Below, in pieces: positions 1-64,000 of a DNA stretch of 64,000 nt. The notes beneath the pieces are model-generated. The model was not told the DNA's origin, ran no database searches, and was given only the letters and a program-made list of their open reading frames with translations. Within the stretch, counting starts at the first letter, position 1; every line of letters starts with the position of its first letter. The position numbers and the translations under genes are program-made. Origin of the DNA: Candidatus Rokuibacteriota bacterium (GTDB taxonomy: Bacteria > Methylomirabilota > Methylomirabilia > Rokubacteriales > CSP1-6); contig JAHFDK010000009.1 of assembly GCA_023249095.1 (NCBI GenBank), positions 1,595 through 65,594 of the forward strand, given 5' to 3'.

Positions 1-132
1 TCCAGCCTCCCGGACGACGAAGCCGCGACGTCAGAGGCGCTGTTCCGGGCCGCCGACGAGGCGCTCTACGGGGCGAAGCGGGCAGGCAAGAACCAGGTCA
101 TGGGCGCGGGGCCGGCCGAGAAGGTGGGCTGA
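1..132 (+). CDS. C-terminal end of a GGDEF-domain diguanylate cyclase (5' part outside window)
   Basis: Frame 1 reads ...SEALFRAADEALYGAKRAGKNQV... and stops at TGA 130-132. The ALY.AK..G.N motif is the usual end of GGDEF domains. Confidence 0.6.
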   Translation, partial: SSLPDDEAATSEALFRAADEALYGAKRAGKNQVMGAGPAEKVG

Positions 133-133
133 C

Positions 134-1189
134 ATGATAGAGCGGCGTGACATCCTGATCGTCGACGACGATCGCCAGGTCCGCGAGGTCCTGCACCAGA
201 TCTTCCTCGGCGCCAACTACAAGTGCCTGCTCGCCAACGACGGGCAGGAGGGGCTCGAGGTGTTCCGTGCCTCACGGCCACCCCTCACCGTCACCGACCT
301 CAAGATGCCGGTCATGGGGGGGTACGAGCTGCTCCAGCACGTGCGCCAGGCCGACCCGGACGCGGCCGTCATCGTCCTCACCGGCGCGGCCGACGTGAAG
401 ACCGCGATCGCGAGCCTCAAGCTCGGGGCGTACGACTTCATCATGAAACCGGTGAACGTGGACGAGCTCCTGATCGCCGCCGAGCGGGCCTTCGAGCGGC
501 GTCAGCTCCTGATCGAGCGCCGCCAGTATCATGAGCTCCTCGAGCGCCGGGTCGTCGAGGCGACGCACGACCTCGAGCAGGCCTACCGGCAGCTCCAGGA
601 CACTTACCGGACGACGCTCGAGGCGCTCGGCTCGGCCCTCGACACGCGCGACGTCGGCACCGAATCCCACTCGCGTCGCGTCCACGGCTACGCCCTGGCG
701 ACGGCGCGCGAGTACGGCGTGCCGGAGAAGGAGATGACCGACCTCGCCCACGGCGTGCTGCTCCACGACATCGGCAAGATCGGTATCCCCGACGCGATCT
801 TGCTGAAGCCCGGCCCGCTCACCCCGGAGGAGTGGCAGATCATGCGGCGCCATCCGGAGATCGGCAAGCAGCTGGTCGAGAAGATCCCCTTCCTGCGCGG
901 CGCCTTGCCGATCGTCTACGCCCACCACGAGAAGTGGGACGGCACCGGCTACCCGCGCGGGCTCAAGGGTGAGGAGATCCCGCTCGGCGCGCGGATCTTC
1001 ATGGTGGTGGACGCGTTCGACGCGATAACCTTCGACCGCCCGTACTCGAAGGCCCAGTCCTTCGACGCCGCCAAGGCCGAGATCAAGCGTTGCGCCGGCA
1101 AGCACTTCGACCCCGCCGTCGTGACGGCGTTCTTCCAGGTGTCCGAGGCTCTGCTCGCGGAGATTCGCCGCAAGAGCGTCGAGCCGTAG
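134..1189 (+). CDS. Two-component response regulator with receiver domain and HD-GYP c-di-GMP phosphodiesterase domain (RpfG-like)
   Basis: The N-terminus (ILIVDDD...TDLKMPVMGG...KP) is a CheY-like receiver. The C-terminus carries HDIGKIGIP and HHEKWDGTGYPRGL, the HD-GYP signatures. Confidence 0.9.
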   Translation: MIERRDILIVDDDRQVREVLHQIFLGANYKCLLANDGQEGLEVFRASRPPLTVTDLKMPVMGGYELLQHVRQADPDAAVIVLTGAADVKTAIASLKLGAYDFIMKPVNVDELLIAAERAFERRQLLIERRQYHELLERRVVEATHDLEQAYRQLQDTYRTTLEALGSALDTRDVGTESHSRRVHGYALATAREYGVPEKEMTDLAHGVLLHDIGKIGIPDAILLKPGPLTPEEWQIMRRHPEIGKQLVEKIPFLRGALPIVYAHHEKWDGTGYPRGLKGEEIPLGARIFMVVDAFDAITFDRPYSKAQSFDAAKAEIKRCAGKHFDPAVVTAFFQVSEALLAEIRRKSVEP

Positions 1190-1211
1190 ACAGCGCGGGC
1201 CCTTCAGAGGC

Positions 1212-2996
1212 TCAGGCCGGCTCCTCCAGGCCGAGCTCCTCGCAGAGGCGCTGGATCCGCGTGTAGGCCGCCCACAGTTCCCCCTCGGTGAGGCCGAGCT
1301 CGACGCAGTTCCTCAGCAGCATCCGGAGTTGCTCGGCGCCCTGCGCCGCTTCGTCGCGGCAGCCGGCGTCGGAGAGGCGTCGGATGGACAACGCGCGCAC
1401 CGCCGCGATGCCTTCGAGCGCGCGCACGACCGCCGCGCGCGTCTCAGCCTGGCGATCGGGACCGATGGAGTCGAATCGGAGCGCGTGGGTCAGCGGATCG
1501 AGCGCCTCCTCGTAGGCGCCGGCCTCGAGCCGGCGGCTCCCGAGCTCCGCGTACCCCCACCAGAGCCGCTGGTCCAGCTCGGCGCGGCGCGTCGGGGGCA
1601 GGGACTCGGCGGGAATCGTCGCCAGCACCTCCTCGGCGTGCCGGAGTGACTCGAGCGCTTCGGGCTCGCGCGCTTCCTGCATGTTGAGGATCGCCTGGGC
1701 GGTGAGCTGACCGACCTCGGCGCCGAACGTGCTGGAGAGCAACCCGCGGAACCCCGCAGCGCGTACGGCCGGCAGCGCGGAGTCGTCCAACGCCTCGTGC
1801 AGGAGCTGCCGTGCACCACCGAACTCCTGCCGCTGGAGAAGCGCCGTGACGGCCTGCTCGTAGGCCTGCCAGAGCGCCTCGCGGGCTGCCTCGCGCGCGT
1901 TGCTGAGCGCCGGGTCGGACGCCACCGCGGTGAGCCCGCGCTCCGTCCATGCGATCGCCGTTCGGATCGTCGCGACACGATCGCCGGTGTCGTGGCTCCC
2001 GGCGCGCCCGAGCCGCGCCTGGGCAGCGTCGAGCGCGAGCGCCGCGAGGTGGCGGCGGTAGGTCGCCCGCTCGACCTCGGGCGCGGTGTCGATGGCCAAC
2101 TCCAGGGCCGAGCGTGCGCCGTCGTCGTCGCCGAGAGCCTGCTTCGCCAGCCCGACGACCGACCAGAGCGCCGCGGTGTCGTGTGAGGCGCTTGCGGGCC
2201 ACTCGACGCTCAGCTTCGCCAGCGTCTCCTCTCCCACCGTCACGACCTCGCCGAATCGCTTCTCCTGATACAGGGCGAAGCACGCCTCGACGAGCGGCGA
2301 ATCGCGGCCGGACTTCGTCTCCGGCATCGGCGGCGCCGGAGAACCGCCCCACGGTCGAACAGGCTGCTCCGGGGCGGTCCCGCCGGCCCCGCCACCTCCA
2401 AGTGGTACGAGATCGGGCGTCGCCGGCTCCGCGCCCGGACCCGCCTGGGTATTCGGAGCGCGCAGCACCCCGTGCGGCCGAGCATGGGGCGAGATCTTAC
2501 TCCGTCGCCGGCGGGGCGGCGGCGGGGCATGTTCAGCGGGTCGCGACGGCGCGACGTGTTCGGTCGGCCGGGGCGCCGGGCGCTCGGGCGGTGGCAACGG
2601 GTCGACGTGCTCGGTCGGTCGCGCGGGAGGGACGGCTTCGGCAGACGGCTCCGGCGTGTCGGGTGCAGTCGGTCCGGGCGCGACGGCCTCGGGTGGCGGC
2701 GGCGGAATGGCGGGTGGGGTCGGTTCCGGGGCCGAGACGGCTTCGGGTGGCGGGGGAGCGACGTAGCCGGCCGGTCGCCGAAACACAATCTCTGCGGGTG
2801 GTCGAGAGGATGCGACATTCAGGGTCAGGCGTGCAGGCACGATGGCCTCGGCCGGCCGCGACGGCGTCGGTTGAGCCTGAGGACGGCGGACGGAGTGGCT
2901 CGGCTTGGACGGCCAGACCAGCTCGAGCACGCCCAGCACGAGCAGCATGCAGGCTCCGGCCACGACGCTGAGGATCAACGCTTCTTCGCTCAGCAC
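1212..2996 (-). CDS. Membrane-anchored proline-rich protein with C-terminal helical-repeat (TPR-like) region, function unknown
   Basis: 594-aa ORF with an N-terminal hydrophobic helix (ILSVVAGACMLLVLGVLELV) and about 200 aa of Pro-rich repeats (PPPPEAV, RPTEHV). The rest is a long Ala/Leu-rich helical region. The start is uncertain. Confidence 0.5.
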   Translation of the reverse strand: MLSEEALILSVVAGACMLLVLGVLELVWPSKPSHSVRRPQAQPTPSRPAEAIVPARLTLNVASSRPPAEIVFRRPAGYVAPPPPEAVSAPEPTPPAIPPPPPEAVAPGPTAPDTPEPSAEAVPPARPTEHVDPLPPPERPAPRPTEHVAPSRPAEHAPPPPRRRRSKISPHARPHGVLRAPNTQAGPGAEPATPDLVPLGGGGAGGTAPEQPVRPWGGSPAPPMPETKSGRDSPLVEACFALYQEKRFGEVVTVGEETLAKLSVEWPASASHDTAALWSVVGLAKQALGDDDGARSALELAIDTAPEVERATYRRHLAALALDAAQARLGRAGSHDTGDRVATIRTAIAWTERGLTAVASDPALSNAREAAREALWQAYEQAVTALLQRQEFGGARQLLHEALDDSALPAVRAAGFRGLLSSTFGAEVGQLTAQAILNMQEAREPEALESLRHAEEVLATIPAESLPPTRRAELDQRLWWGYAELGSRRLEAGAYEEALDPLTHALRFDSIGPDRQAETRAAVVRALEGIAAVRALSIRRLSDAGCRDEAAQGAEQLRMLLRNCVELGLTEGELWAAYTRIQRLCEELGLEEPA

Positions 2997-3985
2997 GGGA
3001 GATCCACCGGCCGCCGCTCGGCGACGGAGCGATACGCGGCGAGCACGACCGCAAGGTCGCGCCGGCCCGACGCGCCGTCGGTCTCGGGCAGCCGCCCGGA
3101 GCCCACCGCCTCGCCGAACGCCCTCAGCATCGCCTCGTGACCTCTCGAATCACGGCGAAAGAGTCGAAGGCGCGTCCGGCCGCGCGGCCTCAACAGGACA
3201 AAGCGACCGCGATTGTCGGCGAAGATCGTGCCGTCGGCGCCTGTTACCGAGGACCATTGAACCCGCGGAACGCCGGTAGCGCCAAGAGAATTGGACACGA
3301 AGCCGACGACCCCGTCCGGCAGCTCGGCGAGAAGGTCCACGGCGTCCTCGCCGCCGAGGTCGACCGTCTGCGGCGGGCGGAGGGCAAAGAGCCGCCGCAC
3401 CTCGCCGCCCCACCAGCGCAGGTTGTGGACGTAGTGGATGCCGGCGTCGATCAGCACGCCGCCGCCCGCGGCCCGCGAGACAAGCCGCCAGCCCGAGTGC
3501 TGGTGGTATCCGCGAGCGACGAGGTGGATGGCGCGCAGCGGGCCGACCGCGCCCGCCGTCACCAGGGCGTGGACGTGGCGGAATGCCGGCATGAAATGAA
3601 AATTCTCGGCGACCATCAGGACGCGCCCGGCGGACTGTGCGGCCGCGATCATCCGATCGGCCTCTTCCACGGTCGGCGCGATCGGCTTCTCGACGAGGAC
3701 GTGGAGACCCGCCCCGAGCGCCAGCAGGGTGTCGGCACAGTGGCGATCGTGTGGCGTGCAGACGACGGCGGCGTTGGCCCGGGGATCGTGCGCGGCGGCC
3801 TCGTACGCGCCGAACGCGTCGGCGGCGCCGAACTCACGCGCGAACGCGCGGGCGCGAGCCAGGTCACGGCTCGCGACGAGCAGCGGCACGCCGATCCGCC
3901 GGGCCGCCGCCGCGTGACGGCGCGCGATCCACCCGCAGCCGAAGAGGACCAGTCCTCGCAGGGCCACGAATTTTGATGCTAGCAT
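2990..3985 (-). CDS. Gfo/Idh/MocA family NAD(P)-dependent oxidoreductase
   Basis: This is the 3' third of the 781-aa track ORF, starting at ATG 3985 (MLASKFVALRGLVLFGCGWIARRH...). It has a Rossmann N-terminus and the EKP motif (VLVEKPIA). The upstream part of the track ORF is antisense to the thiolase gene. Confidence 0.8.
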   Translation of the reverse strand: MLASKFVALRGLVLFGCGWIARRHAAAARRIGVPLLVASRDLARARAFAREFGAADAFGAYEAAAHDPRANAAVVCTPHDRHCADTLLALGAGLHVLVEKPIAPTVEEADRMIAAAQSAGRVLMVAENFHFMPAFRHVHALVTAGAVGPLRAIHLVARGYHQHSGWRLVSRAAGGGVLIDAGIHYVHNLRWWGGEVRRLFALRPPQTVDLGGEDAVDLLAELPDGVVGFVSNSLGATGVPRVQWSSVTGADGTIFADNRGRFVLLRPRGRTRLRLFRRDSRGHEAMLRAFGEAVGSGRLPETDGASGRRDLAVVLAAYRSVAERRPVDLPC

Positions 3986-4003
3986 GCGGCGAGGAGGACT
4001 TTC

Positions 4004-5158
4004 ATGCGCCGGGTCGCCGTGATCGGGGTCGGAGTGACGAAATTCGGGCTGCACGACCGCACCTCGGCCGAGCTCTTCGCCGACGCCGCCGGGGACGCGC
4101 TGACCGACGCCGGTATTGCGGCGAGTGCCGTTCAGGCCCTCTACTACGGCAACGTCGTCGGGGGCGAGACCGAGCATCAGCTCCACACCGGACCGCAGGC
4201 CGCGTCCGTCCTCGGCATCCCGTCCGTGCCCACGACCCGGTTCGAGACGGCGTGCGCGAGCTCGCACGCCGCCTTCCGTCACGCCGTGATGGAGATCGGG
4301 GCGGGCGTGTCGGACGTGATCCTCGTGGGCGGCGCCGAGCGCGTGCTCAACGTCTCCACGGCGGAGTCGACCGAGTACTTCGCCTACGCCTCCGACGCCG
4401 TCTGGGAGCAGCCGCTGGGCCTCACCTTCCCCGGCGTGTTCGCGCTGATCGCGCGGGCGCATATGGAGAAGTACGGCACGACGGAGGCCCAGATGGCGGC
4501 GGTCGCCGTGAAGAACCACCGGCACGGGGCGCTGAACCCGAAGGCGCAGTTCCAGAAGCAGATCACGATCGACCAGGTGCTGCGGTCCGCGTACGTCGCC
4601 GACCCGCTCAAGCTCTTGGACTGCTGCCCGTTCAGCGACGGCGGCGCCGCCGTCGTGCTCGCCTCGGAGGAGGTCGCCCGCCGGCACCGCAAGCCGGTGT
4701 GGGTGCTCGCCTCGGCGGCGGCTTCCGACTGGATGCTGCTCGGCGACAAGCGCGACCTCGCGCGCGTGCCCGCGACGGAGCGCGCGGCGGCGGCGGCGTA
4801 CCGGCAGGCCGGCCTCGGCCCCACCGACGTGGACGTCGTCGAGCTGCACGACTGCTTCACGATCGCCGAGATCGTCGCCACCGAGGGGCTCGGCCTCTTC
4901 GAGCCGGGCGCCGGCGGCCGGGCCGCCGAGACGGGTCTCACGAGCCTCGGCGGGGAGGTGCCCGTCAACCCGTCGGGCGGCCTGAAGGCGAAGGGCCATC
5001 CCATCGGCGCGACGGGTGCCGCGCAGATCGCCGAAATCGTCACACAGCTCCGCGGCGAGGCCGGCCCACGTCAGGTCGACGGTGCCAGAACCGGTCTGAC
5101 CCATACCCTCGGCGGCAACACCGCGACGGTGCTCGTGAGTCTCTTCGGCCGTGACTGA
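4004..5158 (+). CDS. Thiolase-domain protein (SCP-x/non-specific lipid-transfer type acetyl-CoA acyltransferase)
   Basis: 384 aa with an active-site Cys context (FETACASSHAAF) and C-terminal NPSGGLKAKGHPIGATG and THTLGG motifs typical of thiolases. Confidence 0.85.
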   Translation: MRRVAVIGVGVTKFGLHDRTSAELFADAAGDALTDAGIAASAVQALYYGNVVGGETEHQLHTGPQAASVLGIPSVPTTRFETACASSHAAFRHAVMEIGAGVSDVILVGGAERVLNVSTAESTEYFAYASDAVWEQPLGLTFPGVFALIARAHMEKYGTTEAQMAAVAVKNHRHGALNPKAQFQKQITIDQVLRSAYVADPLKLLDCCPFSDGGAAVVLASEEVARRHRKPVWVLASAAASDWMLLGDKRDLARVPATERAAAAAYRQAGLGPTDVDVVELHDCFTIAEIVATEGLGLFEPGAGGRAAETGLTSLGGEVPVNPSGGLKAKGHPIGATGAAQIAEIVTQLRGEAGPRQVDGARTGLTHTLGGNTATVLVSLFGRD

Positions 5159-5534
5159 GCCGGTCATCACCGCGCGCGCCTTCTTCGAGCGGGCGCGCGC
5201 GGGACAGCTGACGGCCGTGCGGTGCGGCTCGTGCGGCGAGCTCGCGATTCCCCCGAGGGAGCTGTGTCCCGCGTGCCACGCGCGCGCGTGGCAGCCGGTG
5301 CCGCTGGTCGGCGAGGGCACGATCACGAGCTTCACCGTGATCCGCGTTGCGCCGAGGGCGCACGCGGCCGACGCGCCCTACGCCATCGCCGTCGTGAAGC
5401 TGCAGGAGGGCGTGTCGATCCTCGGCCGGATCGTCGACATTCCGCTCGACAAAGTCGCCGTCGGCCTGCCGGTCCGCTTCCGCCCGCTCGGCGCGCAGGA
5501 CCAGACGTCGATCGGCTTCGGGCCGCTCGGCTAG
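5151..5534 (+). CDS. Zn-ribbon/OB-fold DUF35 protein, usual partner of SCP-x type thiolases
   Basis: 127 aa with a CxxC...CxxC rubredoxin-like knuckle (CGSCGELAIPPRELCPACHA) followed by an OB-fold-like region. It overlaps the thiolase stop by 8 nt. Confidence 0.8.
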   Translation: MTEPVITARAFFERARAGQLTAVRCGSCGELAIPPRELCPACHARAWQPVPLVGEGTITSFTVIRVAPRAHAADAPYAIAVVKLQEGVSILGRIVDIPLDKVAVGLPVRFRPLGAQDQTSIGFGPLG

Positions 5535-5632
5535 AGTAGTTTGAGGAGCCGCGCGGCGTTGCCACCGAGGATGCGCTCCTTGGCGCCCTCAGAGAGCGCG
5601 AGCGCCCTGATCGCGTCGATGTTCCCCTTCAT
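5531..5632 (-). pseudogene. Probable C-terminal remnant of an amidohydrolase-family gene
   Basis: The minus strand reads ...GVPTMKGNIDAIRALALSEGAKERILGGNAARLLKLL*. This resembles the conserved C-terminal tail of metal-dependent amidohydrolases. There is no room for the rest of such a gene between the SDR and DUF35 genes. Confidence 0.35.
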
Positions 5633-5660
5633 CGTGGGCACGCCCCTCGACTCCCCGGCA

Positions 5661-6416
5661 TCAGACGGTCGAGTAGCCGCCGCTCACGCTGATCGTCTGA
5701 CCCGTGATCCAGCCGGCGAGGTCGGACGCTAGGAAGGCGACGAACGGCGCCACGTCCTCGGGCCTCCCGAGGCGCCGGATGGGATAGAAGGCGAGGATGC
5801 GCTCGCGGTTCTTCGCGAGCCATTCCTGGTCCGCGTGCGAGGTCTCGATCCAGCCGAGGGCGAGCGCGTTCACGGTGATGTCGAGGCGGCCGAACTCCTT
5901 GGCGAGCGTCCGCGTCAGGGAAAGCACGGCGCCGCGCGCTCCCGCCGACACGCCGAGTCGCGGCTGGCCCACGCGCGCCGAGTCGCCGACGATGCTGATG
6001 ATGCGCCCGCCCTTCTGCGCCGCGAGCGTCGGCGCCGCGGCGTGACAGGCGTTGAAGACGCCGTAGAGGTCGACGTCCACCTGTCGCCGCCACTCCTCGG
6101 GCGTCGTCTCGAGGAACAGCTTGGCCTCGACGTGGCCCGCGTTGTTGACGACGACGTCGAGCCGTCCGAGGTCGGCGACGACGCGCTCGACCATGCGGCT
6201 CACGGCGCCGTAGTCGGCCACGTCCGCCTGGTAGGCCGCCGCGCGACCGCCCCGCCCGGTGATTGCCGCGACGAGCGAGTCGGCGTCCTGCTTCGAGTGG
6301 AGGTAGTTGACGGCGACGGCCGCACCCTCCCGAGCCAGCGTCAGCGAGATCTCGCGACCGACGTCGCGCGCGCCGCCGGTGACCAGCGCGACCTTGCCGC
6401 CGAGCCCGAGGTTCAC
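5661..6416 (-). CDS. SDR family oxidoreductase (FabG-like)
   Basis: 251 aa with a TGGARDVG cofactor motif, NNAG, and a catalytic region typical of classical short-chain dehydrogenases. Confidence 0.85.
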   Translation of the reverse strand: MNLGLGGKVALVTGGARDVGREISLTLAREGAAVAVNYLHSKQDADSLVAAITGRGGRAAAYQADVADYGAVSRMVERVVADLGRLDVVVNNAGHVEAKLFLETTPEEWRRQVDVDLYGVFNACHAAAPTLAAQKGGRIISIVGDSARVGQPRLGVSAGARGAVLSLTRTLAKEFGRLDITVNALALGWIETSHADQEWLAKNRERILAFYPIRRLGRPEDVAPFVAFLASDLAGWITGQTISVSGGYSTV

Positions 6417-6423
6417 GGTTTCA

Positions 6424-8814
6424 TCATCCTCGCGCCCGGGCGCGCTCGATGAGCCGGAAGAGCCGGTCAGGAGTCACCGGCAGCTCGGCGATCTCGATCC
6501 CGAGCGGTACCAGCGCGTCGGCGACCGCATTCGCGATGGCGGCGGGGGCGCCGATCGTCCCGCCCTCGCCCATGCCGCGGAAGCCGCCGAGCGCCACCGG
6601 CGACGGCGTCTCCAGGTGATGCACCTCCATCCACGGGACCTCGCAGGCCGAGGGCACCACGTAGTCCATCAGGGTGCCGCTCAAGAGCTGCCCCTGATCG
6701 TCGTAGACGACCTCCTCGAGGAGCGCCGCTCCGAGCCCCTGGGCCACGCCCCCGTGAACCTGGCCGTCCACGATGAGCGGATTGACCATGCGCCCGCAGT
6801 CCTCCACGACGACGTAGCGCAAGGGCTTCACCTCGCAGGTCTCCCGATCCACCTCGACCACCGCCACGTGGGTCGCGTTGGACGCGGTGCCGTAATAGGG
6901 ATCGTAGAAGCGCGTGGCCTCGAGGCCCGGCTCCAGACCGGTCGGCAGCCGCCGCGCGCCGGTGTACGCGGCCCTGGCGATCTCGCGCACGGCGACGCTC
7001 CGATCGAGCATCCCGCGCACCGCCCACCGGCCGTCGGTCATCACGACGTCCGCCGGGTCGGCCTCGAGGAGATGGCCGGCGATCACGAGCATCTTCTCGC
7101 GCACGGCCCGCCCGGCGAGGATGGCGGCCCCGCCCGCCAGCACGAGGCTCCTGCTCGCGTAGGTGCCGGTGCCGTAGGGCGAGACCTCGGTGTCGCCGTG
7201 GATGACACGCACATCGTCGATCGGCACGCCGACTTCGTCGGCCACGATCTGGGCCAGCGTGGTTTCGAGCCCCTGCCCGTGCGAGGCGATACCGAACACC
7301 GCCGTCACCTTGCCCGCGGGATCGAAGCGGATCGTCGCCGCCTCGGTGCCGGTCGCGATGGGCATACCGGGCGAGACGGGAATCGCCGAGCCGATCCCGG
7401 TCAGCTCGACGTAGGAAGCGACGCCGACGCCCAACCAGCGTCCCTCGGCGCGCGCCCTGGATTGCTCGGCGCGCACGGCCGCGTAGTCCAGAGCCTCGCA
7501 GGCCCGCAGCAGCGACGCGGTGAAGCTCGCCCGATCCCACACGATGCCGGACGGCGACTTGTAGGGAAATTCCTCGTCGCGCACGAAATTGCGGAGACGG
7601 ATCTCCGTCGGATCCATCCCGAGCTGGCGCGCCGCTCGATCCATCAGGCCTTCGATCACGAAGACCGCCGGCGGGCGGCCGACTCCCCGATACGGGCCCA
7701 GCGGCGCCTTGCAGGTGGCGACGCCCCGCGTGCGCCCTCGGTACGTGGGCACCCGGTACGGCCCGGGCAGGAAACTGATCGTCTGCACCGGCTCGATGGC
7801 GGCCGTCCACGGATAGATGGAATACGCGCCGACGTCGGCGGTGACCTGAGCCCGGAGCCCGACGATGGCGCCGTCGCGGTCCACGCCGAGCTCGGCCTCG
7901 ACGATCTCGTCCCACGCGTGCGTGGTCGCGAGCAGATCCTCGCGGCGGTCACCGATCCACTTCACCGGGCGACCCAGGCGACGGGCCATCACGCAGGTGG
8001 CGATCTCCTCCGGGTAGAGCGACGCCTTGGCGCCGAAGCCGCCGCCCACATCGGCGGCGATCACGCGGATGCGGTGCTCGGGCATGTCGAGCAGATCGCT
8101 CAGGACGTCGCGGACGAGACCGGGACACTGCGCCGACGAGCGCAGCGTGAGCGTCCCACTTCCGGTCGCGTACTCGGCCAGACAGCCGCGGTTCTCCATG
8201 CAGACCGGGGTGTGCCGGTGAAAGCGGAATCGCTCGCGCACGACCAGCGCCGCCCCGGCCAGCGCCTCGTCCACGTCGCCCCGGCCGAACTCGCGACTGA
8301 CGAGCAGGTTGGTGCCCGCCTCGTCATGGAGCAGCGGGCTTTCGGGCCGCAGCGCCTGTTCCATGTCCGTGACGACAGGGATCGGCTCGTACTCGACCAG
8401 GATGCGCTCGACCGCGTCCTCGGCCACGTACCGGCTCTCCGCCGCGACCATCACGACGGCTTCACCCACGTGACGCACTTTGCCGAGCGCGAGGGGCGGA
8501 AAGCTCGTGACCTTCACGGCGGGAGTCTTCGAGGCCGCGCGCACGGGCTTCGCTGAGCGCGCGACGTCTTCGCCCGTCAACACCGCCGCGACTCCCGGGA
8601 GCGTGAGCGCCGCGGAGGCGGCGATGCTCACGACGCGCGCGTGGGCATGGGGCGATCGGAGGAAGGCGGCGTACAGGAGCCGCGCCGGACGGTGGTCGTC
8701 GACGTAGCTCCCCTGCCCGGTCAGGAAACGGCCGTCCTCCCGTCTCGCCACGCGAGCGCCGACGAGCCGCGGGAGCGCCGTCGGGGCCGTCGCGCCGGCT
8801 CGGTGCTCGGTCAC
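6424..8814 (-). CDS. Xanthine dehydrogenase family molybdopterin-binding large subunit (CoxL/aldehyde oxidase-like)
   Basis: 796 aa with an N-terminal RREDGRFLTGQGSYVDD motif and a GPYRGVGR segment. Length is as expected for Mo-hydroxylase large subunits. Confidence 0.9.
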   Translation of the reverse strand: MTEHRAGATAPTALPRLVGARVARREDGRFLTGQGSYVDDHRPARLLYAAFLRSPHAHARVVSIAASAALTLPGVAAVLTGEDVARSAKPVRAASKTPAVKVTSFPPLALGKVRHVGEAVVMVAAESRYVAEDAVERILVEYEPIPVVTDMEQALRPESPLLHDEAGTNLLVSREFGRGDVDEALAGAALVVRERFRFHRHTPVCMENRGCLAEYATGSGTLTLRSSAQCPGLVRDVLSDLLDMPEHRIRVIAADVGGGFGAKASLYPEEIATCVMARRLGRPVKWIGDRREDLLATTHAWDEIVEAELGVDRDGAIVGLRAQVTADVGAYSIYPWTAAIEPVQTISFLPGPYRVPTYRGRTRGVATCKAPLGPYRGVGRPPAVFVIEGLMDRAARQLGMDPTEIRLRNFVRDEEFPYKSPSGIVWDRASFTASLLRACEALDYAAVRAEQSRARAEGRWLGVGVASYVELTGIGSAIPVSPGMPIATGTEAATIRFDPAGKVTAVFGIASHGQGLETTLAQIVADEVGVPIDDVRVIHGDTEVSPYGTGTYASRSLVLAGGAAILAGRAVREKMLVIAGHLLEADPADVVMTDGRWAVRGMLDRSVAVREIARAAYTGARRLPTGLEPGLEATRFYDPYYGTASNATHVAVVEVDRETCEVKPLRYVVVEDCGRMVNPLIVDGQVHGGVAQGLGAALLEEVVYDDQGQLLSGTLMDYVVPSACEVPWMEVHHLETPSPVALGGFRGMGEGGTIGAPAAIANAVADALVPLGIEIAELPVTPDRLFRLIERARARG

Positions 8815-8862
8815 AAGCGTCGCGTCCCTTCGCGCCGGAGCCGTACGCGCGTTCCTCCGGAC

Positions 8863-9351
8863 CTAGCGCCCGGCGACAAGTATCGGGGCCGCGGCGCGGA
8901 CCGCGTTGACGATCCCCTGGTAGCCGGTGCAGCGGCAGAGGACGGCGGAGATACCCTCGCGTATCTCACGGTCGTTGGGCGACGGATTCGTGCGGAGGAG
9001 ATCGAGGGCGGTGATCAGCATGCCCGGGGTGCAGAAGCCGCACTGCAGTGCATGGTGCTCGCGGAACGCCTCCTGCAGCGGATGGAGCTTGCCGTCCCGC
9101 ATCAGGCCTTCGACCGTCATGAGCTCGGCGCCGTCCGCCTGGACGGCGAGCATGATGCAGGAGCGGGCGGCCTCGCCGTTGAACATGATCGTGCAGGCGC
9201 CGCAGATCCCGTGCTCGCACCCGACGTGCGTGCCGGTGAGACCGAGGTCTTCGCGGATGAAGTCCGCGAGCAGCTTGCGGGGCTCGCACCGCCCCTCGTG
9301 CGCGACACCATTCACGTTCAGACGGACGGTGACCATGTCAGCCACGCGCAA
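8863..9351 (-). CDS. (2Fe-2S)-binding small subunit of Mo-hydroxylase (CoxS-like)
   Basis: 162 aa with both cluster motifs, GCEHGICGAC and ALQCGFCTPG...CRCTGY. Confidence 0.9.
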   Translation of the reverse strand: MRVADMVTVRLNVNGVAHEGRCEPRKLLADFIREDLGLTGTHVGCEHGICGACTIMFNGEAARSCIMLAVQADGAELMTVEGLMRDGKLHPLQEAFREHHALQCGFCTPGMLITALDLLRTNPSPNDREIREGISAVLCRCTGYQGIVNAVRAAAPILVAGR

Positions 9352-10204
9352 CTCCGATCGCCCTCGTGAGGGCGCGCTTGGTGAGCACTCCAGTCAGGTG
9401 GCGCCGGTAGTCGGCCGAGGCGTGGATGTCCGCATCTGGAGTCACGAGCTCGGTGGCCCGTCGGGCCGCGGCCTCGATCGCCGCCTCCCCCAGCCCCTCG
9501 CGCTCCAGAATCTGCTCGGCGGCGCGCAGCCTCACCGGCACGGGGCCGGCCCCGGCTGTGGCGAGCCTCGCCATCGTGCAGCGCGGGCCCTCGCGCACGA
9601 CCACCGCCGCGATGCCGATGATCGCGAAGTCGCCGTGACGGCGCGCGAACTCTTCGAGCGCGTACCCGGCGCCGGCCGGCATCACCGGTAGCCTCACCTC
9701 CGTGAGGATCTCGTCAGGAGCGAGGCTCGTGGTGAGGTACGTCTGGAACAGATCCCCGGCGCGGATCACGCGCTCGCCCCTGGCTCCGCGCGCCACCACT
9801 TCGCCCTCGAGCGCCGCGAGGACGGCCGGATACTCGGCCGAGGGGTCGGCGTGAGCGATCGAGCCGCCGATCGTGCCCCGCGTGCGGATCGGCAAGTGCC
9901 CGACCCAGTGCGTGGCTTCTTTCAGAAGCGGTAGGCGCTGGGCCACGACGGGCGAGAACTCGATCGTTCGCTGGCGCGTCATGGCGCCGAAGCGGATCTG
10001 GCCGTTGTGCTCGCGGATGTAGGCGAGCGAGCCGATCCGGTTCAGATCCACGAGCGCCGTCGGCCGGGCCAGGCGGAAGTTCAGCAGGGGCATGAGGCTC
10101 TGGCCGCCGGCCAGGACTTTGGCGTCGCCGCCGTAACGCCCGAGCGCCTCCAGCGCCTCCTCGAGGCTCTTCGGGGCGTGGTACTCGAATTTCGGCGGTT
10201 TCAT
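9338..10204 (-). CDS. FAD-binding medium subunit of Mo-hydroxylase (CoxM-like)
   Basis: 288 aa starting MKPPKFEYHAPKSLEEAL, with ..AGGQSL.. and ..GTIGGS.. motifs. It overlaps its neighbours, consistent with translational coupling. Confidence 0.9.
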   Translation of the reverse strand: MKPPKFEYHAPKSLEEALEALGRYGGDAKVLAGGQSLMPLLNFRLARPTALVDLNRIGSLAYIREHNGQIRFGAMTRQRTIEFSPVVAQRLPLLKEATHWVGHLPIRTRGTIGGSIAHADPSAEYPAVLAALEGEVVARGARGERVIRAGDLFQTYLTTSLAPDEILTEVRLPVMPAGAGYALEEFARRHGDFAIIGIAAVVVREGPRCTMARLATAGAGPVPVRLRAAEQILEREGLGEAAIEAAARRATELVTPDADIHASADYRRHLTGVLTKRALTRAIGVARG

Positions 10205-12795
10205 TGTAGCGATGTCCTCGAGGTCGGGTCGGACCGAGGGTGGCCTGAGAAAGAAGCGCGTGGCTCCGACACGCCCGCTCTGGGCCGAAGTGCTCGTGAC
10301 TCGCGTGGCTCCGACACGCCCCGTCTGGGCTGAAGCGCTCCTGAAGCGAGTGGCGCCGACACGCCGGTGGGGGTCCGTTGCGCCTGATCAATCGCCTTCC
10401 AGAGTTTCGAGGGGGTCATGGGCAGCTCGTTGATCCTGATCCCGAGCGGCGCCAGCGCGTCGCTGACGGCGTTCGCGATGACCGCCGGCACCGTCATCGA
10501 CGACGACTCGCCGAGCCCTTTCGAGCCGAGCGGCGTCAGCGGCGACGGCGATACCACATGCGCGATTTCGATTTGCGGCGCCTCACTCGCGGTCGGTACC
10601 AGGTAATCCATGAAGGTTCCCGTCAGCAGCTGTCCATTCTCGTCGTAGGCGAGCTCCTCGTACAGCGCACCCCCCAGACCGTGGAGCGCGCCGCCGTAGA
10701 TCTGCCCCTCGGCGATCATCGGGTTGATGATCGTGCCGGCGTCGTGCACGGTGACGTAGCGGAGGATCTTGATCGCGGCGGTCTCCGGATCAACCTCCAC
10801 CGCCATCACTTCCGCGATGAAGCCGTAGGTGTTGGACGAGTTCACCCGGTCTTCCGCGTCCACGGCTTTCGCGACGGTGAAGCCGAACACCGCCGTCGCC
10901 TGGAGCCCGGGCTCCATCCCCTCGGGCAGCGACTCCGTGTTCCAGTGGGCCCGGCCCGCCAGGTCCTTGATGGAGTACGACGGGCCCTTGCCGTCGCGGA
11001 GACGCACGGCGCCGTCCCGGAACTCGAGAGAGGGCGCCGGCAACTCCATCAGGTGCGCCGCGTAGTCCACGAGCTTCGCCGTGAGTTTGCGCGCGGCCAG
11101 GGCGACGGCGCTCGTCCCCACGGAGCCGAAGCGGCTCGAGTACGTTCCCGACGAGATGGACCACACGCGCGTGAAGGTGTCCATCTCGTCGACGACGGTG
11201 ACGTCCTGGGGCACGAGCCCGAGCTCGTCGGCGACGATTTGGGAGACGACGGTCTGATGGCCCTGGCCCTGGGGCGTCGTGCCGAGGATCGCGATGACGC
11301 GGCCGAGCGGGTCGATCTTGATCGTCGCCGAATCCACGGCGCCCGACTTCGCCAGGTACTCGGGCTTCGCGCGGAACTGCGGGTCGAGCGCCGTGGCCAC
11401 GTAGCCCATGTTGGATACCGACGGGTCGACGGCGAGCGCAAGCCCGATCCCGACGTAGCGCCCCGCGGCCCGCGCCGTCGCCTGCTCGCGCCGCAGCTCG
11501 TCGTAGCCCGCGAGCTCGAGCGCGCGATCGAAGGCGGCCGGATAGTCCCCGCTGTCGTAGAGCCCGCCGCTCGGCGTGCGGTACGGAAACTGATCGGGCT
11601 GGATGAGGTTCTTCCGCCGCACCTCGACCGGATCGAGGCCGAGTCGGTCGGCGAGCCGGTCCATCATGCCTTCGGTCTCGAAGTAGAGGTGGCCGCACGC
11701 GTAACCGCGATTGGGCCCGGTGAGGCTCTTGTTGGTCATGACCACAGAGGCATCAACTTCGAGATGCTGGAAGCGATATGGACCAACAAAATTTCCGGTG
11801 GGACGAAAGCTACAACCCGGTTCCGGGCTGCGGATGTAGCCGCCTACATTATCAAGCCACTTGAACCGCATGCCGAGGATCGTCCCGTCTTGCCGCGCCG
11901 CCACTTCACGATACGCGACGCGATCCGTCCCGCTCGACGACGCCAGTAAGTGCTCTCTCCGGTCCTCGATCCACTTGACCGGGACCCCCAGCCGCTTCGC
12001 GGCGAGCGCGATCAGCGCGATGTACGGGTAGATCGACGACTTGATGCCGAAGGACCCCCCGATGTCGGCGGGCACGATGAAGCGCAGCCTGTTCTCCGGC
12101 AGGCCGAGAACGCGCGCCGTCAGCGGGTGCATGATGAACGGGCCCATGAAGTTCGACCACACGGTGCACACGCCATCGAGCAGGTCCCACCGGGCGATGA
12201 CGCCGTACGTCTCGATCGGCGTCGATGCGTACTTCGGAAAGGTGAAGCGCTCGTTGACGACGACGTCGGCGTCGCGAAACGCCCGATCGGGGTCGCCATA
12301 GACCAGCCGGCGGTTCCCGGCCAGGTTCGACCCGACGGCCTCGTGGAGCACCGGCGCGTCGGCATCGAGGGCGCGCTCGGGATCGACGACGACCGGGAGA
12401 GGCTCGTAGTCCACCTGGACGAGATCGGCGGCATCCTCGGCGATGTAGCGATTTTTCGCCACGACGACGGCCACCGGCTCTCCCACGAACCGGACCCGAT
12501 CGGTCGCCGCGCAGTAATAGTGAATCGGCGCCGTGACGCCGACCGAGAAGGGCTTGGTGTGCCGGGCGACATCCTCGCCCGTGATCGCGCCGACGACGCC
12601 GGGAAGGGCCAGCGCCGCCGAGAGCTCGTACCCGCGGATCTTCGCGTGGGCCAGCGGCGAGCGGACGATCGCCGCGTGGCACGCGTTCGCGACCGGAGGA
12701 TGATCGTCGATGAAGGTTCCGCGACCGGTCAAGAGCCGCGCGTCCTCGACGCGCTTGACCGACTTGCCGATCCAGCCGAGACCCGTTCCCTCCAC
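10201..12795 (-). CDS. Second xanthine dehydrogenase family molybdopterin-binding large subunit, with repeat-containing C-terminal tail
   Basis: 864 aa starting GKSVKRVEDARLLTGRGTFIDD and homologous in layout to Mo-hydroxylase large subunits. The last 55 aa or so are three 15-aa repeats that are not part of the conserved fold. Confidence 0.85.
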   Translation of the reverse strand: MEGTGLGWIGKSVKRVEDARLLTGRGTFIDDHPPVANACHAAIVRSPLAHAKIRGYELSAALALPGVVGAITGEDVARHTKPFSVGVTAPIHYYCAATDRVRFVGEPVAVVVAKNRYIAEDAADLVQVDYEPLPVVVDPERALDADAPVLHEAVGSNLAGNRRLVYGDPDRAFRDADVVVNERFTFPKYASTPIETYGVIARWDLLDGVCTVWSNFMGPFIMHPLTARVLGLPENRLRFIVPADIGGSFGIKSSIYPYIALIALAAKRLGVPVKWIEDRREHLLASSSGTDRVAYREVAARQDGTILGMRFKWLDNVGGYIRSPEPGCSFRPTGNFVGPYRFQHLEVDASVVMTNKSLTGPNRGYACGHLYFETEGMMDRLADRLGLDPVEVRRKNLIQPDQFPYRTPSGGLYDSGDYPAAFDRALELAGYDELRREQATARAAGRYVGIGLALAVDPSVSNMGYVATALDPQFRAKPEYLAKSGAVDSATIKIDPLGRVIAILGTTPQGQGHQTVVSQIVADELGLVPQDVTVVDEMDTFTRVWSISSGTYSSRFGSVGTSAVALAARKLTAKLVDYAAHLMELPAPSLEFRDGAVRLRDGKGPSYSIKDLAGRAHWNTESLPEGMEPGLQATAVFGFTVAKAVDAEDRVNSSNTYGFIAEVMAVEVDPETAAIKILRYVTVHDAGTIINPMIAEGQIYGGALHGLGGALYEELAYDENGQLLTGTFMDYLVPTASEAPQIEIAHVVSPSPLTPLGSKGLGESSSMTVPAVIANAVSDALAPLGIRINELPMTPSKLWKAIDQAQRTPTGVSAPLASGALQPRRGVSEPRESRALRPRAGVSEPRASFSGHPRSDPTSRTSLQ
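10257..10372. repeat. About 2.6 copies of a 45-bp direct tandem repeat
   Basis: cgcgtggctccgacacgccc(g/c)... recurs at 10257, 10302 and, degenerate, at 10347. The period is 45 bp and in frame, giving GVSEPR.S.AL.PR. repeats in the large-subunit tail. Confidence 0.6.
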
Positions 12796-12808
12796 GTGGC
12801 CGGGCCCA

Positions 12809-13894
12809 CTACCCGCCGGCCAGGACGAACGGCACGCCGGCGTTTTTCGCCACCGCCTGCAGCGGCTCCATCAGATCGTCGGGAATCGGCACGCCGCTCT
12901 CGAGCCGTTCCCGCTTCGTCGCTCGTTCCGGGTCACCGGCGACCATCACGGGCTGGTTCGCGTCGACGCGCTTGGCGTTGTGGAGAACGTCGATCACCTG
13001 GTCGAGGTCTGCCTCGAACTCGCCGTCCGCACGGAAGGCGCGCGGGTCGATCGCCATGAAGAAGTGGCCGATGTTGTGCGGGTCGGACTTCTTTTGCGTC
13101 TGGTTGCGGATCGGCGAGAACGAGGCCCCGGCGAGCGTGCCGGCGAGGACGTGCACCATCACCGCAAGCCCGTAGCCCTTGTGACTCCCCGCCTCGCGCG
13201 AGCCGCCGAGCGGTGTAATGCCGCCGTCGCGATCGGTCACGTGCTGGAACCCTTTCGCCGAGTCCGTCACGGTCTTGCCATCGCCATCGACGACCCAGCC
13301 CGACGGGAGCGGTTTGTGGTTCAGCTTGTACACCCGAACCTTGCCGGCGGCGACGGTCGTGGTCGCCATGTCCAGCTCGAACGGCGCATTGCGCTTCGCC
13401 GGGGCCGCGAACGCGAGCGGATTCGTGCCCATGACCGGCTCCGCTCCGAAGGTCGGCACCATGGTGACGCCGCGGGTGGCCGAGGTCACCATGCCGATCA
13501 CGCCGCGGTCAGCCGCGATCCTCGAATAACAGCCCGCGGCGCCGAAGTGGTGCGAGTTGAAGACCGCGACGACGCCGACACCGGCCGCCAAGCACTTGTC
13601 GACCGCCAGATTCATCCCGAACGCCGCGGCCGGATGACCGAGCGATGCGTCGGCGTCGATGAGCGCGGTCGCCGCGTTCTCGCGCACCGTGCGGAACACC
13701 GGTCGCATGTTGAGACGGCCGGCGCGGAACTCCTGGTCGTAGGTGGGGAGCATCCCGATGCCGTGCGAGTCGACGCCTCGCAAGTCGGTCTCGACCATCA
13801 TGTCCGCCGTGGTCTCGGCATGGGCGGGGGACATGCCCCAGGCCAGGAACACGGACACGAGCTGGCGGCGAATCTTCGGCGCGGGCACTCGCAT
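12809..13894 (-). CDS. Ldh_2 family oxidoreductase (malate/L-lactate/sulfolactate dehydrogenase type 2)
   Basis: 361 aa with ...TDLRGVDSHGIGMLPTY... and ...SHKGYGLA... motifs characteristic of the Ldh_2 family. Confidence 0.8.
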   Translation of the reverse strand: MRVPAPKIRRQLVSVFLAWGMSPAHAETTADMMVETDLRGVDSHGIGMLPTYDQEFRAGRLNMRPVFRTVRENAATALIDADASLGHPAAAFGMNLAVDKCLAAGVGVVAVFNSHHFGAAGCYSRIAADRGVIGMVTSATRGVTMVPTFGAEPVMGTNPLAFAAPAKRNAPFELDMATTTVAAGKVRVYKLNHKPLPSGWVVDGDGKTVTDSAKGFQHVTDRDGGITPLGGSREAGSHKGYGLAVMVHVLAGTLAGASFSPIRNQTQKKSDPHNIGHFFMAIDPRAFRADGEFEADLDQVIDVLHNAKRVDANQPVMVAGDPERATKRERLESGVPIPDDLMEPLQAVAKNAGVPFVLAGG

Positions 13895-13922
13895 GGTCGC
13901 GTCTCCGAATGGTCGGTGAACG

Positions 13923-14672
13923 TCAGCCGCGGCCGACGAACGGCATCTTGTTCGCCATGACCGTCATGAACAGGACGTTCGCATCGAGCGGCATCCGGGC
14001 CATGCAGAGCACGGCGTTCGCGACGTTCTCCACGTCCATCGTCGGCTCGATCGTGACGGTGCCGTTCGGCTGCGGAACGCCCCTGGCCATCCGCTCGGTC
14101 ATCGGGGTCGCAGCGTTGCCGATGTCGATCTGGCCGCAGGCGATGTCGTACTTCCGCCCGTCCAGGGACGTCGCCTTGGTGAGCCCGGTGATCGCGTGCT
14201 TGGTCGACGTGTACGGCGCCGAGTTGGGCCGCGGCGTGTGGGCCGAGATGGAGCCGTTGTTGATGATCCGCCCGCCTCGCGGGTCCTGGCTCTTCATGAT
14301 CTTGAAGGCTTCCTGCGTGCACAGGAACGAGCCCGTGAGGTTGGTATCGACCACTGCCTTCCATTGCTCGACGGTCAGATCCTCGAGCAGTCCGGCCGCG
14401 CCGATCCCGGCGTTGTTGAACAGGAGATCCAAGCGCCCGAACGCGCTCTTGGTCTGCGCGAAAAGCGCGCGGATGGCCTCGGGATCGCGCACGTCGGTGG
14501 GAACGACCAGCGCCTGGGAGCGCGCCGGGCCCGCCTCGCCCGCCACCTGCTCGAGGGCATCCTTGCGCCGGCCGGCGAGCGCGACATGGTACCCCTCTCT
14601 CAGCAGCACGAGCCCGACTGCCCTGCCGACCCCGCTCCCGGCGCCCGTCACGATCGCAACTTTCTTATCCAT
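13923..14672 (-). CDS. SDR family oxidoreductase
   Basis: 249 aa with [12 protein letters not shown] and YTSTK motifs. Confidence 0.85.
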
Positions 14673-14880
14673 GTCCGTCTCCTGATGGCCGTGGTGTACG
14701 TCGCCGACAGCCTACCACCGATGCGGCGCGTTCTGGAGACGGGGGCTACTTCCCCCCCCTCGACCGCTCCGGGCGGAGCAGGCCTCGCCGCCCGAGGACG
14801 GCGGCGCGCCAAATCGGGTCGACTCCCCGCGTGGTCCGCGGCATTATGTGGCGGCGCCTCGAGGCGCCCGGGAGGAGTGT

Positions 14881-15726
14881 ATGGGCAGGATCGTGTACGC
14901 GGCGGCAATGTCGCACGTGCTCTACCCCAACTACTACGGCCAGAACGTCGGACCGCACGGCCGGCGGATGGTGGAGGCGCTCATCGACGTGGTGCGCGAC
15001 ATGGGACGCACGCTCACCGCCGCCGCGCCCGACGCGCTGGTCGTGGTCGCCGACGATCATCTCAACGTCTTCTCGTTCGACGCGGTGCCCGCCCTCTGCG
15101 TCCGCGTCGGGCGGTCCGTGAACCGCATGGTCCAGGACGGCGCCATCGAGTTCGACAGGGCGCTCGAGGGTCTACCCGAGCGCTATCCCGTCCACGAGGA
15201 CCTGGCGAACAGCATCCTGGAACGAGGGCTACAGGCCGGGTTCGACTTCGCGGCCTCGTGGTCGGCCCCGCTCGATCACGCGTTCCTGAGCCCGGTCTCG
15301 ACCCTCTATGGCGCGACGCCGGTGCCGCCGCTCGTGCCCTTCTGGGTCAACTGCTTCGTGGCCCCGCAACCGACGGCTCAGCGCTGCTTCGCGGTCGGGC
15401 GCCACATCGCGCGCGTGGCGGCCGAAGGTCCGTGGAACGTCGCCGTCATCGCCACCGGCGGGCTCAGTCACTTTCCGGAGCTGTCGCTGGCCCGCGTGGG
15501 TCAGTCGGACGTCGCGTTCGACCGCCGCGTGGTGAAGTGGATGGAGGCGGGGAACTACGAGCCCATGACCGCGCTCACGGCCAAGGAGCTGCACGAGAGC
15601 GGCTCGCACGAGCTGCTCAACTGGCTGGTGCTCCTGGGCGCGGTGAGCCCCGCGCGCGCCCGCGTCCGCTTCTTCGGGGAGATGGGGCGGATCGATCTCG
15701 CGGCCCTCGAGTGGGACGTGGCATGA
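14881..15726 (+). CDS. Class III extradiol ring-cleavage dioxygenase, LigB-like catalytic subunit
   Basis: ATG at 14881 preceded by ggaggag. The protein reads MGRIVYAAAMSHV...VVVADDHLN...GGLSHFPE, resembling LigB/PCA 4,5-dioxygenase beta-type proteins. Confidence 0.7.
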   Translation: MGRIVYAAAMSHVLYPNYYGQNVGPHGRRMVEALIDVVRDMGRTLTAAAPDALVVVADDHLNVFSFDAVPALCVRVGRSVNRMVQDGAIEFDRALEGLPERYPVHEDLANSILERGLQAGFDFAASWSAPLDHAFLSPVSTLYGATPVPPLVPFWVNCFVAPQPTAQRCFAVGRHIARVAAEGPWNVAVIATGGLSHFPELSLARVGQSDVAFDRRVVKWMEAGNYEPMTALTAKELHESGSHELLNWLVLLGAVSPARARVRFFGEMGRIDLAALEWDVA

Positions 15727-15938
15727 GCCGCTACGAGACGAACGTCGTTCTGTATCGGCTGAAGAAGGATTCGGCCTTCCGCGACCGTTTCCGCGCCGAC
15801 CCCGGGTCGGCTCTCGCCGACGCCGACCTCACCGACGAGGAGCGCGAGGCGTTCGTGCGCTGGGACACCCGCAAGCTGAACGACCTCGGCGGCTCGCTCC
15901 ACCTCCTGATCTCGATTCCCGGCCTCGGTGGCCACTGA
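15723..15938 (+). CDS. Small LigA-like (dioxygenase alpha subunit-like) protein
   Basis: 71 aa reading MSRYETNVVLYRLKKDSAFRDRFRADPGSALADADLTDEEREAF. It has an ATGA overlap with the upstream LigB-like gene. It is the last 71 codons of the 580-aa track ORF. Confidence 0.6.
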   Translation: MSRYETNVVLYRLKKDSAFRDRFRADPGSALADADLTDEEREAFVRWDTRKLNDLGGSLHLLISIPGLGGH

Positions 15939-16035
15939 GGAAGGGCCGGAACCTGCGACGCGGCGGCGGGATTCCCTTCGCCAGTGATCCTCGCGAACAC
16001 CTGTTCGTAGCTGTTGATGCAGGGCGATGAGGCCA

Positions 16036-16761
16036 TTACCGTGACGCTCGCGGTGTCGTCGTCGGCTCGATACCCTGCTCGGCCAGCCACTCGCGCGCCA
16101 CCGCACGCAGCCGCTCGTCCCGGACCGCGAACCAGCGCTCGCGCTCGGCGGGGAAATCGAGCAGGACGTTCTTGAACCGGCGGAAGGCGCCACGGCCGTC
16201 GAGAGCAACCTCCAGGCGGTCGCGAAGCCGCGCATCGCCCACCGTCCCGGTGAACTCTTCCATCCACCCGTACTCGACCCTCGAGCCCAGTGGCTCGACG
16301 TGGATCAGACGTCCCGCGTCCAGCCCGGCGTCGATCTCGTCTTCCGAGAGCCCGTCGTCGTCATCGTTCAGGCGGTCCATGGGAACCATCCGGACCACGC
16401 CGGTTTTCAGGTCGAGGTAGCAGGTCCACTCGCCGGGATTTGAGGTCAGCGCCATCTCGAGGTCATCCCAATTCACCGGGACTCGCTTCGCCGAGCCTGC
16501 GGGTCGAGGTTCGTCCTGGCCCAGCCGCTCCAGAATCCTCTCCCGCTCGGCCGCCTCGAACTCGTGGCCGTAGAAGCGCAGGAACAGGGCGCGGCGCACT
16601 GCGGCCGGCGACGCGTGCGGGTCCTGCGCCAGTACCGACGCGCGCAGCAGGCTCCGCGTCGTCGCGCCCATCGAGCAGCCCATCTTCAGACGCTCCTCGG
16701 GCGAGCGCGCGAGCAGCATCGCCCGGTAGCGGTGCATGACCTCGGGCGAGGTGTCAGCCAC
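16036..16761 (-). CDS. UPF0158-like protein with extra N-terminal helical domain
   Basis: 241 aa. The C-terminal half (VPVNWDDLEMAL...CYLDLKTGVV...GAFRRFKNVL...RWFAVRDERLRAVAREWL) matches my recollection of the UPF0158 pattern. Confidence 0.55.
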   Translation of the reverse strand: MADTSPEVMHRYRAMLLARSPEERLKMGCSMGATTRSLLRASVLAQDPHASPAAVRRALFLRFYGHEFEAAERERILERLGQDEPRPAGSAKRVPVNWDDLEMALTSNPGEWTCYLDLKTGVVRMVPMDRLNDDDDGLSEDEIDAGLDAGRLIHVEPLGSRVEYGWMEEFTGTVGDARLRDRLEVALDGRGAFRRFKNVLLDFPAERERWFAVRDERLRAVAREWLAEQGIEPTTTPRASR

Positions 16762-17302
16762 CGAGCGCCCCCCGATAGAGCGCGCCGAGCCCGAGGCGCT
16801 CGGTCCAATGCGCCAGATAGTGCTTGTCGAGGTCGGGCACCGACCTCAGGAGGTTGCGCACGTCGGCGAGCTGGACTTCCGAGCGCGTCTCCCTCATCCA
16901 GTCGAGCTTGGAGATGATCAGGTCCTCGGGCGCGACCAGGACGAGATCGTGGCCTTCAATCGGGCCGCGTCGCTGGCGCGCGAACTCCGTCCGGCGGTAC
17001 TCGCTGTCCTTGCGGACGATGCAGTCCACCTTGACCACGTGGGCCAGGTGGATCAGGTTGAACGCGCCCCGGCCGGCGATGGCAACGCGCACCGCGTCCC
17101 GGTCGAGATAAAAGTCGCCCTCGAACAGGGCGCAGAACCGGTCAGCGTCCCCGGCCGATAGCTCCACGACGAGGTCGATGTCGCGCGTCATGCGTGGCAC
17201 CGCGTAGTAGTTGGCTGCGAACGATCCGGTCACCATATACGCGATCCCGGCAGCCTCGAGCCGCCTAGTGACCATCGTGAGAACCTCCAGCTCTTCGGTC
17301 AC
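16754..17302 (-). CDS. Nucleotidyltransferase-fold protein (minimal NTase-like)
   Basis: ...AGIAYMVTGSFAANYYAVPRMTRDIDLVV... fits the GS-x(n)-DxD NTase motif. The start is either GTG 17302 or ATG 17275. It overlaps the downstream gene by 8 nt. Confidence 0.5.
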   Translation of the reverse strand: MTEELEVLTMVTRRLEAAGIAYMVTGSFAANYYAVPRMTRDIDLVVELSAGDADRFCALFEGDFYLDRDAVRVAIAGRGAFNLIHLAHVVKVDCIVRKDSEYRRTEFARQRRGPIEGHDLVLVAPEDLIISKLDWMRETRSEVQLADVRNLLRSVPDLDKHYLAHWTERLGLGALYRGALGG

Positions 17303-18732
17303 GCCTGGCCCCCAGCCTCCCACCGGCCTCTGACAGGGCAGGTCACAGCAGGCGCCATCCTCAACCGGGCCGCTCCAGCCCAAGCTCCCCCCACATCCAG
17401 CCGAAGTCGTAGGCAGGGCGGCCCTCGAGACGCTCGCGGGCCGAGAGATTCTCCATGTCCTTGAGGAGCGCGATCACCTTGGGGCGCGCGGACTTGAGGT
17501 CCTACGGCCTCGCGCGGCGTACGGCCGGCGAGGGCGGGCAGCGGCTCGTCAAGCCAGCCCCGGTAGTGGCCCTCGTGGAAGGCCTGCACAATCTCGGCGG
17601 CGGCTTCCGGCGGTACTTCGTCGTCGGGCCGCGCCCGCCGAGCGGGACGGCGCTCGAGCGCCCGCTGAACGCTCTCGTGGCTCGTGGCCCGGTACGCGAC
17701 CGCGGGGCCGGCTGCCCCTTCGAGCAGCGCGCGCCCGCGCTCGGCGCGCTGGCGCGACATGGTCTCCAGCACGACGCGCCCCTTCTCGAGCACGAACATG
17801 CCGAAGCCGCGGCGGAAGCCGACCTCGTCGGCGCTATCCGCGAGCCAGGCGTAGCTGCCGTCGTCCTCGCGCTCCAGCTCGGGGTGATTCGCGAGCGCCG
17901 CCTCCAGCGCCGAGCGGTCGCACACGTCGAAGACGGCTCGGCACAGCACCACCTCGTCGCCCTCGGCGGTCACCGAGGTCGGCATGGGCCGCCGGGCGAC
18001 CAGCTCGAGCCAGAGGTCGTGGAACGCCATGCCGATGCTCTTGAAGAACGTCGCCTCGTCGCGGCGGGGCAGCTTGCCGCGCAGCGACCGGCTGAGCCGC
18101 CGCAGGACGCGGAGGATCGGCTCCTTCGCGCTCGTCGGGTAGAGGTAGGGCGAGCCGTCGAGGATCGGCTCGCCGTCGGGCCCGAGGATGACGCGCGCAG
18201 CGAGGACGTCCCACTCGACGAGCTGGCGCGTGGCGAGACGCTCGCGCACCCGGACGCGCTTGTTCGCCCAGAGGTCGAGGAGTTCGAGCCCCTCGTCGAG
18301 CCGCACGGCCTGGATCTCGTAGGGTCGGAGGTGTGAGAGGCGCATCCGCTCGAGGTAGCGCCGCTCGCCCGACCGGAGGCCGCCGCCTTCGCGCGCGAGA
18401 AACCGCTCGACGATGGTCCCGCCGCCGTGGAGCGGGCAGTCGAAGACGAGCCACTCGTGGAAGCCGAACCGGCTCTGCTCGAAGTCCATCGCCTCGCGCG
18501 CCTCCGCCGGCGTCAGCCGCTCGAGGCGCTTGCCCCAGAACGTGAGCTCCGCAGCGGCGCGGTCCCCGTCGAGCTCGGCGCGCCGGGCGAACCGCATCAG
18601 ACGCGCGAGCGCGCTGTCGCGCTCCCCCGCCGTCCACGCGCCCGGCGCCGGCGCCTCCTTTTGCAGGCAGCACCGCTTGTACTTCTTGCCGCTACCGCAG
18701 GGACACGGGTCGTTCCGCCCGATGGCGCTCAT
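17299..18732 (-). CDS. SEC-C motif protein, apparently frameshifted near its 3' end
   Basis: ATG at 18732 gives MSAIGRNDPCPCGSGKKYKRCC (SEC-C metal-binding motif). Downstream of about 17505 a much more protein-like C-terminus (DLKSARPKVIALLKDMENLSARERLEGRPAYDFGWMWGELGLERPG*) lies in a different frame and ends at 17361. Confidence 0.6.
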   Translation of the reverse strand: MSAIGRNDPCPCGSGKKYKRCCLQKEAPAPGAWTAGERDSALARLMRFARRAELDGDRAAAELTFWGKRLERLTPAEAREAMDFEQSRFGFHEWLVFDCPLHGGGTIVERFLAREGGGLRSGERRYLERMRLSHLRPYEIQAVRLDEGLELLDLWANKRVRVRERLATRQLVEWDVLAARVILGPDGEPILDGSPYLYPTSAKEPILRVLRRLSRSLRGKLPRRDEATFFKSIGMAFHDLWLELVARRPMPTSVTAEGDEVVLCRAVFDVCDRSALEAALANHPELEREDDGSYAWLADSADEVGFRRGFGMFVLEKGRVVLETMSRQRAERGRALLEGAAGPAVAYRATSHESVQRALERRPARRARPDDEVPPEAAAEIVQAFHEGHYRGWLDEPLPALAGRTPREAVGPQVRAPQGDRAPQGHGESLGPRASRGPPCLRLRLDVGGAWAGAARLRMAPAVTCPVRGRWEAGGQA

Positions 18733-18989
18733 GCGCAGCGTCCGTCGCCAGCTCCGTCCGGCTGGATGCGGTAGCGCCCGAGGCCGAAGGTGGTCCCGCT
18801 GCCGACGTGGGGGCCGTCGCGCTCGTCGTAGATGGGGAAGCCGGCCTCGTGGAGGACGCGCAAATCGCTCCAGACCGTGCGCACGGCGCACCCCAGCTCG
18901 CGGGCGGTGTCCTCGACCGCGAGCCCCGGCGGCTGGCTCAGGAACTGCTGGAGGCGCCACTGGTGAGCGGGCTGGTTACCTCGCGGCAT
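18729..18989 (-). CDS. Short HTH protein (DeoR/YafY-type N-terminal HTH only)
   Basis: 86 aa. WRLQQFLSQPPGLAVEDTARELGCAVRTVWSDLRVLHEAGFPIY resembles the HTH_11 domain of WYL-type regulators, but no WYL domain follows. It has an ATGA overlap with the SEC-C gene. Confidence 0.5.
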   Translation of the reverse strand: MPRGNQPAHQWRLQQFLSQPPGLAVEDTARELGCAVRTVWSDLRVLHEAGFPIYDERDGPHVGSGTTFGLGRYRIQPDGAGDGRCA

Positions 18990-19047
18990 CGTGTGAGGCG
19001 ATTCTGTGGGCGGAGACGCCGCGCTGTCAACGCCCCGTCCCGGACGG

Positions 19048-20217
19048 CTACAGCTCCCGCAGCGCGACCGCGATTCGCGCGCGCGAGGCGCGGATGGCCG
19101 GCGGCACCCCGCCCACGAGCCCCATCAGGAGCGCGAACACGAGGCCCCACGTTAACAGAACAGGCGTGACCTGGAACGCGAACGCCAGGTGAGAGAAGGT
19201 CTGCCAGTTGATGGTCCCCGTCGTCAGGCCGTTGAGCGGCAGGACCGCCAGGCAACCCAGGAGACCGCCGACGAACGCGATGCACAGGGCCTCGACGACG
19301 AAGGACGCGACGATGCTGCCGCTCCCGAAGCCCAACGCACGCAGAGTGGCGATCTCCCGCGAGCGCTCGGCCACGGCCGAGTACATCGTGTTCAGCGCGC
19401 CGAAGACCGCGCCGATACCCATGACCACGGCCACGATCGTGCCCAGGACCGTGATCAGCGTCGTCAGCTGTCGCGACTGCTTCGCGTAATAGTCGATCTC
19501 GCGATCGATCTGCACCGTCACACGGGGATCGGCGGTCAGCGCATCCTTGAAGGTCGTGAGGGCGTCGGGGGAGGTGAGGCGCGCGGTGGCCGACTGGAAC
19601 ATGTTTTGTGGACGCTGGTACACCTGTCGGAGCACACTGAAGTCGCACCACAGCTCGGAGTCGTACGCGGTGCCGCCGCTATCGAACACGCCCACCACGG
19701 TCCAGGTGCCACCGCCGAACCGGACGGTCTTGCCCAGCTCGAGGCCGACGTAGCTCGCCGCCACGTTGCGCCCCACCAGGAGCTCGGTCAGCCCGGGTTG
19801 AAAGACGCGGCCGGCGACGATCTTCACCGTCGGGCGGACGGCGAGCGCTTTCGGCGAGACACCACGCACCTGGGCGTTGCCCTCGGTGTCGCGGCCCTTC
19901 AGCGGGAACGAGGCGATCACGACGACCTCGGGGCTCACGAGCGGGCCGGCCGCCCCGCGCTCGACGCCGGGCGCGTCTTCGATGACCCGCACCTGCTCGA
20001 GCATCACGCTACTGTCCATCTCCGAGGTCGCGCCTGCCCGCCGGACGATCGCGTTGCGCGCGGACCCGGAGGCCACCAGCGTGGCCTCGAACCCGCGCGC
20101 CAGCGAGAGCATGGCGACGAACACGCCGACCGTCCCGGCGATGCCCAGCACCGCCACGACGGTCGAGCTCCACCGCGCTCTGAGACTGCGCACGTTGTAG
20201 ACGAGGGGGATGGCCAC
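19048..20217 (-). CDS. ABC transporter permease, FtsX/MacB-like
   Basis: 389 aa with an N-terminal TM helix, a large periplasmic domain and a C-terminal FtsX-type 3-TM bundle (REIATLRALGF). Confidence 0.85.
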   Translation of the reverse strand: MAIPLVYNVRSLRARWSSTVVAVLGIAGTVGVFVAMLSLARGFEATLVASGSARNAIVRRAGATSEMDSSVMLEQVRVIEDAPGVERGAAGPLVSPEVVVIASFPLKGRDTEGNAQVRGVSPKALAVRPTVKIVAGRVFQPGLTELLVGRNVAASYVGLELGKTVRFGGGTWTVVGVFDSGGTAYDSELWCDFSVLRQVYQRPQNMFQSATARLTSPDALTTFKDALTADPRVTVQIDREIDYYAKQSRQLTTLITVLGTIVAVVMGIGAVFGALNTMYSAVAERSREIATLRALGFGSGSIVASFVVEALCIAFVGGLLGCLAVLPLNGLTTGTINWQTFSHLAFAFQVTPVLLTWGLVFALLMGLVGGVPPAIRASRARIAVALREL

Positions 20218-20218
20218 G

Positions 20219-21367
20219 TCAGATTCGCCTGAGCGCGTCGACGACCCGGAGCCGGCTGGCCGCGAAAGCGGGCAGGATGCCCGCCAGCACGCCCACCGCC
20301 AGCGCCAGTGTTAGCCCGAGGGCGATCGCGTCGGGGGACAGGTAGAAGAACGGCAGCAGGCCTCCGGTGGGATCCCCGCGCAGCGTGAACAGCTTCGCCA
20401 GGCCGAGTCCGATGGCTCCGCCGATCGCCGCGACGACCATCGTCTCCGCGATGACCAAGGCCAGCACGAAGCCGTTCGAGAATCCCACCGCTTTCAGCAC
20501 CGCCAGCTCCCGCGTGCGCTCGCGCACGGCGATGGCCATCGTGTTGCCGGTCACCAGCAGCAGCGTGAAGAACACGACGCTGCCGATGCTCATGATCAAG
20601 AGCTGGATATTGCCCATCTGCTTGACGAAGGAAGCGGCGAAGGCCTTCTCGGTGTCGGTCTTGGTCTCGGCCGGCGAGTTCGTGAACTGTTCGTCGATCG
20701 TCTTGACCAGACGCACGGCGTCGTCGGGGTTGGCGATGCGAACCGTGTACCAGCCGACCAGGCCCTTGCTGAAGGACTTCCGCTCGTCGAGGTAGTCCCA
20801 GCGGAACCAGAACTGCGTGGTGTCGTCTTGCACACGCTGGCCCCGATAGATCCCGCGAATGTTGAACTCCCAGTTGCCCGGGAAGATCGTGCCCTTGATC
20901 GGGACGCGATCCCCGACCTTCCACTTGAATCGTTCGGCCAGCGACTCGCCCACGATCGCGCCCTCGCGATCGGCGAGGAACGCCTGCCACTGATTCTCGG
21001 GAACGACGAACTCAGGGAACATCTGCCGGTAGCTCTCGCGGTCGATGGCGAACTGCGGAAAGAAGTTGCGCTCGTCCTGATACACGCCCCCGAACCAGTT
21101 GGCGAACGTCACCTGCGTCACGCCGGGAATTCGCGCCAGCCGCTCGCGATACGCCAGCGGCAGGGGCTGGATGATCGAGACGCGGTTCAAGACCACCAGC
21201 CGGTCGACCCCGGCCACGTCCACCCCCTGCTGGAACGCGCTGTCGACGACCGCCAGGATGCCGAAGAGAAAGAGGGCCACCGCGAAGGAGCCCGCCGTCA
21301 GGGCCGTGCGGGTCTTCTTCCGGAGCAGATTGGTCAGGACGAGATGCAGGTACTTCATCGCGCCCAC
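20219..21367 (-). CDS. ABC transporter permease, FtsX/MacB-like
   Basis: 382 aa with the same architecture (RELAVLKAVGF). It is a paralog of the downstream permease. Confidence 0.85.
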   Translation of the reverse strand: MGAMKYLHLVLTNLLRKKTRTALTAGSFAVALFLFGILAVVDSAFQQGVDVAGVDRLVVLNRVSIIQPLPLAYRERLARIPGVTQVTFANWFGGVYQDERNFFPQFAIDRESYRQMFPEFVVPENQWQAFLADREGAIVGESLAERFKWKVGDRVPIKGTIFPGNWEFNIRGIYRGQRVQDDTTQFWFRWDYLDERKSFSKGLVGWYTVRIANPDDAVRLVKTIDEQFTNSPAETKTDTEKAFAASFVKQMGNIQLLIMSIGSVVFFTLLLVTGNTMAIAVRERTRELAVLKAVGFSNGFVLALVIAETMVVAAIGGAIGLGLAKLFTLRGDPTGGLLPFFYLSPDAIALGLTLALAVGVLAGILPAFAASRLRVVDALRRI

Positions 21368-21374
21368 CCCGCCG

Positions 21375-22079
21375 TCACGTGTCCACGAGCACGCCCTTCT
21401 CCAGATGGAGAACGACGCGCGCGCGCGCCGCGGCCAGCGGGTCGTGGGTCACCATCAGCACGGTCTTGCCGTGGTCCCGGACGAGCCGGTCGACGAGCTC
21501 CAGGACCTCGTCCGCACTCTTCCGATCGAGGTCTCCCGTCGGCTCGTCGCACAGCAGAAAGGTCGGGTCGGCCACGATGGCGCGCGCGATGCCCACCCGC
21601 TGCTCCTGTCCTCCGGAGAGCTGCCGCGGATAGTGGTGCATGCGGTCGCCCAGCCCCACGACCGTCAGCGCGGTCTCCACGTGCCGGCGGCGGTCAGTCT
21701 TCGAAAGCCTGGTCAGCAGCAGCGGCAGCTCGACGTTCTGGAAGGCGGTGAGCACAGGGATCAGGTTGTACATCTGGAAGACGAACCCCACGTGGCGCGC
21801 GCGCCACGCCGTCAACTTGCGCGTCGACATCCGCGTGATCTCGTCGCCCCCCACCGTGACGCTCCCGGCGGACGGCACGTCGAGGCCGCCCAGGAGGTTC
21901 AGCAGCGTCGTCTTGCCGGAGCCACTGGGGCCCATGAACGCGACGAAATCGCCCGCGTCGACGTCGAGGTTCAGCCCCTGGAGCACGTGGATCTCTTCGC
22001 CGCCCCGCTGATACGTCTTGCCGAGCCCACGCGCCCGGATCAGGCTGCTCCCGTCCCCCCGACCATCGATCCTGACCAT
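21375..22079 (-). CDS. ABC transporter ATP-binding protein (MacB/LolD-type)
   Basis: Walker A GPSGSGKTT, signature LSGGQEQR and Walker B LLCDEPTGDLD. Confidence 0.9.
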   Translation of the reverse strand: MVRIDGRGDGSSLIRARGLGKTYQRGGEEIHVLQGLNLDVDAGDFVAFMGPSGSGKTTLLNLLGGLDVPSAGSVTVGGDEITRMSTRKLTAWRARHVGFVFQMYNLIPVLTAFQNVELPLLLTRLSKTDRRRHVETALTVVGLGDRMHHYPRQLSGGQEQRVGIARAIVADPTFLLCDEPTGDLDRKSADEVLELVDRLVRDHGKTVLMVTHDPLAAARARVVLHLEKGVLVDT

Positions 22080-22089
22080 CGACCGCTCC

Positions 22090-23331
22090 TCACCGCTTCA
22101 CGCGCGCGGCCTGTCCGTCGCGCAACGCTTTGACTCCGATCGTCACGATCTGCTCGCCGTCGGACAGGCCTGCGATCACCTCGTGCTCACTGCCGCGCGC
22201 TTGTCCCAGGCGGACCGCGCGTCGTTCCACGCGTCCTTCGCGATGCACAAAGACCGCCGCCGCGCCGCCCTCTTCCAGCAACGCCGTCCGCGGAACCAGA
22301 ACCCGACCTGCGGCGGTCGGCGCGCTCCGCTCCTCGCCGAGGAACGTGACCTTCACGCCCATGTCGGGCAGGATACGGGGGTCCAGCCGATCGAACGCCG
22401 CCCGCACCTTGACCGTCGCCTTCTGCCGGTCGGCCGTCGGGATCACGGTGCGCACCTTCGCCGGAATCTGCCAGTCCGGGTACGCGTCGAGCACGGCCGT
22501 GACCGGCTGCCCCGCTCTTACCCGGGCGATGTACGACTCGTTCACATCCACCTCGATCTCGAGTGAGCCCATGTCGACGATGGTCGCGATCCCCGTGCGC
22601 GTGAAGCCGCCGCCGGCCGACACCGGCGACACCATCTCGCCGCGCTGCGCGTCTTTCGAGACCACGATGCCGCTGAAGGGAGCGCGCACCGTACAGTTGT
22701 CCAGGTCCTGCTGCGCGACCTTGACCCGGGCCTCGGCGGCGCCGATCTGCTCGCGAGCGACGGCGATGCGCGCCCGCAGACTATCCACGGCCATGCGAGC
22801 CTGATCGCGAGCCTGCTCGGCCACCAGCTTGCGATCCCACAGCTCCTCGACCCGTCGCAGCTCGCGCTCGGCGTTCTCGAGGTTGACGCGCAGGTCACCC
22901 AGCGTGGCGGCGGTGGCGTCGCGATCCGCCGCCGCAGAGCCCAGCCGGGCGCGCGCGTCGGAGTCATCCAGCTTCGCCAGCACCTGCCCCGCCTCGACGT
23001 ACATGCCCTCGTCCACGTGAATCTCGTTGACCCGCGCCGTGATCTTGGCGGCGATGGTCGCCCGCTGCCGAGGCGTGACGTACCCGCTCGCGTTCAGCAG
23101 GGCCGAACGGCCCCCCTTGTCCGCGCGCACGGTCGTCACCTCGATCTCGGGCGCCTTCTCTCGCAGCACGAACCACAGGACTGCCGAGACCACCAGCAAC
23201 GCCGCCAGCCCGGCGCCAATCGGGCGCCACGTCAGGCGCTTCGGATCACGCCGGGCGCGCTCGTCGATCCGGAGGGCCGAGAGATCAGGCCCTCGGGGCC
23301 GTTCCGTCACGTCGGACATGTCACCGTCCAT
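22090..23331 (-). CDS. Efflux transporter periplasmic adaptor subunit (HlyD/MacA family)
   Basis: 413 aa with an N-terminal TM helix, a coiled-coil hairpin and beta-barrel regions typical of membrane fusion proteins. It is first in the operon with the ABC genes. Confidence 0.85.
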   Translation of the reverse strand: MDGDMSDVTERPRGPDLSALRIDERARRDPKRLTWRPIGAGLAALLVVSAVLWFVLREKAPEIEVTTVRADKGGRSALLNASGYVTPRQRATIAAKITARVNEIHVDEGMYVEAGQVLAKLDDSDARARLGSAAADRDATAATLGDLRVNLENAERELRRVEELWDRKLVAEQARDQARMAVDSLRARIAVAREQIGAAEARVKVAQQDLDNCTVRAPFSGIVVSKDAQRGEMVSPVSAGGGFTRTGIATIVDMGSLEIEVDVNESYIARVRAGQPVTAVLDAYPDWQIPAKVRTVIPTADRQKATVKVRAAFDRLDPRILPDMGVKVTFLGEERSAPTAAGRVLVPRTALLEEGGAAAVFVHREGRVERRAVRLGQARGSEHEVIAGLSDGEQIVTIGVKALRDGQAARVKR

Positions 23332-23548
23332 TTCGCCGGGGCTTCGCTCTTCCCAAACGCGAGACCATTATCTACCGCATATCTACCGCAGCGACGTTGG
23401 CTTGCCGAACTTCACCTCAGGGATCTGCGCTCCAGAGGGCGTGCGACTCGCGATTCTGCCCGAGGGAGGAAGGCGCGCCTCAGCGAAGTATAGCAACTCA
23501 CGCCAGGGTGATCCGGCGGTCGGGCTACGCATCGAGTACCGTAGAAGT

Positions 23549-24694
23549 GTGGCGCCAGGACCGTCGCGCGAACCGCTCCCACCCTCCCCCCCGCCTACCC
23601 CGCGGCGGCTTCTCTCCCTCGACGCGTTGCGGGGTCTCACGGTTGCGGCGATGATCCTGGTCAACAACCCCGGCACCTGGCGGGCCGTCTATCCTCCGCT
23701 TCGCCATGCGGACTGGCACGGCTGGACTCTCACCGATGTGGTATTCCCCTTCTTCGTCTTCATCGTCGGCGTCGCAGTCCCCATAGCGCTCGGATCCCGG
23801 GTCGAGCGGTCGGGACGTGCACGGGCGATGGCCCGGGTGCTCCGGCGGTCCGTCGTGATCTTCGGGCTCGGGATCGTCTTGAATGGTCTCGCCGCATTCG
23901 ATTGGGCGACGCTGCGAATCCCCGGCGTGCTCCAGCGCATCGCGGTTTGCTATCTCGTGGCGGGCGTGCTTTTCCTGGTGACGGGCTGGAGAACCCACGC
24001 CCTCGTCACCGCGGGACTGCTCCTCGGGTACTGGGTCGTCATGACCGCCGTGCCGGTGCCGGGTTACGGCGCCGGCGATCTCGGCCAGGCCGGGAACCTG
24101 GCCGCCTACCTCGATCGCGCCCTCCTCGGCCCCCACCTGTGGCAGGCCGCCAAGGTCTATGATCCCGAGGGGATCCTCAGCACCGCGCCCGCCGTGGCGA
24201 CGGCGCTTCTCGGTGTCCTTGCCGGACACTGGCTGCGCAGCGGGCAGCTGCCGGGCGTGACCGCCGCTCGTCTCGGCTTGGCCGGAATCGTCTGCGCCGG
24301 TCTCGGTCAGCTCTGGAGCGTGTGGTTTCCGGTGAACAAAGCTCTGTGGACAAGCTCCTACGCGATGCTGATGGGTGGTTTCGCGCTGATCGCCCTGGCG
24401 GCGTGCTACTGGCTGATCGAGGCTCGGGGCTACCGCCGATGGGCGGTGCCCTTCGCGATGCTCGGCGTGAACGCCCTGGCGCTCTTCTTCCTGTCGACTC
24501 TGGTCGCCCGCCTCCTCTTGCTGATTCAGGTCGGCGCCGAGAGCGCCAGCCTCCACGCGCTGCTCTTCGACCGCGTCTTCGTTCCATTGGCCTCACCGGT
24601 CAACGCGTCGCTCGCCTATGCGACCGCGTACGTTCTCGTGTGGTGGGCCGTCATGTGGATGCTCTACCGGCGCAACATCCAGCTGCGCGTTTAG
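23549..24694 (+). CDS. Multi-pass membrane acyltransferase-like protein (DUF1624/DUF5009, heparan-alpha-glucosaminide N-acetyltransferase-like)
   Basis: RLLSLDALRGLTVAAMILVNNPG...DVVFPFFVFIVGV plus about 10 predicted TM helices. The start is provisionally GTG 23549. The 5' part of the track ORF is antisense to the adaptor gene. Confidence 0.65.
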   Translation: MAPGPSREPLPPSPPPTPRRLLSLDALRGLTVAAMILVNNPGTWRAVYPPLRHADWHGWTLTDVVFPFFVFIVGVAVPIALGSRVERSGRARAMARVLRRSVVIFGLGIVLNGLAAFDWATLRIPGVLQRIAVCYLVAGVLFLVTGWRTHALVTAGLLLGYWVVMTAVPVPGYGAGDLGQAGNLAAYLDRALLGPHLWQAAKVYDPEGILSTAPAVATALLGVLAGHWLRSGQLPGVTAARLGLAGIVCAGLGQLWSVWFPVNKALWTSSYAMLMGGFALIALAACYWLIEARGYRRWAVPFAMLGVNALALFFLSTLVARLLLLIQVGAESASLHALLFDRVFVPLASPVNASLAYATAYVLVWWAVMWMLYRRNIQLRV

Positions 24695-24707
24695 TGTTTA
24701 GTTACAT

Positions 24708-24774
24708 GGGGGGCCTCGAACGGGCCCCCCAAGCCCCCCGCGTTCGGAGCGTCCCGGCAAAGCCGTGACGCTCC
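24708..24774. terminator. Two GC-rich hairpins between convergent genes (candidate bidirectional terminators)
   Basis: ggggggcc(24708-24715)/ggcccccc(24723-24730) with a 7-nt loop, and ggagcgtc(24746-24753)/gacgctcc(24767-24774) with a 13-nt loop. They lie in the 105-bp gap between two gene ends. Confidence 0.5.
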
Positions 24775-24799
24775 TCTGGACCTCAATTTCTCGCTGGGG

Positions 24800-26200
24800 T
24801 CAGCCGCGGAGCTTGTTGGAGGCGTCGAGCGCGGCGACTTTGTAGCACTCGGCGAGCGTCGGGTAGTTGAAGACCGTCTGGAGGAAGTAGTCGATCCCGC
24901 CCCCCAGGCCCAACACCGCCTGCCCGATGTGCACCAGCTCCGTCGCGCCGGTCCCGATGATGTGCACGCCCAGGAGTCGCCGATCTTCCCGATGGAAGAG
25001 CATCTTGAAGAGGCCGCTGTCGTCACCCAGGATCTGCCCGCGCGCGATCTCCCGGTATCTGGCCACGCCGGTCTCGTAAGGAACCTTGCGCTCGGTCAAT
25101 TCGTGCTCGGGCGCACCGACCATCGAGATCTCCGGGATGGCGTAGATGCCGATGGGAAAGTGTGCCGCCATGGGGCCGGCCTCGATCCCGAATGCGTGGC
25201 AGGCGGCCAGCCGCCCCTGCTCCGACGACGTGGCGGCCAGGCTCGGGTAACCGATCACATCCCCCGCCGCAAAAATGTGCGGTACACACGTCCGGAACGT
25301 CTGGTCCACTTTCAGCCGGCCGCGCTCGTCCGCGTCCAGTCCGGCGCTGGCGAGGTTCAGCGGCCGGGTGGCCGCAATGCGCCCGGCCGAGAAGAGAACC
25401 ACGTCGGACACCAGGCGCTTTCCGGACTCGAGGCGGATGACCGCCCGCCGTGGAGGGCCGTCGGACATCTCGATGGACTCGACGGTCTCTCCCAGGCGAA
25501 ACGTCACGTTCCGATGCCGCATCTGGTGGAGCAGCTCATCCACGATCTCGCGGTCCAGGAACTCGAGCGGCCGCTGGCGCTTCTCGATGAGCGTGACCGG
25601 GACACCCAGCGCCGAGAACATCGACGCGTACTCGATGCCGATGACGCTGCCGCCCACGACGGCCATCGCTCTGGGGATTTGCTTGAGCTTGACCACATCG
25701 TCGCCGGTGATGACCACCTCTCCGTCCGCGGCGACTCCGGGTGGCGGCGCCGGCTGCGTGCCCACGGCGATCACGATATTCGCGGCCGAGATGCGCCGCC
25801 ATCCGTCCCCCGCGCGCACCACGAGGGTGTGCGAATCGGAGAAGGAGGCCTCGCCCCGCACGATGGTCACGTCGTTGCGCCGGAGCTGATCCTCGATGAC
25901 GTTCTGTTCACGTCCGAGGACCTCGTCGACCTTGGCGAGGAGCTGCTCCGCGGTCGGGCGGGCGTCGGGCGGCGCCGAGCGAGCACGGTCGTACCGGCCG
26001 GCGATACGGCTGAAAAAGAGCACCGCTTCCCGGAGCGTTTTGCTCGGGATCGTACCGGTGCCGAGACAGACCCCGCCGAGGCACTGTTGCTTCTCGACCA
26101 CGGCGACGCACTTTCCAAGCTTCGCGGACTGCACGGCCGCTCGCTGGCCGGCGGGCCCGCTACCGATGCACACGAGATCGTAGTCGTATGTTCGCGGCAT
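24800..26200 (-). CDS. sthA: Soluble pyridine nucleotide transhydrogenase (Si-specific NAD(P)+ transhydrogenase)
   Basis: MPRTYDYDLVCIGSGPAGQRAAVQSAKLGK... is a flavoprotein disulfide reductase fold lacking the redox-active CxxxxC. Its layout is as in SthA. ATG 26200 is preferred over the track start. Confidence 0.8.
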   Translation of the reverse strand: MPRTYDYDLVCIGSGPAGQRAAVQSAKLGKCVAVVEKQQCLGGVCLGTGTIPSKTLREAVLFFSRIAGRYDRARSAPPDARPTAEQLLAKVDEVLGREQNVIEDQLRRNDVTIVRGEASFSDSHTLVVRAGDGWRRISAANIVIAVGTQPAPPPGVAADGEVVITGDDVVKLKQIPRAMAVVGGSVIGIEYASMFSALGVPVTLIEKRQRPLEFLDREIVDELLHQMRHRNVTFRLGETVESIEMSDGPPRRAVIRLESGKRLVSDVVLFSAGRIAATRPLNLASAGLDADERGRLKVDQTFRTCVPHIFAAGDVIGYPSLAATSSEQGRLAACHAFGIEAGPMAAHFPIGIYAIPEISMVGAPEHELTERKVPYETGVARYREIARGQILGDDSGLFKMLFHREDRRLLGVHIIGTGATELVHIGQAVLGLGGGIDYFLQTVFNYPTLAECYKVAALDASNKLRG

Positions 26201-26467
26201 CCGTGAGACTCCCCGAAATGTGGTGCACCACCCGATCCGAGGCGTCAAATGTAGCTCGGCGAGGGGGACGGGGAAAGGGAAAGCGCCCGGAAGGGTTGCC
26301 CGCCCCCGCGTGCCGCATCGATGTTGCCAACAGGCGGTAGAACGAGATAAAATTTTGATCGCGAAGTGGGAAACCCCTTTGGTGAGCGTCCACTAGTCGT
26401 AGCCGGTAGCCCTGAGGCCTGGAGTCCAGCGTTTCCGGAATCAGGACGGAGGCGGTGGAGGGCCACG

Positions 26468-28150
26468 GTGGGCACGTTCGCAGCACGCCAGCAGCTTCTG
26501 CGTCGCTCGCTTCTGATGGTCGGCCTCTTGCTCGCCGCGACCGCCTGTTCTTCCGTCCGTTCCGACCAGGCATCCGCACCGGGCGTGCCGGGAGAGCCAT
26601 CGACGCCTCCGAGCTCCAAGCCGTCCACCCCGCCATCGCCGAAGCCGGGCGCGAAGGACGCGGAGGTGTTCGACTCGCGCGACTTCGTTGTCGTGGTCGC
26701 GAAGCCGGGCGACACCGCCGAGGGCTTGGCCGCGCGCTACCTCGGGGATCCGAACAAGAAGTGGATGATCGAGGATTACATGGGCGTCCGAACCTTCTCC
26801 CAGGGCCAGGAGGTCGTGATCCCCAAGCGCGAGTGGAATCCGGGCGGAGTGTTCCCGTGGGGCTACCAGCTCGTGCCCGTGCTCGTCTATCACAGGATCA
26901 GCGCCGAGAATGAGGGCAAGCTGTCGATCGGGGTGCGCCACTTCGAGGCCCAGATGCGCTCCCTGCACGCCGAGGGGTTCCGAGCCGTGAGCCTCGCAGA
27001 CTTTCTGGAGTTCACGGCGGGGCGCCGGCAATTGCCGCGGAAGTCCGTCGTGCTCACGTTCGATGACGGCTACCGGTCGTTCATCCAGTACGCGCGCCCG
27101 CTGTTGAAGGACTTCGGGTTCAACGCGACGCTCTTCGTGTACTCGGACTTCATCGGCGCCGGTGGCCTGTCGTGGGCCGATCTGCGCGCGCTGATGACCC
27201 AGGGGTTCGACGTGCAAGCGCACTCGAAGACGCACAGTAACCTCCGGCGCAAAGAGGACGAGTCGCAGGCAACGTACGCGAAGCGCATCGAGGCCGAGCT
27301 CGCCTATCCCCTCGACCTGTTTCGAAAGCACCTGGGGCGCGCCGCCGACACGCTCGCCTACCCATACGGGGACACGGACGAGGAGGTCCTGCAGCACGTG
27401 GTGAAGTACGGCTACGTCGCCGCTTTCACGGTGCGCCGGCAGTCGAACCCGGCGTTCGTGTTCCCTCTCAAGATCAGCCGCAGCCAGATCTACTCGGAGA
27501 TGACGCCCAAGGACTTTGCGCGGAACCTCACCGTCTTCCAGGACCAGGAGGTCGGGACGGCCAGAACGTCCGACGGGAAGCTCGCGGGGTCCTCCGGCGT
27601 GGCGCGTGTCCAGCCCGTAGCCACGGCCGCCGCCGCGCCGCCGGTACCGTGGGCGCGGGATCGCCTGGCGGCGTCTCACAACGAGCGCGCGGAGCAGCTG
27701 GAACAGCGCGGCCATCTGCGGCAGGCGCTCGAGGAACGAGCGATCGCCCTCACGATCAACCCCGGAGATCGGCGGGCCCAGGAAGCCCAGAAGCGCCTGG
27801 AGGGACGGACCGCGCAGGAGGTCGCCGGATTGCTGAAGGAGGGCCGCGCACTCCTGGCTCGGGGACTGCTCGGCGAGGCCCAACAGCGGTTTCTTGTCGC
27901 GCTCAGCCTCGACCCCACGAACCGGACGGCGTTCGAGACCCTTCAGAATGAGGTGCGCGAGGTCATGTCCATTGTGCACACCGTCCGGTCGGGCGACACC
28001 TGCCCCTCCGTTGCCGAGCTGTACTACGGCGATCGGCTTCGCTGCGAGGTCATCGTCGAAACGAATCGTCTGGCGCTGAACGTACCGCTCCGACCGGGAC
28101 AAAAACTCAAGATTCCGGAAATCCCGGGCGTTCCGTTCCAGCTGCGCTAA
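26468..28150 (+). CDS. Lipoprotein with LysM - polysaccharide deacetylase (NodB) - TPR-like - LysM architecture
   Basis: Lipobox LLLAATAC. NodB motifs VLTFDDGY and HSKTHSNL. LysM-like segments lie near both ends (VVVAKPGDTAEGLAARY... and HTVRSGDTCPSVAELYY...KLKIPE). The start is provisionally GTG 26468. Confidence 0.75.
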   Translation: MGTFAARQQLLRRSLLMVGLLLAATACSSVRSDQASAPGVPGEPSTPPSSKPSTPPSPKPGAKDAEVFDSRDFVVVVAKPGDTAEGLAARYLGDPNKKWMIEDYMGVRTFSQGQEVVIPKREWNPGGVFPWGYQLVPVLVYHRISAENEGKLSIGVRHFEAQMRSLHAEGFRAVSLADFLEFTAGRRQLPRKSVVLTFDDGYRSFIQYARPLLKDFGFNATLFVYSDFIGAGGLSWADLRALMTQGFDVQAHSKTHSNLRRKEDESQATYAKRIEAELAYPLDLFRKHLGRAADTLAYPYGDTDEEVLQHVVKYGYVAAFTVRRQSNPAFVFPLKISRSQIYSEMTPKDFARNLTVFQDQEVGTARTSDGKLAGSSGVARVQPVATAAAAPPVPWARDRLAASHNERAEQLEQRGHLRQALEERAIALTINPGDRRAQEAQKRLEGRTAQEVAGLLKEGRALLARGLLGEAQQRFLVALSLDPTNRTAFETLQNEVREVMSIVHTVRSGDTCPSVAELYYGDRLRCEVIVETNRLALNVPLRPGQKLKIPEIPGVPFQLR

Positions 28151-28227
28151 GCGACATAGCGCCCGGCGATGGACTTCCGCGGATCGCTGCGATCTGCGAT
28201 CATCCGACTACGAGAGGGCTCCGAGGA

Positions 28228-28977
28228 ATGATTCAATTCTGTGGCCGCACCGATGTGGGTAGACGGCGCCAGCGGAACGAGGACAGTATCCTTGTCGGCG
28301 ACGGCATTCTCGTGGTGTGTGACGGGATGGGCGGCCACCAGGCGGGAGACGTCGCCTCACGGATCGCGGTCGACACGATCGCGGGTTTCATCAGCCGATC
28401 GGGGGCGGATCCGGACCTGACCTGGCCGTATGGCTTTGACCCGAGCCTGTCCTTCGACGCCAACCGCATCCGCACCGCGATCAAGCTCGCGAACCGCGCG
28501 ATCTTCACGAGGGCCGCGGCCGAGGACGAGTACGCGGGGATGGGGACCACGGTGGTCGCCACCCTCGTCGCCGCCGACGATGCGCGGTTCACCTACGGCC
28601 ACGTCGGGGACAGTCGCATCTATATCATCAGGGGTGGGCGCGTTCTCCAGCTGACCCGGGACGATTCCCTGGCCAACAGCGCCTGGGCCGACGCCGAGGA
28701 GTCCGGAATCGGGGCGATCATGAAGAACGTTCTCACCAAAGCCCTCGGCGTACGCGTCGAGGTGGAATTCGACGTCGCCGCCCACGATCTCCAAGCCGGC
28801 GACACGGTGCTGCTCTGCTCCGACGGGCTCACGAACATGCTCGACGATCACGCCATCCTCGAAATCGTCACACGGCATGACGGGCATCTCGAGAAGACAT
28901 GCGACCAGCTGGTCGACGGCGCCAACGCCCGGGGGGGCCGCGACAACATCAGCGCGGTCCTGCTTCGATACGAGTGA
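28228..28977 (+). CDS. pppA: PP2C-family Ser/Thr phosphatase (T6SS PppA-like)
   Basis: RQRNEDS...VCDGMGGH...GMGTT...CSDGL...RGGRDNIS are the PP2C motifs. It lies directly upstream of, and overlapping, the kinase gene at the head of the T6SS arm. Confidence 0.85.
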   Translation: MIQFCGRTDVGRRRQRNEDSILVGDGILVVCDGMGGHQAGDVASRIAVDTIAGFISRSGADPDLTWPYGFDPSLSFDANRIRTAIKLANRAIFTRAAAEDEYAGMGTTVVATLVAADDARFTYGHVGDSRIYIIRGGRVLQLTRDDSLANSAWADAEESGIGAIMKNVLTKALGVRVEVEFDVAAHDLQAGDTVLLCSDGLTNMLDDHAILEIVTRHDGHLEKTCDQLVDGANARGGRDNISAVLLRYE

Positions 28978-31700
28978 TGAACCAGCTGATCGGGAAATAT
29001 CGGATCCTCGAGCGCATCGGCCGCGGCGGCATGGGCAGCGTCTACAAGGCGCATGACCCGGTGCTCGACCGGCTGGTGGCGCTGAAGGTCATCTCGACCG
29101 AGACCGATCACGCCGACGAGCTCCGGGCCCGCTTCTTCCGCGAGGCGCAGGCCTGCGCCAAGCTGAGCCACCCTAACATCGTGACCATTTACGACCTCGG
29201 CGAGGCGGATGGGAGCCTCTTCATCGTGATGGAGCTGCTCGAGGGCGACGAGCTCCGGCAGCTCATCGCCAAGCGAGCCATCGTCCACCTCGAGGACAAG
29301 GTCCCCCTCATGGTCCAGATCTGCGAGGGGCTGGAATTCGCCCACGACAAGGGCATCGTCCACCGCGACGTCAAGCCCGCCAATATCTTCGTGCTCCGGA
29401 ACGGCCGGGTGAAGATTCTCGACTTCGGGATCGCGCACATCGCGGCGGCCCAGACCGGCCTCACCCGCGCGGGGCTCATCGTCGGTACGCTCCAGTACAT
29501 GGCGCCGGAGCGTGCGCGTGGCCACGGCAGCCATCTCTCGGATATCTTCTCGGTCGGCGCCGTCTTCTACGAGCTGCTGACCAACCGTGCGCCGTTCACG
29601 GGCGACGACCCCATCGAAATTCTGGAAAAGCTCCGGTCCCAGGATCCGCCGCGGCTGAGCGAGGTGGAGCCAACCCTGCCGCCGGAGCTCGGCACGATCC
29701 TCGAGCGCGCTCTTCAGAAGGATCCGGCGCAGCGTTTCGCGACGCTCGGGCACATGCGCGCCGAGCTCGTGCAGCTGCGACGCAGGCTCGCCGAGGACGC
29801 CGAGCGGGTCCGCCGTGACGTGCAGGCTCGGCTTCGCCGGCTCCACGAGCTCCGGGAAGCACTCGCGTCGCGGCTGGGTGGCCCGTGGGCTGACGAGACC
29901 GTGTTCGCGGTCGACGAACGGGCCTCCCTCGCCACACTCGAGCGCGTCGACCGAGATACGGCGACGCGGATCGAGCGCCTGCAAGAGCTCCTGACGCGGG
30001 CGGAGTCACTCCGGCCGGCCCTCGACCGTGGCCTCGAAGCGTTCCGCAACGGCGACTTCGAGCGGGCGGTCTCCGAGCTGGACCGGGTCGTCGGCGAGAT
30101 GCCGGAGCACGCCGGCGCCGCCGAAAGCCTGAGAGAGGCGCAGCACCACGTCGACGCGCACCGCCAGCGCCGCGAGCAACTCGAGGCGCTCATGCGGGAG
30201 GCGAGCGCGGCCTACGACGCGGCAGCGCACGCGCGGTGTCTGGAGGTGCTCGGTCGGGTGGCGGAGCACGCGTCGCCGGGAGCCGTGCCGGCCGAGGCCG
30301 AACGCCTCCGGCGCACCGCCGAGGCCGCCCTCGCGCGCGAGCAGGAGGAAGATGCATCGCGCCGCGAAGCGAACCGCCGCGCGAGCCAAGCGGCCACCGA
30401 GATGCGCGACCGGGCCGAGCACTCCCGGCGGTCCGCCAAGGCGGCCGATGCCGCCGGGGAGTTGGCCGACGCGGCCAAAAGCGTGCACGCCACTGCCGTC
30501 GACACCTCCGACGAGACGGTGTTCGTGAACACGTCGACCGTGCCGGTCAAGCACCCGGCGATGGCACCTGCCCCGGCCCCCGCGACGACGGCGCAGACCC
30601 AGGCGCCGCCGGTGTCGGTTAAGCCCAGAACGCTCAGTGCGCCGACAGCGCCCGAGCTCGAGCGCGCTCAGCCGCCCGCTCCGCTCACGGCGCCAAGAGC
30701 GTTCGGCCGGCCACGGCTCAGCGCACCAGCGCGGCGGTATCTCACGCTGTCCATGGCAGGGGGATTGGCGCTCGCCCTCATCGCGGCCGCCGTCTGGCTC
30801 GCCGGCGGTCGCGACGCCGGGCGCGCCCAGCGGGAGAACGTGGAGCAGCTGCGCGGCACGGTTCTGGCGGCGCGCGACCGAGCGATCAAGGCGGACGCGG
30901 TCGCTCTCACCCAGGCGGTCCTTTCCCGAGCGGAGGCTGCGCAAGCCGAGGGCGAACGCCTTTCGGCCGCCGGCAATCTGGCGGCCGCCACGCAAGCCTA
31001 CCAGGAGGCGGCCGAACGGTACGGCGAGGCGGAGCGACAAGGCCAGGTCAAGCGGGAGCAGCGGACCGAGGCCGACGCGGCGCGCGCAGGGATGGGCGCG
31101 GCGAAGCAGCGCGCATCGTCGGATGCCGCAGACTTCCCCCGAGCGGCGGACCTCGAGCGGAAGGGCAACGCGGCGTACGCGCAACTCTCCTTCGCGGACG
31201 CGACCACGAGCTTTCGTGCCGCCGGCGAGCTGTTCGCGAAGGCGCTCCCGGCGCCTGTGGCTCCGCCGCCACCGGCCCCAGCGGCCCCGCCGGCGCCGCC
31301 GAACCCGCGCGCCGCAATCCGGGCACTGCTGGACAACTACGTCCGCGCCTTCGAGACGAAGGACGTCGAACTGATGCGCCGCGTTCGCCCCGGCCTGACT
31401 GACGATGAGCTGCGCCGCGTGCGGGCCACCAACGAGATCAAGCGAAGTCACAAGGTCGACCTGAGGGTCTACGAGATCACCATTACCGGAGACGAGGCTG
31501 AGGCGCAGGGTCGCCGGGAGGACGTCGTCGTCCTGAGCAGTGGCCAGCGCCTGCAGACCGAGACCAAGTTCGCCATTACGCTGAAGCACGGTTCGCGCGG
31601 ATGGGTGATCAGCGAGGTTCGCGAGTCGGCCGACAAGCCGGCGGAGACACGGCCACCCGCCACCCGCGCGCCGCGGCGCCCCGACGCGGTTTCTCGATGA
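28977..31700 (+). CDS. ppkA: Transmembrane Ser/Thr protein kinase (T6SS PpkA-like) with NTF2-like C-terminal domain
   Basis: Hanks kinase motifs GRGGMGSVYKA, HRDVKPANI, DFG and APE. It has a long coiled-coil linker and one TM helix (LSMAGGLALALIAAAVWLAG). The C-terminal 110 aa or so (IRALLDNYVRAFETKDVELM...GWVISEV) look SnoaL/NTF2-like. Confidence 0.85.
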   Translation: MNQLIGKYRILERIGRGGMGSVYKAHDPVLDRLVALKVISTETDHADELRARFFREAQACAKLSHPNIVTIYDLGEADGSLFIVMELLEGDELRQLIAKRAIVHLEDKVPLMVQICEGLEFAHDKGIVHRDVKPANIFVLRNGRVKILDFGIAHIAAAQTGLTRAGLIVGTLQYMAPERARGHGSHLSDIFSVGAVFYELLTNRAPFTGDDPIEILEKLRSQDPPRLSEVEPTLPPELGTILERALQKDPAQRFATLGHMRAELVQLRRRLAEDAERVRRDVQARLRRLHELREALASRLGGPWADETVFAVDERASLATLERVDRDTATRIERLQELLTRAESLRPALDRGLEAFRNGDFERAVSELDRVVGEMPEHAGAAESLREAQHHVDAHRQRREQLEALMREASAAYDAAAHARCLEVLGRVAEHASPGAVPAEAERLRRTAEAALAREQEEDASRREANRRASQAATEMRDRAEHSRRSAKAADAAGELADAAKSVHATAVDTSDETVFVNTSTVPVKHPAMAPAPAPATTAQTQAPPVSVKPRTLSAPTAPELERAQPPAPLTAPRAFGRPRLSAPARRYLTLSMAGGLALALIAAAVWLAGGRDAGRAQRENVEQLRGTVLAARDRAIKADAVALTQAVLSRAEAAQAEGERLSAAGNLAAATQAYQEAAERYGEAERQGQVKREQRTEADAARAGMGAAKQRASSDAADFPRAADLERKGNAAYAQLSFADATTSFRAAGELFAKALPAPVAPPPPAPAAPPAPPNPRAAIRALLDNYVRAFETKDVELMRRVRPGLTDDELRRVRATNEIKRSHKVDLRVYEITITGDEAEAQGRREDVVVLSSGQRLQTETKFAITLKHGSRGWVISEVRESADKPAETRPPATRAPRRPDAVSR

Positions 31701-31790
31701 GGCGCTTGATTGGCCGGTGGGTCGGCGGTAGTCTCCTCGATGCGTCAACGGGCATGTGGTCCCTTCGGCCGCACTCCCGGGAGGACCGGC

Positions 31791-32240
31791 ATGCGATGGT
31801 CTCGTAGTCTGCTGCCACTCGCTTGCAGCCTCGCTCTCACAGTGGGTTGCGGCGGCCCCCCGCTCCTTGGGGGTGCGATCAACGCCGACCCGAGTGTCAA
31901 CCCCGACCGCGGGGGCCGCCCGTCACCCATCGTGGTGCGCGTCTACGAGCTCAAGTCGGTCGCGGCGTTCAACAGCGCGGACTTCTTCTCGCTCTTCGAC
32001 AAGGAGCAAGAGACGCTCGGCGGCGAGCTGGTCGGGCGCGAGGAGTTCCAGCTGCAGCCCGCCGAGACTCGACAGTATCGCCGGCAGCTCCAGCCGGACA
32101 CGAAGTTCATCGGTGTGGTCGGGGCGTTCCGTGACCTCGAGCAGTCGCGCTGGCGGCAGACGGTGCCGGTGCCGGCGAAGCGAAGCGCCACGCTCACGCT
32201 CGGCATCCAGGCACGAGCCATCACGCTGGCCGTGCAGTGA
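31791..32240 (+). CDS. tssJ: T6SS outer-membrane lipoprotein TssJ
   Basis: ATG 31791 follows gggagga. Lipobox LALTVGC. PSPIVVRVYELKS...FFSL... is typical of TssJ/VasD. It sits just upstream of tssK. Confidence 0.8.
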   Translation: MRWSRSLLPLACSLALTVGCGGPPLLGGAINADPSVNPDRGGRPSPIVVRVYELKSVAAFNSADFFSLFDKEQETLGGELVGREEFQLQPAETRQYRRQLQPDTKFIGVVGAFRDLEQSRWRQTVPVPAKRSATLTLGIQARAITLAVQ

Positions 32241-32247
32241 GTCAACT

Positions 32248-33591
32248 GTGAGTTGGGACAACCGAATCATCTGGTCCGAGGGGACGTTCCTCCAGCCCCA
32301 GCACTTCCAGCAACACGACCGCCACCTCGAAGCGCAGATGGAGCAGCGGACGCGGGCCTTGCGCCCGCACTCCTGGGGCTTTCTGGAGCTCGCGGTGGAC
32401 GAGTCCCTGCTCGAGCTCGGCAAGCTGGCCGTACGGAGCGCGCGGGGCGTGCTCCCGGACGGGACGCCGTTCGATTGCCCGGCCCGCGATCCACTCCCGC
32501 CGCCGCTGGATGTCCCGGCGACGCTGCGGGACGCCCTCGTCATTCTGTCTCTCCCCGTGCGGCGGCCCGGCGTCGACGAGGCCGACCTGGGCGGCGCCGG
32601 CGCGGATACCCTGGCGCGCTACGTCGCCGGAGAGCTGGAGGTCAAGGACAGCAACGCGTCGTTCGATCGGACCGCGCTGATCCAGATCGGCCGGCTGCGA
32701 CTGCAGCTCTTGAAGGAGGCGGACGTCACGGCGGCCTATACCGGCCTCGGAGTCGCCCGGGTCGTCGAACGCCGAGCCGACAACCGCGTCGTGCTCGACA
32801 CCAATGGCTACGTGCCGCCGATGTTGGACGTCGGCGCCGCCCCCTCGCTGGCCAGCCTCCTGCGGGATGTCCACGGGCTTCTGCACCAGCGCGGCGACGC
32901 GCTCGCGGCGCGAATGTCTCAGCCCGGGCCCGGGGGCGTCGGCGAGATCGCCGAATTTCTGTGGCTGGAAGTCATGAATCGCTTCGAACCGCTCTTCGCG
33001 CACCTGACGGCAACCGTCCCGCTGCACCCAGAGCGCCTGTACGCGGCGTGCCTCATGCTCGCGGGCGAGCTCTCCACGTTCACGCGCGATACCCGCCGCC
33101 CCGTTGCGTATCCCATCTACCGCCATGACGACCTGGCCGGCTCCTTCGGGCCAGTGATCGCCGACATCCGACGCTCACTGTCGATGGTGCTGGAGCGCAA
33201 CGCCATTTCCATCGAGTTGCAGGAGCGCGCCTACGGGCTGCGCGTCGCCGCCATTCCGGACAGCGACCTGATCAAAACCGCGCGCTTCGTGCTCGCCGCC
33301 AAGGCGCAGCTCCAGCCCGAACGGCTTCAGGCCAGTCTGCCGACACTCATCAAGATCGGTCCGGTCGAGCGCATCAGGGATCTGGTCAATCTCAATCTCC
33401 CGGGCATCGCGCTGCGCAGCCTGCCCGTCGCGCCGCGGCAGATCCCCTATCACGCGGGATTCCTCTACTTCGAGCTGGATCGAGGCGCCGACCTCTGGAA
33501 AGTGACCGAGCAGTCGCGGGCGCTCGCGATGCACATCGCCGGCGAGTTCCCCGGGCTGGAGCTCGAGTTCTGGGCGGTGCGCGGTGCCTGA
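32248..33591 (+). CDS. tssK: T6SS baseplate subunit TssK
   Basis: GTG start gives VSWDNRIIWSEGTFLQPQHFQQHDRH..., the hallmark TssK N-terminus. Length is about 447 aa. Confidence 0.9.
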   Translation: MSWDNRIIWSEGTFLQPQHFQQHDRHLEAQMEQRTRALRPHSWGFLELAVDESLLELGKLAVRSARGVLPDGTPFDCPARDPLPPPLDVPATLRDALVILSLPVRRPGVDEADLGGAGADTLARYVAGELEVKDSNASFDRTALIQIGRLRLQLLKEADVTAAYTGLGVARVVERRADNRVVLDTNGYVPPMLDVGAAPSLASLLRDVHGLLHQRGDALAARMSQPGPGGVGEIAEFLWLEVMNRFEPLFAHLTATVPLHPERLYAACLMLAGELSTFTRDTRRPVAYPIYRHDDLAGSFGPVIADIRRSLSMVLERNAISIELQERAYGLRVAAIPDSDLIKTARFVLAAKAQLQPERLQASLPTLIKIGPVERIRDLVNLNLPGIALRSLPVAPRQIPYHAGFLYFELDRGADLWKVTEQSRALAMHIAGEFPGLELEFWAVRGA

Positions 33592-34909
33592 CGATCCGTT
33601 CGCGGACCTGGGTCTCGACCGCACCGTCATCATGCCCGTGCCTGGCGGGCGCCCGGCGCCGGGGCGACCGGCACCGGCCGACCAACGCCAGACGCCCGCG
33701 GAGCAAGCGGAAGTGTCCGACGTCGCCTCCGTCAGCAGCGGACTCAACCCGCTCGTCGCCGCGGCGAACCGCCTGCTGAACGTCCTGCCGCAGCTGAGGT
33801 CGTCGGTGCAGCATCCGAACCCGACGGCGCTGCGTGACAGCTTCGCCCAGGGCATCCGACAGTTCGAGGCGCAAGCGAGGACGGCCGGCGTCCCGACGGA
33901 GAAGATCGTCGCCGCCCGCTACGCGCTCTGCACCCTGATCGACGAGACCGCCACCAGCACGCCCCTGGGTGCCTCAGGCGCATGGGCGCACCAGGGTCTC
34001 CTGGCGCTGTTTCACGGAGAGACCGGGGGCGGAGAGAAGTTCTTCCAGCTCCTGGCCAAGCTCGCTGAGAACCCGCAGGCCAACCTTGATCTCCTGGAGC
34101 TCATGTACGTCTGCCTCGAGTTCGGCTTCGAGGGGCGGTATCGGATCGCCGAGGGTGGCCAGCGTCAGCTCGAGGCGATCCGCCAGCGGCTCCTCATGAT
34201 CATCCGGAAGCAACGCGGGGAATACGAGCGTGACCTCTCTCCGAACTGGCATGGCGTCGCGGGTGTCGCCCAGCGGCAGCTCGGCTGGTTGCCTCTCTGG
34301 GTCATCGGGGCGGTCACGGCCCTGGCACTGCTCGGCATCTACGTCGGCTTCGACTGGAGTCTGGGCCGGGCCTCCGACAAGCTCGCAGCGGAGATCGCCA
34401 GCCTGCGCGTCGCTGCTCCCGTGGCACCCAGGGCAGCGGCGGCGCCGCGGCTGGCGACATTCCTCGCCGACGAGATCCGGCGCGGGCTCGTCAAGGTCGA
34501 CGATCACCTCGACCGGAGCGTGGTGACCATTCTGGGTGACGGGCTGTTCAAGCCCGGTGAGGCCACGGTCAGCTCCGACGATCAGTGGCTTCTCACCCGC
34601 ATCGCGGACGCCCTCAGGAGCGTGCCCGGTCAGGTCGACGTGATCGGTCACTCGGACAACGTTCCGATTCGCACGCTGCGCTTTCCGTCGAACTGGGAGC
34701 TCTCCAGGGCGCGTGCAGAGTCGGTCGCGCGGCTCCTGGCAGCCGGCGTGGGCCCCGGGCGCATACGCGCAGACGGTCGGGGGGACGCCGAGCCGGTCGC
34801 GGCGAACGACACGCCCCAGGGCCGGGCCCGGAACCGCCGCGTGGAGATCACACTCCACGTACCGGCGGGAGACAAGGCGGCGCCGGGCACGCCCCCCCGA
34901 TCGCGATGA
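33584..34909 (+). CDS. tssL: T6SS membrane-complex subunit TssL (DotU) with C-terminal OmpA/MotB peptidoglycan-binding domain
   Basis: DotU core (ARYALCTLIDE...LELMYVCLEFGFEGRYR), one TM helix, then an OmpA-like domain (GHSDNVPI...SNWELSRARAESV...NRRVEI). Confidence 0.9.
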   Translation: MPDDPFADLGLDRTVIMPVPGGRPAPGRPAPADQRQTPAEQAEVSDVASVSSGLNPLVAAANRLLNVLPQLRSSVQHPNPTALRDSFAQGIRQFEAQARTAGVPTEKIVAARYALCTLIDETATSTPLGASGAWAHQGLLALFHGETGGGEKFFQLLAKLAENPQANLDLLELMYVCLEFGFEGRYRIAEGGQRQLEAIRQRLLMIIRKQRGEYERDLSPNWHGVAGVAQRQLGWLPLWVIGAVTALALLGIYVGFDWSLGRASDKLAAEIASLRVAAPVAPRAAAAPRLATFLADEIRRGLVKVDDHLDRSVVTILGDGLFKPGEATVSSDDQWLLTRIADALRSVPGQVDVIGHSDNVPIRTLRFPSNWELSRARAESVARLLAAGVGPGRIRADGRGDAEPVAANDTPQGRARNRRVEITLHVPAGDKAAPGTPPRSR

Positions 34910-37900
34910 AGCTCGTTGGCACGATCTTCAGGCTGATCTTCAGCTACTGGGTGCTGCTCGCCATCGGAGTGCTGGCGCTGGCCCTGCTGGTCTGGTGGGG
35001 CGGCCCCACGATCTCGATCAGCAACTTCCGCCCGTTCGAATCGGAGACGGTTCGCTGGATCCAGATCGCAATCATTGCGCTGACCCCAGTCGGACGGGCG
35101 GGCTGGCGGTTCTTCAAGGCCCGGCGCGCCAACGCGGCGTTGACGAACGGCCTCCTTGCACCACCGGCGCAGGCCCGGCCCGACGCGACGGCGGGAGAGG
35201 CGGCCCAGCTCCGGCAGCGCTTCGAGGAGGCGCTGGGGCTCCTGAGAAAGCTCCGCTTCGGCACCGAGCGCCCCTCGCTCTGGGCCCGGATCCGCGGGCT
35301 CGGCTCGCAGCAGCACCTCTACAATCTGCCCTGGTACGCCTTCATCGGCGCCCCGGGCGCCGGCAAGACGACCGCACTGATCAACTCCGGGCTGCGTTTC
35401 CCGCTCGCAGACCGGCTCGGTCGTGAGGCCGTTCGCGGCGTCGGCGGCACTCGCAACTGCGATTGGTGGTTCACCGACGAGGCCGTATTCCTCGACACCG
35501 CGGGCCGGTACACCACCCAGCAGAGCGATCGCGACGTCGACGCGGCCGCCTGGAAGAGCTTCCTCCAGCTCCTCAAGAAATCCCGTCCACGCCGCCCCAT
35601 CAACGGCGTGCTGGTCACGGTCAGCGTCGGTGATCTTCTGCAGCAGTCGCCGGCGGAGCGTGAGACGCACGCCCAGGCCCTTCGCTCCCGAGTGCAGGAG
35701 CTCTACCAGGAGCTCGGCGTGCGCATTCCAGTCTACGTGCTGGTGACGAAGGGCGATCTTCTCGCCGGCTTCAGTGAGTTCTTCGCGACGCTCGGCAAGG
35801 AGGAGCGCGCGCAGGCGTGGGGCTTCTCGCTCCCCTACGGCAAGAAAGGGCTCGACCCCGCTGCGATGTCGGCCGAGCTTCAGCGTCTGGAGGGGCGCCT
35901 ATACGATCGCCTGCCCGAGCGACTCGAGGAGGAGCGGGACCCCGTGCGGCGCGCTCTCCTCTACGGCTTCCCCCAGCAGTTCGCCTTGCTGCGAGACCGT
36001 CTCGTGCAGTTCGTCGATGCCGCCTTCGCTCCCACCAGATTCGAAGCGCCGCTCCTCTTCCGCGGCGTCTACTTCACGAGCGGCACCCAGGAAGGAAGCC
36101 CCATCGACCGGGTCATGGGGGCGCTCGCGCGGGGTCTGGGCCTCGAGCGCAAGCTCCTGCCCCCGCAGCACCCGAGCGGCCGGAGCTACTTTCTCACTCG
36201 CCTGCTGCGCGAGGTCGTGTTCCCCGAGGCCGGGCTCGCCGGATTCGACCTCCGCTGGGAGCGCCGCCGCCAGTGGCTCCAGACCGGCGTCATCGCGGCG
36301 TGCGCGGTCTCGCTGATGCTCGCTACCCTGGCGTGGTGGCTCAGCGCCGCGCACAACAGGCGCTACCTCGCAGAGGTGACGGCGAAGTTCGGAGAAGTTC
36401 AGAAGCAGGTGACGGCCGTCCGCGCCGGCGCCAGGAGCGACCTTATCGCGCTCCTGCCGACGCTGACGGGCGTGCGCGGTCTCGCCGAGATCCGAGCCAC
36501 CACGGACGGCTCCGTGCCCTGGTCATGGCGCTTCGGCCTCTACCAGGGTGGCAAGCTCGAGGCCGCGAGTGGGGCCGCCTACCGCCGAATGCTCCAGGAC
36601 ACCTTCCTTCCCTCGCTCGCGACGTACCTCGAGCAGTACCTTCGCGTGGAGGCGCCCGGCAGCCTGGACGAGTCCTACGACGCGCTGAAGACCTACCTCA
36701 TGCTCTATGACCCGAAGCATCTGGATCCCGAGGCTGTGTGGCGCTGGTACCAGACGCGAGGCGACCGGCTGCTCGGCTCCGACGCGGGGCCCAAGGCCCT
36801 GAAGGTGCACTTCGACGCACTCTACGACCGGGGATGGGTTGATCCGACGGTTCCCCGAAACGACGAGCTGATTGCCCGCGTGCGGACCGTGATCGGCCGT
36901 GACTCCCTCGCGAACCGGGTCTACGGGCGACTGAAGCGGGAGCCGATCCAGGACCTCAAGGACTTCACCATCGCAGACAAGGCCGGCCCCAAGGGCATGC
37001 TGGTCTTCGAGCGGGAGAGCCGACAACCGCTCACGAAGGGTGTACCGGGCCTCTACACCAAGGACGGCTACTACCGGCACTTCACCGGGCGCGTCGAGAC
37101 GAGTACCCTCCAGCTGGCCGAGGAGGAGACGTGGGTGTTGGGCGCAGCCAGAAGCACGTTGGCGTCCACCCCTGGGTCGACCGAGGCAGTCCGGCGGCTC
37201 TATCTCGAGGACTATCGCCGCATCTGGCGGCAGTTCATCAGCGACATCACGATCATTCGCGACCGCGACCTCGCCAAGACCATCGAAATCACCCGCGTCC
37301 TGTCGGCGCCGGACACGCCGCTGAAGGCGTTGATGAAAGCCATCGAGCGCGAGACAAGCCTCTCGGCCGCCGACAAAGAGGGACTGGGGGGACTGGCCGG
37401 GAGGGCGCAGGATATGGCGAGCAGGGCGCGCCAGACCGTGACGGGCGTTCCCTTCGGCGCTCTCGAGAAGTCCCTGGTCGACGACCAGTTCGAAGACATC
37501 CGCAAGTTCGTCAGCGGCCCGGGCGGAAACGCGCCGCCGCCCATCGACGGCCTGGTCCAGCTTCTCAATGACGTCTTCCAGTGGCTGGTTGCCGCCAAGA
37601 CCGCGCTCGACACGGGTCAGTCGCTTCCGCCGACCGACACAGCGAACAAGCTCCTCGCAGAGGCCTCCCGGCAACCGGAGCCGCTTCGCTCGATGCTCGA
37701 GTCGCTGGCGAAGGGCGGCACGCGGACGACGGTCGGAAAGACGCGCGAGCGCATCGACGCCGAGCTGCGTGCGCAGGTGACTGACTTCTGCGTCAAGGCG
37801 ACCGGCGGCCGGTATCCCTTCGTCCGCAGCAGCACCCAGGACGTGACGCCCGAAGACTTCGCGCGCCTCTTCGCGCAGAGCGGCCTGCTCGAAAGCTTCT

Positions 37901-38439
37901 TCCAGAAGTATCTGGCGCCGCACGTCGATACGGGTCAGAAGCCCTGGCGCTTCAAAGATCCGGCCATGGGGCAGTCGGTGGCCCTCGCAGAGTTCCAGCG
38001 GGCGCAAGTCATCCGCGACGTCTTCTTCCGCGGTGGTGGAAGCGCTCCGAGCATCCAGCTGGAGTTCAAGCCGCTGGAGATGGACGCGTCGATCCAGCAG
38101 TTCATCCTGGACGTGGACGGAAAGCTCGTGAAATATTCCCACGGCCCCCAGGTCGCAGTCCCCGTGCAGTTCCCCGGGCCCGGAGGCCGGAGCATGGTGC
38201 GCGCGTCCATCTCGCCGGCACCGGCTTCGGGCTCGAGCGGCATCAAGTTCGAGGGGCCGTGGGCGCTCTTCAGAATGTTCGACGGCGTGCAAATCGCGGA
38301 CACCAAGCAATCGGAGCGGTTCGTCGCGACGATCAATGTCGAGGGCCGCCGCACGACCTTCGAGATCTTCGCCTCGAGCGTGCGCAATCCCTTCCGCCTG
38401 CCCGAGCTCAGCCAGTTCCGCTGCCCCACGGCCCTGTGA
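34906..38439 (+). CDS. tssM: T6SS membrane-complex subunit TssM (IcmF)
   Basis: ATG 34906 has an ATGA overlap with tssL. It has N-terminal TM helices and Walker A GAPGAGKTT. The 1177-aa length and C-terminal domain are typical of IcmF/VasK. Confidence 0.9.
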   Translation: MKLVGTIFRLIFSYWVLLAIGVLALALLVWWGGPTISISNFRPFESETVRWIQIAIIALTPVGRAGWRFFKARRANAALTNGLLAPPAQARPDATAGEAAQLRQRFEEALGLLRKLRFGTERPSLWARIRGLGSQQHLYNLPWYAFIGAPGAGKTTALINSGLRFPLADRLGREAVRGVGGTRNCDWWFTDEAVFLDTAGRYTTQQSDRDVDAAAWKSFLQLLKKSRPRRPINGVLVTVSVGDLLQQSPAERETHAQALRSRVQELYQELGVRIPVYVLVTKGDLLAGFSEFFATLGKEERAQAWGFSLPYGKKGLDPAAMSAELQRLEGRLYDRLPERLEEERDPVRRALLYGFPQQFALLRDRLVQFVDAAFAPTRFEAPLLFRGVYFTSGTQEGSPIDRVMGALARGLGLERKLLPPQHPSGRSYFLTRLLREVVFPEAGLAGFDLRWERRRQWLQTGVIAACAVSLMLATLAWWLSAAHNRRYLAEVTAKFGEVQKQVTAVRAGARSDLIALLPTLTGVRGLAEIRATTDGSVPWSWRFGLYQGGKLEAASGAAYRRMLQDTFLPSLATYLEQYLRVEAPGSLDESYDALKTYLMLYDPKHLDPEAVWRWYQTRGDRLLGSDAGPKALKVHFDALYDRGWVDPTVPRNDELIARVRTVIGRDSLANRVYGRLKREPIQDLKDFTIADKAGPKGMLVFERESRQPLTKGVPGLYTKDGYYRHFTGRVETSTLQLAEEETWVLGAARSTLASTPGSTEAVRRLYLEDYRRIWRQFISDITIIRDRDLAKTIEITRVLSAPDTPLKALMKAIERETSLSAADKEGLGGLAGRAQDMASRARQTVTGVPFGALEKSLVDDQFEDIRKFVSGPGGNAPPPIDGLVQLLNDVFQWLVAAKTALDTGQSLPPTDTANKLLAEASRQPEPLRSMLESLAKGGTRTTVGKTRERIDAELRAQVTDFCVKATGGRYPFVRSSTQDVTPEDFARLFAQSGLLESFFQKYLAPHVDTGQKPWRFKDPAMGQSVALAEFQRAQVIRDVFFRGGGSAPSIQLEFKPLEMDASIQQFILDVDGKLVKYSHGPQVAVPVQFPGPGGRSMVRASISPAPASGSSGIKFEGPWALFRMFDGVQIADTKQSERFVATINVEGRRTTFEIFASSVRNPFRLPELSQFRCPTAL

Positions 38440-39128
38440 CCGCGGCGGTGAGCGGTCCGATTCCGGGATGGTACGGGAAGCTCCCGAGCCTGGGCGACTT
38501 CGCGACTCGCCGGCTGTCGCCCGAGTTCGTCAAGCCGTGGGACACCTGGTTGCAGGAAGTCCTCCGGGCAACGCGCGACACCCTCCTGGAAGGCTGGTTC
38601 GATTCGTATCTCACCATGCCGATCTGGCGCTTCGTATTTCTCCCCGGGCTCGTGGGCCAGAGCGGCTGGGCTGGTGTGCTGATGCCGAGCGTCGACCGAG
38701 TGGGCCGCCATTTCCCGCTGACGATCGCTATGGCGTTGCCCTCGTATGCCGCAGCGGCGCACGCCGTGTTCGACGGCGCCGACTGGTTCGCGGGGCTGGA
38801 AGACGCGGCGCTCGCCGTACTCGATCCGACTCGCGGCGCCGACGATCTCGACAGCGCGCTCGCGCACAGCGTCCTCGCGGTCGCGGCCGCCACCGATCCT
38901 GACGGTTCGGTCGGTCCGTTGCGCGCCCTGTCCTCCGTCGAAGCCTTCGGGCCGTTCGCCGAGGGAGAAGCGCTGCGCGCCTGGAGCGAGAGCACGGGAT
39001 GGAAGGGGCTCTGGTGGACGCGCGGCCGAGTGGACGGCGAGTCGCTGATGCTCGGCTGCGCCGGCCTGCCGACGACCGAAGAGTTCGCCCGGCTCCTCGA
39101 GAGCCGTTCGACTCGCGCGCCCGCGTGA
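38436..39128 (+). CDS. tagF: T6SS-associated protein TagF (ImpM)
   Basis: GTG 38436 has a GTGA overlap with tssM. PGWYGKLPSLGDFATRRL...PIWRF...D.VGR.FPL is the conserved TagF signature. Confidence 0.85.
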   Translation: MTAAVSGPIPGWYGKLPSLGDFATRRLSPEFVKPWDTWLQEVLRATRDTLLEGWFDSYLTMPIWRFVFLPGLVGQSGWAGVLMPSVDRVGRHFPLTIAMALPSYAAAAHAVFDGADWFAGLEDAALAVLDPTRGADDLDSALAHSVLAVAAATDPDGSVGPLRALSSVEAFGPFAEGEALRAWSESTGWKGLWWTRGRVDGESLMLGCAGLPTTEEFARLLESRSTRAPA

Positions 39129-39135
39129 CGAGAAT

Positions 39136-39720
39136 CTATTTCGGCTTGGGTCTGTAAGGCCAGATCGTACCGGTGACCTTGATGGTCACCGTCGTTTTGA
39201 CGTTGGCCGATTCGATCCCTTTCGTGGCCGGGTGCGCTCGCCGTTCAGACGTCTTGGTCACGACCGACGGAACATCGCGCGTGTAGAGGCGCATGTTCTG
39301 AACGATGTCTCCTCTGGGCTTCACGTGCTGTTCCAGGGTCCTGACCGCGCCATTGGCGTCCACCTTCCCATTCACGATAGCGGTGTGGTGGCCGCGTTTG
39401 GCCGTTGATTCCTTCTTCTCCGTCACCGTGGATCCGTCCTTGAAGGTGTACTCGATCACGGTGGTCGTCGTCACGAGGTGATTTCGGATCTGGAGAATGT
39501 CACCGGGCTCGACGTGGCTGACGTCGTCGACAGGATCACCCCAGATGTAATCCGAGTCGTCCTTGACAGGGCCGAGGTCATTGGATGTCTGCGCGCCGGC
39601 TTGCTTGAGCGCTTGCTCACCAAGGTCCCAGCACTCTCCCCGTCCGACTTTCGCCCCCAGTTTTCCCCGTGCCCATACCACGACCTGCTGATTCGTCGTG
39701 AGTGGCTGTGCCTTGCTCAT
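39136..39720 (-). CDS. Papain-like (CHAP/NlpC-P60-type, BPSL0067-like) putative cysteine hydrolase; candidate T6SS cargo effector
   Basis: 194 aa with no signal peptide. Candidate nucleophile in VGRGECWDLGEQAL (Cys30), then PGDILQI and RGHHTAIV (His111/112). G+C is visibly lower than in the flanking core genes (about 60% against 70% in hand counts of sample lines). Confidence 0.5.
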   Translation of the reverse strand: MSKAQPLTTNQQVVVWARGKLGAKVGRGECWDLGEQALKQAGAQTSNDLGPVKDDSDYIWGDPVDDVSHVEPGDILQIRNHLVTTTTVIEYTFKDGSTVTEKKESTAKRGHHTAIVNGKVDANGAVRTLEQHVKPRGDIVQNMRLYTRDVPSVVTKTSERRAHPATKGIESANVKTTVTIKVTGTIWPYRPKPK

Positions 39721-39736
39721 GGCAGACCGCGGGCGC

Positions 39737-41215
39737 CTAGGCCCGCCCGCCGCGCAGCTGCTTGACTTGCGCCTCGTAGGCGCGACGGAAGGCCTTGCCG
39801 AAGGCGGCGTTGAAGTCCTCGCGGGCCTCTCCGGAGATCGCCGCGTAGCGCTCGAGGAAGAGATCCCACAGCTTCGCCTTGCGATTCATCGGCAGCAGGT
39901 CGTCGAGCATGGACTGGTCGGACAGGCGCTTCGCCAGCTCCTGAGGTGCGAAGCGCGCAAACACTTCCTCCAGCGCCGCGCGCATGCCGGCGAGGAGGCC
40001 GAGCTGGTGCGCGCGCAGGTCGTCGTAGGCGTCCTTCATGGCGCGGAGGGGTGGCATGAAGCCGTGCATCTGCGGCGTCAGCAGGTGCGTCAGCGCCGCC
40101 TCCACCGTCGGCGAGAACTTCAGGGGGTTGTTGTCCTGCGCCATGATCATGGTGACGTCGGCGCGCATCTCGCTCTTCGTGAGCCCGCGGGCGCGCAGGA
40201 GGTCGAGCGTGCCCTGCACGGCCTCGCGCAGGAGCTTGCCGATCGCCTCCATCGTGTCCGGTGTGAGACTCTTCGCGGACTGGATTCCGGCAATGCCCGC
40301 GCCCTGCAGGAAAGCGCGGAGCAGCATCTGCTCCTGTGAGCCCGGAGGCGCCATGCTCACCGGCTGAGTCGGAGGCCTGACCGGCGCGGGCGGAGCGCTC
40401 GGTTGCGGCGCCGGCGGCGCCGCCTGGGCCATGGGCTTGAGCACGGGCTCCGGCTTCGCCTGCGGTGGGACGTACGGCGTGAAGAGCTCGTGCCCCTGGT
40501 CGGGGACGGACGGCGGCGGCGGGATCGGCTTCACCGTGCTCGCGAACATGTCGAGTGGATCCACGACACCGCCTGAAGCCGGGGACGACCCCAGGGTCGG
40601 CTTCCCGAAAGGCGACTGGGGCGCCAGCAGATCGGGCGCGCTCGACGGCTTGAGGCCGAACAACTCGTCGATGCTCGGCTCGCGTCCACGTATTCCCACG
40701 AGCGGGTCATCCGCCGGGAATTCTGGAATGTGCGGAGTGGCGCCCGGGGAACGCGTGGGAACTACAGGCGGCACGTGCGGCGGGATCATGGGATCCGCGC
40801 GCGGCGCCGACCGCTCGGCCGGAAGCAGGAGATCGGCGAACGGGTCGAATGGGCTCGGCCCCGCGCCGACGCTGGAAGACGCCGCCTGTGGCGCGGTAGG
40901 CGCAGTCACGGCCACCTCGAGGATGTAGTCCCCGACCTTGACCTTGTCCCCGTCCCCGAGCCGTGCCTGGCTGCCCGAGCCCAGCGGCCGTCCGTTCACG
41001 ACGACCGGGTTCTTCGTACCGGTGTCGGTGATGACGTAGCCGCCGGCCTGGAAGGAGATGGTGGCGTGCGTGCGCGAGATGAACCGCTCGGGATCCGAGA
41101 GCACCAAGGTGTTGGTCTCTCCTCGCCCGATCGTCCCCCCGGCTTCCTCGAAGCGGGCCGCCAACTCTCGGTCGAGAGGGCGCCCCTTGAAGGAAACCGC
41201 GCGGATCGTCAGCAT
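39737..41215 (-). CDS. tagH: T6SS-associated FHA-domain protein TagH (Fha)
   Basis: ATG 41215 gives MLTIRAVSFKGRPL...GRGETNTLVLSDPERFISRTHATI (FHA). A Pro-rich linker follows, then the conserved TagH C-terminal domain (NNPLKF...LWDLF..Y). Confidence 0.85.
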   Translation of the reverse strand: MLTIRAVSFKGRPLDRELAARFEEAGGTIGRGETNTLVLSDPERFISRTHATISFQAGGYVITDTGTKNPVVVNGRPLGSGSQARLGDGDKVKVGDYILEVAVTAPTAPQAASSSVGAGPSPFDPFADLLLPAERSAPRADPMIPPHVPPVVPTRSPGATPHIPEFPADDPLVGIRGREPSIDELFGLKPSSAPDLLAPQSPFGKPTLGSSPASGGVVDPLDMFASTVKPIPPPPSVPDQGHELFTPYVPPQAKPEPVLKPMAQAAPPAPQPSAPPAPVRPPTQPVSMAPPGSQEQMLLRAFLQGAGIAGIQSAKSLTPDTMEAIGKLLREAVQGTLDLLRARGLTKSEMRADVTMIMAQDNNPLKFSPTVEAALTHLLTPQMHGFMPPLRAMKDAYDDLRAHQLGLLAGMRAALEEVFARFAPQELAKRLSDQSMLDDLLPMNRKAKLWDLFLERYAAISGEAREDFNAAFGKAFRRAYEAQVKQLRGGRA

Positions 41216-41352
41216 AACCCACCTTTCCGGAATCATCCGAGAGCGGCGTAGGGCCGATTTTACTCCGGTTGGGTCGTTCGCGTCCCCCCTCAATCTGCTG
41301 TACTTCCGCGACTTCGGAAGGCTAGACTACCCGCGCGTTCAGGAGGCACCGG

Positions 41353-42120
41353 ATGAGCGGGCCAGACAAACGAGCCAAACCGTTGACGCTTCAGGAGCTC
41401 ACGGAGCTCCGCCGCAAGACGGAAGTCGTCTCCAAGTTTTTGCAAGAGCAGCTCGCGGCGCACCTGGACACCCTGCGGCCCGTCCTCTCGCCCGAGAGGC
41501 TGTTCAGCAAGTATCTCGGGGCGAAAGGAGATCCCGCGGTTGCCGAGCGCTCCTTTGCGCGGCTCCAGCAGAACTACAAGCCCTTCGCCGCGCGTCCCTT
41601 CGACGCGCCGTCCGAGTTCGACCCGCACTGGCTGACACTGGTGGGCAACCGCCTCACGCTCTATCCGTGGGAATACACCCACGACGCCAAGACCGACCGC
41701 GAGACCAAGACGATCAGCATGGCATCGCCCCTTCGCTGGGTCGTGAGCTTCGCGTCCGCGTACGCTCTGTCTCAGGTGAGGCAAGGCCTGGCCGGGAAGG
41801 GCGAGCGCCGGCCCGAGCACATCCGCCAGTTCGTCGTCAATGCTCTGGTCGCGCAACTGACGATCAACCACGCTTCAGGCCTGACGGCATTGTTTGCCGA
41901 CCTCCGTTACCAGCTCCAGACCGACTATGCGCCCGACCTGCCCAAGCTGCCGCTCACTACCATCGGATTCGGCCTGCCTTCCTTCCGCCCGGCTGACGAC
42001 CTCATCCTGGCCGCCACCAGCTTCTCCGGCATCCCCGCCTTCGTCGAGCTGATCGACGTCGAGGGACTTTCCCGTCTGCAGGATCCGCTGAAAGCGCGTC
42101 TCCAGGAGTTGGTGCGCTAG
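41353..42120 (+). CDS. Hypothetical protein, no family recognised, inside the T6SS locus
   Basis: 255-aa ORF with ATG 41353 six nt after aggagg. Codon usage and amino-acid composition look protein-like and match the host G+C. It is divergent from tagH. Confidence 0.6.
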   Translation: MSGPDKRAKPLTLQELTELRRKTEVVSKFLQEQLAAHLDTLRPVLSPERLFSKYLGAKGDPAVAERSFARLQQNYKPFAARPFDAPSEFDPHWLTLVGNRLTLYPWEYTHDAKTDRETKTISMASPLRWVVSFASAYALSQVRQGLAGKGERRPEHIRQFVVNALVAQLTINHASGLTALFADLRYQLQTDYAPDLPKLPLTTIGFGLPSFRPADDLILAATSFSGIPAFVELIDVEGLSRLQDPLKARLQELVR

Positions 42121-42147
42121 ACGCCATCGCGGGGAGGGAGGCACACC

Positions 42148-42632
42148 GTGGCCGTTCGTGGCTGGCCAAGGGCCCTGGTCTGGAACACCTTCGGCACGAT
42201 CGCGTCGGCGCCTCACGGCGTGTCAGCGGATGCTCAGACAGAAGCCTCCATCGAGCCCCCAGCCCGGATTCAAGTGATCTTCGACGGCGGCCAGCTTCGC
42301 CTAGCTTCCTTCGATGTGAACGTCCGAATCGTCCCGCACGGCACCTGGGTGGTCCGGGGCAAGTCGACCACGTCACTCCTCGCCCACGAGCAAGGACTCT
42401 GGAACAATCGCCGGACTCACGGCTCACGAATACCATCGGGCGCTCGAGGCCTTGCGCGCCGCGAACCAGTCCGGATCATTCACGGCTTGCCCGGGAAGCG
42501 CTCCAGCGGATTCAGACGAAGGTCGATGGCCTCCAGGACAAGTACGATCGGGAAACCATCCACAGCCGCAATGCCACGGCGCAAGCCTAGTGGGCCGCGA
42601 CGATCCGCAACTGCATCGTGAACGGGAACTAG
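42148..42632 (+). pseudogene. Decayed DUF922-like (predicted Zn-dependent protease) gene
   Basis: The reading ...TSLLAHEQG breaks frame. It continues as DSGTIAGLTAHEYHRALEALRAANQ in a second frame and AREALQRIQTKVDGLQDKYDRETIHSRNATAQA in a third. An in-frame TAG (42588-42590) then precedes WAATIRNCIVNGN*. The second His of HExxH appears mutated (HEQGL). Confidence 0.5.
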
Positions 42633-42673
42633 GCCCTGCCAAATCCGTGACACGGCGCGAACGCGAGGCCGAA

Positions 42674-43264
42674 GTGTCCGAGGGACCGGTGCTCCTGCAA
42701 GCCGTCCGCGCCACGGTCACCACGATAGAAACGCGGGCTCGCATTTACCGCTGGGCGGTTGTCTGCGTTGCGATGGCTCTCGTCGGCCCCATCCTCTTGG
42801 CGCTCGCCTTTCTTTCCTGGCGCCCACTCCCCTATGTCGCTCTGCTCGTTCCCGTTGTGGGCGCATTTCTCGTCATCGACAGTCGGACGGTGCTCAGCTG
42901 GCAGCGCCGCGTGCTGCATATGTGGCTCTCGGGTGATCTCGGGCTGTCTGATCTTCGCCAGACGGTCCAGGCCATGCGTCATGTGCCGGCGGGGACGGTC
43001 GCCGGCATGCTGGATCGACTACCACCTTCTGAGCCACCGCAACAATTCGATCGACTTCCCACAGACAGCAAAGCTTCCGTCGCGGAGCGCTGCGTGGCGC
43101 GCACTTCCCGTCAAGACCGTCGCACCTTGCTCTCGACTGCCGGCGCGACGCTCCTCGTGTGCTCGGTCGCCGTCACCGTGTCGCTGCAGGCAGCCACACC
43201 GCTGCTCGTGGCTCCCGTCGGGCTGCTCCTCATCGCATCATCGCGACGCGCCAGCGTTCGGTGA
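42674..43264 (+). CDS. Small multi-pass membrane protein, function unknown
   Basis: About 196 aa from GTG 42674 (alternative 42689), with four hydrophobic helices (e.g. WAVVCVAMALVGPILLALAFL, YVALLVPVVGAFLVI, LLVCSVAVTVSL, LLVAPVGLLLIA). The 5' part of the track ORF overlaps the DUF922 remnant. Confidence 0.45.
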   Translation: MSEGPVLLQAVRATVTTIETRARIYRWAVVCVAMALVGPILLALAFLSWRPLPYVALLVPVVGAFLVIDSRTVLSWQRRVLHMWLSGDLGLSDLRQTVQAMRHVPAGTVAGMLDRLPPSEPPQQFDRLPTDSKASVAERCVARTSRQDRRTLLSTAGATLLVCSVAVTVSLQAATPLLVAPVGLLLIASSRRASVR

Positions 43265-43271
43265 TCGACAC

Positions 43272-43649
43272 GTGAACGCGCCCGTCCGGAATCGGTTCTT
43301 CATGGTCTTCGGCGCCGTTGTGCTCGTCGGGGTCATTCTGTACTACGCGTTCATGGCTTTCGACGGGATGGGGCTCGCTGACCACCAGGTCACGGCCACG
43401 GTGCTGGACAAGAAGCATCGCGGGGCCGCCAACACCTATAGCACGCAGATCGTCGGCAATCGCACGCTCGTCGTGCCGCAGGCGACGCCGGAGATGTACG
43501 TACTGAGTCTCGACGTCAACGGCATCCCGTCGGAGATCCTGGTCGACAAGATGCTCTACGACGCTGTGGGGCCGAAGGACCGCGTACGCGTCACCTACCA
43601 GCGCCGTCGCTTCACCGGGGCGGTGCAGGTCGTGACCGTCACCCGCTGA
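43272..43649 (+). CDS. Small N-terminally anchored protein, function unknown
   Basis: About 125 aa with one TM helix (FFMVFGAVVLVGVILYYAFMAF) followed by a beta-rich soluble domain. The start is GTG 43272 or ATG 43302. It begins 8 nt after the previous gene and ends 14 nt before the next. Confidence 0.45.
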   Translation: MNAPVRNRFFMVFGAVVLVGVILYYAFMAFDGMGLADHQVTATVLDKKHRGAANTYSTQIVGNRTLVVPQATPEMYVLSLDVNGIPSEILVDKMLYDAVGPKDRVRVTYQRRRFTGAVQVVTVTR

Positions 43650-43663
43650 GGCCGCCAAAGGCT

Positions 43664-44836
43664 ATGCCGCCCGATTTGATCTATCTCGACTACAACGCAA
43701 CGACCCCCATTGACCCGCGTGTCCTCGAGAAGATGATGCCGTTCCTCGAGCGCGAATACGGCAACGCCGCCAGTCGCGACCACGCTCTCGGCTGGAACGC
43801 CGCGGAGGCAGTCGAAGAGGCCCGATATCATGTCGCGGAGCTGATCAACGCGAAACCCATCGAGATCACCTTCACGAGCGGCGCGACGGAGAGTATCAAC
43901 ATGGCGCTCAAGGGCCTTGCGTGGGCCTCGTCGGCTCCGAAAAAGCGGATCATCACCTCACCAGCCGAGCACGAGGCGGTTCTCGGGGTCTGTCGGCAGT
44001 TGATGCAGTCCGCCCGCGTCGAGGTCCAATATCTTCCGGTCGATTCGTGCGCGCGGATAAGCCCAGACGATCTCGAGCGAACGCTGGAAGGTGGCAGGGA
44101 CTCCGTCGTGGCAATCATGGCGGCGAACAACGAGATCGGAACGATCAATCCTGTCGGCGAGCTGGCGACAATCGCGCACGCCGCCGGGGGGTTGTTCTTC
44201 ACGGATGCCACACAAGCGATCGGCAAGATCCCGGTCGACGTGCGGGAGATCGATGCGGACGTCTTGGCCTTCTCGGCACACAAGGTGTACGGGCCCAAGG
44301 GTGTTGGTGCGCTCTTCGTTTGCAGTCGTGAGCCGAAGATCGAGCTCGAGCCATTGATCGTCGGCGGCGGCCATGAACGACGTTTGCGAGCTGGCACGGT
44401 CAATGTGCCGGGGATCGTCGGATTTGGAGAGGCTTGCCGGCTGGCGAAGCTCGAGCTGCGAGAGGAAGCGGAGAGGATTCGGACGTTGCGGGATTCGTTC
44501 GTAGCCCAACTTGCCAACTCTATACCTAGTCTTGAAGCGAACGTCACGGGCGCAGGCGAAAAGCGGCTACCGGGCACAGCGGCCCTCATATTCCCTGGTG
44601 TCGATGCTCGGGCATTGCTCCGTGACGCCTGGCGCGTAGCGGCATCGACAAAATCCGCGTGCTCGAGCGGAGATTCCCAGCCGAGCCACGTTCTGAAGGC
44701 CATCGGATTGACTGACGACGACACATACTCAGCCGTGCGTTTCAGTCTGGGGCGATTCACAACGAAGAGTGAGTTAGCAGAAGCCATCGACTGCATCGTC
44801 GCTTCCGTTCGAGGATTAGTCTCCAGGATCCGCTGA
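43664..44836 (+). CDS. Cysteine desulfurase (class V aminotransferase, NifS/IscS family)
   Basis: 390 aa with LDYNATTP, the PLP-lysine motif SAHKVYGPKG and the catalytic Cys loop KSACSSG. Confidence 0.9.
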   Translation: MPPDLIYLDYNATTPIDPRVLEKMMPFLEREYGNAASRDHALGWNAAEAVEEARYHVAELINAKPIEITFTSGATESINMALKGLAWASSAPKKRIITSPAEHEAVLGVCRQLMQSARVEVQYLPVDSCARISPDDLERTLEGGRDSVVAIMAANNEIGTINPVGELATIAHAAGGLFFTDATQAIGKIPVDVREIDADVLAFSAHKVYGPKGVGALFVCSREPKIELEPLIVGGGHERRLRAGTVNVPGIVGFGEACRLAKLELREEAERIRTLRDSFVAQLANSIPSLEANVTGAGEKRLPGTAALIFPGVDARALLRDAWRVAASTKSACSSGDSQPSHVLKAIGLTDDDTYSAVRFSLGRFTTKSELAEAIDCIVASVRGLVSRIR

Positions 44837-44883
44837 ACCGCATCCTCATCGAGGAAAAGCTCCTACCACGGCGCTTTCTGCCT

Positions 44884-45320
44884 TCATTCGTCGATGTCGG
44901 AGTAGTCGTAGATGGCCAAGCCGAACCCACAGTTGAATCATGCCAGCTTGGTCAACACCGGCGCTTCCAAGCAGTACACCGGAGCGTTGCCGTAGATCTT
45001 GACCACCCCGTTAAAGCCGGCCTTCAGCCCGCTCCGCTCCACGAACTCCCGGATGCCACGCGCGCCGGCAAACGATGTCCAAGACGGCCTGGAAGGCTTT
45101 ATCGATGCTGTCGAAAGGGTTGCTCCGGAACGCCGACCGCCCAGTGGGTGTCGGCCAGGTCGGCGCGCTCCCGCAAATGCTCGTGCCGCTCCCGCCAGAT
45201 GCGGGTCGGGTACAAGCCGATCGCCCGTGTCACCCTCGTCGGGATCGAAGCCGCGGCCACAGATATTGTGAACTCCGCCTCCACCGTGGCTCCGCGCTCA
45301 TTGCGCAGTGGATTCGTCAT
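44884..45320 (-). pseudogene. Decayed DUF4279-like gene
   Basis: The minus strand reads MTNPLRNERGATVEAEFTISVAAASIPTRVTRAIGLYPTRIWRERHEH...HWAVGVPEQ. After a frameshift near 45110 it reads NPFDSIDKAFQAVLDIV...VVKIYGNAPVYCLEAPVLTKLA. An in-frame TGA (44938-44940) is followed by FNCGFGLAIYDYSDIDE*. The pattern matches DUF4279 as I remember it. Confidence 0.55.
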
Positions 45321-45639
45321 GTCCGCCGCGCCGAGCGCACACGATGAGCGGGGCTCAGCAACCGCCGTCGTCATCGTCTCCGCCCCGGCGATCATCCTTT
45401 TTCTTGAGGGGTACTGCCCCGCAAGGTCGTCCACCTTGAGACCCGTTCTCGGAACGGTCTCGGCACGCGGGGGGGCCGTCACAACGCGAACGACCGCGGA
45501 GACCGTCTGAAGCGTCCCGGGCCCCTGAGGGGCGCCGACCACCGCAACACTCACCCTCCTCCGCGGGCCGGATTCCTCCAGTAGTTGGCCGGGCCGTTGA
45601 TCTGGGCCTCTGTCATGTTCGAAGGCGGCCGTCACCTCA

Positions 45640-46269
45640 TCACTTCGGCCCTGCCTCACATAGCTTTTCCACATCGATCTGATCGGCTGGCCACGAGCCG
45701 AGCAAGTACCACCTCACTAGGGCGGCGTGTGACAACGGTTGTGAGGTGTCCCGAAGATCGTCGTTTGTCGAGTAATCCAGAAGGAAGATGCCACCGTGTT
45801 TGCTTGCTTCCCTGAGAGTTGCCGTCTCCTGTTGGAGACGATGGTCGAGAATCCAACGATACGTGGGGAGGTAGAGCACCACCCTGGCCGTCATGTAGTC
45901 GATCAAGGAGGGGCGAGCGCCGAGCTGGTGCCCCAGCACGCGGCCGCGTGGGACGCCGTTCCTGCCTCGCGCACGACTGCTTCTTTTGATGTTACCCAGG
46001 GTAGTGATCGAGAATTTGGCCACGTCTACCTCATTCTCGAATTCGAAGCGCTTCAGTCCTTGCCAGATGCCCTCGACCGAAGAAGCGGTGATGCCCGGCC
46101 AGAACGGGACGGGAATGCCACCGTGTGGGAAAAATGGGCTAAATCTGATCCAGGGCTCGGGCCCTTTCGACGTGAGGTCGAACACGGCGGAGTCCCCGTA
46201 GGCGCGTCGCAGGCGCCCCGCCGCGCGGCGAGGCGCAACGGTGATCCCAGAGTCGAGACCGCCATTCAT
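45640..46269 (-). CDS. Conserved-looking hypothetical protein with NADAR-like motifs; candidate second immunity/ADP-ribosyl hydrolase
   Basis: 209 aa. FSPFFPHGGIPVPFWPGITASSVEGIWQGLKRFE and ...IFLLDYSTNDDL... parallel the FSNF...G..(W/Y).(T/S)SEH.(F/Y)QA.KF and LVE...ND..WG segments of YbiA/NADAR proteins. It is the second gene downstream of the Rhs toxin. Confidence 0.55.
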   Translation of the reverse strand: MNGGLDSGITVAPRRAAGRLRRAYGDSAVFDLTSKGPEPWIRFSPFFPHGGIPVPFWPGITASSVEGIWQGLKRFEFENEVDVAKFSITTLGNIKRSSRARGRNGVPRGRVLGHQLGARPSLIDYMTARVVLYLPTYRWILDHRLQQETATLREASKHGGIFLLDYSTNDDLRDTSQPLSHAALVRWYLLGSWPADQIDVEKLCEAGPK

Positions 46270-46320
46270 CTCAGAACTTGCTCACGCCGCCGACTGCAAT
46301 CTCATCTTGCGCGGAGATAC

Positions 46321-64000: not shown

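Follow-up and report, generated by a model that had tools for sequence, protein, structure and literature searches.

A CHAP-like cysteine hydrolase of the PF25459 family in a Rokubacterial type VI secretion cluster, a candidate effector lacking an adjacent immunity gene

The type VI secretion system (T6SS) cluster of a Candidatus Rokuibacteriota bacterium encodes, between tagF and tagH, a small CHAP-like cysteine hydrolase from now on referred to as X. We propose that X is a T6SS-delivered cargo effector that is harmless to the producing cell and to its kin, and put the probability of this reading at roughly 0.58. An effector role was among the options raised by an earlier reading of the DNA made without database searches (the sequence-only reading), and a link to T6SS effectors is now supported by fusions of the X domain to the C-terminus of Rhs proteins, by restriction of the family to T6SS-positive genomes and by the location of family members in T6SS loci of several phyla.

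Gene X, its family and its predicted fold

The window, meaning the whole stretch of 64,000 nucleotides that was analyzed, holds a complete T6SS cluster. pppA, ppkA, tssJ, tssK, tssL, tssM and tagF are found on the plus strand while tssC, hcp, tagJ, tssE, tssF, tssG, clpV, vgrG, two DUF2169 genes and a gene for an Rhs toxin are encoded on the minus strand, with hcp at 62231-62713. The open reading frame of X could be confirmed at its originally proposed position, with the addition that it lies on the minus strand, which had been left unstated (Table 1). The short intergenic distances reported for it are exact: tagH is located on the same strand 16 nt 5' of X, with its stop codon beginning at 39737, and tagF is arranged tail-to-tail with X, its stop ending at 39128 and leaving 7 nt. 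Since tagH is found directly upstream on the same strand, the two genes probably form one transcript. The true start of tagH may lie downstream of 41293, and that of tagF is probably found near 38436, where the gene would overlap the end of tssM, given tagF homologues of 229-231 aa. The N-terminus of X (MSKAQPLTTNQQVVVWARGKLG...) is, by inspection, free of any hydrophobic signal-like stretch, in agreement with the proposed lack of a signal peptide, and all sequence motifs originally quoted are found in the protein, namely VGRGECWDLGEQAL (containing Cys30), PGDILQI, GHHTAIV (His111/His112) and LEQH (Glu130). The lower G+C content of the gene was likewise borne out, with 0.59-0.60 across the X open reading frame compared with 0.65-0.72 in the flanks. 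All seven Rokubacterial copies of X show a G+C content of 0.59-0.64 despite a dS of about 0.9, and because the value is stable in all seven, it provides no evidence of recent acquisition; the low G+C content is intrinsic to the gene and no sign of recent transfer.

Table 1 Features of the X locus, in window coordinates
Feature	Position	Strand	Remarks
Gene X (CHAP-like cysteine hydrolase, PF25459, without signal peptide)	39136..39720	-	ATG-started open reading frame, 194 aa
Cys30 codon, predicted nucleophile, motif G-x-G-E-C-W-D-L	39631..39633	-	plus strand gca, read as TGC
His112 codon, predicted general base, motif R-G/P-H-H-T-A-I-V	39385..39387	-	plus strand gtg, read as CAC
Glu130-Gln131-His132 codons, predicted third catalytic residue and neighbors	39325..39333	-	Glu130 codon 39331-39333; E-Q-N in most members
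C-terminal strand, VTGTIWPYRPK, about residues 170-192	39145..39213	-	predicted strand 169-190; conserved residues
tagH, T6SS FHA protein, directly upstream of X	39737..41293	-	TIGR03354 E=1e-84; PF00498 and PF20232
tagF, convergent with X	38259..39128	+	PF09867 E=9e-44
Gene for 255-aa protein, divergent from tagH	41353..42120	+	homologues adjoin X in other loci

X belongs to a large, uncharacterized bacterial branch of Pfam family PF25459 (AIM3/BBC1 cysteine proteinase fold, AIM3_BBC1_C). It matches the family model over residues 11-136 with 37.4 bits (E=2.8e-9; gathering score 27 bits), and the model is also matched by all 30 of 30 aligned homologues, with a best E-value of 1.8e-13. A word-based search yielded 234 homologues of about 194 aa with 60-94% identity to X, and PF25459 is present in all but one of the 120 homologues listed among these 234. 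A profile search returned 1261 cluster representatives with E<=1e-3, 524 of them even with E<=1e-10, so that X can no longer be regarded as the orphan it was originally taken for. Most family representatives are 160-220 aa long and originate mostly from soil metagenomes. No publication on the X family was found in the literature on PF25459, the Bbc1/Aim3 fold, CHAP-type T6SS effectors and Rokubacterial T6SSs. The fungal members of PF25459 include yeast Bbc1 and Aim3, and X and the 30 aligned bacterial homologues pass or reach the same model. The Bbc1 and Aim3 domains represent C-terminal parts of long fungal proteins and have no known enzymatic role, whereas the bacterial members, of about 160-210 aa, stand alone, strictly conserve their catalytic residues and are associated with T6SSs.

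Residue conservation was counted in an alignment of 63 X-family members from many phyla. Cys30 is found in 62 of the 63 sequences, while His112 and Thr113 are present in every one. Glu130 is conserved in 60/63 and Gln131 in 63/63, followed by either Asn (51 members) or His (12 members) at position 132. The order Cys...His...acidic known from CHAP and NlpC/P60-type enzymes is thus found in the family. Three further positions close to the C-terminus are well conserved, specifically Gly184 (59/63), Tyr189 (58/63) and Arg190 (53/63). The basic C-terminal tail described by the sequence-only reading does exist in X, although it is better understood as part of a family-wide motif, G-T-[IF]-W-x-Y-R-P.

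The AF2 model of X (pLDDT 87.9, pTM 0.78) consists of two N-terminal α-helices, with Cys30 at the start of the second, followed by a sheet of unusually long β-strands (residues 75-92, 98-109, 112-116, 125-132, 139-146, 150-162 and 169-190). What had appeared to be an unusual β-rich insertion between the Cys and His segments corresponds to a long β-hairpin formed by strands 75-92 and 98-109, which is conserved in the family and lies within the PF25459 match. When viral predicted structures were searched with the model using Foldseek, a CHAP-domain protein and a phage tail protein were retrieved at a probability of 0.99, together with an unnamed 669-aa protein at a probability of 1.0, all with a TM-score of about 0.4. 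A Foldseek search of the full model against the PDB gave nothing at E<=1e-3, with the CHAP lysin PlyPy ranking 37th (TM-score 0.28) in a list dominated by secretins because of the long β-hairpins. Sequence searches of the PDB with X or with a 30-sequence profile returned chance-level matches, for example to cytosine deaminase and GroES (E>0.1).

In the Pfam scan, X itself did not match the CHAP model (PF05257) at E<=1, and 6 of 30 close homologues gave weak matches with a best E-value of 0.023. A distant homologue (L058) does pass the CHAP model with 30.5 bits against a gathering score of 26 bits. Because L058 passes while X does not, the relationship between X and CHAP holds at the superfamily level. 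In CHAP amidases and endopeptidases, such as those of phage endolysins and tail lysins or the CHAP domain of glutathionylspermidine synthetase/amidase, the nucleophilic Cys starts an N-terminal helix and the His is located on a β-strand, as is the case in the X model, and the acidic residue of X about 18 residues past the His also conforms to CHAP. The E-x-N pattern of the X family presumably parallels the Cys-His-Glu-Asn set found in the CHAP domain of LysK. Unlike CHAP domains, X contains an extra C-terminal hairpin ending in G-T-x-W-x-Y-R-P, scores below the CHAP threshold and lacks a significant match among solved structures. Its Cys-to-His spacing of 82 residues also differs from that of CHAP because of the long conserved β-hairpin. 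The original assignment to a papain-like, CHAP-type Cys...His fold is supported by the PF25459 score above the gathering threshold, the near-invariant Cys30, His112 and Glu130, the one homologue that passes CHAP and the Foldseek matches to phage CHAP proteins. The best explanation for these sequence features is that X is an active CHAP-like cysteine hydrolase of the papain superfamily with Cys30, His112 and Glu130 as its predicted catalytic residues.

Genomic contexts of the family, Rhs fusions and immunity

The X family occurs in at least Methylomirabilota, Acidobacteriota, Pseudomonadota, Bacteroidota, Planctomycetota and Myxococcota, and many of its members are found within T6SS loci, in at least five phyla. 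A context scan of 60 loci, using one genome per species, allowed three groups to be distinguished. The short-form clade, inside which the Rokubacterial X clade is nested, comprises proteins 44-67% identical to X from Methylobacterium, Burkholderiales, Caulobacteraceae, Myxococcota, Gemmataceae and Vicinamibacteria; its genes are mostly found away from T6SS genes, with neighbors that are unrelated between genomes. Members of the long-form clade are 33-41% identical to X, have about 50 additional N-terminal residues that contain the motif 'IDDGT.ART.SP.PGPIGLD' and are almost always encoded inside T6SS loci. Among the long-form arrangements are X-tagH-tssJKLM (Gammaproteobacteria), X-ppkA (Beta-proteobacteria and Acidobacteriota) and modules in which X is accompanied by vgrG, DUF2169 and a gene encoding a HEAT-repeat protein of about 420-460 aa. 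A Sphingomonas copy that is 46% identical to X and groups with the short forms in the tree is embedded in the order clpV-X-tssK-tssL-tssM. The members of a third subfamily carry Sec signal peptides and are located outside T6SS loci. Overall, the family tree requires at least five changes of T6SS context.

The X family is restricted to T6SS-positive genomes. TssC is encoded elsewhere in 14 of the 15 genomes whose X copy lies outside T6SS loci, which at a T6SS base rate of 25% would occur by chance with a probability of about 4e-8. In the 61-genome family around Methylobacterium crusticola, 15 genomes encode TssC and three encode X, all three of them being TssC-positive. The base rates used for comparison were 15/61 and 11/61 (18-25%).

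In two metagenomic proteins (P0150 and P0391), a complete X domain directly follows an Rhs core. The fused domains share 51% identity with X, including the C-terminal motif, and the Rhs core, which ends in the DPxG motif, can be aligned with the Rhs protein of the window over residues 985-1041 of the latter (E=4e-11). Because it is positioned right after the Rhs core and DPxG, the X domain is a polymorphic-toxin domain and serves as an Rhs C-terminal toxin in these homologues. Both thus share the architecture of known Rhs C-terminal toxins, while X of the window is free-standing. The gene that follows the one fusion with known context is convergent, in place of a co-directional immunity gene. 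It should also be noted that P0150 and P0391 are metagenomic fragments that were each seen once, which we count against the effector reading.

The earlier observation that an immunity gene is absent next to X is correct and extends to the family as a whole. With 7 and 16 nt to tagF and tagH, respectively, an immunity gene would not fit next to X, and there is likewise no space at several other X loci. No conserved neighbor emerged from 16 X loci unlinked to T6SS genes, and no conserved immunity gene was found in any context examined. Small membrane open reading frames at 42148-43649 were considered as conserved immunity genes and rejected, as they occur in no other X-positive locus.

The gene encoding the 255-aa protein is the only recurrent neighbor of X, adjoining it in 16 loci outside Rokubacteria and always on the opposite strand. 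The protein has no Pfam or NCBIfam match and no signal peptide, and its structural model (pLDDT 85) has no PDB match, the faint and non-significant top hits being Bet3, H-NOX and phenol-sensor domains. The gene is retained without X in one genome of the same genus (G008) and is missing in 28 of 29 other X-positive genomes. A role as immunity protein or obligate partner of X was rejected based on its strand, the lack of a signal peptide, its retention without X and its absence from most other X-positive genomes. Because it is found on the opposite strand, is independent of X in G008 and is missing in 28/29 genomes, the gene is a subtype-specific T6SS-associated gene and no X antidote.

Selection and distribution in the Rokubacterial genus

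X is under purifying selection. Its dN/dS is 0.16-0.25 when compared with the five more distant copies of the genus and 0.44 against a copy of 91% identity, and no indels are found across the six genus copies compared and one metagenome copy, every copy being 585 nt long. Within the genus, X evolves at about the rate of its neighbors tagF, tagH and tssM. In all close homologues (at least 70% identity), tagH-X is divergent from the gene for the 255-aa protein and convergent with tagF-tssM-tssL-tssK-tssJ-ppkA.

Of the 17 genomes of the genus, 7 carry X, which is missing from all 44 other relatives, while a T6SS is encoded by 11 of these 61 genomes as judged by TssK. Two members of the genus (G008 and G009) encode the same tssM-tagF and tagH with stop codons 20 and 11 nt apart, respectively, and an empty junction between them. 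Two T6SS-positive relatives (G022 and G032) also lack X. A core component or conserved accessory of the T6SS would be expected wherever its cognate cluster is found, and X does not follow this pattern in G008, G009, G022 and G032. The empty tagF/tagH junction of G008 and G009 indicates that X is dispensable for the apparatus, which disfavors the structural component that had been listed among the original options. In the TssM tree, G008 and G009 form one clade inside a polytomy of X-positive lineages. The presence and absence of X in the genus fit a single event, either gain or loss, with the base of the tree being a polytomy.

Candidate function and alternative explanations

For the secretion of X, its loading route and its substrate, we infer the following. 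X would be transcribed together with tagH in the Rokubacterial genus, synthesized in the cytoplasm as a protein lacking a signal peptide and then exported by the T6SS, plausibly traveling inside Hcp, since it is a protein of 21 kDa without an N-terminal loading extension. It would be harmless in the cytoplasm of the producer and to kin, given that a cognate immunity gene is missing in every context examined. The bond cleaved may be of the amide, peptide or isopeptide type and belong to a structure either absent from or protected in the producers, the candidates being a cell wall of foreign chemotype and a target in eukaryotes (fungi or amoebae). A eukaryotic target is hinted at by the domain's only named relatives, the C-terminal domains of fungal Bbc1 and Aim3. 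TecA of Burkholderia cenocepacia is a papain-like deamidase and an immunity-less T6SS effector aimed at eukaryotes. X may resemble TecA-type anti-eukaryote effectors in being a small, T6SS-linked Cys-His enzyme that would need no immunity gene.

Further observations count against an effector role of X. Here and in several other lineages, X sits among tagH, ppkA, clpV and tssK instead of beside vgrG, hcp or PAAR genes, and accessory components are more typically found in such a neighborhood of regulatory and core genes. X also lacks the N-terminal extension of about 50 aa found in the DUF2169/HEAT-adjacent subfamily. Conservation is high for an effector, short-form proteins from different phyla being about 60% identical, and the PDB Foldseek search gave no significant match, the best CHAP entry reaching a TM-score of 0.28. 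In addition, an antibacterial T6SS toxin without an immunity gene is unusual.

Extending the proposal from X to the family, bacterial PF25459 proteins could be widespread immunity-free T6SS effectors whose CHAP-like hydrolase domain hits a target absent from producers, a generalization that we consider tentative and rather doubtful. If true, soil bacteria would commonly use PF25459 proteins as a weapon against eukaryotes or foreign cell walls, available in three delivery formats: free-standing, Rhs-fused, and N-terminally extended beside DUF2169 and HEAT genes. If X itself is secreted, it would define either a new class of T6SS enzyme target (foreign walls, eukaryotic prey or predators) or a non-toxic secreted function, and if it is not, it would be a novel accessory enzyme of the TagH/PpkA control module. 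In both cases, a testable function is provided for the bacterial proteins within a Pfam family named after yeast proteins, and the X family offers an initial entry point into the biology of T6SSs in Rokubacteria and Acidobacteria.

The alternative of a non-secreted accessory is unlikely in our assessment. X would then be a cytoplasmic regulatory enzyme working with PpkA, PppA, TagH, TagF and the 255-aa protein, for example by processing or de-modifying a machine component or a signaling molecule that gates firing. Such a role would be consistent with the repeated placement of X beside tagH, ppkA, clpV or tssK in independent arrangements across phyla, with its adjacency to the 255-aa protein outside Rokubacteria and with the failure to find an immunity gene anywhere, as well as with strong purifying selection and an evolutionary rate close to that of tagF, tagH and tssM. 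However, it does not account for the use of the whole X domain as an Rhs C-terminal toxin, the Sec signal peptides of some subfamily members or the many copies unlinked to any T6SS locus. X is also missing from the otherwise identical clusters of G008 and G009 and from the T6SS-positive G022 and G032, and its supposed partner, the 255-aa protein, is absent in nearly all other X-positive genomes.

It is quite unlikely that X represents a classical antibacterial enzyme of the Tae type that acts on peptidoglycan as an amidase or endopeptidase and whose immunity gene is remote. Type VI effectors classically include papain-like hydrolases, and the known families of this kind come as toxin-immunity pairs. 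Tae1-Tae4 are reportedly type VI amidase effectors that come with Tai immunity proteins. Like them, X is a small, signal-less, papain-like Cys-His enzyme encoded in a T6SS cluster, and its CHAP-like fold and catalytic residues would fit such an activity. The Sec signal peptides of some homologues imply an extracytoplasmic site of action, X follows the gene of a PG_binding_1-domain protein in one lineage, and in the L089/L073 loci it is part of an island with a Cys-His protein and a lipoprotein that resembles an effector-immunity pair. Membership in the Tae families as originally considered is nevertheless unsupported, as neither X nor the 30 homologues matched the NlpC/P60 and Tae4 models in a Pfam scan at E<=10, and an adjacent signal-peptide-bearing periplasmic immunity gene is missing at every locus examined. 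Immunity would thus have to be remote in dozens of independent contexts, unlike in known Tae-Tai pairs, and the X domain, again unlike Tae1-Tae4, can also be found at the C-terminus of Rhs proteins or behind a Sec signal peptide.

Finally, it is very improbable that X is a housekeeping cytoplasmic amidase unrelated to the T6SS, with, for example, a thiol-polyamine or gamma-glutamyl conjugate as its substrate, similar to the CHAP domain of glutathionylspermidine amidase, and found in the cluster by chance; while many homologues are located among metabolic genes and X is highly conserved and lacks both a signal peptide and an immunity gene, such an enzyme would be difficult to reconcile with T6SS-positive genomes in 14/15 and 3/3 cases against base rates of 18-25%, with the Rhs fusions or with repeated independent embedding in T6SS loci.

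Homologues of X are also carried by cultured strains, specifically Methylobacterium crusticola MIMD6, Bosea robiniae DSM 26672, Thiolinea disciformis DSM 14473 and Spirosoma terrae KCTC 52035.

The 255-aa gene divergent from tagH

The 255-aa protein has 493 homologues, and scans against Pfam and NCBIfam gave no match. In Rokubacteria, its gene and tagH are divergently oriented. Homologues with 27-34% identity adjoin X, the CHAP-like cysteine hydrolase gene, in 16 loci from Acidobacteriota and Beta-proteobacteria, always on the strand opposite to X and often next to ppkA. G008, a genome of the same genus as the window, does not have X, yet the 255-aa gene is kept. The AF2 model of the protein has a pLDDT of 85; comparison with the PDB yielded nothing significant, the faint best matches being Bet3, H-NOX and phenol-sensor domains. 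We regard this gene as a candidate T6SS accessory gene, one not described before.

A second copy, partial and split, is located about 700 nt past the intact copy on the opposite strand of a G008 contig (C194); it could be what is left of a duplication, or an artefact of assembly. Further, the 255-aa gene and tagH of a Rokubacterial metagenome locus are adjoined by a gene encoding a 491-aa fusion of an FHA domain to DUF2169.

Coordinates of features around X and the 255-aa gene
Feature	Location	Strand
255-aa protein gene	window 41353-42120	+
Second 255-aa copy	L031 (G008) 6337-6842	
FHA-DUF2169 protein	L007 4127-5602	
VipA plus N-terminal VipB protein, 539 aa	L065 (Vicinamibacteraceae) 5362-6981	
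DUF2169, HEAT-repeat protein, long-form X	L058 6376-8492; L094 1662-4943; L065 2176-4532	
Cys...His protein and predicted lipoprotein	L089 6860-7803; L073 6807-7786	
Polysaccharide deacetylase with C-terminal LysM domain	window 26366-28150	+

Gene neighborhoods of X homologues

TssC-like segments were found by BLAST directly upstream of X in several Acidobacterial loci besides the Vicinamibacteraceae one. In the Vicinamibacteraceae locus, a single polypeptide joins VipA (TssB) with the N-terminal VipB (TssC) domain, its gene lying immediately upstream of the X homologue. In a metagenomic protein (P0154), called as one chain, an X domain is joined to the ClpB_D2-small domain from the C-terminus of a ClpV-like ATPase; it probably represents adjacent clpV and X genes read through by the gene caller. 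This adjacency agrees with the order clpV-X-tssK in a Sphingomonas locus (L049).

Long-form X recurs in the company of DUF2169 and a HEAT-repeat protein (420-460 aa) in L058, L094 and L065. The N-terminal extension of this long-form X bears the motif 'PGPIGL', and we know of no T6SS loading motif that resembles it.

Possible wall-directed genes near X and at the cluster edge

Directly upstream of two Acidobacterial X homologues is encoded a protein of 153-163 aa whose sequence shows the Cys...His pattern 'NHCAHFV...HIGI'; a predicted lipoprotein of 161-163 aa comes after it. Neither protein matched Pfam; together they resemble a classical pair of amidase effector and immunity protein. Just upstream of pppA and ppkA, the deacetylase-LysM gene sits on the margin of the T6SS cluster, where a wall-modifying enzyme could be relevant to self-protection from wall-directed effectors.

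Follow-up and report, generated by a model that had tools for sequence, protein, structure and literature searches.

The stretch of Candidatus Rokuibacteriota DNA analysed here (the window, 64,000 nucleotides) carries a set of T6SS delivery genes (50401..55331, minus strand) upstream of an rhs gene and in the same orientation, and two short genes downstream of it. From upstream to downstream, the features are:

53403-55331, minus strand: VgrG (Pfam).
52285-53385 and 51163-52281, minus strand: two DUF2169 genes (Pfam).
50401-51162, minus strand: a 253-aa gene without an assigned family (Pfam).
46667..50209, minus strand: Rhs effector of 1180 aa, with DUF6531, a YD-repeat shell, the Rhs core and a toxin tail.
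46670..47083, minus strand: Rhs C-terminal toxin domain, residues 1043-1180, which follow the cleavage motif PVNWVDPLGL.
46321..46632, minus strand: putative small immunity protein, 103 aa from the ATG at 46632.
45640..46269, minus strand: DUF6939 protein, 209 aa, an ATG-initiated ORF (PF22075, E 2.1e-59).
46072-46074, 46051-46053 and 45775-45777, minus strand: predicted catalytic residues E66, K73 and D165 of the DUF6939 protein.

The annotation of the upstream genes combines the precomputed Pfam assignments of the identical contig L001 with a Pfam scan of the window ORFs; near the last three genes, neither scans for promoters and terminators nor the GC profile gave useful information. The locus is best explained as a three-gene toxin module closing a T6SS vgrG-rhs island.

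The Rhs effector has matches to PF05593 (E 5e-68), PF20148, PF03527 and TIGR03696. Its toxin tail is similar to the C. violaceum RhsF-CT (PDB 9zdm_B, phmmer E 1.8e-6); VYR, FISTT and the Glu of SKEVLVEG align with R1403, S1445 and E1497 of the latter, whereas the position of Y1456 is occupied by His in the window tail and by Trp in the tails of loci L084 and L085. Judged from this alignment, the tail is a homolog of TreThr/RhsF-CT and a predicted ADP-ribosyltransferase (ART). A reading of the same DNA from its letters alone (below, the sequence-only reading) had described it as a CT/pierisin-like ART; the assignment to ARTs holds, but the nearest characterised relative is TreThr/RhsF-CT, a tRNA-targeting ART of the R-Y-E type, which ADP-ribosylates the anticodon of tRNAThr(GGU) at G35/U36 (PMC13617354). 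The two systems share the homologous toxin domain, the Rhs scaffold, the vgrG island and the small downstream immunity gene. The C. violaceum island consists of vgrG3, rhsF, an immunity gene, a truncated rhs and another immunity gene, with no gene for a hydrolase (PMC13617354; bioRxiv 10.64898/2025.12.06.692724). In contrast to RhsF, the Rhs protein of the window carries DUF6531 at its N-terminus, and a FIX domain was not found in it.

The small gene that follows the toxin tail could also start at GTG 46674, which gives its longest ORF (117 aa). Its homologs stand directly after the toxin tail in all 13 metagenome loci of a toxin-first survey, as well as in L003, L084, L085 and L101-L105. No match of its product was found in Pfam, NCBIfam, PADLOC or the PDB sequences, nor does it match RhsFi, the immunity protein of RhsF, in sequence; its single-sequence AlphaFold model (pLDDT 55) is too poor for a fold search. 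By analogy with RhsFi (bioRxiv 10.64898/2025.12.06.692724), it presumably binds and occludes the ART toxin. The DUF6939 ORF is, as had been stated, the second gene after the Rhs toxin, with 46321..46632 between them. The proposal that it confers immunity to the toxin is in agreement with the linkage of the two genes, but it would not be the sole immunity, since a constant small immunity gene lies in between.

The ORF at 45640-46269 is a genuine gene and encodes a strong member of the DUF6939 family. Its product scores 200.4 bits against PF22075 (cut-off 27), with residues 14-185 aligned to model positions 3-167 of 167; a word-indexed protein search yielded 703 homologs, and an exhaustive search (E<=0.001, clusters at 50% identity) about 1200 cluster representatives of the family, relatives of which are present in the genomes of at least 574 GTDB species. 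Together with the mean pLDDT of 94.2 of the AlphaFold2 model, the Pfam score, the homolog numbers and the species spread rule out that the ORF arose by chance. Actinobacteria, Chloroflexi, Cyanobacteria and Planctomycetes are among the taxa represented, and many of the genes there stand alone. The window protein has no match in NCBIfam or PADLOC, no DUF6939 homologs were found among the INPHARED phages, and a literature search found the name DUF6939 in no paper. The first of the two segments in which the sequence-only reading saw NADAR motifs, FSPFFPHGGIPVPFWPGITASSVEGIWQGLKRFE, comprises residues 43-76 (DNA 46042-46143, the lower bound of 46051 given before being 9 nt off), and the second, IFLLDYSTNDDL, residues 161-172. 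Residues E66, K73 and D165 are invariant in an alignment of the 46 closest homologs (A1) and at least 90% conserved in an alignment of 84 diverse family members (A3), whereas residue 167 is Ser in the window protein and Glu in most of the family.

The relation to known NADAR families depends on the level at which it is sought. In the Pfam scan the window protein matched neither PF08719, the YbiA-type NADARs, nor PF22397, the DarT1-associated NADARs, even at E<=1, and hhalign of A1 or A3 against 34 YbiA-type NADARs gave a Prob of 0.2% (E 0.25-0.32); the best local segment in that comparison, also at Prob 0.2%, is exactly the one picked out by the sequence-only reading. This negative result carries little weight, as two accepted NADAR subfamilies are also left unlinked by the same test: bona fide DarT1-NADAR reached a Prob of only 1.1% against the same YbiA-type alignment. 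At the level of family profiles, and at that level only, DUF6939 is significantly related by sequence to the DarT1-associated NADAR antitoxins. PF22397 is matched by 29 of the 84 diverse DUF6939 proteins (E<=0.01, best 2e-7); protein P0261 reaches 27.3 bits, just over the cut-off of 27, and the protein of locus L108 gives E 1e-5. The best match of the A3 profile across the PDB is the G. lovleyi NADAR (8bat_A, E 0.0099). Against DarT1-NADAR alignments, hhalign of A3 gave a Prob of 94.2% with E 1.2e-7, and in a second run 94.0% with E 1.4e-7 over 158 columns (reversed-sequence control, 0.2%), the C-terminal half of the DarT1-NADAR profile being made of few sequences only (P0427 and the 8BAT fragment), because the search seeded with that fragment gave mostly truncated N-terminal pieces; this was partly mended by reconstructing residues 48-211 of 8BAT from two alignments. 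Neither the single window protein nor the narrow alignment A1, when searched against the PDB sequences, gave a relevant match, and because the window protein alone has no match to PF22397, it is a relative rather than a member of that family.

The same alignment places E66, K73, D165 and S167 on E88, K95, D171 and E173 of the E. coli C7 NADAR, where the first three were found to be catalytic by experiment and E173 to be dispensable; the YbiA equivalents of E88/K95 are E48/K55 (PMC11543638). The segment SVE66GIWQGLK73 falls on SVESAFQSSK of 8BAT, so that the Glu-x6-Lys pattern of the core helix is kept, and LLD165-Y-S167-TN falls on FTD-I-E-FN, the D-x-E loop; the spacing from this Glu to this Asp is 83 in both 8BAT and C7 NADAR. 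The claim of a Glu at the NADAR-equivalent position is therefore borne out by E66, and the second proposed NADAR motif is matched at the Asp of the D-x-E motif. In addition, the two families have in common the motifs [LV][DE][IV][ST]SK[SG], [FL]S[PA]F and SVE..Q..KVFE and an N-terminal extension before the YbiA-like core. These comparisons point to remote homology, with DUF6939 as a diverged NADAR-superfamily member whose nearest relatives are the DarT1-associated antitoxins; the claimed likeness to NADARs, when followed up by profile searches, is significant for PF22397 (hhalign 94%) but not for the YbiA-type PF08719.

Structural comparison was less informative. Foldseek with the pLDDT-94 model found no match in the PDB (best E 2.6, TM about 0.1), where the NADAR structures 2B3W, 8BAT and 8BAU are present, and the expected NADAR-like fold was not recovered by this route. 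In BFVD, uncharacterised giant-virus proteins were found (E 7e-5 to 1e-3, TM 0.5-0.6); weak short matches to DUF4326, DprA and DUF2493 were also seen in that search and are distrusted. The model runs from an N-terminal beta-alpha-beta unit through the FSxF loop and a hairpin to the catalytic helix, followed by long helices, a strand and the D-x-E loop, an order of secondary-structure elements that is consistent with published descriptions of NADARs (PMC11543638, PMC9503650). Other ADP-ribosylhydrolase folds that had been named for checking did not appear: the window protein has no match to PF03747 (ARH/DraG type) and no ARH structure by Foldseek, and no Pfam or Foldseek match to macro-fold proteins (DarG, TARG1, PARG). 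Two further identities were rejected. That the protein might itself be an ART is not supported, since its alpha/beta architecture with long helices gave no Foldseek PDB match of any kind; nor is it taken for an orphan Rhs tail, as it lacks an Rhs core remnant and the PxxxxDPxGL motif.

The gene order of ART tail, immunity gene of about 100 aa and DUF6939 gene recurs in at least 12 loci (window/L001, L003/L084, L085-87, L092, L094-96, L101-103 and L105) in hosts of 37-73% GC; one of the carriers is a 15-kb plasmid of the cultured strain Bartonella sp. HY761 (NZ_CP104891.1; proteins WP_263499737.1, WP_263499727.1 and, for DUF6939, WP_263499728.1), where the cassette comes with another small ORF. 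The DUF6939 subclade of the window, marked by an 8-aa insertion, has this cassette in all nine members with a readable context, and L095 and L096 represent it in the main clade. In L005 an Rhs gene with a related tail and the DUF6939 gene point toward each other. Within these cassettes DUF6939 is found with three different small immunities and divergent toxin tails. In L097 the slot after the immunity gene, where DUF6939 otherwise sits, is taken by a canonical NADAR (PF08719, E 3.3e-54). Starting from the toxin, 12 loci were informative: DUF6939 was present in four of them, a canonical NADAR in one and neither in seven, and as about half of the toxin loci have neither, DUF6939 is dispensable for immunity.

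Outside the cassette, a plasmid of P. distasonis (NZ_OY725823.1) encodes a DarT-domain protein (PF14487, E 4.5e-30) directly upstream of DUF6939. Both this pair and the cassettes contradict the possibility, raised by the sequence-only reading, that the homologs never neighbor ARTs, and its expectation of co-occurrence with ART toxins agrees with the 12 or more cassette loci. DUF6939 is also fused to NADAR, microbial PARG, NUDIX, DprA/SLOG, DUF4326 and two types of macrodomain, and other DUF6939 genes neighbor DSP-phosphatase, NrtR and, occasionally, ARH genes. Among the 80 best genome loci, however, 78 show neither a toxin next to DUF6939 nor a conserved neighbor, and unbiased ORF clustering around the 80 loci revealed none beyond close relatives. 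Reasoning from conserved operons thus fails for the family as a whole and works only for the toxin-linked subclade.

The most likely role of the DUF6939 protein, as far as sequence comparison can suggest, is that of a catalytic second immunity that would strip ADP-ribose from the nucleic-acid target of the toxin. By homology, the Rhs tail would block translation by ADP-ribosylating a nucleobase of the anticodon loop of a tRNA. The immunity protein of about 100 aa would bind the toxin and occlude its active site, and DUF6939 would hydrolyse the N-glycosidic link that joins ADP-ribose to the modified base, most likely at guanine N2. It may in this way repair tRNA hit by toxin that the binding immunity fails to stop or that comes from sister or rival cells, and would thereby be a catalytic second layer of immunity independent of the toxin sequence. 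The hydrolase activity, its guanine-ADPr-on-tRNA substrate and its part in protection are inferred, as is the way in which the small immunity binds. Taken as a whole, a TreThr-like ART with a binding immunity and a NADAR-like eraser of the tRNA adduct is the explanation that we consider probable. For the family at large, we hold with slightly more confidence than doubt that DUF6939 is an unrecognised NADAR branch of base-specific nucleic-acid de-ADP-ribosylases, serving as a catalytic second immunity in T6SS Rhs cassettes with TreThr-like tRNA-modifying toxins, as antitoxin to certain DarT-like toxins and as a widespread stand-alone shield from foreign nucleic-acid ARTs.

Among other explanations, the one that survives best, though unlikely, is that the substrate of DUF6939 is not the modified tRNA but a small molecule, be it free ADP-ribose, ADPr-phosphates, some by-product of the toxin or a nucleotide signal, and that in the cassette it would detoxify or recycle the products of NAD consumption by the toxin. 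The fusions to NUDIX, SLOG/DprA, DUF4326 and PARG and the DSP-phosphatase and NrtR neighbors would suit such a role, as would the stand-alone position of most members, the likeness to proposed viral NADAR/SLOG/Macro ADPr networks (PMC9503650) and the annotation of YbiA as an N-glycosidase of riboflavin intermediates. However, the specific links of the family are to nucleic-acid-modifying ARTs (TreThr-like tails and DarT), its nearest relatives, the DarT1-NADAR antitoxins, act on ADP-ribosylated DNA, all three residues required for guanine de-ADP-ribosylation are retained (PMC11543638), and a canonical NADAR substitutes for it in the same cassette slot.

It is less likely still that DUF6939 is a non-catalytic second immunity that binds the toxin, or an orphan immunity against some other incoming toxin, such as those of poly-immunity loci behind rhs genes. 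Its identity of about 50% across phyla and its invariant polar residues are enzyme-like, in contrast to fast-evolving binders; it is common in genomes where no toxin lies alongside, the catalytic residues of NADARs are kept in it, and the variety of immunities and tails with which it is associated fits an activity independent of the toxin sequence. What such a reading does accommodate is the facultative presence of DUF6939 within the toxin family, and the tendency of orphan immunities to accumulate downstream of a toxin and its immunity gene (compare L090 and L093, where orphan Rhs tails and small ORFs lie downstream). That the resemblance to NADARs is spurious, with a new fold, an unrelated function and toxin adjacency due to hitch-hiking on a mobile cassette, seems very improbable: the lack of a Foldseek PDB match and of a significant relation to PF08719, and structural neighbors restricted to uncharacterised giant-virus proteins, are outweighed in our view by the independent profile evidence with its clean reversed control, by associations with ARTs and ADPr hydrolases of at least four independent kinds (the subclade cassette, L095/L096, the convergent L005 and the DarT pair), and by the in-situ replacement with NADAR and the many fusions to ADPr-related domains. 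Least probable of all is a function in the service of the toxin, as chaperone, activator or co-factor supplier of the Rhs tail or as regulator of the locus, since, common as accessory proteins are in T6SS effector loci and although some ART toxins need host chaperones, such as TrxA for TreX (PMC11606950), the genes for T6SS adaptors precede that for the effector, as do the DUF2169 genes in the window, and DUF6939 is abundant where there is no T6SS or Rhs, can be replaced by a canonical NADAR and, behind a DarT gene, occupies the place of the antitoxin.

The proposed eraser has parallels in several described systems. The DarT1-NADAR pairs of E. coli C7 and G. lovleyi (8BAT) contain the nearest detectable relative of DUF6939; in both cases the gene lies beside a nucleic-acid-targeting ART, and reversal of base ADP-ribosylation is proposed. 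In contrast to these pairs, DUF6939 is a separate Pfam family, with the window protein below the PF22397 threshold and without a Foldseek match to 8BAT; its partner here is a secreted Rhs tail of the R-S-E type, related to a tRNA-targeting ART, whereas DarT is intracellular and acts on ssDNA; and the window cassette contains a separate, presumed binding immunity. Another T6SS ART, Tre1 of Serratia proteamaculans, reportedly described with its ARH-type immunity Tri1 by Ting et al. in 2018, is said to modify an arginine of FtsZ, and Tri1, a single protein of the DraG/ARH fold, reportedly both binds the toxin and hydrolyses the modification, an enzymatic activity on ADP-ribose that extends its protection to toxins other than the cognate one. 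In the window, by contrast, the two functions are apparently split over two genes, the hydrolase candidate is NADAR-like and the predicted target is a nucleic acid. The logic of two immunities proposed for the window cassette is the same as in Bxa-Bsi-BAH of Bacteroides stercoris, an ART toxin with two cognate immunities, a binder and an ADP-ribosylhydrolase (PMC11699363). Bxa, however, is a prophage toxin of the MuF type that forms N-linked ADPr on proteins, while the window toxin is a T6SS Rhs tail, and BAH is a described ADP-ribosylhydrolase, while the candidate here is NADAR-like and has no PF03747 match. The sequence-only reading named no described module of its proposed kind for T6SS Rhs effectors; for ARTs, the combination of a binder with a hydrolase has a precedent in that system. 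Stand-alone protectors, namely ScARP/SCO5665 (PMC12945103), myxobacterial YarT-YbiA (PMC11125620) and PARG acting against RhsP2 (PMC11833690), likewise involve hydrolases that reverse toxic nucleic-acid ADP-ribosylation and have been put forward as immunity or defence modules, a parallel to the many DUF6939 genes that stand alone. These protectors belong to the PF08719 NADARs or the PARG macrodomains, and none is described within a T6SS Rhs cassette.

These predictions offer a testable function for a widespread family that has no literature. Rhs RNA-ARTs have been described as countered by binding immunities only (PMC11125620), and in the published view RNA-targeting ART toxins are irreversible; the repair-type second immunity that DUF6939 probably represents is not known to have been described for the TreThr-like class of toxins, and, if the proposal is true, DUF6939 would give T6SS toxins related to RNA-targeting ARTs their first candidate for a hydrolase-type immunity. 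The split of immunity over two genes, with the proposed roles of blocker and eraser, recurs across phyla, and the cassette plasmid of Bartonella sp. HY761 provides an experimental handle. The 2026 TreThr paper left the question of which anticodon base takes the ADP-ribose (PMC13617354). NADARs release ADPr from G and C but leave it on U (PMC12945103, PMC13036486), so that a NADAR-type partner argues for G35; if true, the presence of DUF6939 and its interchangeability with canonical NADAR would imply that toxins of the TreThr family modify the guanine G35 and not uracil. Finally, an eraser that is independent of the toxin could also explain cross-protection between strains.

The 209-aa protein that the sequence-only reading had proposed as a NADAR-like catalytic immunity to an Rhs ADP-ribosyltransferase (ART) toxin is encoded exactly where that reading had placed it, from an ATG start, as the last gene of the following cassette:

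46667..50209, - strand, Rhs protein gene, 1180 aa, upstream of DUF6939 and co-oriented with it
46321..46632, - strand, small ORF (putative immunity), 103 aa counted from ATG, between Rhs and DUF6939
45640..46269, - strand, DUF6939 gene, ATG start, 209 aa

The peptide quoted in that reading is residues 43-76 of the protein (DNA 46042-46143), and its Glu66 is codon 46072-46074. VgrG, two DUF2169 genes and a 253-aa gene lie farther upstream of the Rhs gene, and the genes for TagF and a T6SS FHA protein form the other flank; the locus is thus the end of a type VI secretion island that carries the effector. The 253-256-aa gene beside the paired DUF2169 genes and VgrG (50401-51162, - strand in the window) recurs in the Rhs islands L084, L101, L102, and L103; no Pfam family matches it, and it probably encodes an as yet unnamed adaptor or spike accessory protein of the T6SS. 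Between TagF and the FHA gene, a 194-aa protein (39136-39720, - strand) matches the cysteine-proteinase-fold model PF25459 (E 2.8e-9) and may be an amidase-type T6SS effector. Just downstream of DUF6939 is a 147-aa ORF (45099-45542, - strand), which the annotation of the identical contig includes as a gene; it matches no Pfam family, was not found in the other cassette loci, and may be a further immunity-like gene or a non-coding shadow of high-GC DNA.

The 138-residue C-terminal tail of the Rhs protein matches the C-terminal toxin of Chromobacterium violaceum RhsF (PDB 9zdm_B, E 1.8e-6), with the Arg, Ser, and Glu positions conserved and Tyr replaced by His. RhsF-CT is an R-Y-E ADP-ribosyltransferase whose active site is occluded by its immunity RhsFi (bioRxiv 10.64898/2025.12.06.692724); under the name TreThr, it was shown to ADP-ribosylate charged tRNAThr at positions 35-36 of its GGU anticodon, with G35 as the favoured acceptor (PMC13617354). 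The small ORF has no family or PDB match. In every locus recovered, the toxin tail is directly followed by a homolog of this ORF, and we therefore consider it the canonical cognate immunity. After the more divergent toxin tails at L098:1085-1636 and L099:4473-5024 (37% identity) and L100:1156-1728 (fragment match only), the small immunity gene is duplicated in tandem and there is no hydrolase; in L090 and L093, the downstream region instead carries orphan Rhs tail fragments with other toxin domains.

The association of DUF6939 with ART toxins held up in comparative analysis. The three-gene order is kept around the closest homologs (L084, L085-87, L101, L102, L103/104, and L105) and in a Bryobacteraceae MAG (L003), all with toxin tails and small proteins clearly homologous to those of the window. 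The DUF6939 proteins of these loci form a subclade, recognisable by its KRFE signature and an insertion of 8 residues, and all nine members with readable context (9/9) are in the cassette. When metagenomes were searched with the toxin tail, 13 loci were found: the small immunity is present in all 13, DUF6939 is the next gene in four, neither DUF6939 nor NADAR is present in seven, and one is too short to judge. Two of the four DUF6939-bearing loci, L095 and L096 (37-42% GC), carry main-clade proteins, which indicates independent recruitment. In the remaining locus, L097, a canonical NADAR (2553-3140, + strand; PF08719, E 3.3e-54) occupies the DUF6939 slot directly after a TreThr-like tail and small immunity, which looks like an in-situ exchange between two hydrolase families.

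Three further independent links were found. In a Polyangiaceae MAG (L005), a main-clade DUF6939 gene (7660-8223, + strand) and an Rhs gene whose ART tail is related (8535-12104, - strand) are convergent, in contrast to the co-directional cassette elsewhere; the small ORF after this Rhs gene (8212-8532, - strand) is unlike that of the window, and its 3' end is overlapped by DUF6939 by 12 bp. The 15-kb plasmid NZ_CP104891.1 of Bartonella sp. HY761 (L106) encodes, all on the + strand, an Rhs protein with the same ART tail family (1-3627), a 97-aa ORF that does not resemble the immunity of the window (3648-3941), and DUF6939 (3953-4507), adjoined by a RelE/ParE-NadS pair; as the strain is cultured, this cassette is a practical experimental system. 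Finally, on the Parabacteroides distasonis plasmid NZ_OY725823.1 (L108), a 419-aa protein that ends in a DarT domain (2688-3947, + strand; PF14487, E 4.5e-30) is followed 32 bp downstream by DUF6939 (3980-4648, + strand) and then by a 498-aa gene without family, so that the gene pair resembles a DarT-NADAR toxin-antitoxin pair. A role of DUF6939 as a helper of the toxin fits these data less well than immunity.

The proposed NADAR likeness was upheld for the DarT1-associated type and not for the YbiA type. PF08719 does not match the window protein even at E<=1, and hhalign against 34 YbiA-type NADARs gives Prob 0.2%, the best alignment being the originally quoted segment (vilDvTSkG..FSPF..SVEGIWQGLKvF in DUF6939, vInFYs..FSNF..TSEHYFQAQKF in YbiA-type NADARs). 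Foldseek with the AlphaFold model (pLDDT 94.2, very confident) finds no match in PDB (best E 2.6), where the NADAR structures 2B3W, 8BAT, and 8BAU are present. However, the DarT1-associated family PF22397 is matched at E<=0.01 by 29 of 84 diverse members (best 2e-7), with sub-threshold matches from the DUF6939 region itself in multidomain proteins; the 84-sequence profile has the Geobacter lovleyi NADAR 8bat_A as its top match in the whole PDB (E 0.0099); and in hhalign it aligns to DarT1-NADAR sequences at Prob 94.2%, E 1.2e-7 (Prob 94.0% and E 1.4e-7, spanning 158 columns, once 8BAT residues 48-211 had been added). As a control, the DUF6939 alignment was reversed, and it then reached Prob 0.2%. 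Since genuine DarT1-NADARs score only Prob 1.1% against the YbiA type, the PF08719 failure is uninformative, and by the hhalign measure DUF6939 is much nearer to DarT1-NADAR than the latter is to YbiA. A spurious resemblance fits less well, and we conclude from these profile comparisons that DUF6939 is a putative divergent relative of DarT1-type NADARs, although the structural search against PDB was negative.

In Escherichia coli C7 NADAR, E88, K95, and D171 are required for guanine de-ADP-ribosylation, while E173 is conserved and dispensable (Schuller et al., PMC11543638). The hhalign alignment gives the following correspondence, in which 8BAT and C7 are matched because the Glu-to-Asp spacing in 8BAT (83 residues) equals that of E88-D171:

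E66 of the window protein: SVE motif of 8BAT, E88 of C7 NADAR
K73: K of SSKVFE in 8BAT, K95 of C7 NADAR
D165: D of FTDIEFN in 8BAT, D171 of C7 NADAR
S167: E of FTDIEFN in 8BAT, E173 of C7 NADAR

E66, K73, and D165 do not vary among close homologs, and their conservation across the family is at least 90%; a non-catalytic binder fits less well than an enzyme. In DarT1-type NADARs, the YbiA-like core is preceded by additional N-terminal beta strands and a single helix (PMC11543638). The element order of the predicted model (beta-alpha-beta, FSPF loop, hairpin, catalytic helix, long helices, strand, D-x-E loop) appears compatible with published NADAR fold descriptions (PMC9503650).

The DUF6939 gene is real and not a chance ORF. 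Its product matches the Pfam family at E 2.1e-59 and has 703 homologs by word-indexed search and 1200 representatives at 50% identity by exhaustive search; the genomes of at least 574 species contain relatives, in groups including Chloroflexi, Planctomycetes, Actinobacteria, Cyanobacteria, Acidobacteria, Proteobacteria, Bacteroidetes, and Firmicutes. No tailed-phage homologs were found in INPHARED, and BFVD yielded significant structural neighbours only among uncharacterised giant-virus proteins (Megaviridae, Marseillevirus, Pithovirus, and Solivirus; E 7e-5 to 1e-3, TM 0.5-0.6). Most DUF6939 genes stand alone without a conserved neighbour. The fusion partners and occasional neighbours are nearly all ADP-ribose enzymes: NADAR, microbial PARG, NUDIX, DprA/SLOG, DUF4326, ARH, NrtR, DSP-type phosphatases ("polymorphic toxin" and "Swiss Army Knife" types), and, at either protein end, macrodomains of two kinds; LRR and WYL-WCX modules were also observed. 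This set is as expected for an enzyme of an ADP-ribosyl linkage unlike those its partners handle. Fusions to DprA/SLOG, NADAR, microbial PARG, WYL-WCX, and NUDIX are found among the proteins P0257, P0258, P0261, P0275, P0276, P0283, P0342, and P0369; the same set includes a fusion to an HMG box and a 1301-aa protein with Rpb1 RNA polymerase domains, which suggests that these two derive from eukaryotes or giant viruses, or that they are artefacts of assembly or gene calling. In a Chloroflexaceae MAG (L038:7029-9946), DUF6939 is immediately preceded by an ADP-ribosylglycohydrolase gene (PF03747) and followed by genes for two DSP-type phosphatases (Tc-R-P / PTP-SAK models), possibly an ADP-ribose-processing gene cluster.

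The best-supported reading of the cassette, and one we regard as probable, is two-layer immunity: the small protein would block the toxin stoichiometrically, and DUF6939 would catalytically strip ADP-ribose from any nucleic-acid base still modified by toxin from the cell itself or its neighbours. An enzyme acting on a small molecule instead fits the evidence less well. DUF6939 is facultative, being missing from about half of the toxin loci, which fits an accessory layer, not primary immunity. NADARs remove ADP-ribose from guanine and cytosine and not from uracil (PMC12945103, PMC13036486); NADAR-type partners thus favour G35 as the candidate acceptor of TreThr-like toxins.

The closest precedent within T6SS is Tre1-Tri1, where one ARH-type protein reportedly both binds and hydrolyses. 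In architecture it is Bxa-Bsi-BAH, with one ART, one binder, and one hydrolase (PMC11699363); by descent of DUF6939, DarT1-NADAR; and for the toxin, RhsF/TreThr-RhsFi, whose described locus has no hydrolase. Rhs RNA-targeting ARTs were described as irreversible, with scavenging immunities as the countermeasure (PMC11125620), and PARG or NADAR were proposed only as unlinked defenders (PMC11833690, PMC12945103). Our literature search found no paper on DUF6939 by name, and no account of the family, its NADAR relation, or a NADAR-type gene in a T6SS Rhs cassette. What the DUF6939 cassette would add to this known principle is a new family that executes it and a setting that is also new.
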